Below are positions 1 to 64,000 of a stretch of 64,000 nucleotides of DNA, piece by piece. Within the stretch, counting starts at the first letter, position 1, and every line of letters starts with the position of its first letter. The position numbers were made by a program, and so were the translations under genes. The stretch spans positions 85,436,001 through 85,500,000 of the forward strand of contig NC_042999.1 in the NCBI RefSeq assembly GCF_006345805.1, written 5' to 3'. The notes beneath the pieces are model-generated. The model saw only the letters and a program-made list of their open reading frames with translations. It did no database searches and was not told where the DNA came from. Source of the stretch: Octopus sinensis. Lineage: Eukaryota.

Positions 1-452
1 AGTTCCTCATCAGATGTCCTGTCCAGTACAACATCTAACAATAAGCATTACTTGAAAACAATGACTTCTCTCATCCAGCCAGCCAGCTTTCCATTCATCT
101 AGTTGTTAATGTGATAACCACCACCTATATTAGTATGTCAAGTTCATATAACATTACATTGTGTAAACATGTGTGCTGACAAGCCCTACTACCAAATTCT
201 AAGAGCTACAAATCCTAAACGAAACAAGTATTGAAATTTCTACACTTAATGCTGACACCAGTACTAATAATAAAACATTCCCAGGTAATTTCCAAAGTTC
301 ATACAAAGCTTTGAAACTTCAAAGTTATGTTCATTTACAGAGTACAAGGGGAAAAAATCTGTTTCACTATTCTTGATAAATGTTTCAACAGCAAAGGCAT
401 ATTGTGCTCTGGTCCAAACCATGATGGCAACTAAGAAAAAATAAAAAAACAT
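1..452 (-). mobile_element. Degenerate DNA transposon fragment (Tc1/mariner-like transposase N-terminus, DUF4817-type HTH)
   Basis: ORF 264-452 contains MVWTRAQYAFAVETFIKNSE, resembling the 'W..EHRAF.VE.F.KN.ES' start of such transposases; downstream is frameshifted and not clearly recognisable. Confidence 0.4.
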
Positions 453-559
453 TTGCTACCTGAAAACACCATTAATCCCTGCCAAACTGCACTGGTGCCA
501 CACCAATGGCCACATAAAATATGGGAGGTTTTTCAGTTGCACCTTGTGTTATAACCTTC

Positions 560-1100
560 CTCTTCTTATGGCTGAGTTCCAACCCAAATCCACTTGTCAC
601 ACCTCTTGGTCCTGGATACATTCCAGGCCAGTGTCTGAAATCAAGTTATCAATGTAAGTGTGACGAGGTAAGCATCACCATGAAGTAGATTCCACAAGAC
701 TAATTCAAATGTTTGCAGTTCAGGGTGGCATACACAGCGACCAGATAGTCACAGCTGTCTTGGCCTGATCTTGCTAGCTTTTGGCAGGTCTCCATAAAGG
801 CATTTGTTTCTCAAATGTTACTACCATTCCACATTTAGGGCCGTTTGTAGTATCCTTGTGTAGCAGCCATCTAACCTGTTCAATAATTTCTTTGTCAGTG
901 TCTGTGTTTCACTGCCATATAATAATACTGATTCAACAGCTGAACCCATTCCCACAATTTTTCCACCCATCAAAGTGTTCAACCATATCCTCCACATAAA
1001 TTCCAATGATGATGAAGTAATGATTATGTGTAAGCCGGGGGGGGGGGATACTGTCACTAAACATCATGGAATAAATATGTCTGGAGTCAGAGTATTACCA
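560..1100 (-). mobile_element. Degenerate non-LTR retrotransposon (RTE-type) 3' fragment
   Basis: Minus-strand peptides SVLLYGSETQTLTKKLLNRLDGCYTRILQTALNVEW and TYIDNLISDTGL match the C-terminal part of RTE-like ORF2; stops and frameshifts present. Confidence 0.55.
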
Positions 1101-1182
1101 ACATGAAAGCTCGAAATTTCGTTTGCAAGATTCATGATGTGAACTCGTGTTTTAAAACAAATCTTGATGTATCTTGTGAGGG

Positions 1183-1415
1183 TCATTATGCCAACAATAA
1201 CACATGCACTGGTTCAATTTCACTTCTTTTTTGTTAGTCAGTTGGTTAGTTATCTAACCAACCAAATTAATAACGTGTCCTCTCCTCCAGATCTTAGAGA
1301 TTTGAAACAAACATGAAAGCAGATTAATTGGTTAGTTAGATAACTAATCAATCAACTAACAATAAAGAGGTGAAATTGAACCAGTGCATATGTTTTTTTA
1401 TTATTGGCGTAATGA
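1183..1415. repeat. Imperfect inverted repeat (fold-back/MITE-like)
   Basis: Arm ~1201-1270 (cacatgcactggttcaatttcac...aattaat) is reverse-complementary with several mismatches to ~1323-1392; weaker pairing extends outward. Confidence 0.7.
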
Positions 1416-1949
1416 ATGTCCCAATATACAACAAAGCTCAAGATGTTCTTCAGAAATTTTTTGGTGATAAATCAAAAAGTTCACTAGAAACAGCACACGA
1501 ATTAGTAATTTGAATGTAAAATTGAAATATGGAGAAAGATAATTTAGCAGCAGTTCATAAAATGTAGCTCATTGAATAAAGGTTAAAGTTTAAAGTGGAG
1601 TGGCGGTAGCAAGGCAACTTTGTGGGAATATTTGTAAGAGGAACAAAGCTTAAAATACCTGTACTTAACTGGTATCTTATTTTAAGCATCCCTGGGGGAT
1701 GAAAGGCAAAATTGATCTCAGTAACCAAAACAAGTACTGCAAATTTTTGAAGACAATTATGCAATGCACCGCTTTGAAAATTAAACTCATTGATTTTCTA
1801 ATTATGAAACTCTATTAAACACAGTCACAATTTCTATTTTTCAATTAAAAAAAAAAAAGATATTTCATTTTATTGTCACAGAAGGAAAGTGAAAAAGTAC
1901 TCTAATCTGCATTAAAAAACTGCAATTTTGAAAACGATTTTTTTTTCAT

Positions 1950-3007
1950 AACTAATTTTTCCGTATTTTTAAACGTAGAAATCCTCAATAAAAGTTCAAA
2001 ACAAAAACTTGACGCGGGGTGGTTACAAATTTCAAAAACTGTTTTCTGAGTTGTTTCTCTTTTTTCTTCCAAATATTTATCTCGTTATTGAAAACATACG
2101 AATCCGAAGAAAGTTTACGAAAAAGAGAATAACAAGGGTGCTATTCAAAACGGAGAAATTGAAACGTCCTTAAAACTCAAACTGAGAGCACTTTCGTTTT
2201 GTATTTGTCAATACTTAAGTCAATCTTGTGTGTATGGAACAAGATCGGGGTCATTAGATGTAAACTTATACAAGAATTTATCGTAAAAAATATTTTCGCC
2301 TAATATTAAGAATTTATAAGTTTTGTTACATATCCAAGCTTCGATGTTCCACGAAGTTTAACCCCACAAAGTTATGACCTCTTAGATATTTTCCTCGTGG
2401 TATATCAACTAAATTATCTTTTACCAAACTTAAAGATCTACCTTTCTCAGAAAAAAAAAAAAAAAGATACATTAAACCTAAACCAATAATTTTACTAGAA
2501 TCGAAAGATCGTCATAAATACAAGCGTGTGAAGTAGAGATTGTGCGAAAATAAACGGTTTCAATAAAAAAGAAATTAGTTGTCATTGATTTAAACGCAAC
2601 AACAAAACACTTACTAAGCTCCTTTACTTGCTGCATGTCCTGTGTTATAATTAATTATCATTACTTGAACATTTTTCTTAAAAACAAGTGCCCCATTTTT
2701 AAGATATTGTAAAGTCCTACGAATAGGAGCACGACCTTTCATAAAAGGCATGTTTCTAAGATGTTATTTCTCACGCGAGGAAATATCTCCGAATTTACTT
2801 AAAACGACATGTTATCAAAAACAGGTAACTGTTGCAAAATTTGAAAGGATTTATTAAATGATAAAATAATAAATAGTCAAAAAGTGTTATATATGAATTT
2901 ATAAAACTACAAATTATACATGAAATTATATCTCTTTTTCAATCACTTTCATTTTGAATTACGGCAAATGTCGTAAAGTAATAGATTCATACAAAGCAGA
3001 CGAAAGA
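1950..3007 (+). promoter_or_regulatory. Putative promoter/5'UTR region of ARMC10-like gene
   Basis: Largely repeat-free and visibly retains more CpG than the flanks, immediately upstream of ATG 3008; TSS not determinable. Confidence 0.35.
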
Positions 3008-3131
3008 ATGGCGACTGCGGCACCGCTGTCACATCAAGGTCGAATAGTGCTGATTGCAGCACTGGCTGGGGGTTTATTTTTTCTTGGATTTATTTTCAGT
3101 AAAAAATACTTCAAAAACAAAACTAAATTAG
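3008..3131 (+). CDS. ARMC10: ARMC10/ARMCX-like protein, coding exon 1 (signal-anchor TM helix)
   Basis: ATG 3008, MATAAPLSHQGRIVLIAALAGGLFFLGFIFSKKYFKNKTKL; donor G|GTAAGT at 3132, phase 1 matching the next exon (G+CT=Ala). Confidence 0.85.
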
Positions 3132-3406
3132 GTAAGTAATTTTAATACATATATGTTAAACTCTATTACTCTCTTACTGTAAAAATGTTAACGAAAAGTT
3201 TACATTACATCAAACTATTTCCTAATTTCATTTATTTTAATTACTGGATTGGCAACCGTCAATTAATAACGAAAATTTGAATTTTCAACGTATCTGAATT
3301 ACAATAATGTCTCATGTTGGTATAAGACCACAATTTCTTTGACTGAATAGACACAGTACATGCCTGGTACTTGTTTTCCATTGATCCTACGAGGATGTAA
3401 AACGAA

Positions 3407-3473
3407 GTCGAAACATGTGGGGATTTTAGCTTACAGTTCTATACTGTAAGCTAAAATCCCCACATGTTTCGAC
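3407..3473. repeat. Perfect 31-bp hairpin with 5-nt loop
   Basis: gtcgaaacatgtggggattttagcttacagt-tctat-actgtaagctaaaatccccacatgtttcgac, no mismatches. Confidence 0.95.
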
Positions 3474-4689
3474 ATTAGTCTGTCGTCCCACCAACTTAAA
3501 TTATCGTTAAGATTTCTAACACTGACACCAGGCAAAAAAATTTGGGGTTGAGGATGACTGAATCGATTTTAATATTTAACAAGCGATTGTTTTATCTAGC
3601 CTTCTGAAGGATAAAAAAACAAAGTTGACCTCATCAGAATTTGAACATATTCTAAATAACCTTAACTAAATAAAACAAATTATTTAGTCTCGCGCTGTAC
3701 TTTTGCCATTTCTCCCTTTAACAGTAATGATAATTTCTTAGATAATTTCTAAACTGGCTGGGGTGGTGTAGTTTATTAATTCTACCTTAGAATTTGACTT
3801 GTACATGTTTTATCGTCACCGAAAAGATGAAAGGCAAATTCACTTCCGGTGGGATTTAAACACCAATGCTCTACTGATTCTGCATGCCGTTGCACCTTCC
3901 ATCAATAATAATAAGTTATTCGAACAGTCGGATATGGGTGTGGCCACAGATGATACAAAAGCCCTCGAATGGGTGATTATCGAGTGACCCTGAAAAAAGA
4001 AAGAAAGAAAAAGGTGTGCTGATGAATATACTGACTTGACTCCCAAATCCCAAAAGTTTGTGAGCATCAAGCTTAACAATTCAGAAAATGGAGTGGCCAA
4101 TCACTTAACCCAAGCAACAGGCCAAGAATTGCAACAAGAGCAAAAGCAACATCGTTCTTTACAGTAGCAAAAGGTACATCAAGTTCAGCTGCAAAAGGAG
4201 AAAAAACAAACGAAAGCAACCAAGACGAAATAACAACCATGCTTGCTGGAACAAATGCAGTAACCACACATGGGTGAGCCACTTAACTACACAATTCTCT
4301 GAAGGAATTGCTGGATTTTATAGACTCTAAAAACGACATAAGTTTAATAATGCGCAAGGGACTTGGTGCACTCACCATTTCCAAGACTCAACAAGGAAGG
4401 GTTCTTGTTAAAACTACGATTTACAGTATTTTGAGAAAACATTTACCACATGATACAGAAGAATTTAAAAGCTTATTCGGCAGAAGGATGTTAGAAAGCT
4501 CATACAAAGGCCATGGAAAAGGACCAAGCCAAGTGATCACCTTTTTTTTATTTTTTATTTCTCCTCTTCCTCTTGAAATGGCAATACAAAGAATAGGTTG
4601 TTGCATAAATGCTCATGGCCTGGGGTAGCATGAAAGCAGGGACACCTACTCAACAATCCTGGGTCACTAAATCTGAATGCACTAGCCAT

Positions 4690-6950
4690 TATCAAGACTA
4701 GAATTTCTAAAACACAATTGTTTGCTCCCTTCTAGGTGGCTACAAGGTTTATGCTCCTTTAGTTGACCTGGATCACATGGTCTGGTAGTGCTGTTTCTGA
4801 GAGGCCTGGGTGTAAAATGAGTACAATTTTCCCAGATCCAATCAGTAGGTTGGTAGTCTTACACATGAACAACAATGAAAGCAACAGTAGTCTTCAGACA
4901 GTGGCTGTCTATGCTCTGACAGGAGCTGGACAGCTGGATTTCTTTAGACATCCAGAGACTTTCCTGGAAACATCTTACTCATTAATGTTCATGGGCAGTT
5001 GAAATAGGATCTTGGATGCATCCAAAGATTACATGGGAGTATCTGATTGGAGAGTAGGAGGGCAAAAGTCTCATAAACTTTCTCATGCATTTCCAATGGT
5101 CTGACAGCTTTTTGCTTTATTTTCCCCAATGCACAATATGGACATGGTCACACAGTGGCATTCAAGTCATAATTAGTTTGGGTCATTGTCAGGTTAGCAG
5201 ACAGGCATAGTAATAAGGTGCACATTGTTTCAGATAGTTGGCTATTCGGACCACAAATTTGTAACATTTACAGTCAACTTAGAAAAGATGTAGACAGGGA
5301 CCAGGTTACTGGAAGATGAACACATCCTTCCCAGCACTGAAAGATTTCAAGGATCAGATTAATGTACTGATTAGGCAGGAACTGATGAGAGCTATCAACA
5401 ACAAATGGAGAATTTAACTAAAACGAAAAATCGGAGAAGCAACAAGTGGCCCTCAACCATTTCTTCAATGCAAAACATTAAGATTTTGTTGTCTAAGCTT
5501 GTGTATGTGTATTGAAACCGGAAGGTACAAAAACCATCTGTTGGGCCCATGTGATGGAGGTGCAACACAGCAATAAAGTTAATATTTGGTTTATAGCAGA
5601 CCAAAGCAAGCATGTCCTCTCCAATTTCAAACAAATGTGAACAGTATTTCAGTAGTACTTCAGTGAAACAGTCTTCGAAGAGCAGTGGACTTGAAACAGT
5701 GGGCTTTGAAGCCTACCCTGACAGTTTACCACAATTATCAGACAAGGAGAGTGGGTATTGTGAGAAGCTGATTTCAGAAGGTAAAGTGACATGTGCTGAA
5801 ATGCTGTGTGGGACACAAATTGCCAGGACTAGAAGGTCTGCTCAATGAACCATATTTCCACATGTCAAATTTGTTCATTCCTGTCTTGGGAGCTGTCCAC
5901 TGTAGTTGACAACAGACTGGGAACATCCCCAGTTGAGTGAGTTGGGGGTGGTGGCACTGTGATAAGAAAGGATTCAAACAAGGAGGATGTGATTGAAAAT
6001 TCCAGACCCATAATTCTACTCAGTATAGACTAAAAGTACTCACCAAGAGGCTGATACTTGTTGGTAGTGTAGTAGGAGACATGCAAACCTATGCAATCCT
6101 GATCAGATTTGTCCACAACAATCCCCACCTTATGCAATACATAGGGTGAATCAGGAATAGATCTGGCTTTGGATGGGTGCTGGTCAATTTGAATCAGTTT
6201 GAGGTATTCAACCATGTGGACATTTGCTACCTGTCAGCTATCCTAAGAGCTGTAGGCTTCCGTTCTGTCTTCAGAGGCTAAATAACCACAGTGTATAGCA
6301 GCATCTGGTCAGTGAACAAATTAAATAGCCACTTCTCAGAACCTTCTGTTATTGAATGCTCAGTCACCAAGGATACTACTCCCTCTTCCCTCACCTGTAT
6401 GTCTTACCTCTAGAGCCTTCACTGCCTAGAATAGAGAGTTTGAGGGCTATTTCACTGGAACTGGGTCACAAGAGAGCCATGTCTGAATATGCAGATGATG
6501 TCAATCTTCAAATATGCATGTGCTCTCCAAACTGAAAGAGTACCAAGTATGTATTGGAACACACATAAACCTGGGCAAGTCAATGAGCTTGCAACTAGCC
6601 ACTCACAGAGGCAAGTCATATTGACCAGCAGCGATCTCTATCAATGGATTGAGGGCCCAGCGAAAATACTTGTAATCTGGTTTGGACCAAACTTCCTGCT
6701 GAGTAGGAACTGGAAGAGATCATTAATAGGGTAGCCAATCTTACTCAGAAATGGACCAAGACAAAGATGTCCTTGAAAGTTCAGAAAAGAGTAGCTCGTG
6801 CATTCATTTACCTCAGTAGTGTACAATTGTTTGACTGTCACATCTTGTCCTAAAAAATATCTGACCAAGTTGGAGTGCTTGCTTTTCTACTTCTTATGGT
6901 AGGGTCAGGTTTTGAAGGCCAGGAAATCCATCTACTGTCAATAAATACTC
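4690..6950 (-). mobile_element. Highly degenerate CR1/Jockey-like LINE (EN-RT remnants) in ARMC10 intron 1
   Basis: Minus-strand fragments such as LIQIDQHPSKARSIPD (cf. LEQLVQHPTRIPD), GFKAHC/FEIGEDMLAL and HWGK resemble ORF2 motifs in the expected order; many stops; boundaries approximate. Confidence 0.45.
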
Positions 6951-7351
6951 AGTGAAGAGTGGTCTTGGGATGCTGTTCTTGATAATGCACTGCCATACTT
7001 GCAGAAATATCTAGATCACTGTGTTAGTGTTAATGGCAATGACGAAAAAAAAAGGGTAAGTGGACTGGTGTGGGCTTCTTTTGTGTGACATGATTTTCCA
7101 CAGCACATCTCACATATGTGTATGTATATATGTGTGTGTGTATGTATGTATGTGTGTATGTTTGTGTGTTGTTATTTATATTGATTTCAGTTGAATATTT
7201 ATACTTAAGCAACAATTATTTTGTATTACTCTACCTGTATTTTGGATTGTTACTTTTACTGTATACGTTTTACTTATTTAATTGATTGTTTCTTTATAAT
7301 ATTCATCTCCCAATTATTGTCTTTTTCCCCCTTTTTTTTCTTTTTTGGAAG

Positions 7352-7983
7352 CTAATGAAGAAAAGGAAACTATGAAAAAAGATTGCAAAATACAAAAAGA
7401 AGGATTAAAGGATGGTCTAGACTCAAATAGTCTAGGAGATGCAAATTCTGAAAAGCAACTGCTAGAAGCCATAAATATCAAAGAAACATCAGTAAAATTA
7501 CAACCTGCTGCTGCAAATGAATTTGAAACTTCTGCTCCAAGCTTCAGTCAGCAGTCACAAGATGTTGAAAATTCAGTAGTCAGTTGTCAGTATGATGACA
7601 CCGAAGAAACTCTTAAAACTGTGGAACATGATATCAATTCTGATTCATCATTTGATTTCTTTGATTTAGCTACTAGTCCCAATGATTTCAAACCAACATT
7701 TGAATTTGTTCATCCAGCTGAAAATTTAAATAGGATAAAGAGAAGTGAAAAATCAGATAAAATTAATCATATTTCAGATGTATCTGAAAATGAAGAAGAA
7801 AGTACACAAGTTTCTTCACAAGAAGATATTACAAATGCTTTGGATTCAGCAATCAATAATACTGATACCATAGGAGCTGATGAACTGAAAACTCTGGTTT
7901 CACTTTTACTTTCAAAAAATGTTGAAATTCAAGAAGCAGCAATACTTGGGATTGTTAAATGTGCTGCATTTACAGACCATCAG
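7352..7983 (+). CDS. ARMC10: ARMC10-like exon 2 (acidic low-complexity linker plus start of ARM region)
   Basis: Polypyrimidine tract plus AG at 7350-7351; open frame to CAG|GTAAGA at 7984 (phase 0); ends ELKTLVSLLLSKNVEIQEAAILGIVKCAAFTDHQ (ARM-like). Confidence 0.88.
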
Positions 7984-8237
7984 GTAAGATGCACAAAAAT
8001 TTCTTAATAACTAATTGAATAGTTAGTTGTTTGAAGGGAATCTTATAGTAACAACAATTTCTTTAATAATAACAATATACTAGTGATGTGAAATCTATCC
8101 CTCTCGTGCTAACATGAAAAACTATATGTGGAAAATAAGTGCTAATACTTGCAAATAAACATTCTTTAATAGAAATAATAATTTTATGACGGTACTAGAA
8201 ATTCACTTTATTGAATTTTTTCTTTTTTCTTTACCAG

Positions 8238-8402
8238 AATTCACTACGTGAGTTGGGTTGTCTAGAAAAGCTTAATGTTTTGCTTAGTTCCTGTGTCACA
8301 TCTTTAAAAGTTGGACATAATATTTCACCAGTTCTTATTGCATCAGTTGCTAATGCAATTTCAAATATGTCTGTCAATGAAAACAATCAAATTATGTTAA
8401 AG
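8238..8402 (+). CDS. ARMC10: ARMC10-like exon 3 (ARM repeat)
   Basis: ttaccag|AAT acceptor, NSLRELGCLEKL...VANAISNMSVNENNQIMLK, donor AAG|GTAAGT; phase 0/0. Confidence 0.9.
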
Positions 8403-8955
8403 GTAAGTAAAGTCGTTTTTTGAATATGCAAAATCTCTTTCTGTTGTTTTAGCACAATAACAATTGAAAGACATTTTTGTTCACATTTCTCAAGAATTAT
8501 CTTTAACTTAAATTAACAAAAATTTAATTTATATTTTTTCTGCACAATAATTTTTTAGTTAAATTTATTTTGTATTAAATGCATATAACCTTGGAAACAG
8601 ATGAATATTCTTTTAAAAATGTACTCCTGTACTTCTAAAAAAAATATTAAGAATGATTTTTAAAGAATTACTGTAAAATATACATTTCAGATTGAATATC
8701 ATCAGTGGTGGATTAGCAGAATCTTTTGAACATTTAAGAGAAAAATGAATGCAGAATCTTGTTACTGCCTTTACATTCTGACTTCAAATCTCACTGAGAT
8801 GAAATTTGTCTTTCATCATTCCAGGGGTCAATAACTTAAATTGGTATAAGTACAGGAGTTGGTTTAATATTCCTATAAGAACATCCTTGATGTGAATGGA
8901 ATTATAATAAAATTCAAAGCAGACTATTAAGTGATTCAGCTAAGTTTAATACCTA

Positions 8956-9182
8956 TTTCTTTACTACCCACAAGGGGCTAAACACAGAGGGGACAAACAA
9001 GGACAGACAAAGGGACCAAGTCGATTATATCAACTCCAGTGCATAACTGGTACTTAATTTATCGACCCCAAAAGGATGACAGGCAAAGTCGACCTCGGCG
9101 GAATTTGAACTCAGAACGTAATGGCAGATGAAATACGGCTACGCATTTTGCCTGGTGTGCTAACGTTTCTGCCAGCTCGCCA
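8956..9182 (-). mobile_element. tRNA-headed SINE (second family)
   Basis: Nearly the same sequence recurs at ~43170-43375; B-box-like GAGTTCAAATTCC on the minus strand. Confidence 0.7.
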
Positions 9183-10107
9183 CCCACCATCTAAGGCTAA
9201 TACCATTAAAGCAGTAGTGAGCATCATAAAGCATGAAGTAAATTTCTAGGGAATCAACTTGGCAATACAGTTTTAACCCAGTCTTTATCTGGAACCCTTT
9301 CACTTCACTAATGTCCTTGGAAAAGAACGTCATAAAAACTACAACTTTATATTTCCCTGCTTCAGATAGTATGAGATTAGATTATAGAGGTAAAATATGT
9401 AAATTAAATGCAATGGTTGGACTGTTGAGTAAGGTTCATAAGATAAGCTATGTAAAATTGCTAGAAAGAACAAATTGAGAAAATGACTAGCTATCAAAAA
9501 TATTTTTCGGTTTGTGCAGGAAAGCCAACCAGGATAAGATGGGCATAAGGAAATGGATGTTACATACTAGGTAAAAAAAAAAAGTGCCATAGTTGATGAT
9601 GGAATCTACTGACAGCCAAAGAAGTAATCAAACAGTACATGAAAAGATACAGAGTTACAAATTTGTCTAACACATGCTAAATGTGAAAAGAGGTGTTAAA
9701 AATTATGGTGATGAGAGCTGCAGCAATGATGACTCCAATGGCTTTGATCATGGTGATGTATTTATTTATGTGTGACAATGTTTAGCCCTTCTTTTCTTTA
9801 GGTTTCATGCTTTGAGGAAATAACTGTAATGTGGCAACAAAGATACAGTATGACTGTTTTTCCATCTAATCTATTATTGTATAAGTGAAGGCTTGGTGGT
9901 ATCCACAACAGAGGCAGGCAAGTGAACTCACTCAGTGTGTTGTAGTTTCAGCATATTTGGATACAAAAAAAAAACATATTAACAACCTAACACAAATTTT
10001 TTAACCTAGAATATTTCAGCTATTTCTATACAGAAATATGTTTTATGTGATTTTCTTTCAGATTAGGAGAGGGTTTTTAAAATAATGTAATTTAGTTACT
10101 CTAGCAG

Positions 10108-11990
10108 TACAAGGTGGTATCAAAAAGTTCCCAAACTGGTTATGTTTAATAAAAAATAACTTATTTATGTAAGTTTTAACATCATCTTCAAAATAGTTGT
10201 CTTGCGCAGCAATACACTAGTCCTAGTGTTCTTGCCACTTTAGGAATCTGGCCTGGAAATAATTTTCTGTAAGCAATTCACTCTGGATCTCAACAATGAT
10301 GTTAAAACGGTGACCTTTGAGCTATAATTTCATCTTGGAGAAGAGATGGAAATCTACAGGTGCTAATTCTTGATGCACTATACCATGGATGTTGTAAAAA
10401 CTATGAGCATGCTCTTGATTGAGCTGCAGCTCTGTCATGCCTTCTTCAGTTGTGGAGATGAAGGCCTCTTCCATTGTGACAACTACTGCTTCGTTTCAGG
10501 GTCATACCTGTAGATCCAACACTCATTACTGGTAATGATCCTCGACATGAAGGATGGATCATCAATGGCACACTGACAGATATCTTAAACAGACTTCAAA
10601 ACAATGTTCTTTCTACTCAGTGGTCAGCAGTTGGGGGACAAACTTGGCAGACACAGCATGTTCAATTCAGACGTTAGGATTGCCTGCACAGACCCATATG
10701 ATAGACCAACAACATCATTAATGTCGTTGATTGTCCTCCAATGATCCTCATGCATAAGCTGATGAATTTTCTCCACATTTCCGGGGGGTGATGTTCGTGG
10801 CAGATCTTCGAGATCACTCATCATCTAGGGATGTTCTTCAACTTTTGAAGTGCCTATACCACTTGAAATATTGTGTGCGACTCATTGCCTCATCGCTGTA
10901 GTCTTGCTGAAGCACGCTCGATGTCTCTGTAACAGACTTACCAAGTTTAACACAAAATTTTATGGCTCTTTGTTCCAACTTCCTGTCCATGACAAAAATC
11001 GCAGACTGTAGCATTCACGTGATTCCCAAAACACAAATTTCACAACTTGTGAAGTAAACACAGTGATGTCACTTGGCACACTGCCTCATGGAGGTCACTG
11101 CTAGCTCTCACTGTGCATGCAACCATATACTACCTTCTTTTGGCAAACTACAGAACTAGTCATTATCATCATCATCATTTAACGTCTGCTTTCCATGCTG
11201 GCATGGGTTGGATGGTTTGACTGAGAACTGGGAAGTTAGGAGGCTGCACCAGGCTTTAGTCTGATCTGCCAAGGTTTCTACAGTGGGATGCCCTTCCTAA
11301 TGCCAACATCTCTAAGTGTATAGTGGGTGCTTTTTACGTGCCTCCAGTATGGGGGCCACTCAGGCAGCACTGGCGTCAACCATGCTTCAATGGTGCTTTT
11401 TACGTGCCACCAGCATGGGAGCCAGTCAGGTGGCACTGGCAACAACAACATTTGAATGGTACTTTTTATGTGCTACCAGCACAGCACCAGTCAGGCAACA
11501 CTGGCATCAACCACGCACATATGGTGCTTTTTACATGCTACTGGCATGAGAGCCAGTCCAGTGGGACTGGCATCAACCACGCTTGAATAGTGCTTTTTAC
11601 ATGCCACTGTCACGGGTGCCAATCAGATGGTACTGGCATTAGCAATGACTGATTTCACTTGACTCAACAGGTCTTTCCAAGCACAGTATATTGCCCAATG
11701 ATTGAAGTGGACTCTTAAATAGGCCAATTATGCAACACTGGCATGGGCCACAGCTACAGTCTCACTAGGCTTACCGAGTCTGCTCAAGCACAGCATATCT
11801 CCAAAGGTCGCAATCACTTGTCTTTGCTTTCATGAGGCCCAACGTTCAAAGTTCATGCTTCACCACCTTATCCCAGGTCTTTTTGAGTCTACCTCTTCCA
11901 CAGGTTCTCTCCACTGTTAGAGTGTGACCTTTTTTGATACAGCTCTCCTCATCCATACGTAGTTTGGGAACTTTTTGATACCACTTCATA
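10108..11990 (-). mobile_element. Internally deleted mariner element with both TIRs
   Basis: TA-flanked TIRs tacaaggtggtatcaaaaagttcccaaact (10108-10137) and its near-exact reverse complement (11961-11990, 27/30). Transposase remnant from ATG 10990: MDRKLEQRA.IKFCVKLGKS...VGLSYGSVQAILTSELNM...ITGNECWIYRYDPETK, with stops and frameshifts. Confidence 0.85.
11161..11959 (-). mobile_element. 5'-truncated RTE LINE copy nested in the mariner element
   Basis: (ATG)n tail at 11161; MDEESCIKKGHTLTVERTCGRGRLKKTWDKVVKHEL is homologous to the C-terminus of ORF 24375-27542; TAGT at both junctions. Confidence 0.85.
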
Positions 11991-14900
11991 GATGTGATTG
12001 TGGTTGTTTGGATATATATGTATGTATGTGTGTGTATGTATGTATGTAAGTTATACACCCACACACACTAAAATTGAGTAGTAGACAAAATCTGCTGTCC
12101 AGTTTAATGCCTCTACCTGGTACCTTGGGTACCTTTAGCACAGTCCACTCTGTTACAAGTTTGAGGATACCTTCCTCCCTCTCTTGCAATTTTCAGATGC
12201 ATTTTGAAGGCTCATGAACATGTGTTTTTCCTGAATGAAAGATAAAAAAAATACAATAGGTTTCTCCAGTTTCCATTTATAAAATTCCAAGAGTTCACTT
12301 GCATGCATACACGCACGCACACACATTTCATAGGCAGTCCATCAATTATAACTAGTGACCGTGTCCATATGAAATAACTAAAGACGTATCAGAAGTGAAT
12401 TGTTTTCCTCTAATTTCCCTGATTTTTATCCTTAGATGCTGTAGTTCAGCTACTTATATCACCTTAATTTATATCTAACTACATTGTTATAGCTCAATCA
12501 AGGTCTACTCTGATTTTTCATATCACTAGACAATTGCAAGCACAGTCTTTGTTTTGGCAACTGAGTTCCCTCCATATTTTGGTATTATCAAACCAGTGGA
12601 GGATTTGTTACACCAATATTTCATCTATGCTAAAGATCATTTGGTCATGCATTTGATCACTGGGCCAAGTAATGCAATGTGTCCTTGAACACAAAACTCA
12701 GTTCATGTTTCTCCAAGCTACTCTGTTGAAAATGAATACCAGCTTCCTGTTGTCACATCTTTAATGTTTTGTTGAGTTGGCATCAGGAAGAGTCTCTGGC
12801 CGTAGGATATATCTCACTCAGCCTATATCAGATTGGCAAAAATGATTGTAAACGCATTGAGATGAGGATGTGCATGAATGGTTGCTCTATTAATATTATA
12901 GTAGCTAGAGTAAACATACTGAAATATATCCAGTAAATTCATTATTGGAAATTTTTGCAAACAATTACCTCATGATAAATACATCACCTGTAATTCAGCT
13001 ACTTACATCACAGTAATTACATCACAAACCAATACATTATCAGTAAATTTACCATTGTGATTTTTATCTGCAGAGAAAATATATTGCTAATTATTAACAT
13101 TTTTATTCTCAGAGAATATGTCACGTTTCTTTACCAACGAAAATGATATTCAAAGGCCCAAAAATTTGATACTGATTTCAAATTTACTCAAAATGTACAT
13201 TAAAAAGAACTGAATCAGAATGATATTTCATGTTTTAGTATTCTTTAATACATTGAATTCTTGCTAGACTTTTTTCTTCTTTGTGTGTGAGTGTGTGTGT
13301 GTATGAGAGAGAGATGTGGAATTTCAGCAATAGAAATTATGTAGTAGAAAACAATGAAATTTGTGTGTGCTATATTGGTAAGATTTTCAGAACATCAGAA
13401 GGATTTTTATTTTTTTAAATTTCTTTGCTCATTCATAATGAAGTGTGATGTATTTACTATGTGATTAAAAGCTTTGAATAATGCTTGGTGATATCTTTAT
13501 TCTGCAGATAAAATGTATGATGAAGAGTTTACCAATGTTGTATTTGATATGACAACAAATTTACAGACATTGGCATTCAGTGTAATTACTTTGCAATGAA
13601 ATTAGCAGGTAATAAAATTGCAAGTGATGTAATTACTGAAATGTAATTAGTCACCATGAATCTACAGTCAACTATTGAAGAACTTCAAAGATTTGTTTAT
13701 CTTTTCATACAGAAGACAAACTGTATGATGCATGTGCACAAAATGTGCTTGCTACAGAGTTGTGTGAAGTAAGCATTGAATATAGGGAACTTCTTGAGCC
13801 TAGAGAAATAAATGAATGAGCTTGATCTGTTGCATGTATAATGTTAACCTGCATAAAAAAGTTGAACACAGGTTAGTCGAGAGAGTGACTTAGCATTAAA
13901 AGTATCGTTCTGCATATGTAGGAAAGATAACTAACAATAGTCATGGAAGGAGGAGATGGAAAAAAGTAGTGCAGTCAGATTTCAAGATGGTAATGCCTAT
14001 GGATGAAATAACAAAAAACCAATATGCTATTTGGAAGACCCAATAAACTCCTGCTAGCACAGAGAGATATGTTATTGCTGCTGTATGTTATAGCCTGGAA
14101 TTTGCTTTTTAGTCACTAGTATATTGGTATTGTTTAATGTTATGCAGTGTGAATTTGTTTGTTCCTGTTCACCAGATTGGAGTATTGCTGATATATTCTA
14201 CAACAGCTACACTGTTCTAGATATATAAGAAGTACTCATACAATGACTTTCTGAATTGCATTTAAATAAAAGCCACCCAACTGATATGCAACACTTTGCT
14301 CAACAATTCACTACAGTCACTCCCCCATTGTTACATTGCATCTTTCTATGTTTCTTCAGCTACTATTACAATAGATTTTTTTCTCCTTAGAACCCATTCA
14401 ATGTGTCTGCTTCTCCTCTTATCATCCTTATTGTTCACTCTCAGATCCACCTTACCTCTTGTACTAAAAATTATTTCGCCATACAGCTTCAACCTTTTGA
14501 AATGCTTTATGAATTAAATGTTTTCTTTCCCATGCAGCAACCTGCAGAGGTTCAAACAGTCTAGGAGTAGATCAGATATTTGACCAGAAAGAGAAACCCA
14601 ATATAACAACCTATGGTTCATTGTCATTTACAGGCAGCAAGTGAAATTATACATTTCTGATACTCTTTCCTAAATATTTAGATTCTCTTATGAGAGATGT
14701 TCATTCCAACCACAGTTCAGAAACAGTGTTCTAATTCCTAATGAAAGGATGCAGATACTTTTAATCTAACTCTAAGTCTTGCTATGCATGACAATAGTAG
14801 ATTCTGTAATAAAGGAGAAAGATTTGTGCTAGAGCTCTGATGTCTGGTGGGCTGTGACTTATGTATATACATTTTATAAAGTAACTGCATCTGCTACTTG

Positions 14901-15223
14901 TGATGTAACTGCTTGTAGAGACTTCCTTAGCTGCCTCAGATTTATTCATTACAATGATCCCAAATGACTCAGAAGTGAGGAGTCAAATATTTACAAAAAG
15001 AAATCAGAAGCTGCTAATTTAAATGTAATCTTGTAAAAGTTTTGCTAAAATAACAACATTGACACTTTAGTATATTTTTCTTTTCTTAGCTGTGTGAAAC
15101 TTTTATTTTAATATCATACAACTATATGAAAGTTTAATGCTAAGTTTTAAACTTCTGCTGTTTTAGGATTTTATTTTAAACATTTCTATCTATATATTTC
15201 TAATAAAAAATTGCAATTTACAG

Positions 15224-15472
15224 GATTCGGTGCCTTTATTGGTAGATCTCATACTTGGTGACCATATCAAAGAAAATGCATTGCTAGCTACATTAAGAGC
15301 CCTTACCAACTTATCTACTACAGAGAAACATCATGGTCACTATACACAATTAGTTGAAAATCTCTATCAATTAATAGATGGTGACAATATATCTATCAAA
15401 CTGCAAGCACTGAAAGTACTAGTGAATCTTTCCTGTAGCTCTGAAATGGTTCGTCACTTACTAGCAGCTAAG
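15224..15472 (+). CDS. ARMC10: ARMC10-like exon 4 (ARM repeats)
   Basis: tttacag|GAT acceptor; LATLRALTNLS...LQALKVLVNLSCSSEMVRHLLAAK (typical Arm_2/ARMCX pattern); AAG|GTATGT donor. Confidence 0.92.
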
Positions 15473-16169
15473 GTATGTATACAAAATAGATTTATCTCTA
15501 AATTCTAAATTTGCTGAAAAGTAAAAGATGCACAACAGCATCTTCTGTTTTTTGGATGATGATTTTCAGGAATTGCAGTAACAGGTTGATGGTATCCAAT
15601 TAGTGGAGGGAGGTAAGTTTTCCCCGTGTGTTATGAAACTGAAAAAATGCAAAATTTGTTGAGGAATTGATTCTGAAACCAAATTGTTTTTGATACATGA
15701 AACTGTTTGTATTAAATTTGTTTTAACTAACATTTTTTAGATTGAAAGAAAGCAAAAAAAACTTATCTTATTGTTAGTTTTCCCTTCAGGTTTTCATTTA
15801 ATTAAGGTATGTTATTTTACATCTTCGACCTTATTCAGTTAAGATTAAATATCTGTTGATATATCTGACTACAATTTTTCAAATTTGTCATACCAACCAC
15901 AATAACAGTTAAGTAATGATATCAGTAATGAGTCACAAGCAAAGCACATTTCCACCTGAGAGTTACCAACATAAAACTGGCAGAGCTTTGACCTGGGTAA
16001 GGTAGTGTTAAGATGAAGCAATAGATGTAGAGACCGTGATGGCTGGATTTGGAGGGGAAGAAGAGATGAAGGATGTTGTGAGTGGCAGTGCGTTTTGTCA
16101 GAAATGAATAGAAACAAATACTAATTGTCATGTAAGCAGTTTATCTTTTATCCTTATCTTTATCTTTAA

Positions 16170-16530
16170 CTTGTTTCAGTCATTAGACTGCAGCCATACT
16201 GGGGCACCACCATGAAGAATTTTCAATCGAATGTAATTACTTTTTATAAGCCTGGTAATATTCTATCAGTCTCTTTTGCCAAACCACTAAGTTACAGGGA
16301 CATAAACACACCAACACCAGTTGTTAAGTGGTATTGGGGAACAAACAAAGACACACACACATAGATATATATATGCATATATATGACAGGTTTCCATCTA
16401 CCAAATTCACTCTCAAGGTTTTCATTGGCTCAAGGCTGTAGTAGAAGACACTTGCCAAGGTGCCATGCAGTGAGACTGAACTTGAAACCATGTAATTAGG
16501 AAGCAAGCTTCTTACCACACAGTGACACCT
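16170..16530 (-). mobile_element. tRNA-derived SINE (major family)
   Basis: Homologous to the copy at 46880-47320, with internal (AC)/(AT) microsatellite and tRNA-like head at the right end. Confidence 0.7.
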
Positions 16531-17426
16531 GCATCTATGTTTAGAAAGCAATTTAACCTCAATCCCATTTGCATAGGTGTGGGGTAAAATGCAAGTTTTA
16601 AAAGTGTTTATTGATTGAAGTAACTGAGGATCATGACTGCAGAGTGAGGTGAGATGGGACAGCTGTTCTCAATACAGTCGAAGAGTAAGTCGAACAAATA
16701 TTGATTATTGAAGAAATTCCAAGAGTGATAGAGATAGCAGATGAACTTAGAGTAATGGGAAGAGAGATTTTTTGAGTTTGAATAATTAGAAGTCTTTGTT
16801 GCTGGTATTAGGCTGTTGTTGTTGTGCCCCATGTTGTCCATGAACATGCCCCTTTTTCTATCTTGGCTAGTCTAATCATAACTGAGACAATATTATCCAC
16901 TGGTATGATGTTTTTTAAGAGATTTGGCTGTTACTTCTAACAGGGAAAACAATCATGTTGAAGCTTCCTCATTGTAGAGGAGTAAATTTCATAAACATGT
17001 AAACACTATTCTTCATAGAAAAGGTTGGAAACAAACAAAAACTAGAACTTGAATGATTTGGAATAGAATCAGAAGTTTAGCAGACACCAAAGAATCCAAA
17101 GCTTTTTAAATATAAAAATAGGCTTTCACCCTTTACTGGTGATATCTTGATTATGAAAGCAAAGTTTAATCTATCTCTTTCTAAATAAATACCTCCTAGT
17201 ATCTTTACAGAATTGTCTTTTAGCATCTACATTCTCTCACTTATACTCTTCATGTTTCTCCCTTCTATATAGTTTCTGGAAGATATCACAAATTTATCAG
17301 ACAAAACATTTGTAATTTTTATATGTATGTTTATATTTTACCAGATTCAGTTAAAGCATATGCATTTCAATTAACACAAAACATAACAATATTGTTTTTA
17401 ACTTTCATCTAATGATATATTTTCAG

Positions 17427-17714
17427 GCCCCACAATCTACACTGGCTCTATTACATCGAGATGTTGAAGAAGCACTTGTGCTACGATGGACAACTTTACT
17501 TGCTAATATCGTTCACACAGTTAAAGAGCACAAAATAACACAATCATCTCTACCTTACACAGACAAAGCAGCTTCTCCTGAAACAATGTATACAGCTTTG
17601 TATGGTGTCAATATGATAAGAGATCTTAAAAGCGAAGTTTTCTTATTAAGTAAACACAAGAATGAAGACATACGTTATCAAGCTGCACGTATATACAGCG
17701 GATTACTTAAATAA
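17427..17714 (+). CDS. ARMC10: ARMC10-like exon 5 (terminal, stop TAA)
   Basis: tttcag|GCC acceptor, phase 0; APQSTLALL...EDIRYQAARIYSGLLK*. Total CDS 1458 nt = 485 aa. Confidence 0.88.
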   Translation, partial: APQSTLALLHRDVEEALVLRWTTLLANIVHTVKEHKITQSSLPYTDKAASPETMYTALYGVNMIRDLKSEVFLLSKHKNEDIRYQAARIYSGLLK

Positions 17715-18668
17715 TATCATTATGCAGAAAATGATGATACTGCAACAGAAATTTTTTAAATCTCTTGACTAAAGTGTTTAAAGACGTGCTGTGGCCTGCA
17801 AATCTTATGTTTTTTTAATGAAAGCATATATTTAAATATTACTTTTGTTGAAACTAAAAATGTTAATGGAAGTAAATCAAATGTTTAACACAGTTCTAGT
17901 TTAACAGTGCTATAAAAATTTGTTTAGTGTTTAAACTAAAAGAATCATGATTTTTTGGCATATAGCATTACTTGTGAAAAAAAGAACATAATTCAGTTTT
18001 AAAAACAACAATATCTATTTACTGACAATGAATATTAGAGATATATTATTTTTATGTTTATTTCCTTGTCCCATAATGTGTTACATGTTTTCAAGCAAAG
18101 AAAAGAATTCTCAAGAGCTTGATAGAATGGAAACATGGTAGTGATACACAGTGAGATTAAAGACAGCAATATAAAGAACACCATGTGTGTTACAGGTGTT
18201 AGCATAGATCCAGTAAGTTCAAAAAGAGCTAAAAAAGTGGCATTGTGAAATATATGTGTGCCTTGTAAAGAGTTAGCAATAGTTGAAACATTATATATTT
18301 TTAAGCTCAAGGAGGAACTAATTTTTCTCCTGAAATTTTGGCTGAGTTTGTCAATTACCATGAAAGAATTTTTAATTAGTATTTAGATTATATATACACA
18401 CACATACATATAAGCACATAAACATGCATACATATATATACATATGATAATTATTGCTTTCTTTTTATACAGCTAATGATATTTGCCAACTGTTTAAACA
18501 TGAAGTAAATGTAACTAACTGAAAAGGTTTTATCTTTTAATTTAAGAAAGAAAATTGTTTTTAAATCCGTCAATGAAATATTTCTGTACTAAAATCTCTA
18601 GAGCTCAAACTTTGGAAACTAAAAATAACAATTGACTGTTATAAAATCTTTAATTGTAAATTAAATGG

Positions 18669-18674
18669 AATAAA
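18669..18674 (+). terminator. Candidate polyadenylation signal of ARMC10-like gene
   Basis: AATAAA ~950 nt after the stop, at the end of a repeat-free AT-rich stretch; other sites are possible. Confidence 0.3.
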
Positions 18675-18876
18675 ATATTTTGAACACAAAGGAATAATTG
18701 AAAAATCATTACAATCATCATCACCATCATCGTTGTCATCATCATCCTCATTGTGTGTTGAAAGACTGTATCCAGCACACAAATATACAAATTCTAGGCT
18801 GCATATAAGAAACAGTTATTGTAACCTTGTTTCAGTCATTAAACTGCAAGAAGGCTCATTTTCATATACTGACTGG

Positions 18877-19094
18877 GGAGATAGCTGCCCATAAGTGATG
18901 CTAGAATCACTGGACTAGACTAGTTTCATCTGTAACTCAGCCATAAATTTAAATGGTAAATATATATACTGACAGTCTGGATTTAGCTAAGCTATTTGTT
19001 GATGGAGTAGCCACTGCTGACAAGTCTGCAACTTACAGATGAAACTAGTCTAGTTCAGTGATTCTAGCTTCACTTATGGGGCAGTTACTTCTCC
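18877..19094. repeat. Inverted repeat, ~59-bp arms, 97-bp spacer
   Basis: 18877-18935 (ggagatagctgcccataagtgatgctagaatcactggactagactagtttcatctgtaa) pairs with 19033-19094 with few mismatches. Confidence 0.85.
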
Positions 19095-19149
19095 TGTTAG
19101 TATATGGTGAGGAGGACAATGTCAGAAATGATAACAATTGAAAGTACCA

Positions 19150-19590
19150 AGTAAATTTAGGTGGAAGTAGTATATAGTAGAAAATTTACAAGTAGAAAGA
19201 ATTCATAACAGACAAATGAGTTGGGTGGAGATAGCATGAACTTAACTAAACTCATGGGCTAGATGAAGTGTGTTCGAGATTGAGTTTATACTGGTTGGGT
19301 AGCTTTTTTCCTGGATATAATCATGGATGTCTCTGTGTGCAGAAAGAACACCATCTTAAATGTAGAAAGCAGTATTCTATTGTGGATTTATTGAGTCTTG
19401 TAGAGAGTTAGTAGCTTTTATTAGCTGATGTATTTTGTTGTTCTTGAGAGGAAGGTTTATCCTTGCTGGCTTATGTTTGTAAAATCACCAGTGATGGTGA
19501 TGCTTAGTATGTGTAGTGACTTTGAAGATTTTAGTTGCATGTTGTCCATGTGTAGGTGCAGCAACTGTGTTATTCTGTGTGCATATGTGT
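19150..19590 (-). mobile_element. Possible Penelope-like RT fragment
   Basis: Minus-strand HILSITITGDFTNI...STRLNKSTIEYCFL...WCSF loosely resembles the PLE RT C-terminal segment; degenerate. Confidence 0.35.
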
Positions 19591-21249
19591 GCACAAGACT
19601 CAATAAATCCACAACAGAATACTGCTTTCTACAGCTGGTTATTGACACAATTAGTGACAATTGAATTTTTCCTGTACACATACAGCAGTATTCTTTCAGT
19701 TTCTGTCTGTTAAATCTACTCTCAAGGATTTGGTTGGCCCAGAGCTAAAGTAGAAAACACTTGCCCAAGATACAATACAGAGGGACTGAACCTGACACCA
19801 TATTGTTGAGAAGCAAGCTTCTTAACCATACAGCCATGCCTGTACCTATCATAAATTTCTAATTTGTATCAGACTTCATTTTTATAAATTTGATGTTATT
19901 TACTGAATTTTGTTGGATAGATCTTGACAGACATATAATTTGGTATTTGATTTAGAAAGCAGCCATGGTACATCGATGTCAATAAATTTAGTTTTCAATT
20001 AATAAATATGTCATATAAACTTCAAGATTAATATCAATACAAACTACATCTTAAGAAAGCTAATTAAATATGCTTGTCTTATTATCATTGTTATTTTTTA
20101 AGAATACATTATGGCATCGTCATCGTGGACATTATTTTGACAGCCTGAAAGCAAAATGCTCTCTCTTGACTGAGATGTTAATATTTTAAACTTGTCTCTT
20201 TAACAAAAGGCCAAATGACTAAAAATGTTCTGATGACCTAACGATATACTGCTATTTTTGTTAACATTTAAGGTTTTTAGGTCAACAAATTTCTCAACTT
20301 CAGACACCCATCATTGTATTCAAATTAATAGCTTGTAATGTAAAGCATTTTTTATCTGTCTCACAGCATCTTAGGGTTGGTTTTGTAATCCCAGTAGTCT
20401 TTATTTTATTTGTTCTTAGGATTAGTATAAAAAATTCATTTTAATCTTCACGGTACAGTTCTTGCATTAAAAAAAAAATTAGAACAACTTTACAAATAAC
20501 TTCCTCTGTCAGTCATTGAAGTGAATCAAGTTAAATTGAAATAGCCGTGTAGAAAGGTCAAGTTATTATATAGTATTCAAAACCTATTTTAGGTTTTTAA
20601 CATAGGGAAGAGCCTAAGATGTCAGAATACTGAATTAATTTACATTTAATTTTGTCCAGATTAATGTTAAAATTTATCTTTTTACCTTTTATTATACGGC
20701 CAACAATACCCACATTCAGCAGTTGGCTTTGTTCATAAGAGATTAAACATCTAAAACTTCAAGTAGTGTTCTGCATTGCATTTTCTGTATTTCATTGTAA
20801 AATATTTGACATACAATGCAGTCAGATAAATGTTACATCACTGCATTGAATGACTAATATATTACTTTAACATATTAAAAATCAGATAAAATTGCCTTTA
20901 CATTGCCCCATGTTATACAGATTTCACTCTCCCTATCACTCACTCATCTAGATATCTGTAAAAAGGTTTTACAACTTACTCTGGTTTGAATTCTCCCTTT
21001 CCCATGCCTCCACATACATCTGCTGCCTTTACAGCTCTTTGAACTCCATCTATCAACAACTCTTTGATTAGTCACCAAAGAAACCTCTGAGATTACTCAA
21101 ACTGTTACAAGTAACAGCAAAATCTCCATCAATTCACACCCTGCTGTCTTTAAAAAGGACATGAGATCCTGAGTTCCCAGCATGTAGGGAAAAAAACAGG
21201 ATGGTTACATTGGAATTTCTTTGATCATAGCTCTAATCAGTAAAAAATT

Positions 21250-22430
21250 GACCTGTAACTAAACTCTGATCACATTTCTTCCTATATTGAGAACCTCTAG
21301 CTCGCTCCACTCCTCCCTGATAAGACTTCACTGTTCAAAACTCTTTTTGACTCATGCACTCATCCCACACTGATTTTGATGATACAGAAACCAAATATTT
21401 TACAATCTTTATCGTTTTATACAATTAATTTCATTCCTGAATGACACAGATGCTCTAAACACCCTTGATTTATTTCTCATTTCCAAACCCACCCGCTACC
21501 AAACTATTTCTGCACTTAGTGAATAATCCAGCCACTGCCACATTATAACTTCCCACCACATATCCACACACTAAACAATGCCCCTACCTTCTGGATACTT
21601 TGGAACTTCATTTCAGCTGATTAGCCAAAGCTCAGCCAGTTCTATGCTAACTAGACAAAGCAGAAACAACTAACTGGGAGACTGAAACTCTCATCTTAGG
21701 TATGTTCCTTCATATCCCAACCATACAACCTCAAATCCCACTAGTAGTTGACTTGTAGCTAGCAAAGAATATAGCTTGCACTATATGGGAGCAAAATCAC
21801 CTACTCCTACAAACTGGGAGGCTTTTACACATCACTACATTCCAAACAACAAAAGATGATTTTATGCTTTGCACAACCTATTAGCTCTCACATCTTATAA
21901 CATAACAGCTGGTCCTTCTGGTCTCTGGTCAAAAGGATCTCTACCAACTTTGCTGTCTGTATCCTCCAATCTTCTGCTTCTCAACCATTGAGAAAGCCTT
22001 CACTTTTGTTGCCTAATTTGCATCCAACTCTATACACTACACAATACTCTTCAATCAACCAGCATCACCACTACATACACATACATACCAAGTGTGAAGG
22101 CAATTCCAGTTGTTTCAGACCAACAAGATCCCAGCCCTAACAGTGTCCTCTTACCATCAAATAATGCTTCTCAAAGCTAGCACCTAACCTCAAACCTCAA
22201 CAATGTCCCTCTTCAGGACTCTATCCTATTGAAGGTTCCATTCTCAAGATGGACAATATCACTGGTCCTGTAAACCATCCTTCTACTCTCATTTCCAGCA
22301 TCTCAAAGGTGATGGAGACAGTTGTTAACTGTCTCCAACATTTTCATTCCCTCCCACTTTTTCAGTTGCTACCAGTACAGCTTAAAAAACCTGAACCACT
22401 GGACACAACTCTTCTATGTCACTCAGCCTT
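21250..22430 (+). mobile_element. Degenerate CR1/Jockey-like LINE remnant
   Basis: Fragments LNTLDLFLISKP, SFWSLVKRIS and TLISSISKVMETVVN match EN/linker/RT motifs in order. Confidence 0.55.
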
Positions 22431-22908
22431 GAGAAATTTAGTGAAAATACTGTTGTTGCACATAATATCAGCAATGTATTTGCCTGTGCCAGGTATGTAA
22501 ATCTCATAATCTGAAATTGCCTGAGAGTTGTAAGTGAGCATGTTGTTTATTTCCTGTCTTCCATAAAAATGTTTGGCCATGAGAAATATTACCCTGCTTG
22601 GAAACAGGTGAAGGTTGGTAACAGGAAAAGTATCCAGCCATAGAAATCTGCCTCAACATATTCTATTTGACACATACAAGCATAGAAAAGTGAATGTAAA
22701 ATGTTGATGATGAATATATGAAAGGTACTCAAACTGAATGGATGAATGGATGCAAGTGTATTAAAATTACTTATACGTCTGTTTCAAAATAAAACAATAA
22801 AAAGAGAAAGGAAAGTAGGAATGGATGTTAAAACAAAAGAAAAATGTAAAATAAAATGAAAATAATTCTGAAGTTAAATGAGGCATTTATTGAATGAACC
22901 TTGAAATT

Positions 22909-23431
22909 TTATTTGTTTTGTTTATTATATTCAAGTTGAAGTTCTTGTAAATTTTGCTCCAACATTTCAACTTCATCAAATTTTTGGGCTTGTTTTGCTT
23001 GTTTAATATATCCACGAATTATTTCTATCTGCTGCAACATGGGATCATTTGTATTCTGTGAATAAGAAGAAATCTCAGATGGCTTCCAGCCTTTACCAAT
23101 GTTACCATTAGTTTCAGTTCTGGAAGCTTCCTCTTGAGATGGAGAATGATGCTGTCGATGTTGAGAAAAACTGCTTGTTGATGAATCAGAAGACTTTTGT
23201 TGCTCTTGAGCTAACATGGCTTCTTTTCGTTCTAGTGCAAATTTTTGTTGCATCTCCACAGTATGAGAATTTTTCATCTTTTCATATTCTTCTTGAGATG
23301 GAAGTTGTTGAATTCCACTCAAGTTCTCTTTCAAAAAGTTACTAGAAAAAGTACGTATTGCTCTTTGCAAGTATAGTTGTCTTAGAGGTGGAGATGTTTC
23401 ATTGTTTACACCCAGTGTCAAAATCTTTTTA
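22909..23431 (-). CDS. RBSN: Rabenosyn-5 coding exon 8 (terminal; Rab-binding helical hairpin)
   Basis: tttacag|T AAA AAG ATT (phase 2); SKKILTLG...GWKP...DPMLQQIEIIRGYIKQAKQAQKFDEVEMLEQNLQELQLEY*, matching the Rbsn Rab-binding motif. Confidence 0.93.
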
Positions 23432-23755
23432 CTGTAAAAATAAAAAGAAATAGTTTGTAATTTCAACAATAAATTTTATACAGTTTAATTCCAATAACAA
23501 GGGTTTCGATTATATACAATTATAAGAAATTAAAGTGTGTATGTCTCTGAACAGAAAATCATTTTATACATAGTAATATTCTAAATTTAAGACAATTACA
23601 TTTAGAATATTTTACAAGTCAAATGGGTAAGTAAAGAATAATAAGAGATCTTTATTGATGAGAACCTAACCCATTAGCATTTAAACTAACCATATCTGGT
23701 GTATGACCTGATTTGGCCTCTTACACGTGCTCTACAATTTCATTCTAAAAATAAA

Positions 23756-26700
23756 CATCATCATCATCATCATCATCATCATCGTTTAGCGTCCGTTTTC
23801 CATGCTAGCATGGGTTGGACGGTTCTACTGGGGTCTGTGAAGCCAGAAGGCTTCATCAGGCCCAGTCAAATCTGGCAGTGTTTCTACGGCTGGATGCCCT
23901 TCCTAACGCCAACCACTCCGTGAGTGTAGTGGGTGCTTTTTACGTGCCACCCGCACTGGTGCCAGACAGAGCTGGCAAACGGCCACGAACGGATGGTGCT
24001 TTTTATGTGCCACCGGCACGAGGGCCAGGCGAGGCTGGCAACGGACACGAAACGGGGCGGTGCTGGCAACGGTCGCGAAACGGAAAGTTCTCTTACATGC
24101 CACCGGCACTGGTAACACATCTGCAATTTCCATTGATCGATTTCCATTGATCGATTTCGATTCTGATCGTCACTTGCCTCAACGGGTCTTCACAAGCAGA
24201 GTTTTGACATGCCACCGGCACTGGTAGCACATCCGCAATTTCCATTGATCGATTTCGATTCTGATCCTCACTTGCCTCATCACGTCTTCACAAGTAGAGT
24301 TTTGTGTCCCAAGAAGGGAAGGTATGCATACGTAGGCTGGCTCCATCCTATGTAGAAGGCCACGGGTTATGGACTCACTTGTCCTGCCGGGTCTTCTCGC
24401 GCACAGCACACTTCCAGAGGTCTCGGTCTCTAGTCATTTCCTCAGTGAGACCTAAAGTTCGAAGGTCGTGCTTCACCACCTCGTCCCAGGTTTTCCTGGG
24501 TCTGCCTCTTCCACAGGTTCCCTCAACCGCTAGGGTGTGGCACTTTTTCACACAACTATCTTCATCCATTCTCGCCACATGACCATACCAGCGCAAACGT
24601 TTCTCTTGCACACCACAACTGATGCTTCTTAGGTCCAGCTTTTCTCTCAAGGTACTTACACTCTGCCGAGTGTGAGTACCGGCATTACACATCCATCGGA
24701 GCATACTGGCTTCATTTCTAGCGAGCTTACGCATATCCTCAGCAGTCACGGCCCATGTGTCACTGCCATGTAGCATGGCTGTTCGTACACACGCATCATA
24801 CAGTCTGCCTTTCACTCTGTGCGAGAGGCCTTTTGTCACCAGTAGAGGTAAGAGCTCTCTGAACTTTGCCCAAGCTATTCTTACTCTAGCAGTTACACTT
24901 TCAGCACACCCGCCCCCGCTGCTGACTTGGTCACCTAGGTAACGGAAACTATCAACTATTTCTAGTTTTTCTCCCTGGAAAGTGACGGAAGTTGGTCTCA
25001 GAGCATTTTCAGTGTTTATTGTTCCTGAGCATCTGCCACATACAAAAACCATCTTCCTAGTTAGCCTTCCTTTGACATTGCTGCATCTCTTATGTGTCCA
25101 TAGCTTACACTTGGTGCATCTTATAGAGTTTCTACCTACACCTTTTCTACAGATCGAGCAGGGCCATCTACCTGAAGGTGTTTGTGATTTGTCTACCTTC
25201 CTACTGATTACGACTTTGGTTTTAGCTAGATTGACTCTGAGGCCCTTCGATTCTAATCCTTGTTTCCACACCTGAAACTTCTCCTCCAGTTCTGATAGCG
25301 ACTCAGCAATTAGAGCAAGGTCATCAGCATAGAGGAGCTCCCAAGGGCATCCTGTCTTGAATTCCTCCGTTATTGCCTGGAGGACTATGATAAATAGGAG
25401 GGGGCTGAGTACTGAGCCTTGGTGGACTCCTACCTCTACCCGGAATTCTTCACTGTACACATTTCCAACCCTCACCCTACTAGCGGCGTCCCTGTACATG
25501 GCCCGCACAGCTCTCACTAACCATTCATCTATCCCTAGTTTCCTCATTGCCCACCAGATAAGGGATCGGGGGACCCTGTCGAAGGCTTTCTCCATGTCAA
25601 CAAAAGCCAGGTACAGGGGCTTATCTTTGGCTAGGTATTTCTCCTGCAGCTGCCTTACCAGGAATATAGCATCAGTAGTACTTTTCCCTGGCACAAACCC
25701 AAACTGCATCTCATCTAAACTAACTCTCTCTCTAATTAGTTGGGCTATGACCCTCTCCGTAACCTTCATCACCTGGTCCAACAGCTTGATACCTCTGTAG
25801 TTATTTGTATCTAGGGCATCACCTTTACCTTTGTAGCAGTTGACTATTATACTGCTACACCAGTCATTGGGTATGACCTCTTTGTGTATCACCTGATTAA
25901 CTATACGGGTGACTAGGCTATAGCCGACACTACCAGACATTTTGAGCATCTCTGCAGTGATTCCTGATGGGCCTGGGGCTTTCCCTGTCTTCATGCTTCT
26001 AATTGCCTTAGCTACCACGGAACTATCAACTCGGATAGCTGGTCCCTCTGTTGGGTCAACATTCGGCAGACTCTCTTTATCCCATTCATTTTCTTCATTC
26101 AGCAACCTTTCATAGTGGCATCTCCAAACCTCTCTCTTTGCATCTTCATTTAGCGCAAGTGAACCATCTTCCATGCGAACACACTTCTCTCCTACCACAT
26201 CACGATTCTCTCTCACACACTGTCTTGCAACACGAAACACCTCCAGTCTTTGGTCCTCACGGCGCAGAACATTGGCAAATTTTTTCTTATCTGCTTCCCC
26301 TCTGGCTAAATAAACCTGTCTCCTAGCTTCTCTTTTGGCAGTCTGATACAATCCCCTGCTACCCCCATTTTTCCAGACCTTCCAAGCCTGTCTCTTTTCT
26401 CTAATAGCCCTGTCTACAATATTGTTCCACCACCACGTTATTCTAGGTCGAGAGGGGACTTTGCACCAGCCACAGATCTGGTCAGTGGCTCTCAGCAGGT
26501 TGTCCCTTAGAAACGTCCAGCTGTCTTCTACCCCCTGTGATGCTCTATCCCCTTCTACTTCGTCAGAGGCTTCAAGTAATATGTCCCTAAATCTCTGTCC
26601 ATTTGCAGGATCTTTAAGCTTCCAGATCCTTCTTCTCCATATTTGTCGTCTTCTGGTTGTCCTCCTAGTCCTGATCCTAAAGTCACTAACTACCAGTCTA

Positions 26701-28015
26701 TGTTGTGGGGTACATTCTTCACCTGGGAAGGTTTTGGCATTTATAAGCAGCCATCTCTCCCTTTGCCTTGTAAGAATGTAGTCAATTTGGCTGGTATGTT
26801 GGCCCGATTGGTAAGTGACTAGGTGGCTGGTAGGTTTCCTGAAGTTAGTGTTGCAAATCATAAGATTATTTGCATCGCAGAACTCCAGCAGCCTGGTTCC
26901 CTCCTCGTTGCGGGAGCCATAGCCATAGCCTCCATGTACGCCATGGAAGCCCCCAGCATGTCGTCCAACGTGACCATTGAAGTCACCAGCCACAAAGATA
27001 AGGTCTCTGTCGTTCGTCAACGAGGTAGTCTGCAGTAGAGTGTCATAGAATCGGTCTTTCTGTCCATCGGGTAGCCCCGACTGAGGAGCATAGGCTGATA
27101 TAATGGTTGCTAAACTATGATGAAGCACTAATCTAATCTTAAGTATTCTGTCACATACTCTGATTACCTCAATTACTTTATCTACCCATTTCTCAGCGAT
27201 AAGTATACCCACGCCACCAACCCCGTCAGTGTTCCCTGCCCAGAAAATCTTGTACCTGCGTTCCTTGCCTGTGAGGAACCTAGCTGATCCTCCTCTCCAC
27301 CTTATTTCTTGCATGCAACATATATCCACACATCTCCGTTCAAGCATCTCGACTATCTCACCAGACCTACCTTTCAGAGTGCCAACGTTGAGGGTGCCAA
27401 CCCTGAGGGTGTGGGAGGCATGGGCTCTAGAGACCCTGGGACGGTGGACAGTAGCTTCGTGTACCTGAAAAGAAAGCTCGCATTTGGCAGAATTCATGTG
27501 CAAGAAATGAAGTAGTAAAGTAGCCTTCAGTACAACCTGCATAACGCTAGCCTTTCATATTTTGCACTGTATGAACATTACCTTACATAGGTCGAGACTA
27601 GGGGTAGGGAGGGGTAGGGATGGTGAGAACATTTGCAGTCTTCATGGGAAGCAACCCCGGAATGGCAGAGAATAGGAACTTCGGCATGCGTGGTGGGGGT
27701 GGGAGGTCGGGTGCACCGTGTCTGAGTAAAGAGGTTCTGTTAATCGTATGAGCTAGCAAATGGGTTTGTATGAATCGGGAGACAACACTAAACGAAAAAT
27801 TGAAAAATCAGAGTGGCTATGAACCTGTAGACAAGTCTAAACGAAAAAAAATGTTTGAGCTAGACAGGGTAATGAGGGAATACTGAAAGAATGAGGGACA
27901 ATACAATGAGATGGAAATTGAAGAATAGAGAAAGAATAAGAATAAGTGCAAGAAAGAAGGTAGTCGTAGCGAGGTTGGACGATTCACTTAACTTTTAGCC
28001 ATTCATGATCTGTGC
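23756..28015 (-). mobile_element. Apparently full-length RTE-clade LINE (~4.26 kb)
   Basis: (CAT)9 tail at 23756-23782, ~590-bp 3'UTR, intact ORF, ~470-bp pyrimidine-rich 5' leader; CpG-rich versus flanks. 5' boundary uncertain by ~10 bp. Confidence 0.88.
24375..27542 (-). CDS. RTE LINE polyprotein (APE endonuclease + reverse transcriptase + PHD-like finger), 1055 aa, uninterrupted
   Basis: EN motifs GTLNVGTL, CMQE, SAYAPQ, GDFNGHVG, SQIDYIL, QHRLV; RT motifs YRGIKL, QFGF, FVDMEKAFDRV, GVHQGSVLSP, YADD, FRYLG; RTE tail LRWYGHVARM, GRGRPRKTW. Confidence 0.97.
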   Translation of the reverse strand: MQVVLKATLLLHFLHMNSAKCELSFQVHEATVHRPRVSRAHASHTLRVGTLNVGTLKGRSGEIVEMLERRCVDICCMQEIRWRGGSARFLTGKERRYKIFWAGNTDGVGGVGILIAEKWVDKVIEVIRVCDRILKIRLVLHHSLATIISAYAPQSGLPDGQKDRFYDTLLQTTSLTNDRDLIFVAGDFNGHVGRHAGGFHGVHGGYGYGSRNEEGTRLLEFCDANNLMICNTNFRKPTSHLVTYQSGQHTSQIDYILTRQRERWLLINAKTFPGEECTPQHRLVVSDFRIRTRRTTRRRQIWRRRIWKLKDPANGQRFRDILLEASDEVEGDRASQGVEDSWTFLRDNLLRATDQICGWCKVPSRPRITWWWNNIVDRAIREKRQAWKVWKNGGSRGLYQTAKREARRQVYLARGEADKKKFANVLRREDQRLEVFRVARQCVRENRDVVGEKCVRMEDGSLALNEDAKREVWRCHYERLLNEENEWDKESLPNVDPTEGPAIRVDSSVVAKAIRSMKTGKAPGPSGITAEMLKMSGSVGYSLVTRIVNQVIHKEVIPNDWCSSIIVNCYKGKGDALDTNNYRGIKLLDQVMKVTERVIAQLIRERVSLDEMQFGFVPGKSTTDAIFLVRQLQEKYLAKDKPLYLAFVDMEKAFDRVPRSLIWWAMRKLGIDEWLVRAVRAMYRDAASRVRVGNVYSEEFRVEVGVHQGSVLSPLLFIIVLQAITEEFKTGCPWELLYADDLALIAESLSELEEKFQVWKQGLESKGLRVNLAKTKVVISRKVDKSQTPSGRWPCSICRKGVGRNSIRCTKCKLWTHKRCSNVKGRLTRKMVFVCGRCSGTINTENALRPTSVTFQGEKLEIVDSFRYLGDQVSSGGGCAESVTARVRIAWAKFRELLPLLVTKGLSHRVKGRLYDACVRTAMLHGSDTWAVTAEDMRKLARNEASMLRWMCNAGTHTRQSVSTLREKLDLRSISCGVQEKRLRWYGHVARMDEDSCVKKCHTLAVEGTCGRGRPRKTWDEVVKHDLRTLGLTEEMTRDRDLWKCAVREKTRQDK

Positions 28016-28330
28016 CACATAATTTAAATCTCAAAGCTACAAGATAATGCAAGATAAAATTTCTGTCTAAGTACAATTGTAAATACTGTGAAATTTTCAA
28101 GTGTGTGAGTTTTTTTCTCAATATTTGAAGTGGTGATTGATATTTTTGTAATTACCAATATGGCTTCAGCATATAATGAATCCAATGTGGGGGGGAATTA
28201 CACTTGAAGACTTAGAAATTGTTGAAGAAAAAACTGAAAATAACAGTGACTTGATTTTAGATGAATCAGATATAGATGTTTCTGAATTTTTGTCTGACGA
28301 GCAAGGGTATTTTTGATAGCCAAAGTGAAA
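28016..28330 (+). mobile_element. Possible piggyBac-derived remnant (with 23666-23755 on the other side of the RTE)
   Basis: Left piece starts ctaacccattagc (TTAA-CCC-like end); the right piece encodes the acidic MASAYNES...LEDLEIVEE...SDLILDESDIDVSEF, like a piggyBac N-terminus. Confidence 0.35.
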
Positions 28331-28890
28331 AAAATCTTCAGAATTCCATGCAAAATATCAGGATAAAACAGTCAAACAATTTAACATTAATTCACAACCC
28401 TGATTTTATTGAAAAATATATAATTGTGAATCATTGGTATTTTTACACCTGCTGGAAAAATTTCAAGTCTACACATAAAATTTAATGTGAATAAATAACC
28501 ATTACATTTGACACAGTAATTATATTATTTTCTCTAATTTATTCTTCTGTAATAAAAGAGGGCATATTCCATTTACATCATTTTTTGTTTTTAGAATATT
28601 TTCAAATCTTTAATTTTTTTCCATATATACCCAGCCTTTTTATTTTGAGTGCAGCCAGGTAATAGTATGCAGAAGGCAAAAAACTGAGTGTGCTTCCACC
28701 ATTCATAAGTTTGAAACAGTTGTGACACACCACTATTGGCTACCTCTCTAGACATTCTAATACAAGACTACTCATACTAGACACTGAGTTATAAACAAAC
28801 TGTACATGTGTCACTCATGATAGAGAAACTATAACTAGTCCACTAGTAATCATACACAAACTGTAAAAGAAATAAGCAAAATTATCTTAC

Positions 28891-28977
28891 CTTATTATAT
28901 CAATATATTCATACAGTTTTAATAGTTGACAACGCAACTGATTTGCTTCATTTAGGCTGTAAGTCGATTCACCATTA
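28891..28977 (-). CDS. RBSN: Rabenosyn-5 coding exon 7
   Basis: tttttcag|T AAT GGT; NGESTYSLNEANQLRCQLLKLYEYIDII; AG|GTAAGA donor; phase 2/2. Confidence 0.92.
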
Positions 28978-29085
28978 CTGAAAAATAAAATATATTTTCA
29001 AAATATACATATGTATATATACACATCATTAAAATGTTTAAATTTTCAAACTTTTTAATTTTACAATAGTGACAAGTCTATTTAC

Positions 29086-29156
29086 CTCAAAGATTCAACC
29101 ATTGGTAAAAATCTGGGAAGTTGTTGTTCTGCTTCTTCGATACAAGTTCTTAATTT
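29086..29156 (-). CDS. RBSN: Rabenosyn-5 coding exon 6
   Basis: ataacag|AAA; KLRTCIEEAEQQLPRFLPMVESL; AG|GTAAAT donor; phase 0/2. Confidence 0.9.
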
Positions 29157-30778
29157 CTGTTATGGAAAAATAGGAGATAAAAGGATTGTCACTAAAAAAT
29201 ATATGAACTGAAATTGAGATGAATAAATAGCAACAAAACCCCTCAATAAATAAAAAGGTTCCATTAATATTAATTGTAACACTTACTGAATGAACAAAAC
29301 CTTAATATAATGCATCCTAATATTGCACAAGTGTAACACACAAAGAAAAAATTCTTATTGCCAGGTTGTCTGTGAATTTCCTACTTAAATTTGAATTTCC
29401 TTATAAGGAACTATTTTGTTGAAATTTTGTTGCAAAAGGAAACAATCAGTTGGTTACACATGACTTACTTTTGCATTCTGGAGTGTCTGCTCATATGAAA
29501 TTATACTACTTGTGTATAATATCTTGAAGTATCATATTTTTAAAAATTCTGACTTTTGCTATCTTGTCATGTCATGTCAGCACAAAGCAATATCATGAGA
29601 TACTAATGATTATAAAAATATCTAAGCAGAAAAGTGAAGTGTTGTTGCAGAATCATTAGGGATCTGCATTGTTAACTTTAAAATAAAATTTAAAAAATAA
29701 AAAACAAAAGATGCAAACTTCAAGTGAGCATAACACTTCTGAAGTAACATAAACACACAGTGAAATTATGAAAAAATGGAGTAATATATTAAGTGTTTCA
29801 ATGCATAAGTCACAGTGTTTGCTTTCCACTCATAAGCCAATAAGAAATAAAGCATCAAATTTATGTAATCAGTTGACTTGTGAAGGAGTTGAAAAGCTCA
29901 AAAGATAATCTAATCTAGCATTTGGATAACAGGGGGATTGGCAAGTATTGACATGAGACTACATCACAATTTCCATTATAAATGAAGAAAGAGTTAAATG
30001 TTCATTAAATCTAGTTTTTCAAATTAACAAATATGGACTATTTTAGAAGTGCTTACCCTCTAAAACCTATCTCAAAAGCAGAAAAAGAAAACACCTGGGT
30101 ATTAAGTAGAAAAAAGTTGGTTACACAGGTTTTTTTTCTTTTCTTTTTATGAAAACCTTAAAGAGTTATCAGAACAACAAATATCAAATTCAAGAAGTGA
30201 AGACAACCCTCTACAACCAGTTTTAATAACAGAATTCTTATCTAAAAACATTAATGAAGTAACCTGTGCCTCAGAGTATCTTTCAGAAAATAAACTAAAT
30301 TTCAAACAAAGCATGAAAATTAAATGAAGCCAATTTTTTTATAAAACAAAAATTTAACAGACCAGTGGCACTATATTTTTTGCATAAACTGTGTACATTT
30401 TTGATTGAATTACATATAATTTTGTTCAAAGGACTTTTTCATTTATATGGAGGTATTGTAGATCTACTATATTTAAATAAGGATATATTTCTTTCAATAA
30501 TTAAAAGAATATATCTGCATAAAAAATTGTTTTGCTTTATATATTAGCAACAGAGGCAGTCTTAATACTTAGAGGTAATATTTATCCCTACTTAAACACA
30601 GTTAAACATGTTTTACCTTACTCTGATAAAGTTTCTAATAGCAAAGTAAAAACGGCAAGACAATTTAACTGAGGCATTGGTATGATGGATTACATTAGTT
30701 ACAGAAGATATTTGTGCAAACATTTTTAAGGGTGATATGCAAATATTTTAAACATTGTTAATTTTAATAAAATATTAC

Positions 30779-30984
30779 TTCATATAGCTGGACAATGACA
30801 GGTTTTAAATTTCTTTGTTCAACCAGGCTATCACGTCTTTCAAGAAGCCGTCGACAGTCAAGACAAGTACGAATATGTTGTTCACCCTCAGCACTAAACA
30901 TGGAGTTGAGACTTGTATCACTTCCGGAACGTTTTAAAAATCCACTTTCTTTTTGGAAGTTAAAAGCTGGATCTGTTAATTTTT
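30779..30984 (-). CDS. RBSN: Rabenosyn-5 coding exon 5 (FYVE C-terminal RxCxxC)
   Basis: tttacag|AA; KLTDP...EQHIRTCLDCRRLLERRD...VIVQLYE; GAA|GTAATA donor; phase 1/0. Confidence 0.92.
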
Positions 30985-31341
30985 CTGTAAAGTGAAAATG
31001 ATTTAAATATTCATGAAAGACAAAGAAACAAACTGAACAATTAAAATCATATTTGAATTACAAGAAATATTTTAAAATATATTTAAAAAGAAAATATTTT
31101 TCTTTTAAAACCCTTTTTCTTAAATGTAACAAAATTGAATGATTTATAGACATAAGTTGCAGCTAATTTCAATTGTTTCTAAAATGCTTAGAATCTGTGG
31201 ATTATATACACAATTAATCTTAAATTTATGATGATGAAATAGTCATTAACAAATTTAACATCAATATTCACATGTGCATGCATTTATACATACACATAAG
31301 TATGTATATATTATTAAAAAACACTACAAATGAGAACTTAC

Positions 31342-31503
31342 TGGCAAATGAAAATGACATAAAATGAGAGCATCTATCACAGACAATTCCTCCACATAAT
31401 CGACAATGGTGTCGTCTGCGGGTGACAATAAATGTTCTAGCACAAGAAGGACACATGGGCACATCTGCATCATTTACCCAAGGAACCACAGTTTTTTCAA
31501 ATA
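31342..31503 (-). CDS. RBSN: Rabenosyn-5 coding exon 4 (FYVE domain)
   Basis: ttttgcag|TA; WVNDADVPMCPSC...RRRHHCRLCGGIVCDRC (WxxD and RRHHCR motifs); A|GTAAGT donor. Confidence 0.96.
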
Positions 31504-31995
31504 CTGCAAAAAATATAGAGTTTACATATTTCAGTATTTAACACCTAAGTAGTAAATTAATAAAAACTAATAGCTAAATATTTACATTGAAACAGTTCCC
31601 AAAATATCAAAAATATCTATGATAGCAACACACTTATAACAATCATCATCATCATCATTTAACGTCCATTTTCCATGCTGGCATGGGTTGGATGGATATG
31701 TTTGTATATACACACATGTACTCATACAAGCATTTCTCCCTCCTCTATTGCCTTCTCCTTCCAAGCACTATTTGGTTCATCATACTCTTGCTTTTTCTCT
31801 GTAGCACTCTGCATACTTTCTTCTATGCACCCTCTTAGTCATGGTACCTAGGAACAGAAGCAGTGTAGGATAGTGAAAGTTGTGCAGTCTTTAATGTCCA
31901 GATGATTATAATGTTTAACTCTTCAGCCACTATATTCTAACACATGCATGTGTGTATACATGAGCATTCCCTTGTCTTGACATATGATTCTGATT

Positions 31996-32430
31996 GGTAA
32001 TATTTACCCCAACTTAAACGTGGATGTTCTGTTAGAACAAACTATACAGCAGTAGATACCATGAGAGAAACTCTCATATTGGCTTTTGGTGCAAAATGCA
32101 CTCATGTTTACACCGATAGCAGGGAGATAAATCCCCACCACCTCCAGCACCAAGACCATATATATCTATATATTGCTGGCAGGGAGATGAATCATTGCTA
32201 TCTCTAACAGTTGAGTATACATCATTGTTGAAGACCAAGGAAGGTCAAAATTACATGATCTGGTGATCTCGGTGCTGGAGGTAGCAGGGAGTTACCACCC
32301 AACAAGTGATGTAAAAAAAATGAGTGCATTTTGCACCAAAAATTAATATGAGGGTTTCTCTCATGGTAACTATCGCAGTATAGTTTGTTCCAATAGAACA
32401 TCCACATTTTAAGTGAGAATAAATATTACC
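31996..32430. repeat. Fold-back element with >110-bp inverted arms
   Basis: 31996-~32110 pairs with ~32315-32430 (ggtaatattt...ggtgcaaaatgcactcat); inner pairing cacctccagcacc/ggtgctggaggt continues. Confidence 0.85.
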
Positions 32431-32859
32431 GCTCGCTATCTGTCACTAATATATATTTTTTAGCAATTCTGATTGTAAACAAAAAAAAAAACAATTACCA
32501 TTCATACAAATGGTGTCATCTGTTTACAAGTCTTTGTGAGAGCATGTCCAGATGAGAAGAAATAGTGTTTCATTTAAATTCTAAAATAATTGTGAATTTG
32601 AGATTGGCTTCATGAAACTATAGCTTTTTCTTTTAATTTATAAATTTAATAAAAGTGGTGTTTTTGCATGAGTTTATAATGGAAATTTTATCTCCAATCT
32701 ACTGTAATCATACATAAAGTCAGTGAAATCATGTTACCATTAGCTTCTGTATTTTTATTTAGCTATGAATAAGTAAATCTGAGTTATTTTGAGAATTTCA
32801 TACCATATGGCCATAGGTGATTTGGGGCATTTTGGTAATATGCACCTTCAAACATCTGC

Positions 32860-33076
32860 TTAAACCATTCGTTACTATATTTTTGCTGAAATACACTACC
32901 TATATTTCAATTAATTTTTACAATGAAGAATTTAGTAATCATCATAATTAAGCTGGTGTTTTGAACATAAATTAACAAGTACTTCTGATGGAAGGCTTTA
33001 ATTAAGATCACTTTAAAACACAAAGTTTGTATCATAGAACCCGGGGCAGCGTCAGGGTTGGTATCAAAAGGGTTAA
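32860..33076. mobile_element. piggyBac-type MITE with TTAA ends
   Basis: TTAA at 32860-32863 and 33073-33076; imperfect TIR ttaaaccattcgttac / ggtatcaaaagggttaa. Confidence 0.55.
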
Positions 33077-33408
33077 AGGCTTCGTTATGATAATGTTTGA
33101 TCCTATAGAATACTTTTAAATGATCCTGGGCTTGCCAAAGCCTAAATGTAAACAATATTTTCTATATGGTTCACATGAGGTGGAATAGTCCTGAACAATT
33201 CTTTATGAAAGAACATTAGTTTGTAAGGATCTGATTCTTTGTCATCTCAATATTTGCCTAAGCATCAAAGAAAATATTCCTCAAATCTAATTCATCAATG
33301 TGGAAAATGTAAAACAGAATATACAAAAAAAAAAGAAAAAAATACATTTATTACTATGCAAGAAAAAAAACTGAAACAACTTTAAAAGAAAAATGGAATA
33401 GAAATTAC

Positions 33409-33552
33409 CTTTTCGCTTATTTGGGTCAGTAGGTGCCTCAGGACTTATTAGTTTATCAAGCCTAATAAGTAACTTGTTAGTTTCTATCACAAATCTGTCC
33501 ACTCGGGCATCTCGAATTGCTTTGAAGGTTTCAGTGTGACTTCGAGAAATTC
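33409..33552 (-). CDS. RBSN: Rabenosyn-5 coding exon 3
   Basis: cttgtag|GA; ISRSHTETFKAIRDARVDRFVIETNKLLIRLDKL (conserved rabenosyn segment); G|GTAATT donor. Confidence 0.95.
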
Positions 33553-34219
33553 CTACAAGTATTTTTATTTATATAAATATCAGCAACAACCACATGAAAT
33601 ATGTTCACTCTTTCTTTTTGTCTCTCCCTTCCTTAGTCAGAACTACACTGACATTTAGAAGTAACGGTGAAATTTTCAAATGTAGAACGTTAACATACTT
33701 TTTCAAATTTCGTAATTATTTATTTGATCATACAATACAATAATTTATTGTTTTGAGACATTTAAATAAATTGTAGTAATGAATGCATATTCATTTCACA
33801 TTAACTTTTAGGAATACATATGTACATAATAACAGAATTGCCTATTATGACTCTACATATCGTTCATTCCTCTTATGTCATACCACTATCATTCATGCAT
33901 CTATCTATCTTTCATGCATCTCACTCAGTAAAGAGATTGGTGAGTGAGCAAATGTGGATTCAAGAAATATCTTTTAGTCATGCCAAGGACATAGCTATCT
34001 CTGTAGTGTATGTGCAAGAAAAAATGCACTCAGTAAACTCTGTAAAGTAGCTGGTGCTAGGAAGGGCATCCAGCCACAGAAGCCAAGCCAAAAATGTAAC
34101 TTATGAGCATGGTGTGGTCCACCAACTTGTCTATGTGAGCACTCCTCCTGAATATGTACTGATTTGACTGTTGCAACCTATCCAACCCCTTATGAGCACT
34201 CTGTCAGTTACAATATTAT

Positions 34220-34530
34220 TAAAGGTTCCAGTTGATACGATCAATAGAACAGCCTGCTTGTGAAATTAACATGCAAGTGGTTGAGCACTCCACAGACACG
34301 TGTATGCTTGACATAGTTCACAAGGAGATTCAGCTCAACACAGAATGTGACAAGGCTGGCCCTTTGAATTCAGGTACAACTCATTTTTGCCAGCTGAGTG
34401 GACTGGAGCAACATGAAATAAAGTGTCTTGCTTCAAGGATATGACTCGCCACCAGGAGTCAAACTCACAACCTTACAATCATTAGCCAATTACCCTAACC
34501 ACTAAGTCATGTGCCTTCACATACTAACAC
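34220..34530 (-). mobile_element. tRNA-derived SINE (third family)
   Basis: Central cagctgagtggactggagcaac...gtgtcttgc block and tRNA-like head (gagtcaaactc...ccctaaccact) at the right end. Confidence 0.55.
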
Positions 34531-34947
34531 AGAAAGTGGACATGAAATGATGATGATGATGGTGATAGTGATATATATGTATATATCTGTTATGCACAAT
34601 GAAGGCTATATTAAATTAAAATAGCCACCTATGTATCATAATGTATATACATTGTTGATGTACATATCCTGAGATAATATCACTTATGGAAGAGCTATGT
34701 CAAAAACACAATAAATATTGAAGGGAGACAAAAACAAAAATGCCTCAGTAGTGGCCAGTGAGAATACCAGATGCATTTTGGCCTTTTCAATATGAACTTG
34801 CAGCCAACCTGGATGAGAATTTATCATTTTCAGTGGCCATACATACATATCAACATATTTACTTTAGATAAATGTAAATTTCTTTATGGTAAATAATTCC
34901 CAGGAAATATGAAATATGATGGATAGAGGATTTAAAATTTAACTCAC

Positions 34948-35088
34948 CAACTTCCTGAGGCTCCCAGAAAAAAGGATAAAGTCCAGGTATGAGCGCATTT
35001 GTACTTGATTGTTCTCTGTCATCAAAAGAATCTTCTTTTTCCCCAAGCATATCACCCAACAGTCGTTTTTTGGCCTTTTCAAATAAGC
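34948..35088 (-). CDS. RBSN: Rabenosyn-5 coding exon 2
   Basis: gtgttag|GC; GLFEKAKKRLL...FWEPQEV; G|GTGAGT donor; phase 1/1. Confidence 0.93.
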
Positions 35089-35357
35089 CTAACACAGAAT
35101 GAAAGAACTAGCATTAAAGTAAGTAAATATAATTATTTAATTAATGCTTGAATAGAGTACATTTCCATTGCAAAATTTCATAGTAAGATCAATTGATGGG
35201 GGCCACAGATGAAAGATCTTACCTATTTACTTTAAATTATCAAATATTCTTAATCACTTAAAACCCAAGAAATTATATATGATTCTTCTAGTTGCCAAAG
35301 ATGGACAAATAATATATGACAGTGTAAAAGATTTACTTCAAATATGAAGTACCTTAC

Positions 35358-35493
35358 CTTTGAGTTGCTGCGAAACAGCTTTCTCTTCAGTTGTGTGTGC
35401 ATCTTCAAAATGTGTTTGCAATTGTGTTACAGAAGAATAGTCTTTTAAACAGATGGGACAAATGAACCCTTCTCGAATATCAGTGCTTGTCAT
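35358..35493 (-). CDS. RBSN: Rabenosyn-5 coding exon 1 (C2H2 zinc finger)
   Basis: ATG at 35493; MTSTDIREGFICPICLKDY...LQTHFEDAH; G|GTAAGG donor; acceptor at 35506 implies an upstream non-coding exon. Total CDS 1470 nt = 489 aa. Confidence 0.95.
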
Positions 35494-37149
35494 CTTCAAA
35501 AATATCTAAATTAAGTAAAAAAAAAATATGTGCATATAAATCTGGCAGAACAAACGATATTAATTTTAAAGTCAAATTTTGTGCAACCCTGGATGAGAAT
35601 TTGCAACTTCCTTTTTCAGGTAGGTAAGTGCAGCCCACCCCAACCTTTGAGCTGGCTTGTGCTCATTCTCCTTTGTTATTATCATTAGGCTTTTTTGTAA
35701 CTGGATTTTCTACAGGGAGCATGCTCTTACTTACCCCAACCTCAGTTTCTAGACATGAGTGGTCCCGAGACCAAAGCTTCTACCATAATTTTTAAGAAAT
35801 CTGGTGGAAAACTAGCTCAGGAAGGCAGGAATGCTACTCTCTGAGACCCCTTTCAGAGCCCCACCACCATTATTTCTCTATACAATATTCCCTAAACAGG
35901 AAATTTTGACAGTCAAACAGTGTCTGTGTAGTTAACATTTTTGTGAATGTAACATTTTCATAGAACAGGTAAAAATCACTGTCTTCCACACATACAGGCT
36001 TGTCCTTTCAAGTGCTGGTACCACTTAAAAAGCACTCGTGTTGGTGCTGCATTGATGCACCTGTGCCAGTGCTGCATAGATGCACCCATACTGGTGGTAC
36101 GTAAAAACTACCCAGTATACTTTGTTAAGTGGTTTGAATTAAGAAGGGCATCAAGCCATAGAAATCATGCCACCACAGACAGCTGAAGTCTGGACAGATC
36201 CCTGCTAGCCAACTCCATGTTAAACAATCCAACCTATGTCAGCATGGAAAGCAGATGTTAAATGATGATGGTGAAGATGCTTATGATATCTTGATTCAGT
36301 AAATTGATTTAGCTAACAAAAATGGGTAAATGTGTATCAGATGACTGCAGATTGATACAGGGGATGAGCAAAGTACATTCCTGATTCAGCACCAGTAATT
36401 GGTTATGAGCTTTTACGAAAGTTACAGTAACAGATTTCTTGAAAATGCTATAAGAAATTAATAATTTAACTATCTTTTTGAAATGACAGAAAGCATGGAG
36501 TGAGAGAACAAAAAAGAAAAACATATGTATGATGAAATAAGATATGAGAGTGAGCAAATGTCTGAAGTTATGAAGAAAAGGAATAAGAATAGAGAAAAGG
36601 AGAGGGGGAAGAGTGGGGAAAAATTCAGTTAGAGTGAAGCTGACTAGGAGAAGGTCTTTGTAAATATAAGGCTGGGGCCATTGTAAATAAATATATATAT
36701 TGTAGCATACATGTATCTACATTTAAACAGACTCAAAGAAAATAAAAGGGAAGAACAGTAAAGGTAAAATTGTCAGAAGAGGAAGAAAAATTTAGGAGTG
36801 GTAGTAAGGTGAATTTGTTAGAAGGAAGAGAGATGGGAGATAAAGTTTCTGGTCAATAGGGGAACACAGTAGTTCTTAACAGTAAAACTATATGTATGCA
36901 TATTCACACACATGCACATATTTTCTCTGCATGCCTGTAGTATCTTATTGGTGTGCATGCATGCATACACACCTGTATATTCTCATGTGCAGAGAAGATG
37001 TAGGGAGATTAAGAAGTTAAGAAAAAAATATATAAAGGTAGTTTAAAAATTTGTTATAAATACATAGAAGAGCTACAAATGGAGGGGGGACAGAATAATC
37101 GGTGGGGTCGCACGCTATTATATATACTTTGAGAAAGTGTTACATAATC

Positions 37150-37560
37150 TGTGTTCACAATTAAAAATTAGATGGTTTTATTCATTCAGAAAATTGGTGG
37201 ATTGCATAACAGAAAAGACTTCTGCAATGCAGAGATCGCATTTGTTGTTATAACCATTAAACAGTTTGGCATGGGTAACTATGGACCATTTTGAATTACA
37301 TGGAATTGAGTTTTGTTTTAGGTTATGAATTAGCCAAGATAAAGAAGTGCTGTTAGTTATTGCTTGGGAATTGAAGCTAGAATAGTGGTTACCTACTCTA
37401 ACCATGCAGATCTATACATAATTGGAATTCTCAGTTGATATCATGCATTTCTATACAATATTTTTTGTGGAGCATCTATTATCTAAAAGACAGGAGGTGG
37501 GGCATCTACAGCTGCATAGGATTTTAGAAGGTGCCAAAGTGGAATTTACGGGATTATGAT
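37150..37560 (-). mobile_element. Penelope-like element fragment (GIY-YIG endonuclease region)
   Basis: CSCRCPTSCLLDNRCSTKNIV...NHYSSF...TNSTSLSWLIHNLKQNSIPCNSKWSIV...KCDLCIAE...FLN matches PLE linker plus GIY-YIG C-terminus; has stops. Confidence 0.65.
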
Positions 37561-38514
37561 TATTTAGGGTTAAACAGGTGTTATATTCATTATCTGCTGC
37601 AGTGTTAGGATGAGTATTTTTTAGTGTGGTGAGGGAGTCATCTGGGGGATGTAGCTTATAATAGTTCTTATATCTTATATTATTCCTATCATTGCCTATA
37701 TATACATATATATATAATCATTGTTTAACGCCTGCCTTCCATGATGGCATGGGTGAGATAGTTTGACAGGAGCTGGCCAGGCAGAAGCCTGTACGAGACT
37801 TCTGTAACAGTTTTGGCAGGATTTTTACAGCTGAATGCCCTTCCTAACACCAACCACTCAGCAGAGTGGACTTAGTGCTTTTTATGTGGCACAAGCACAA
37901 GCGAGGTCAGTTTTGGCTAGGTTTTTACAGTTGAGTGCCAACCACTTTACAGTGTGGACTGGGTACTTTTAAGTGGTACCTGCATTGACAGAGTCACCAA
38001 GTACTTGTAAGACAAAAAAACTTTTTTGAGAGGAGAGGGGGCATTGGAGGAGCTGGTCTTGTGTCAGACGATGAAAGGTTATAGTGAGACAGAAACAGGT
38101 GGTTTGCTGTAGAAGAGGTACAAGATTACCAGCTGAAGAGAGAGAGAGAGAGAGAGAAAGGGAGATCGGGAATGAAGACAGAGATAGTTGTGCTGTCGCA
38201 AAGGAAATACATGGTTGCCCAACCTGAGGGGAGTGCAGGAGAAGGAGAGAGAGAGAGTGGGAGACAGCAGGATAGAGATGGTGGCAAAGTGCTGGGCATA
38301 CATACAAGGGACAGAGTTCAGAACATAAACGAATGGGAAGGTTACTTAGTCAGAGAGAGAGGGAGAGAGATCGGGAATGAAGACAAACAGGTGTGCTGTT
38401 GCAAAAGAAATGCATGGTTACTCAAGCTGAGAGAAGTGCAGGAGAAAGAGAGAGAGACTGTCTTGGGGAAATTTCGAACCTGGGTTCTCATTCCTAAGTT
38501 ATTTTTCGATATTA

Positions 38515-38616
38515 TTATTATTACTATTATTATTCAGGTCACTGCCTGGAATCGAACTCGGAATCTTAGGGTTAGTAGCCCGCATTCGTAACCTCTACGC
38601 CATATGCCCAGCCCAC
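38515..38616 (-). mobile_element. Short tRNA-derived SINE with (AAT)n tail
   Basis: Minus strand TGGCGTAGAGG (A box) ... GTTCGATTCC (B box) ... cctg(aat)n; no acceptor stem, so not a tRNA gene. Confidence 0.6.
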
Positions 38617-40144
38617 GGGCATATGGCGTAGTGTCCCTACCATTAATATATAAGTGTCATACACTCTACCCTTCATGTGTGTGTGTGTGTGTGTGTGTGA
38701 TTTTGTTTTGTTTTTTGTTTGTTTGTTTTTTTCGTTGGCTTTACATGTGTTCGCAGACTGTAAACAAAACTATCTCATTATCAAAACAGGTGGTGTCATA
38801 GTCGACTGCGAAAGTACGTCTGGGCTTCTTTGTAAACAAAAAGGCCCGTAACTATATCCAGGCTATTGTTTGATAGACTAGAGGAATACGTAAATTTTCG
38901 AATATCATCTTACTTGGAAACAGGTGAGAGTTAGCGACACAAAATGAATCTGGCAGTAGAATATATTATTCAACGAATTCTGTTTTATTCATATAAGCAC
39001 GAAAAAAATTGATAGTAAAACGATAGCCCTAAATTTCCCTACACAACCCATTTTATCACCTTTCCAATCTGCTCCTCTCTTTCTCACTAATTCCTGACAC
39101 TATCTCTTCTCTTTCTCCTGTCCCTTCCATATTTCCTACCCCAATATCTACTTCGTTACTCTCTCCACAACCATCCTCTCACAATAAATTTACTCATCTC
39201 TTCATATTTTACCGTCACACCACCCGTCTAGAATAATCGCATCTTTGTCTCTTTCAGCTGTAAGTAGTTCGTTGACTTGCAAGTTGCAAAACCACCCCAT
39301 TGCTGGTGTCATGTAAAAAAAAAAATTTTAAGCATCCAGTAAACTGTGTAAAGTAGCTGATGCTAGGAAAGGTATTCAGCCGTTGAAACCCTGTTAAAGC
39401 TGACACTGGAACATGACATAATCCTCCGACTCGTCGTCGGTGTATTTCGAACCGTTCAACCCATATTAGCATGGAAGAGGAAAATAAATATACATATATA
39501 TATATATATTGTGTGTATGCGTTATATATATATATAGTTTAACTTAGATAGGTAGATAGTGTAAGTATTTTACAACTGTCCGAAATAACAAAAGAAAACT
39601 GCATGGACGAATTTGACAGCAATATTGACAGTTCTGTAAGCATCACGTTTTTGGTGAAACATTTAAGAACTTGCAGACTTAAGGAAGGAGAAATATAGAT
39701 AATACAAATCATACAACAAAACTAAATTTATTATTTTTTTTAAAATGACAGAAAATATTTGATTTTTGCTCTCAAGAATCAAAAAGAAAAGAAAAAAATA
39801 GAACATAATGACTAACCAGAATATCTCGGTGGTAAACTCCTCCTTATATTACTGTGCTTATTTGACGAAAGCTGGCCGATATGGTATCACATCGTTTGCA
39901 AAAGATAATTAAGTTGGATTAAACGATTAAAAGTAGGTCAGAATAACCAAATGTTATAGGGTAAATAGATCTAAAACAGTACTCCATTTTATTGCTAGGT
40001 TATAATGCAATCTAGCAAATTAAATGGTTGCTGCTCATCTACAACATTCAGTGCGGAGCTGATGAATAAACCGAATTGTAATATCTACGGATAACCAAAA
40101 TTGATATTAACTATATATTTATTAGAAAAACAGCTGATTTAAAC

Positions 40145-40149
<5 letters not shown>

Positions 40150-40219
<70 letters not shown>

Positions 40220-40226
40220 TATATAT
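40150..40226. repeat. Compound (TA)n/(CA)n microsatellite
   Basis: Direct reading of the sequence. Confidence 0.95.
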
Positions 40227-40713
40227 GTATGTATGTTTGTATGTATTATTGTAAAGTGACTCATGTGCCTAGATTTTGGTTCCATAGCACTTGTCATTTG
40301 ATTAGTGTTTTAGCACAAAAATCTTACTCACAGAGCTTCAGTACTATATGTGCGCGTGCGCGCGTATGTGTATGTACACATGCACGATAGGGAATTTCAG
40401 GGTAATTCTAGACCTAAGCGGCGTCAATTAAGTTACAGTCTATAATATTGAAGTTATGATTTTACTATCCTGAACTAACGAAACGAATGAATAAACACTT
40501 CTAAATAAATTATTATATGTACATATTTTCATTTCGACACATTATAATTGTTGGAAACAACATATTTTTCATGTAAAAAGAAAATAGTTTCGAAAAGTTT
40601 GATTAGTTATTCAAATTTTTCCGGGAGAGGAATTTATCATTTGAGATGTATGTCTGTCCCGGCAAAAAGTAACTATGAATAAAATGTAAACTTGTTCATT
40701 TTGGTCATTCAGG

Positions 40714-40797
40714 ATAGCCAATTATTTTTATACATTCCCCATATCCAATTATTTTTGTACATTCCCCATAGCCAATTATTTTTGTACATTCCCCATA
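40714..40797. repeat. 27-bp tandem repeat x3
   Basis: atagccaattatttttgtacattcccc at 40714, 40741 and 40768 with single substitutions. Confidence 0.95.
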
Positions 40798-41518
40798 ATT
40801 GTCAGTTCTAATTGCTACCGCTTTCATCTTTGACTACCTCTATTGAGTTCTGTTTCTTCTGTTTGCACTTGTTTCAGTCACTGGACTACACCCATGAAGT
40901 CTTGTGCTTATTGTATTGCGTATTGCTGAACCGCTAGCTGACGGGGACGTTTGTCTCCCACGCCGTTTATCAAGTCGTAGCGGGAAACAAACTCACACAC
41001 ACACCTGTGTATACGATAGGCTTCTTTCAGTTTCTACCTACCAATTCCACTCATAAGGCTTTGCTCAACCCAGGGCTATAGACGGAGACACTTGCTTGAG
41101 GTCCCATGCAGTTGGACTAAATCTGAAACCATGAATGTATGTACTTATATATGTAAATACAATGGGCAATAAAAAGGACAACACAAATGGAACAAAGTTT
41201 GACAGGCGCAGGCGTGGCTGTGTGGTAAGCAGCTTGCTTCCCAACCACATAGTTCAGTCCCACCATGTGATATTTGGGCAAGTGCTTTTTATTATAACTT
41301 CGGGCCGACTAAAACCTATTGAGTGGATTTGGTAGAGAGAAACAGAAAGAATGGCCTGTCTATTGACTGTAACAAATAAAAGATGGAAAGAGAAATGTCT
41401 TGACGTTTTGGTTGTTAGTCTTTCATCAAAAGAAAGTCACAGGGAAGTCATGAGAAAGGGATATAGATTTCTATAAAAATAGTGAAAACCAAATAGGAAT
41501 ACTGTTCAACAGGTGGGA

Positions 41519-41736
41519 GACTAAGAAAGGAGGAATGGATGGGTGTGTAGAAGCAAGTATAAGAGTATCTTTGTAAGTAGCATAAGAGGGAGTGATGTGT
41601 ATGTGTGTCTGGGAACAAGATCTTAAAGACTAAGAAAGGAGGAATGGATGGGTGTGTAGAAGCAAGTATAAGAATATCTTTGTAAGTAGCATAAGAGGGA
41701 GTGATGTGTATGTGTGTCTGGGAACAAGATCTTAAA
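41519..41736. repeat. 109-bp tandem duplication x2
   Basis: gactaagaaagg...gatcttaaa at 41519 and 41628, one mismatch seen. Confidence 0.95.
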
Positions 41737-41949
41737 TGGTTTGTTGTTATTTTTTTCAACATTTGTTCTTATTTGTAGATTTTTATAGGACTTAAGTTTT
41801 GAAATTTCTCTACACACACGAAATAAATTTCAATTCCTTCATCCACTAGATGTGTCCTTAAGTGCAAAGTCTACATTCGCTTTTGTTATTCATGCTATAA
41901 TACATATTCATTCACTTTAAACTCCAAATGCATTTTTATTGTATATTTT

Positions 41950-42340
41950 ACTTGTTTCGGCCATTAGACTGCGGCCATGCTGGGGCACCACTATGAAGAA
42001 TTTTTAGTTAAATGAATCAGCTTCAATAGTTTTTTTTTTTTTTAAGTCTGGAATTTATTTTATTTGTCTCTTTTGCCAAACCGCTCAGTTACGAGAACGT
42101 AAATACACCAACACCGGTCGTCAAGTGGTAGTGGGGACAAATACACACTCTCTCTCTCACACACACACATATATATATATATTTGATGGACAGGCTACTT
42201 TTAGTTTCTGTCCATCAAATTCACTCACAAAACTTTGGTCAGTCCGAGACTATAGTGGAAGACACTTGCCCAAAGCGCCACACAGTGGAACTGAACCCGG
42301 AACCATGCGGTTAGGAAGCAAGCATCTTAACACACAGCCA
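41950..42340 (-). mobile_element. tRNA-derived SINE (major family)
   Basis: Homologous to 46880-47320 along its length. Confidence 0.75.
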
Positions 42341-43169
42341 TGTCAACTTCTATTGCTTAATTTTTTTATTCATGCATATTAGAGTATTTCTTAATGGGTT
42401 TGGTGTGGAATTAATATAATTAATACTACTTGGTACTTTGGGTAACAGTACCTAATTGTAGACAATGTTACTGATAAAGTCACCTACAAGAGGACACTGC
42501 AAGGTTAATCTTAGGGAGTCACTGAGGGCTAAGCCATTATTTTTACCTTTTCCAAATTATTACTAGTACTATTCTATTGTTTTCCCCACTTTTTCTTAAA
42601 ATTTATATTAATGTCACTAGTATTCCGCCAAGGTCGACTTTAACTTCATAATTTTAGGGTCGATAAAATGAGTACCAGTTGACCCAGTGCTCAACTGGTA
42701 CTTCTCTGAACCTGCGCCAAAATTTGAAATCAATATTAATGTCTCTAGTTATGGTGGCAAGCTGCCAGAATCGTTATCACACCAGGAAAAATGCTTAATG
42801 GCATTTGCTCCGTCTGAGTTCAAATTCTGCCGAGGTTGACTTGCCTTTCATCCTTTCAGAGTCAATAAGTACCAGTTGAATCCTGGTATATCTATCTATA
42901 ATCTACCTACTTACTTATCACTCTCACAAAATTGCTGGCCTTGTACTAAAATTTGAAAATATATTCATGCCTCTAGTTTTATTTTTGCAATTGTTTCTAT
43001 TATTGTTTTTAGTGGAATCAAGAATTTCACTAACTGGGGAAGGTTCTATTTTATGTTAGGCTTTGTATGAGTAAAATTAATATTATTCCTCCCCTAATCT
43101 GAATAGTGTTACCTATCCTCAAGAGACTGTGGTGTGGTTCACCAAACCAGTGTTTTCTATACCTTTACT

Positions 43170-43375
43170 CTTGTTTCTTTACTACCCACAAGGGGCTAAA
43201 CACAGAGAAGACAAACGGATTAAGTCGATTACATTGACCTCAGTACGTAACTGGTACTTATTTAATCGACCCCGAAAGGATGAAAGGCAAAGTCGACCTC
43301 GGCGGAATTTGAACTTAGAACGTAACGGCAGATGAAATACGGCTACGCATTTCGCCCGGCATGCTAACGATCCTT
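43170..43375 (-). mobile_element. tRNA-headed SINE (second family)
   Basis: Homologous to 8956-9182; CpGs retained. Confidence 0.7.
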
Positions 43376-46300
43376 TACTCTCAGGTTGAGTGGTTACAGG
43401 GATGGTTAGGTCACTATTGGTTTTATTTCAGGTATCATTAGCCTTAGAATAGTAGGACTTTTACTTATGTCCAGTTTTCACTGGTTTGTAAATAAAATAT
43501 TAAAGAGATAAATAACAGTGCCGTTTTTGCCTGTAATTAGTTACCCCAGTTAAGTTTAGAGATACTGGAATAGTACACATTAACTCACTTCTGCACCTTT
43601 ACCGTCATCAACTGTTTTAAATGCCCTCTTTATGGGGGCCTTATACTTTAACCAAGCCAATTGTCATTTAGTGGACTAATTTGCCTCCAGGAAAAAAAAA
43701 AGTTTTCCGTCACTTCTGCTCAAACTACTCCACACAGTATCTTACTGTATTCGGCTTGGCCTTACAAAATGGATCCACATCTAGACTTTGCATGGAACGT
43801 TTCATTTTTTCTCTACAAACTTATACACCATTTGGTCTTAACTTACCACCCACTCTCTTGTAACTGCTCTTCACACTCCACATATCATTACACACATTAC
43901 ACGTACTGCCACTCTCAACCCAGCAAACACCCTCACTTTTCGTACCTGCCTGACACATAGACATACACACACAAATACATACATGTATATAGTTATATGC
44001 ACACTTACATACACTGATCTACTGCCAGGTCCTTGAACAATTCTCTCTCTACCTCATTCCATTTCTTTTAATTAGTCTTATTCTTTCTTTCTTCTGCATA
44101 CATACATATTTATTTGCACACACACATGAATGCATTTACAAATAAGTTGACATTAATCTACTTACACTTTTATATAAAGACTTATGTACATCTTCAAATA
44201 CATTTTCACATGGGTATAATTATGTATATGCATGTATCTAAATGTGCATGTGCATGTACACACACACTCACAATAGATCTTTTTAACCTAACACGCAAAC
44301 ACACACAATACCAATACCTCCTATATAAACATCTTTTAATCGCTAACACTGTCAGAAACACGCACATGCTGCTTGTAACTTTTATATATACACATACACA
44401 CTACACATGATCTTCACACATACACATACACCTGCCACACACACACCAAGCACTCATTATTGAAAACCATAATTACCTTTCACACTTTCATGAAGTCAGA
44501 GACTGAACATGAGTTATCCACACAATTTTCTTTTTTCCTGGTTCTCTCCTCTTCCCTGGACTTTTCTCTGTATCTGACAAAGGATCATGTCCAAAACGTT
44601 ATACTTTTAATCCATAGATTTTTTTTTCCTTTTTTGTGATTCAGCCTAATATTAACCATGAACAGTCTTTTGACTTTTGTTATTGATTTACTACAAATCG
44701 TAGTCGTGGCCATTGCCAGTGTCATGTAAATGGCACGTAAAAAGCATCCATTATTCTTGGAGTGGTGGCACTAGGAAGGGCCGTAGAATCCATGCCAAGT
44801 CAGAACCTGGTCCAGCTCGTGGCTTACCAAGTTTCAAGCAAACCGTCTAACTCATGCTAGCATGGAAAATGGATGTTAAATGATGATGATATCATTTTAA
44901 TGTTCATCTTTTCATGCTTGCATGGGTTAAAGTTTACAGGAGGCAGGTTTTCTACAACTGGATGCCCTTTCTGTCGCCAAACCTCACCTCTTTCCAAGTA
45001 GCTAGTACTTACTCATAGACAAACATGTCCTCGCAGAATATTGGAAATGAATGCCACTTCTTGTATAACAGTAACAACCATTTTACAACTAACACGTCAA
45101 AACAAAGAAACATAAATACATACATGCATTCACATACATACGACGGGATCCTTTCAGTTTTTGCATAAATACATACATATATATGTGTGTGTGTATGCAT
45201 GTATGTATATATATATATATATATATATATAAAGATTAAGGTAGTTTTACTTCTTAATATTTATAAGGCAGAATCTATAAGAATCAAATCAACATAGTGA
45301 AACATGGAATAAAATAGTACACGTCCTTATAGAATATATAATGTTTTCAATGACTGAAATATACAAGTGACTATCTTCCTTTCACTTGTTAGTACCTGCA
45401 AAAAATCAGTCATTTTTATTGTAGAAAATACAAAGAGTGACAATTCACAATCACCATTTAAATAACTCAAATCTTAAACTAGATTTTGATATATCAGTAA
45501 GACTCAACTTAAACCCACACAGAACCACATCATGTACAGACAACCTAGATTGCATTCAACAAATTAGCTGTGATTCATTCACCAACATGCTGCAATCATT
45601 AGCCTAGTTTTCTCTCTCTGCTGTTCTGTTAACATATCTATCTCCACCACCTACCAAGGACAACAACCCTTAGGAATTGTATCCCTGCAAGCATTTATCC
45701 ATAAATGTTAAACCTAACTGCATTATGACTATATAACAGGCTTCTTTCAGTTTCCCTCTATCACATCCCCTTACAAGGCATTAGTCGGGCTGGAGCCATA
45801 GTAGAAGACACTTGCCGAAGACACCACACAATGAAACTGAACCTGAGACTATGTGGTCATGGTTGGAAAGCAAACTTTTTATCACACTTGTGACTCTCCT
45901 ACTCTGATTCAATTTAATAAATTTAAAAGATTTTTAAAAATTCATTTCTTACTAACTTCATCCATCAGTAATTGTATATGCAAGAAATTTCAGTTAAGAA
46001 ATTAAATTATTCAACAATAAGACCCAGAATGATATAATAAAATTTATTATCATTAAAAAGAAGGAAAATCTTCCATAAGCACACAAGTCAAAGCTCACAG
46101 AGCTGAATATTTTAAATGACAACCCTATACATTAAAGAGATTGAAAGAATCAACAGCAGATGAGACATGGCAAAACTAAGTTTGTCAACACACACGCACT
46201 AAAAAAAAAGCAATAAATACAATTTCATTACATTTAAATGTTATTCCCAATTTATGAATTTTATAATGAATTTCAAATAATATATTTTAACACTTCATTT

Positions 46301-46879
46301 AGAAATTAATATATACACAGTCAACACAAATGATTAACATGAGTAGCCTAAGACTATGGACTGCCAAAATATAGATTGATTTTAATATGTGGATAATGGA
46401 AGATGTTACCTCTATGTTTTTCACTTAAGTCATGCAAAGCTAGTACGATGAGTAGAACTGCAAGGTCGGAGAGGAATGAACTAAGTACAGTCAGTAGAAT
46501 GCACAATGTTTAAATTATGGGGGGAAAAAATTCAGCACAAGTTGAGAAAGCAGCTGGGCATGAAAGGCACTGTCCAATGCATGCAGGGAAAAGTGCATTC
46601 ATTGGTATAAATATGTAATATGCAAATGGAAGACGTGCTGGGTGCAGGAGCAGGGAATATGGTAAAAGTATTAAGGAAGACTTGGGAAGTAGCTGCTAAG
46701 TCTTGCATGAGAAATGCAAGCCTTCACACACTGGGGGATGATGCAGGATTTAAGACAAAAACATTGCAAACCAATCCAATCCATACTTGCAAGAGAAAGT
46801 TGTTTCGTTAAATTCAGCTAATACATAATTCCTCAAACCATCCTATCTTTGCTAAGAATTCTCTATTTCTCTTACTACA

Positions 46880-47104
46880 CTCTTTTTTTTTACTTGTTTC
46901 AGTCATTTGACTGTGGCCATGCTGGAGCACCACCTTTAGTCGAGCAAATTGACCCCAGGACTTATTCTTTGTAAGCCTAGTACTTATTCTATCGGTCTCT
47001 TTTGCCGAACTGCTAAGTTACGGGGTTGTAAACACACCAGCATCGGTTGTCAAGCGATGTTGGGGGGACAAACACAGACATGCACACACACATATATATA
47101 TTTT

Positions 47105-47150
<46 letters not shown>

Positions 47151-47320
47151 TACATATATACAACAGGCTTCTTTCAGTTTCTGTCTACCAAATCCACTCA
47201 GAAGGCTTTAGTCGGCCCGAGGCTATAGTAGAAGACACTTGCCCAAGATGCCACACAGTGGGAATGAACCCAGAATCATGTGGTTGGTAAGCAAGCTACT
47301 TACCACACAGCCACTCCTGT
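46880..47320 (-). mobile_element. Well-preserved tRNA-derived SINE (major family)
   Basis: Minus-strand head GGAGTGGCTGTGTGG (A box) ... GGGTTCATTCCC (B box), internal (TA)n; many related copies in the window. Confidence 0.8.
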
Positions 47321-48143
47321 GCTATCACAATAAAGATATTCAAATCTTTAATCATACTTATTCAAAGTAATATTATTGTAATTTTTCTTATTGCCTAACA
47401 ATTGATTTCAGTTAAAAAAAAAAGTGCAACATATGAAACACATTTTTGGGAAATATGCCAAACAAATAAATATAGCAGTACTTTTAATAAGGCGAAAAAA
47501 AAAATGTTATTCTATCAGGAACAATTCTGATAATAGAATAATACATAGTTGAAATTTGCTTCAGTTTCAATGCTTGTATTTTCACAAATGACCTGTCGAT
47601 GATATGTAAACATATTCCAATTCAACACAAATATGGTGGCAAAAGGTTTAAGCTAAATTGGCTTCGCATAAGTTATTCAATCCTACCAAGTTGGTCATTA
47701 GTTAATACCTTAGAATAAGGTAATGAGAGAGCCTCTACATGGTTGTTAACATGTTAGAAATAGCAGCCAAATCTCTCTCAAATCACATTGCGTTATCATT
47801 TAAAAAATAAAATAGAAGATATTGATTTATGCCTAAAACAATGGAATGGTCACTTCTTGAATGTCTTTGATCAAAGGTTTGCTTGATCAGAACTGACCTG
47901 GAGCTTAAAGAGATTTTTCAATTTTTGCCCCAAACAGTCAGCAAAACTATGACTAAAACATTAGATTTTACCTATCTCAAAATCACAAGTTTATAACTGA
48001 AAATAACTGTCTTCATGGCACCAGTATTTCCTTCAAGGGGGACGGGGGGGGGGGGAAGAAATAGGTGAAAAATATTACATAAATATGTTTCGTTTTTGGA
48101 TTTGGTTTGCAAGATTCTTTATATAAGTTCATGTGTTGAAGCA

Positions 48144-48309
48144 TATTCTGTTGTCTGGGGAGAGTCATTTTCTTTTTGAGCCTTATAATGTAACACATTC
48201 ACCGGTAAAATTAAAAATAAAAATAAGAAAAAAGTGGAAATTTTACCAGTGAGTGTGTTACATTATAAGGCACAAAAAGAAAATGACTCTCCCCAGACAC
48301 AACAGAATA
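48144..48309. repeat. Hairpin with ~69-bp arms and 26-nt A-rich loop
   Basis: 48144-48212 is reverse-complementary to 48239-48309 with a few substitutions and one 2-nt indel. Confidence 0.9.
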
Positions 48310-49745
48310 CATAAGTATGACTTTTCATGAATGCAACAATCATTTAAATGGACCTCTCGTAAACTGCTTTTTCAAAAATTGAGGTTTAAAAAAAAAAATT
48401 GCCATTTTTGATTGGACCAATATTTAAGTTATATAATTTCCATTATCCCATTGAAATTCAGAACACTGCGTTGGCAAAGTTATTAAACGTTTTTATTTTT
48501 AAAGGCACATTTTATCTTTATTGAGCTGTGAAATTCTTTTCTATGCCTAAAATATATTTGCTTTTTCTGCATCAGATGCACAGTTTCATCATCATCAAAT
48601 TATTTAATTGTAGTTTTATACATTCATTTCTTCTACAATCACAAACATACATTATAAAAATTATAAACATCTTTCTTTTCTTGTTAAAAATGAAGTAGCA
48701 GATAACTCGGTCAAAGACACTTAAATAACAACAATGCACATTTTTCATTCAACATAAAAATAAAGGCATGATTATTTATAGCTTTTTTACATTTTTTTTT
48801 TAAACTGGAGAATGTATTTTCAGGGGTTGGGGGAATATGCCCAAATATCTTTGCAAATGACAAATTTTATTTACAAAACTGTTGGATTGAAATTTGAATA
48901 ATATTAATTTAATCTTAGCATACCTATCTTTAAAAATTTCATATATATGGGATTTAGCTGAATATAGTGACACAGCTATTGAATATGAGAAGAGAAGAAA
49001 CAACATTAATATCAAGCAAATTATTACAAGAGAAACATATAAATTAGACTAATTTTTTAGTTTTATAATATTGTTAAATTAATTTAAATTCTTTTATGAA
49101 CATTTTTCTCAATGTAAAACCTATTAATTTTTTAACTGTAATTCATTGTACATATTTTATTCTTTATTTATCACTGTCTTACATCTATGGGTGGAATGGT
49201 TTTTTGCAAATTTGACATTTTCACAAATATCACAAAGCAAATATCTTCATAAACGTAAGCTTTAAAATATATGTCACGTTATTTCATATAAAAATAGCTC
49301 ATTGACAATAACACTGAATAGTGGAGGAAACTAATGTACGAACTGCATAGAAATAATCATTATCACAAATCACACATAACCAACACTCTCGTAATATCTG
49401 TTACATAACAACTTAAAATGGGACAATTTTGTATTTATCATTTCATTACAGTAAATCTGATTATCACTTCAGACAGTTTTTAAAATTAATACATATACAT
49501 TATTTTACAATAAAACAAAATACAATTCCCCAAATCACCACCATATAAAAAAATCTTGTGCTTTTAAACATCTCTTATTTTACAACAAAGTTCAAAACAT
49601 TCAACAAATTGAAATGACAAATAAATGTCAATGTTGACTGAAAGGAAGCCAATAAAGATGTTCAAACCTATTTCTTCTCAACTAATAATAATTTCATAAT
49701 AACATTATTCAAAAAATAATAATTAAAATGAATTATCATCAGTGA

Positions 49746-49945
49746 CTAAAACACACCACCAAAAAAATCTGTTATGCCTTCTCCATCATTCAAATTAAAC
49801 ATATAATCTTCCATATAGATAGGTGGTTCAAGGTGAGTAAGTGTAGAGTCAAGATTTTGGTCTTCAGTTTGCTGTAAAAGATTTATGTTGGCATCTGGGG
49901 ATATATCTTGTTCTTCAAGCAGTGCATTTTTCAACGAAACTTGTG
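49746..49945 (-). CDS. E2F3: E2F terminal exon (transactivation / pocket-protein-binding)
   Basis: tttaacag|CA (phase 1); ...EDYMFNLNDGEGITDFFGGVF*, matching the RB-binding Y..L...EGI.D.F motif. Confidence 0.92.
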
Positions 49946-52845
49946 CTGTTAAAACAAAAGTAATAACCATGAATATTTGTATGATAAAATGAATATATAT
50001 ATTATGTATGTATAAAAAATTTGTTTTGTTTTCATTTTAACATTTACTTTCCCATGTATGCATATGTCAGATGAGAGTTTATTGAGACTGGGTAGAATTT
50101 TCTATGGTCAGATACCTTACAAGTGAAATGATAATCTCCCATTCTAACACATATATTTGTTTGTTTCTCCATGCTAGTATGAATTAGATGTATATATTAT
50201 TGAGGTACTGTTTTACAACTAGATACCTTTCTTGTTACTAACCCATACCTGTTTTTCAAAAAAGGAGATCTCTTATTTCATGTCTTTGAAAGCATGAAGT
50301 GAGTGGACAATTTGTTGACAAGGAACAATAATACATGTAGTGGGTGACTTTTGTAGAACACAATTGTAAACATACACACATCCATGTATGCATATGATTA
50401 GCTTCTTTCACTTTCTATTTATGATATTCACTAACAAGGATTTGGTTGGCCCACCATGCAGTGTGGTTAAGAAATTTGTTTCCCAACAACATGGTTTCTG
50501 GTTCAGCCTCAGTGCATGACACCTTGGACAAGTGTCTTTTGCTATAGCCCCAGGCTGGCTAAAACCTTATGAATGGTTTTGATAGATGGAAATTTGAAGA
50601 AACTCATCATGTGTATTCTTGTCTGGACATTGCACAACAATTATGAGAGTTACCATCCATCATACAAGCACAACTGCTTCTAATTTTCCATGAAAACATG
50701 TCCAGTCATGGAGAAATGTTACCTTGCTTAAAAACAGGTAAGGGTTGGTGACAGGAAGGGCATTCAGCCATAGAAAATCTGCCTCAATGAACTTCATCTG
50801 ACCCATGCAAGCATGGAAAAGTGGATGTTAAAATGATGATATTGTATCATCATCATTGTTTATGTTAAGACTAACTTCTTTGAAATATTGTTTTTATTAA
50901 ATTATTTCTGATTAATTAATTTATCTATTTCTATTAACTGATTGAATTAAGAATTGAATAATATATTGCTGCTATTTTTAGATTTTAAAATTAGAATTTC
51001 CTATTTCAGTAATAATTATAAATTAACTGTAATAGAATATCATCTTCTAACATTGTAAAATTTATTTAATAAAAAATAAATTAATGCTTAATATTTTAAG
51101 CTCAGCAACAATTGGCAAGTAATTTAATAAGGTCATTTGGTATAAAACTTAAATAAGAGGTATTGAGTTATAATGTGAGAGAAAACAGACTAAACACTAC
51201 AACACCATTGACATGTACTGTAACAAATGCTAAAAAAAGTAACTAATATGACTTCTTGCAACAAATGAAATTCTCATAATAATTTGAATACATTGGGTAC
51301 AAATAGAATAGAATGAAGTTTGCTAACAATGGCCACATCTTATTAAGCATCACACGCTGAATTGCATGTAAAAACCAGTGGCAGATATTATCAAACCTCA
51401 ATTTCACATATCTGTATAAAAGCAAATTAAGGAATCGATAAAAGAGCCTCTACATAAAACATCCTCTTTTGAGAAATAAACTGCATGAAACATGGCTCGT
51501 CGTGATGTGGCCTGCACAACTATATAAAAATTCAAGGTAATTTTTTGTTGGCATGCCATTCAGAAAGTTCCACAGGCTGCAGTTCATGATTGCTCTACAT
51601 GGTCACTTATTTGCTGGAAATAACAGCCAAAACACACTCAAATCAAACCCCAACATGTTAAATGAAGTATATATTGGGCAATATAGTACTTCATATATAA
51701 TAATATTAAGATGGTCATAGCTGGTAGGTCTTTCATCATGGGACTGTGAGATCAGAGTTGGTTTGGAGTTAGACAACAAAACCATGCTAAATCTAAATAT
51801 ATACATATTACATCTTAGAGTCATGTTTGTCTTCAAACAAGTAACTCGATCTGAGACAATGTGTTGAAACAGAAACAATTAAACATTATGAAAGATTCTG
51901 TTTGACCATCTGAAAATGCACCAGCATTGTTGAGCTTGCTTGTTTCTTGATATGTCAAAAGCTTCCATTGCACAACTGCAATCTGGTTACTGACAATTCC
52001 ACCGCATCAGTGGATTTCTGAGACACTGTACAACATTCCATTATTATAAACTTCTTTCCCACAATGGTCACCCAACATGCTAGAAATAACAGCTACAAAC
52101 TTATCAAATTAGAGTAGATTGTTGTTATAACAATGACTTGTTAATAAAAATGCTTTTGTTTACAAAACATCACATTTCATCATCATTCTTCCTAGATCAA
52201 CCACTTTGTTAACTTCATGGACTGCATACTCCTCTTCCTCCTCACTTCAACAATAACAAATGGCAATATAATGTCTACCCACTACATCTTTTCCTCAATT
52301 CATTAATTCAATATGTACGCATTGCTAGATCAATGTAACATTTTCTCTCTATCTGTTTAATTGATAAATTGTTGAGTTATAAAGTATTACAATCAAGTTA
52401 AAAGGTTCCAAAATTGAAGTCATATAAAAACACACATCATCATCACCATCATTTAACATCTGTTTTCTATGCTGGTGAGCTAGAGGACTGCACCAAACTA
52501 CACTATCTGCTTTGAGAGGAATTCTATAGCTGGATGCCCTTCCTAACACCAACCACTTCACAAAATGTACTGAGTGCTTTTTAACATGGCACCATCACCA
52601 GCAAGGTCACCAAGCAACTTGCAAGACAAAGATACCTCAACTGAATAAGGAGTAGTATTGAAGGAGATGGCTTCATGCCAGGTGATGAGAAGTTAAAGTA
52701 TGATAGAGGAACAGGCATTTTGCTGTAGATAAGATACATGGCTACTCCAGCTGGAAAAGAAAGGCAGGAGAGAGAAGATAGTGATGCAGATGTGTCAGAG
52801 TGTACCCTCAAAGTACAGGGGAGGTGAAAAAATAAGAATACTTAC

Positions 52846-53008
52846 TTTTAAAGCTATCACAGGATGTAGAATCTTCTGATAATTGTTCTTCACTTATACT
52901 ACTACTACTATTATGACCCTCTGTTGCTGGTGTGTGTTTGACATCCTTTTTTACATCATCGGGACACAAATACACCTCAATGGCTTGACTGTTACTTTTT
53001 AACCAAAT
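52846..53008 (-). CDS. E2F3: E2F exon (end of marked box)
   Basis: IWLKSNSQAIEVYLCP; A|GTAAGT donor; first available AG acceptor is atgcag|ATT (5' edge uncertain, see findings). Confidence 0.8.
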
Positions 53009-54393
53009 CTGCATATTATTCAATAAAATACAAGTGGTTGTTTTAAAAAAAAGAAAACAAAAGGAAAGAGTGAAATGAGTAAAACAGTATAAAAAATCAC
53101 AATAAAAAGTCATTTACAATGTCCATAACTTGAAAAGTTTATTACATTTGGTATCATTAAAATGCAAAGCAAAAGTTTGAGATATTCATCATTATCATTT
53201 GACGTCCACTTTTTCATGCTTGTATGGATTAGATGGAATTTGTTGAAGCAGATTTTCTACGATCAGATGCTCTTCTTGTCACCATTGCTCACCTATTTCC
53301 AGGTAAGGTAATATTTCTCCATAGCCATACAAATTTCCCACAGAAGATTGAAAATAGACATCACTTGTATGACAGTGACAACCATGTGATGTTAGGGTAA
53401 GGGCACATACATAATGTGTGTGTAATCAAAGTAAGCAACAAGGATATCCAGGTGTTGCTTATTTTGATTTTAATCACCTTAATTTGTGTATATATACACA
53501 CACCACAAGCTTCTTCCAGTCTCTGTCTACTAAATCTATTCACATGGATTTTGGTCAGTCTGAAATTATAGAAGACATTTGCCCAAGGTGCTGTGCAGTA
53601 AGACTGAACCCAAGACCACATGGTTGAAAGCAAGCTTCTTAATCACACAGCTATGAACCATACCACCACCTATACCAAAATTATTGGTGTTCTGTTACCA
53701 TCATTATCTACATACATCATAAATGGACACATCACTATAATAAGGGGATGTTTCTCTGCACTTGTAATTTGTAAGCATGATGTTTTTGTTGTTTTTTTCC
53801 AATTTTGTTACTTTAGCAAGTTATTTGGATAAGTGCATGGTATTCCAATGACATGGACATTCAATGCATCTTCGTGTTACAATAATTGATGCTTGTAATA
53901 CTAACATTGAACATTTGAGCTTAATCTTAATAATCAGTGATTGTTTCTTGTCAAAATAGCATTCTCTTACAAACATTTTTCATGCTTTGTATTTCACAAT
54001 TACTTAACATTGTTGTTGAGCAAAAACGCTTTCCTCCGTAGCATACATTTTTTAAACATAGGTTTTCAAATGATTTCACAAACTGTTTCAATTTACATCA
54101 ATTAGTTTCACAGCTAAAAAGTGAATAATCATAGGTAGCTAGAAATTGATCAAAAATTTTTAATAGAAAATGTTTCTATAAATGCTGCTCCTTGTAAAAA
54201 CATTCTAGAAAGATTCTATAAAATTTCATGAGATTCTACATAGCTCTGTACCAATTCATTTTTGACTATGCAGTTAAGTCCTATACTATTGGATGTTGCC
54301 ATAGTCAAGCCTTTCTCAAGAACATTACTGATACAAAGAACATAAAATTAATACTGAAAGTAGAAAGGAAAGTAAAAAAAAATTAAAGCTCAC

Positions 54394-54508
54394 CTTTGAT
54401 ATATCAGGTAATTCTAAACGTGTTTCAGGAGGTGCTTTGACAGCCATAACTGTTTGATCATCTAATGATCTTATATTTCGTATATCATGATACGTTACAT
54501 ATGCATAT
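54394..54508 (-). CDS. E2F3: E2F exon (marked box)
   Basis: [38 protein letters not shown]; AAG|GTGAGC donor; non-AG 5' boundary after the U12 intron. Confidence 0.85.
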
Positions 54509-55581
54509 TTAAGATTGAATTAAAGAAATAATGAAATTCAAAGGGAAAAAAAAATTATGAAAACATTAATACAGATAGATAGGAAATAAAAAAAATATTA
54601 TGTAGGCCTGATTACACATTTAATGATGATACTAACTCCCTGCCACATTTTTACTCCAATCCCACACATTTTATTCAGTAAATTTGTTTCTACTGAATCT
54701 AACACTATGATGAAAAAAGAATTACATAGATGCAAACTATTTTAATTTTTCATTAATAAAGAGGAAGGAGGGATTTTTGAGAACTACTGATTTACACTAT
54801 AGTCCTAAGAAGGACTGACAATGTTTTATATTTGTGTGTGAGCATATGTGTGAGTACATGTTTATCTTTTTGGAAAATACTCAAAATGAAACCTTGAATA
54901 GAATACACACACATAAACACTTACATAACATTGTCTACTTCTCAGAGTTATACAAAGTAAATAGCAACATTACTTGTCTTTACTCTCAGTTATTTGATGT
55001 AGGTATATACAGTTGCGACCAAAATGTTCAGAACGGCATTGTTTTCGTAAGAAAAGTAGGTATAAGTTTTTATATTCTATAATTTTCACAGACAATAAAT
55101 ACGATTTTATTATCGTATTTATTATCTGTGAAAATTATAGAATATAAAACAACTTTGATAAAAACTTATACCTACTTTTCTGACGAAAACAATGCCGTTC
55201 TGAACATTTTGGCCGCAACTGTATATCAGTGTATATAACATAGTGACCTCCCTTGTATTGCGAAACTATATGAGCATCAGGTCCTCCACCTACTTCTTAT
55301 TTTCTCAACTAAAACTATTTTATAAGCAATGCACTTTCAAGTAGTTGAAGATTTCTAATACTGTAGATATCTAGAATAAACAGTACGAGAAAATTTGAGT
55401 GACAACAGACATTCCACAGAAATTATCATTATCATTTTAACATCTACTTTTCCGTTGTTGTTTCAGTGCCAATTTAGTATAAATGGATTAATCATTATGA
55501 CAACTACTATTGTAACCACTATATGATATTTTTTGAAGTAAAATACACAAAAGGGAACATTTTTTATTCATAAAAGGATAT
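54509..55581 (-). other. U12-type (minor spliceosome) intron, AT-AA (alternatively AT-AC ending at 54494)
   Basis: 5' end ATATCCTTTT is the U12 consensus; branch-like TTCTTTAAT at 54527-54519; no AG within ~100 nt upstream of the exon. Confidence 0.85.
55010..55221. mobile_element. Palindromic Tc1/mariner-type MITE with TA target duplication
   Basis: TA|CAGTTGCG...CGCAACTG|TA; the whole 212 bp folds on itself with a 6-nt loop and one ~14-nt bulge; CpGs retained. Confidence 0.85.
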
Positions 55582-55681
55582 TTTGATTTTTCTGGGTCTT
55601 CTGTAAGGATTTTCAGCTGTTTTGTACAGTGTTCTATTAATTCATCCATTTCATTTTCTTTAGCTTCATAAATAGCCATTT
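55582..55681 (-). CDS. E2F3: E2F exon (coiled-coil dimerisation)
   Basis: gttgacag|AA; EMAIYEAKENEMDELIEHCTKQLKILTEDPEKS; ends AA|ATATCC (phase 2). Confidence 0.9.
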
Positions 55682-56546
55682 CTGTCAACAATAAAATATT
55701 TAGAGTTTGCTTAAAATTAACAAAGAATGAAGATTACATTTATCAAGTTATGCAGATATGTTTCTAATATCATCGATTATGTTTAAATTTAGTTTCTACT
55801 GTCAAAAGGAAGAAAACCCTGGACAAAACTCAAAATATTTTTAGTAAGATGATCTATAATAATTTGTAGGGAAATTTGGGGATGGAGAATAGAAATCATT
55901 CAACCACTGTAGTGGTTGAATATATTAAGTCCACCATTTCGTCAATTGCACCAGCTTCCAAGCTTCACCATTAATGCAAACTGTTAACAGTTTTAAAGAG
56001 GACACCTCCTCAGCTACACTTTGGCATAAATAGTTTGAGATTTGGTTCAGTAGAAAAGTTACATCAAAATATCTGTGACCCCAAGGGGGGCAGTAAGGCA
56101 CCTATTCACCTTCAATTAACATAAACTTTTAAATTTTAAAATAAAAGTATACTTTTCTTAGGCTTAAATGATAGAAAAATGTATGAGAACTGTAAAGAGT
56201 GATAAATTAGAAGAACTGGCATTCATTGCTGCAATATTTTAAGTAAAAAGTTTCTTATTCTTTACTTTACTTGAAGTAATAGTTTGTCCTATATTTTTAC
56301 AGATGTATTAACTTGTCCTGTATTTTTTCAGGTTTATAATCTTAAGAATATTACTTTTCATGCTCACATTTTTCCATGTAATATTACTAATAAGTGAAAT
56401 TGTAAGCCAATTCCTTTTATATGGAAAAACATTTGGTTCAGACATATTAAAATTGAGTAATGAAAGCAATTTCAACAGTTTGACTAACATTTAATACTAG
56501 TTATTGATAAACAAAGGAGGAATCATTGTAAATGTTTTAAAAGTAC

Positions 56547-56620
56547 CTGAATGTAAATCCATTAATTTCGTAGTAAGCTGGAGTGGCACAGGATTAGCAG
56601 CTATTGATGATATACAACCT
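56547..56620 (-). CDS. E2F3: E2F short linker exon
   Basis: tttacag|A GGT; GCISSIAANPVPLQLTTKLMDLHS; G|GTACTT donor; phases 2/1 fit both neighbours. Confidence 0.8.
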
Positions 56621-57204
56621 CTGTAAATAAATAAATAAATATATCATTTAGAAAATTTGAAAGCAATTGATAAACAGAATCTGTAGAGAATTTAAGAAAA
56701 TGCCTGGCAACATTTAAACATCTCTTTATGTTCTGTCACGGTCAATTCTGCCTTTATTCTTCAACACCAGCCTGAGAATTTAAATGGTGAATGATACCAA
56801 ACAGGCTGAAATTAGCCATAGTGACCTATTCATATTTAAGTGAGAATTTCAATGCAAATCTCATTAGTACATTCATGAAAACACATGGCTTCACTATGTA
56901 AGTTATTGAATGAACTGTCCGACATTATTTTACTTGATATTTGAGCATTGTAAATTTGTGGAGACTTTTTCCCACTTCGATTTTATGAAAGGTTTCACTA
57001 TGGATAAAAACTGGATACCAGTATCATGTTGTCATGCAGCAAGTTTGAATTTGAAGTATTTTCAAAAGACAGAAAAATTCAAAACAAACGGCAAACATAA
57101 AAACCACATGTGTGATTATAAATAGGATTTTTTTTTCCCTCCTGAAAGTGAAACAATTCTAACAGTTCAGACAGCAGAGAAAAAAGCAATTTGTACCTAA
57201 ATCA

Positions 57205-58265
57205 TCATCATTATTTAGTATCTGCTTCCCATGCTGGCATAGGTCAGACAGTTTGACTGGAACTGGTAAGCCAGTGAGCTGTACCATATTCCAGTTTGAA
57301 TTTTGGTTTGGTTTCTACGGCTGGATGCCCTTCCTAACACCAACAACTCCAAGAGTGTAGTGGATGCCTCTTATATGTCACTGGTACGGGTATTTTATGT
57401 GTTACCAGCACTACCCACAACTCAATTTTACTTGGCTTGATGAGTCTTCTCAAGCACAGCAAATCGTCAACGATCTCTATCACTTGTCATTGCCTCTATG
57501 AGACCCAACATTCGAAGATCATGCTTCACTACCTCATGCCATATCTTCCTCTTCCACAGGTTCCCTCCTCAGTTAGAAAATGGCACTTCTCTATGTAGCT
57601 GTCCTCACCCATACACATCACATGACTATACCAGTGTAACCGTCTCTCTTGCACACTACACCTGATGCCTCTTATGTCCTATTTTTTTCACGAGATGCTT
57701 ACACTCTGTCATACATGCACACCAACATTGCACATCCAGTGAAGCATACTGGCTTCATATCTTTCAAGCCTAGCTTTATTTCTTTCATGTCTTCATATGT
57801 CCTCTGCAGCCACAGCTCACGTTTCACTGCAGTGTAGCATGGCTGTTCATACACAGGTATCATACAATCTGCCTTTCACTCTGAGGGAGAGACCCTTTGT
57901 TATCAACAAAGGTAGAAGCTCTCTGAATTTTGCCCTGTCTATTCTGATTCTAGCAGCTACGCTCTTGCAGCATCTCACCTCCACTGCTGACTTGGTTACC
58001 TAGATAATGACAGCTATCAACTACTTGTAGGTATTCCCCTTGGCATTTGATGGAGTCTATTTTCAGTATGTTTCTAATGCTTATTGTACCTGTACATCTG
58101 CCAAACACAAAGGCTATTTTCCCTGCTAACCTTCCTCTAATATTGCTTGCACCTCTTATGTGTCCATAGCTTGCACTGAGGACGCCTTATGGAGCTTCTA
58201 CCAACACCTTTTCTACATATTGAGCTGGGCCATCTACTGGAAGGGATTCATGATTTGTCTACTTT
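57205..58265 (-). mobile_element. Older, 5'-truncated RTE copy (same family as 23756-28015)
   Basis: (ATG)n tail near 57205; collinear similarity to the intact ORF from the RWPSSICRKGVG zinc-finger segment to the 3'UTR; frameshifted. Confidence 0.85.
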
Positions 58266-59685
58266 GAATTTGATGGTTTCAGAAAAGATGAAACAAGATT
58301 TTTTCAAATTTAACCCAAATAGTAGGAACTAAAATTATCAGCTTTAAAATGAAAGATTTTATTCATAATGTTGATTTAATCCAGTACATCTCAGACTTAC
58401 TTTAACTACTGTTCTCTTTCTTTTAATAACACTTTTTAATGCCTCAACCCTTGGATATTTCAATATCCACATTTTTTCATGTACATACAAATAATATTAA
58501 GCCAGAGGATGTATCACCTGCTTGGTGTAGGTGATACATACTTAGCACATGGCTTTGACTAAGCTCAGGTACATAGTCTTGATGCTTCATATACACTCCT
58601 GTAGCTAGCAAGTAAAATTTATCTTTATATCTCAATTTATAGTTGTTGGTATTGAGATTGTGGCTAACAAACTGTTTATTTTATATTGCATTTAATTTTT
58701 TAGTTAATATTTAAATAAGATATGAAGACTTCCATCCCCAACCTTCTACAGTACTTGTATAATATGAAAAGCAATTATGTCTTAGTTGCAAGTAAAAACA
58801 AAGAAGCTGTGTAGTCAAAAGAAAACATAGAATGACCAACATTTAATGGCCATTTCCATGCTGAGAAGTCAAAAGACTACACCAAACTCCAATGTCTGTT
58901 TTGGCATAGTTTCTACAGCTTGATGCCCTTCCTAAAGTCAACCACTTTACAGAGTGTGCTGGGTGCTTTTAACATGACACTAGCAGCAGAAGTCACCAAA
59001 TAATTTACATGACAAGATGCCCCAAGGAGAGAAGGAATAGGATTGGGGAAGGTGGCTCTGTACCAGATGAGAGGTTAGAGTATGACAAGAGGGACAGAAA
59101 TTGGTGTCCTGCAAAAAGGAGATACAAGGCTTCCTCAGTAGAAGAGAGAAGATGGTGAGGATGTGACAGGGAGTACACGAAGTGTATATAAGTGAAACGG
59201 GACCATAGATTGGATAGGGTGAATGAGTGGGTCAGTTCACAGGACTGTGAAAGTAAGTGGGAGGTGGAAAGGAGGGAATATAGTGAGTAGACAGAAATAG
59301 GAGGGGTTGTTTGGGAGATGTATTGTGGAGAGTAAGAAAAATTCATTACAAAACATTTAATTTTGAAAAATTCAAAAGTAATTTTTTATAATTAAGTTGT
59401 AATATTTTTATCAACTTACTGAATGGTGAGAATCATTAAAATACTTCTTTGTAATAATTTCACAGATATAAGAATATGCAAAGGTGAAAATGGGAAGAAT
59501 TTCAAGAAATAAGCATAACATTGAATACTTTGATCAATAAGGATATGTGTCAATAAAGTACCAGTATTCACCTTATCACTACAGTCTTAAAGTATACTTA
59601 CCAATGGTACAGGAACACAAGTTTTATGGTCAATATTTAGAAAAGTGGCAAAAACAGAAAAAAATGAAACTTCACAAAGACTTAC

Positions 59686-59810
59686 TTCCATTGAATATGA
59701 TTTTTAGACTTTTTTGATATAAGATTGATTCCTTCCAATACATTTGTTATATCATATATTCTTCGTTTCTGAACTTCTAAAGATTCTGCAGCTTTATTTA
59801 AATCCACAAC
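59686..59810 (-). CDS. E2F3: E2F exon (winged-helix DNA-binding domain, C-terminal half)
   Basis: ttttcag|GTT; [41 protein letters not shown]; AA|GTAAGT donor. Confidence 0.97.
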
Positions 59811-59899
59811 CTGAAAATGAAAACACATTTTATTTTGTATATTATCTTTTTATCCATCGAGAACTTGGTATAAAAATATTTTAAACGAACGAAACAGAG

Positions 59900-60054
59900 C
59901 TGTGGCTGTTTGGTAAGAAGTTTCCTTCCCAACCACATGGTTCTTAGTTCAGTCCCACTGCATGGCACTATGGGCAAGTGTCTTCTACTATAGCTGCAAG
60001 CCAGCCAAAACCTTGTGAGTAGATTTGGTAGGCAGAAACTGAAAGGAAGCTCAC

Positions 60055-60085
<31 letters not shown>

Positions 60086-60290
60086 TTATGTTTATGTGTC
60101 TTTGTATCTGTGTTTGTCCCCTCATCATCATTTGACAACCAATGTTGGTGTGTTTACACCCCTGTAACTTAGAGGTTTGGCAAAAATAAAGTGATAGAAT
60201 AAGTACTAGGCTTACAAAGAATAACTAAAATCCTTCAAGGTGATGCTCCAGCATGGCCGCAGCCAAATGACTGGAACGAGTAAAAGAGTA
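59900..60290 (+). mobile_element. tRNA-derived SINE (major family), plus orientation
   Basis: Head tgtggctgtttgg...gttcagtccc; ends in (gtaaaaga)n immediately beside an E2F donor site. Confidence 0.75.
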
Positions 60291-60316
60291 AGAGTAAACA
60301 ATAAATGTGAACTTAC

Positions 60317-60408
60317 GCCATCTGGTGCATTTCTGAGCAAGCCAACAAACTTCTTCGTTAATAAGCCCAAGGATGTGTCATATCTTGTTTTTTCACCAGG
60401 GGATCGTA
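60317..60408 (-). CDS. E2F3: E2F exon (DNA-binding domain, N-terminal half)
   Basis: ttctag|TA; [31 protein letters not shown]; GGC|GTAAGT donor. Confidence 0.97.
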
Positions 60409-61384
60409 CTAGAATACAAAGCAAGTAATGAAATCTACCAATTTTAGTAAAGCAAAGTCTAAATTGTATTAATCATACATAAGTACACAAATAACGGAGT
60501 TAAAAAGTTAAAACAAAAAAGCTAGAATTTTAAAAATCACTTATTTCAATGCACAATGTCCACTTCCTAACTAAAACTGAATGTATCTTTGCATATCCAT
60601 GTACAGTTTTAGAAAGAATCACTCACATTCTTATATCCACTTTCTGTTTACCCACCTGACTAAAGCTTTCTTTAATTCAGAAAATACAAAATGAAGCTAT
60701 TCTAAAATAACTCACTTAGGCACAGTACTACTAAGAAATAACAGCTTTTGCGTGTTTTCAAATGGTTTAAAATGACTATTACAATGCAATGGGTTCACTT
60801 CCTATACACTCTCAGATCAAGCCATATGCTAAGTAAATACAATTCTTATATATGGTTTGAGTTCAGTCCCAATGCATGGCACTTGTGCAAGTGTCTTCTA
60901 CTATAGCTCTGAGCTGATCAAAGCTCTGTGAGTAGATTTGGGAAACAGAAACTGAAAGAAGCCTGCAGTGCATATGTGTGTCTCCTTGTGGTTGTTGTAG
61001 GCAGTGTCATTCATTTCTAATATTTTGTGAAAACATTCTGTCTATGGAGAAATATAATCTTCTTAGGAAACAGGTGAGAATTGGCAACACGAATGTTGTC
61101 TGGCCATAGAAAATTTGTCTCAATAAACAGCATCCTACCCATGCAAGAATGGAAATATGGATGTTAAAATGATGAGATGATTAAGAAATTCGTCTTGCAA
61201 TCATGGTTCATCAGCAGGGTCAAAGTGGTTGTCTTTATTGGGAATGGGGTACACTACTGTACATTTCCAGAAACCAGAGTAGATATCCAGAAATAGAGGT
61301 TTAAAAACTTTAGCCACCATAGCATCTCCTGAATGACAGTAAGCACACTATCAGAACTAGAACATGTGCACTTGTACTGCTATG

Positions 61385-61390
<6 letters not shown>

Positions 61391-61435
<45 letters not shown>
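61391..61435. repeat. (TA)n microsatellite
   Basis: Direct reading; another at 62004-62051. Confidence 0.95.
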
Positions 61436-61441
<6 letters not shown>

Positions 61442-61652
61442 AATTTTTAAGACTATGACTTGTGTTTTTTATGTGGCACAGTACCAGTGTTTTTTACGTG
61501 ACACTATAACCCACACTAATGTTTTTTACAAGGGCACCAGAACACACACCAATGCTTTTTACATGCCACCTTATTTATATTGGAAAATATAAAAGATAGA
61601 TAATACATTACTTGTTTAACAGTCAAAAGAGAATAAGCTATTTTGTCAATAC

Positions 61653-61758
61653 CTTTTGGACTACAATCTGGCAAAGCCCGTGTTTTACGGCCGCGTTTTG
61701 GAGTTCGAAGATCTTCCGTAGTTATAATACTCATTTCTAGCTCTAATTTCCGTTTAGC
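61653..61758 (-). CDS. E2F3: E2F exon (cyclin A-binding motif/NLS); most 5' exon found, start exon probably beyond the window
   Basis: cttttcag|GCT; AKRKLELE...TPKRGRK...SPK; G|GTATTG donor. AKRKLEL and [13 protein letters not shown] indicate the E2F1/2/3 activator class; the symbol is the closest paralogue, not proven orthology. Confidence 0.9.
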
Positions 61759-61999
61759 CTGAAAAGAAATTAAGTTAAATTAGTTTTTTTTTTGTTAAAT
61801 TTGAAATGTTAAAAGTAGTCCAAAAAGATACTCAAAATTTAACCGCAGAGAATGAATATACATCAGACAGCAAAAAACTGATTTTAATCTCACCTATTAC
61901 GCAGTTCAGAATGAATAAAGTTTTTGCTAATAAAGTTATTCTGAAGAAGTAAAAAAACATATTTTGACAACTGTAATCAATCTGAAAGCTAAGATGACA

Positions 62000-62054
<55 letters not shown>

Positions 62055-64000
62055 ATATTTTAGAACAGCCACATTTATATCCTTTGTGTGTTGTAAGAAA
62101 CAACTATGAGTTGCTGTCAGGAAGGACATCTAGCCGTAAAATACTTGGACATAATGATGGTGTTTGTGATAGCAAGTCTATTTTTTGGGAATATATATGT
62201 CAAATATTTTATACAATTCATAATCACATGTCCGTAAGTATACACACACATCAATGTGTGTGATCGAAATATTAATCTGATACTCAACCTCAAAGACAAA
62301 TGATTCATACTAAAAGATGATTTATCCCCAAGCACAAAGGTGTAATTCCACTACTTGTAACTATTGGGGGGAAATGCCTACTGGAATAGTCTGTAAGAAT
62401 GTAACTAAGACCATTGCATCAGCTGTATAATGGAAAGTGCATCCGGCTTCTTGAAGACAAGTTTGATTCAATTCTATATGTGAATTAAGACAAAAGAAAA
62501 CAAGTCTTTATGTAGTCACTCAACCAGCTAGAAATAGCAGCTGTATCTTTGAAAATGGACATATTGAATTAAGTAGTTCTAAATACATCCCAAAAGATGG
62601 ATGGTCACAGCAGGAATACTTTTGATCATAGGTCTACTCAAACTCAATTGAAAAGAGATACTGATTTGGCAAGAAGATTATTCAGAATGAAAGAGATCAA
62701 GAAAGCTGAATCAATTTTAGCAGGTACCATTTCTTACACTGAGATACCAATGTGGTTATGTGGTTAAAAATTTTACCTCCCAACCACATGGTTTCAAGTT
62801 CAGCCCCACTGTGTGGCACCTTGGGCAAGTGTTTTCTACTATTGCCTAGTGGTTGAATTTGGTAGAAACGGAAAGACAACATGTATGTATGTGTGTGTAT
62901 ATATATCAATGTAGGTGTATATATATCTCCTTGTCTTAACATCATCTGATAGTCGTAAATGAGTGTCACTGTCATATAAACAGTGTCATTAATTTCTAAT
63001 ATTTTGTGAATCTATCTTTTGTTTGTTACATGAAAACTATGTCTAACCATGGAGAAATATTACCTTGCTTGGAAACAGTTGAGAGTTGGCAACTGGACGG
63101 ACATCTAGTCATAGAAAATTGCCCCTGTTAATTTTGTCCAACATATGAAAGCATAGAAAAATGGCTCTTTAAATGGCGATGATGAATACAAGCAATAGTC
63201 AAATTAAATTCTTGAGTCATCTAAATGAAAGGCAACTTTTAGATGAAGATTATAGGTAACCTTCTGAAAGATCATCATCACCATCATTCAACATCTATTT
63301 TCCATACTGACAGGCCAAAAGACTGCACCAGTCTCTAACTGCTTTGGCAAGTTTTCTATGGTTTGATTGACTTCCTAATACCGACTACTTTACAAAGTAC
63401 ACTGAGTGCTTTTTACATGGCACCAGCAAAATCGCCAAGTAACTTGCAAGACAATGACCACTCAGCTGAGTAAGGAGTAGAATTGAGGGAGGTAGTTTAG
63501 TGCAAGGTGATGAGAGGTTAGAGTATGACAGAGGAACAGTAGAAGGTATACATAACTACCCCAGTTGGAATAGGGGATAGAGAAAATGGTGAAGGAAATG
63601 TGTCAGGATATACCTTCAAGTTACAGGGAGGTGTATATAAAGGAAGTGTTACACAGGATTGGTTATTCAATTAACTATTGTATATGTGTCATTGTACAGG
63701 TAGCCCAATCGAAATCCAATATGATTAACACAAGTCTGCTTTTCTCAGGAGGATTGTCCAGCCTCAACAGTATGATGCTGTAGAACATTTAGGATAGAAT
63801 AGTAATTATGAATGTACTATGTAAGTAGACACACAAGTACATAACTATGCATGTATGAGTATGTATGTGTAGTGCATATGATATATACAAAGAAGATATT
63901 ACACATACACTTAGATGTCTGGTTGAGAAGCTTGCTTCCCAATCATATGGGTTCAGTCCCATTGTATGGCATCTCGGGCAAGTGTCCTATACTATATAAC

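Follow-up and report, generated by a model that had tools for sequence, protein, structure and literature searches.

Minor introns are enriched in the E2F family (PMC6865273). The minor spliceosome sets its 3' splice site mainly by how far it lies from the branch point, 11–13 nt being optimal. U12-type introns with non-canonical termini function, often at lower efficiency, and membership of the class is not decided by the terminal dinucleotides (PMC3584512). AT-AN pairs are competent for splicing, with three AT-AA introns known in human and four in mouse, and the intron of MSH3 is AT-AA in human and AT-AC in mouse (PMC1557818). In a survey that included Octopus sinensis, AT-AA was the commonest non-canonical type of minor intron in animals and plants (PMC10639083), and the AT-AN introns form an 'A-type' class that depends on CENATAC and shows elevated basal retention (PMC8280824). 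Here, we describe an E2F3-like gene of O. sinensis in a 64-kb stretch of genomic DNA (the window, by which we mean the whole stretch analyzed), in which intron 5 combines an intact U12-type donor and a U12-like branch site with the termini AT-AA. It is very likely that intron 5 is a U12-type intron of the AT-AA subtype that descends from an ancient E2F AT-AC intron and is still spliced at 55582/54508.

The gene was detected on the minus strand by motif scans and tblastn, and the locus belongs to O. sinensis chromosome CM016861.1 (GCA_006345805.1; 100% identity across 15,255 nt). RefSeq E2F3 proteins of O. bimaculoides were found with a 300-aa query, and those of O. sinensis and O. vulgaris via the protein cluster list. 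The eight exons in the window (Table 1), when joined, encode residues 92–415 of RefSeq XP_029634391.1 with 0 differences, and six of the seven introns between them are GT-AG, intron 5 alone being AT-AA. The protein is of the E2F1-6 type, as its homologues carry PF02319 (the winged-helix E2F/DP DNA-binding domain) together with PF16421. It has a CC-MB dimerisation domain (Pfam, 100.3 bits) and matches PDB 2AZE (E2F1) with E = 3.9e-18, the YAYVT segment aligning within the crystallised CM domain, and a pocket-protein-binding motif is present at the C-terminus (DYMFNLNDGEGITDFF). As a separate observation on the exon structure, intron 4 of the window (GT-AG) splits the 74-nt exon 56547-56620 (minus strand; GCISSIAANPVPLQLTTKLMDLHS) of cephalopod E2F3 from the coiled-coil exon; the human E2F1 counterparts of these two exons form a single exon, which would make intron 4 of the cephalopods an extra one.

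The surroundings of the gene can be described briefly. On the downstream side of E2F3, and in the same orientation, lies a Rabenosyn-5-like gene (open reading frame 22909-23469, minus strand; Pfam Rbsn, E = 6e-16). The G+C peak of 0.46–0.49 at 24–28 kb is due to an intact 1055-aa open reading frame of a non-LTR retrotransposon (24375-27542, minus strand), which combines an AP-endonuclease, a weak PHD-like finger and a reverse transcriptase (E = 1e-31). A degenerate, similar-looking element, judged by eye from translations of open reading frames, lies in intron 3 of E2F3 (about 57300-58200, minus strand). On the plus strand, an acidic, serine-rich open frame of 220 aa at 7345-8007 had no Pfam match and may be an exon of another gene. 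An Rfam scan of the whole window gave no match.

Table 1. Features of the E2F3-like locus (positions in the window) and the corresponding junctions in other genomes; a slash marks the exon–intron boundary.
Feature	Position	Strand	Basis or remarks
E2F3-like gene, part in the window	49745..61758	-	Spliced gene model; first exon(s) past the window end
E2F3-like exons, first four in the window	61758-61653, 60408-60317, 59810-59686, 56620-56547	-	Gene model
E2F3-like exons, last four	55681-55582, 54508-54394, 53008-52846, 49945-49745 (stop)	-	Gene model
Exon D, coiled-coil part of the CC-MB domain	55582..55681	-	Ends EDPEKS + AA, phase 2; translation identical to XP_029634391.1
Intron 5, AT-AA termini, 1073 nt	54509..55581	-	Gene model and Octopus orthologues
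U12-type 5' splice site ATATCCTTT	55573..55581	-	Motif match; perfect match to the AT-AC-class consensus; found at this exon end in every orthologue with the intron
Branch-point sequence ATTTCTTTAAT	54519..54529	-	Top-scoring site in the last 60 nt; branch A 54520 or 54521, 11–12 nt from the 3' end
3' terminal dinucleotide AA of intron 5	54509..54510	-	Sequence; the base corresponding to 54509 is C in every outgroup as well as in Argonauta and cuttlefish
Exon E, start of the marked box	54394..54508	-	A TAT GCA TAT GTA ACG at its 5' end
In-frame AC that opens the Thr codon of YAYVT	54494..54495	-	26 nt from the branch A
Palindromic MITE-like insertion inside intron 5, about 212–222 nt	55005..55226	.	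Sequence comparison
Argonauta hians junction			Donor TCAAA/ATATCCTTTA; 3' end TTTTCCTTAATtctgtcttAC/ATATGCT
Acanthosepion pharaonis (cuttlefish) junction			Donor TCAAA/ATATCCTTTT; 3' end TATCTTTAACtcactcgtAC/ATATGCT
Mizuhopecten (scallop) junction			Donor AAAAA/ATATCCTTTT; 3' end CTTCCTTAACcagattAC/ATTAGCT
Lingula junction			Donor TCTAG/ATATCCTTGG; 3' end CCTCCTTAATtgcgcAC/GTTAGCA
Xenopus laevis E2F3 junction			Donor CAGAG/ATATCCTTTT; 3' end TCTCCTTAACgtaacactAC/ATTAGCT
Strongylocentrotus purpuratus junction			Donor GCTAG/ATATCCTTTC; 3' end TTGTCCTTAACtccctccatcAC/ATATGCT
Patella vulgata			Intron absent at the E2F U12 position

Exon D ends with GAA GAC CCA GAA AAA TCA AA at 55582, and intron 5 opens with ATATCCTTTT (55581-55572), RTATCCTT beginning at the first intron base. 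At the other end, the intron reads cattATTTCTTTAATtcaatcttAA/A TAT GCA TAT GTA ACG TAT CAT GAT, with the slash at 54509/54508, and contains the branch site TCTTTAAT, which resembles TCCTTAAC and has its branch A 11 nt from the end of the intron. The two departures from TCCTTAAC are both C-to-T; with GUAAGGA as the pairing region of the U12 snRNA, both changes would retain G.U pairs. The terminal pair is neither AT-AC nor GT-AG, and a U2-type 3' signal, that is, an AG with a polypyrimidine tract at the junction, is absent as well: the final 99 nt of the intron contain no AG (the nearest upstream AG is at 54609), and neither do the first 37 nt of exon E, whose first AG comes 38 nt into the exon. 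The preliminary description of this DNA had reported a perfect U12 donor, a branch-like site near the end, and no usable AG, and all three proved exact to the base on the minus strand. It had also stated that the AA junction restores the reading frame into YAYVT, and this holds, as joining 55582 to 54508 restores EKSK/YAYVT and the spliced model is XP_029634391.1. It is the sole junction to do so: in-frame acceptors within 60 nt either lead to stop codons, if upstream of 54520, or remove part of YAYVT, if downstream.

Some care is needed in reading these signals. Since exon D ends in AAA, the intron starts with A and ends with AA, and exon E starts with A, an mRNA leaves the boundaries ambiguous by up to 3 nt, and the label 'AT-AA' rests on the rule that U12 donors are cleaved immediately before RTATCC. 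In the 64-kb window there are two copies of the 9-mer RTATCCTTT against 2.1 expected from shuffles, so that the motif by itself is no rarer than chance. TCYTTAAY occurs 19 times in 128 kb (both strands), and the chance of finding a motif of this type in the correct 7-nt positional window is about 0.001. The significance of the signals therefore lies in the placement of the donor exactly at the exon end, in the spacing of the branch site, and in the orthologous AT-AC introns of six other genomes. As all testable U12 features except the 3' dinucleotide are present, we place intron 5 in the documented AT-AN subclass.

For this orthology, the genomic loci of seven further E2F3-like genes were compared, with the junctions located by tblastn (Table 1). 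Among cephalopods, the junction comparison covered three Octopus species, Argonauta and the cuttlefish, and a protein search with the C-terminal half of E2F3 found no further cephalopods. In six genomes from four phyla, an AT-AC intron occupies exactly this position; its phase is 2 in every case, a single base separates it from the (L/Y)AYVT codons, and a TCCTTAAY or TCTTTAAC branch site lies 8–13 nt upstream of the 3' end in these six orthologues. The vertebrate E2F U12 AT-AC intron just before LAYVT, which the preliminary description had cited as a point to be verified, was thereby seen directly in Xenopus laevis E2F3, with its counterpart in five other genomes. Within Octopus, O. sinensis, O. 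bimaculoides (GCA_001194135.2), and O. vulgaris (GCA_951406725.2) share the final 25 nt of the intron without a difference (attatttctttaattcaatcttAA); relative to the window, the O. vulgaris locus has 99.4% identity, and the O. bimaculoides locus about 87–95% in aligned blocks and 92–93% inside intron 5. The branch A lies 11 nt from the end of the intron in Octopus as well as in Argonauta and cuttlefish, and a base-by-base comparison of the Octopus and Argonauta 3' ends places a C-to-A change at the final intron base. Outside Octopus, there is transcript evidence for the orthologous junction: a Logan contig of 1638 nt from run SRR27666071 is intronless, encodes the full protein, groups with the cuttlefish sequence, and reads GTCAAA/ATATGCTTACGTCACG across the site. 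The Octopus protein cluster has a single Logan member, a 74-aa C-terminal fragment. In Patella vulgata, the U12 intron of E2F3 has been lost precisely (locus position about 5715), leaving the continuous coding sequence AAACAGGCATATGTAACG, and the intron is retained in scallop, Lingula, and the cephalopods.

The rarity of AT-AA introns is the sole point in favour of regarding base 54509 as an assembly error in what is really an ordinary AT-AC intron. The preliminary description had allowed for such a C, and this reading can be dismissed with near certainty, because independent assemblies of three Octopus species agree on this A (GCA_006345805.1, GCA_001194135.2, GCA_951406725.2). A-to-I editing of the terminal A was rejected in turn, as it could not restore AC and could only mimic AG, which would be another non-canonical pair. 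Given the AA in three Octopus species and the AT-AC at the same position and phase in the other genomes, the simplest history suggested by the sequences is that intron 5 is an ancient bilaterian E2F U12 intron in which a C-to-A substitution altered the last base in an Octopus ancestor. In this simplest history, the change would date after the split from Argonauta and before the split between O. bimaculoides and the O. vulgaris/O. sinensis lineage. The preliminary description had already proposed an ancient U12 intron with a mutated 3' end, which agrees with the AC of Argonauta and cuttlefish and the AA of the three Octopus species, and its statement that AT-AA termini are rare variants is borne out by the literature (PMC1557818, PMC10639083).

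The following mechanism can be proposed. The U11/U12 di-snRNP would still recognise the donor ATATCCTTT, which is intact, and the branch site ATTTCTTTAAT. The second step would still take place at a distance of 11 nt from the branch A, although the base before the cut is now an A (CTTAA/A), giving the normal EKSK-YAYVT protein. Cleavage at the unchanged spot would be expected because the minor spliceosome picks the 3' site mainly by branch-point distance and tolerates any last base after an intron that starts with A. The efficiency of splicing may be a little lower with AA than with AC. The RefSeq models are consistent with the 55582/54508 junction, but they are predictions. Besides the boundary ambiguity noted above, two observations speak against our reading of intron 5: all O. 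vulgaris models end within the intron, which could mean abundant intron retention and not only a limit of the pipeline, and the branch site departs from the consensus at two positions.

The preliminary description had drawn attention to a competing in-frame acceptor, the AC at 54495-54494. The loss of the original AC could let the minor spliceosome also use this downstream AC, perhaps via a new CTTAA, and thereby produce a regulated E2F3 isoform without YAYVT. This AC is indeed in frame and is the first one past the branch-like motif, its use would delete YAYVT and give EKSK-YHDIR, and the C-to-A change itself converted CTTAC into CTTAA, 15 nt before the AC; moreover, U12 3' splice-site selection is reportedly error-prone (PMC3584512). 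However, its status as a special rival acceptor did not stand. A Thr codon provides an AC in every orthologue (GTT ACT, GTC ACT, GTA ACT, GTC ACG, GTA ACG), including those with normal AC 3' ends, and the competing AC is therefore not an Octopus novelty but predates the mutation. It is 26 nt away from the conserved branch A, versus an optimum of 11–13 nt, and the second branch-like motif (tcaaTCTTAAa), which overlaps the AA site and had been put forward as its partner, pairs poorly with U12, with a score of 7 versus 18 for the main site in an ad hoc calculation by hand.

Use of the downstream AC would also cost the CC-MB domain its most conserved residues. A36, Y37, V38, and T39 would be removed, of which T39 is invariant and the others are at least 90% conserved in a 42-sequence alignment; xAY(V/I/L)T is present in 219 of 256 retrieved homologues, and the Pfam E2F_CC-MB score falls from 100.3 bits with YAYVT to 80.3 bits without it, a loss of 20 bits. 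None of the 10 Octopus protein cluster members, among them six RefSeq isoforms from two species, lacks YAYVT, and the combination that would characterize a pair of alternative acceptors, a second acceptor with an adequate branch site, adequate spacing, and an annotated second product, was not found at this locus. An AlphaFold2 prediction of the 94-aa CC-MB segment as a monomer, of a domain that folds with DP, gave pLDDT values of 61–70 near YAYVT and an unconvincing helical call. Altogether, we regard a regulated YAYVT-less isoform as very unlikely, though the AC may see cryptic use at a low level.

The annotation of the gene gives a further view on intron 5. The AT-AA junction is the one annotated by RefSeq for each of the three isoforms of O. 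sinensis and of O. bimaculoides, whereas the three O. vulgaris models (CAI9719623-5) all run on past the donor and terminate at EKSKYPFMNKKCSLLCILLQKISYSGYNSSCHND*. In O. vulgaris, the gene model that follows (637 aa, locus 34756-36720) contains a weak E2F_CC-MB match fused to FYVE and Rbsn domains, and the orphaned C-terminal half of O. vulgaris E2F3 has apparently been merged into the Rabenosyn-5 model. In an older O. bimaculoides UniProt model, a cryptic GT located 21 nt inside the intron is used and exon E is skipped, and the A. pharaonis model lacks this region. The expectation that GT-AG gene predictors would mis-annotate the intron was thus correct for O. vulgaris and for the old O. bimaculoides model, but not for RefSeq, which already has the correct junction. 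Stand-alone 'E2F CC-MB' models of 170–231 aa that start near LAYVT exist in Sinanodonta, Mizuhopecten, and Pinctada, and these bivalve half-models suggest that the canonical AT-AC E2F intron also commonly splits gene models.

The truncated O. vulgaris models can also be taken literally. If the AA end slows removal of the intron, much of the E2F3 pre-mRNA could retain intron 5, with a stop after 30 intron codons (YPFMNKKCSLLCILLQKISYSGYNSSCHND*), and this would result either in degradation of the transcript or in a shortened protein that lacks the marked box and the tail that binds pocket proteins. All three O. vulgaris models stop exactly in this retained-intron frame, basal retention is higher in A-type minor introns (PMC8280824), and less efficient splicing is frequent with non-canonical termini (PMC3584512). 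However, a pipeline that refuses AT-AA junctions explains the O. vulgaris models equally well, and the next gene model takes up the C-terminal half. The junction must also be functional, given that the AA state is fixed in all three species, with conservation of the full-length protein. We consider such a throttle on E2F3 expression possible but unlikely; rate-limiting expression, like the second isoform, had been raised in the preliminary description, and both are speculative. We likewise hold as unlikely the proposition that the fixed C-to-A change measurably weakens or diversifies the splicing of the E2F3 minor intron, be it by more retention or NMD or by some use of the downstream AC; if this were true, octopuses would have a dial on a core cell-cycle regulator that is specific to their lineage and depends on the minor spliceosome.

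Intron 5 also contains a near-perfect palindrome with 69-nt arms of 97% complementarity and an additional inner pair of 38-nt arms. It represents the 212 nt by which the O. sinensis intron exceeds that of O. bimaculoides, where it is absent, and it has 95% identity in O. vulgaris; no further copies were found in the window or in the compared loci. The palindrome resembles a MITE or hairpin insertion specific to one lineage, and its RNA would form a long duplex that is a possible ADAR substrate.

The practical value of these findings for annotation is larger than their biological value, which is modest. A single base would account for the truncated O. vulgaris E2F3, for its fusion with Rabenosyn-5, and for the skipped exon in the first O. 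bimaculoides model, and pipelines limited to GT-AG, GC-AG, and AT-AC will repeat such errors. On the biological side, the locus offers a clean and datable switch from AT-AC to AT-AA in an ancient, conserved minor intron of a cell-cycle regulator, and the octopus intron lends support to the notion that distance, and not the last base, guides the choice of the 3' site by the minor spliceosome. In the literature searched, we found no published description of the octopus E2F3 AT-AA intron; as the junction is already annotated by RefSeq, the intron cannot be called undiscovered.

In comparison with known systems, intron 5 is closest to the conserved E2F AT-AC U12 intron of the vertebrate E2F1-6 class, with which it shares the gene family, the codon position, phase 2, the donor ATATCCTT, and a TCCTTAA-like branch site 8–13 nt from the 3' end. 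It differs from this intron in its final base, which is A in Octopus and not C, and in its branch site, which is TCTTTAAT, as in cuttlefish (TCTTTAAC), versus the TCCTTAAY of the E2F AT-AC introns. With the AT-AA minor introns of human RASGRP4 and MSH3 (Sheth et al., 2006; de Wolf et al., 2021; Larue and Roy, 2023), it has in common a U12 donor and branch site together with a terminal AA, although gene and lineage are different. The switch between AT-AC and AT-AA among orthologues that is known from human and mouse MSH3 has its counterpart here between Octopus on the one side and Argonauta and cuttlefish on the other.
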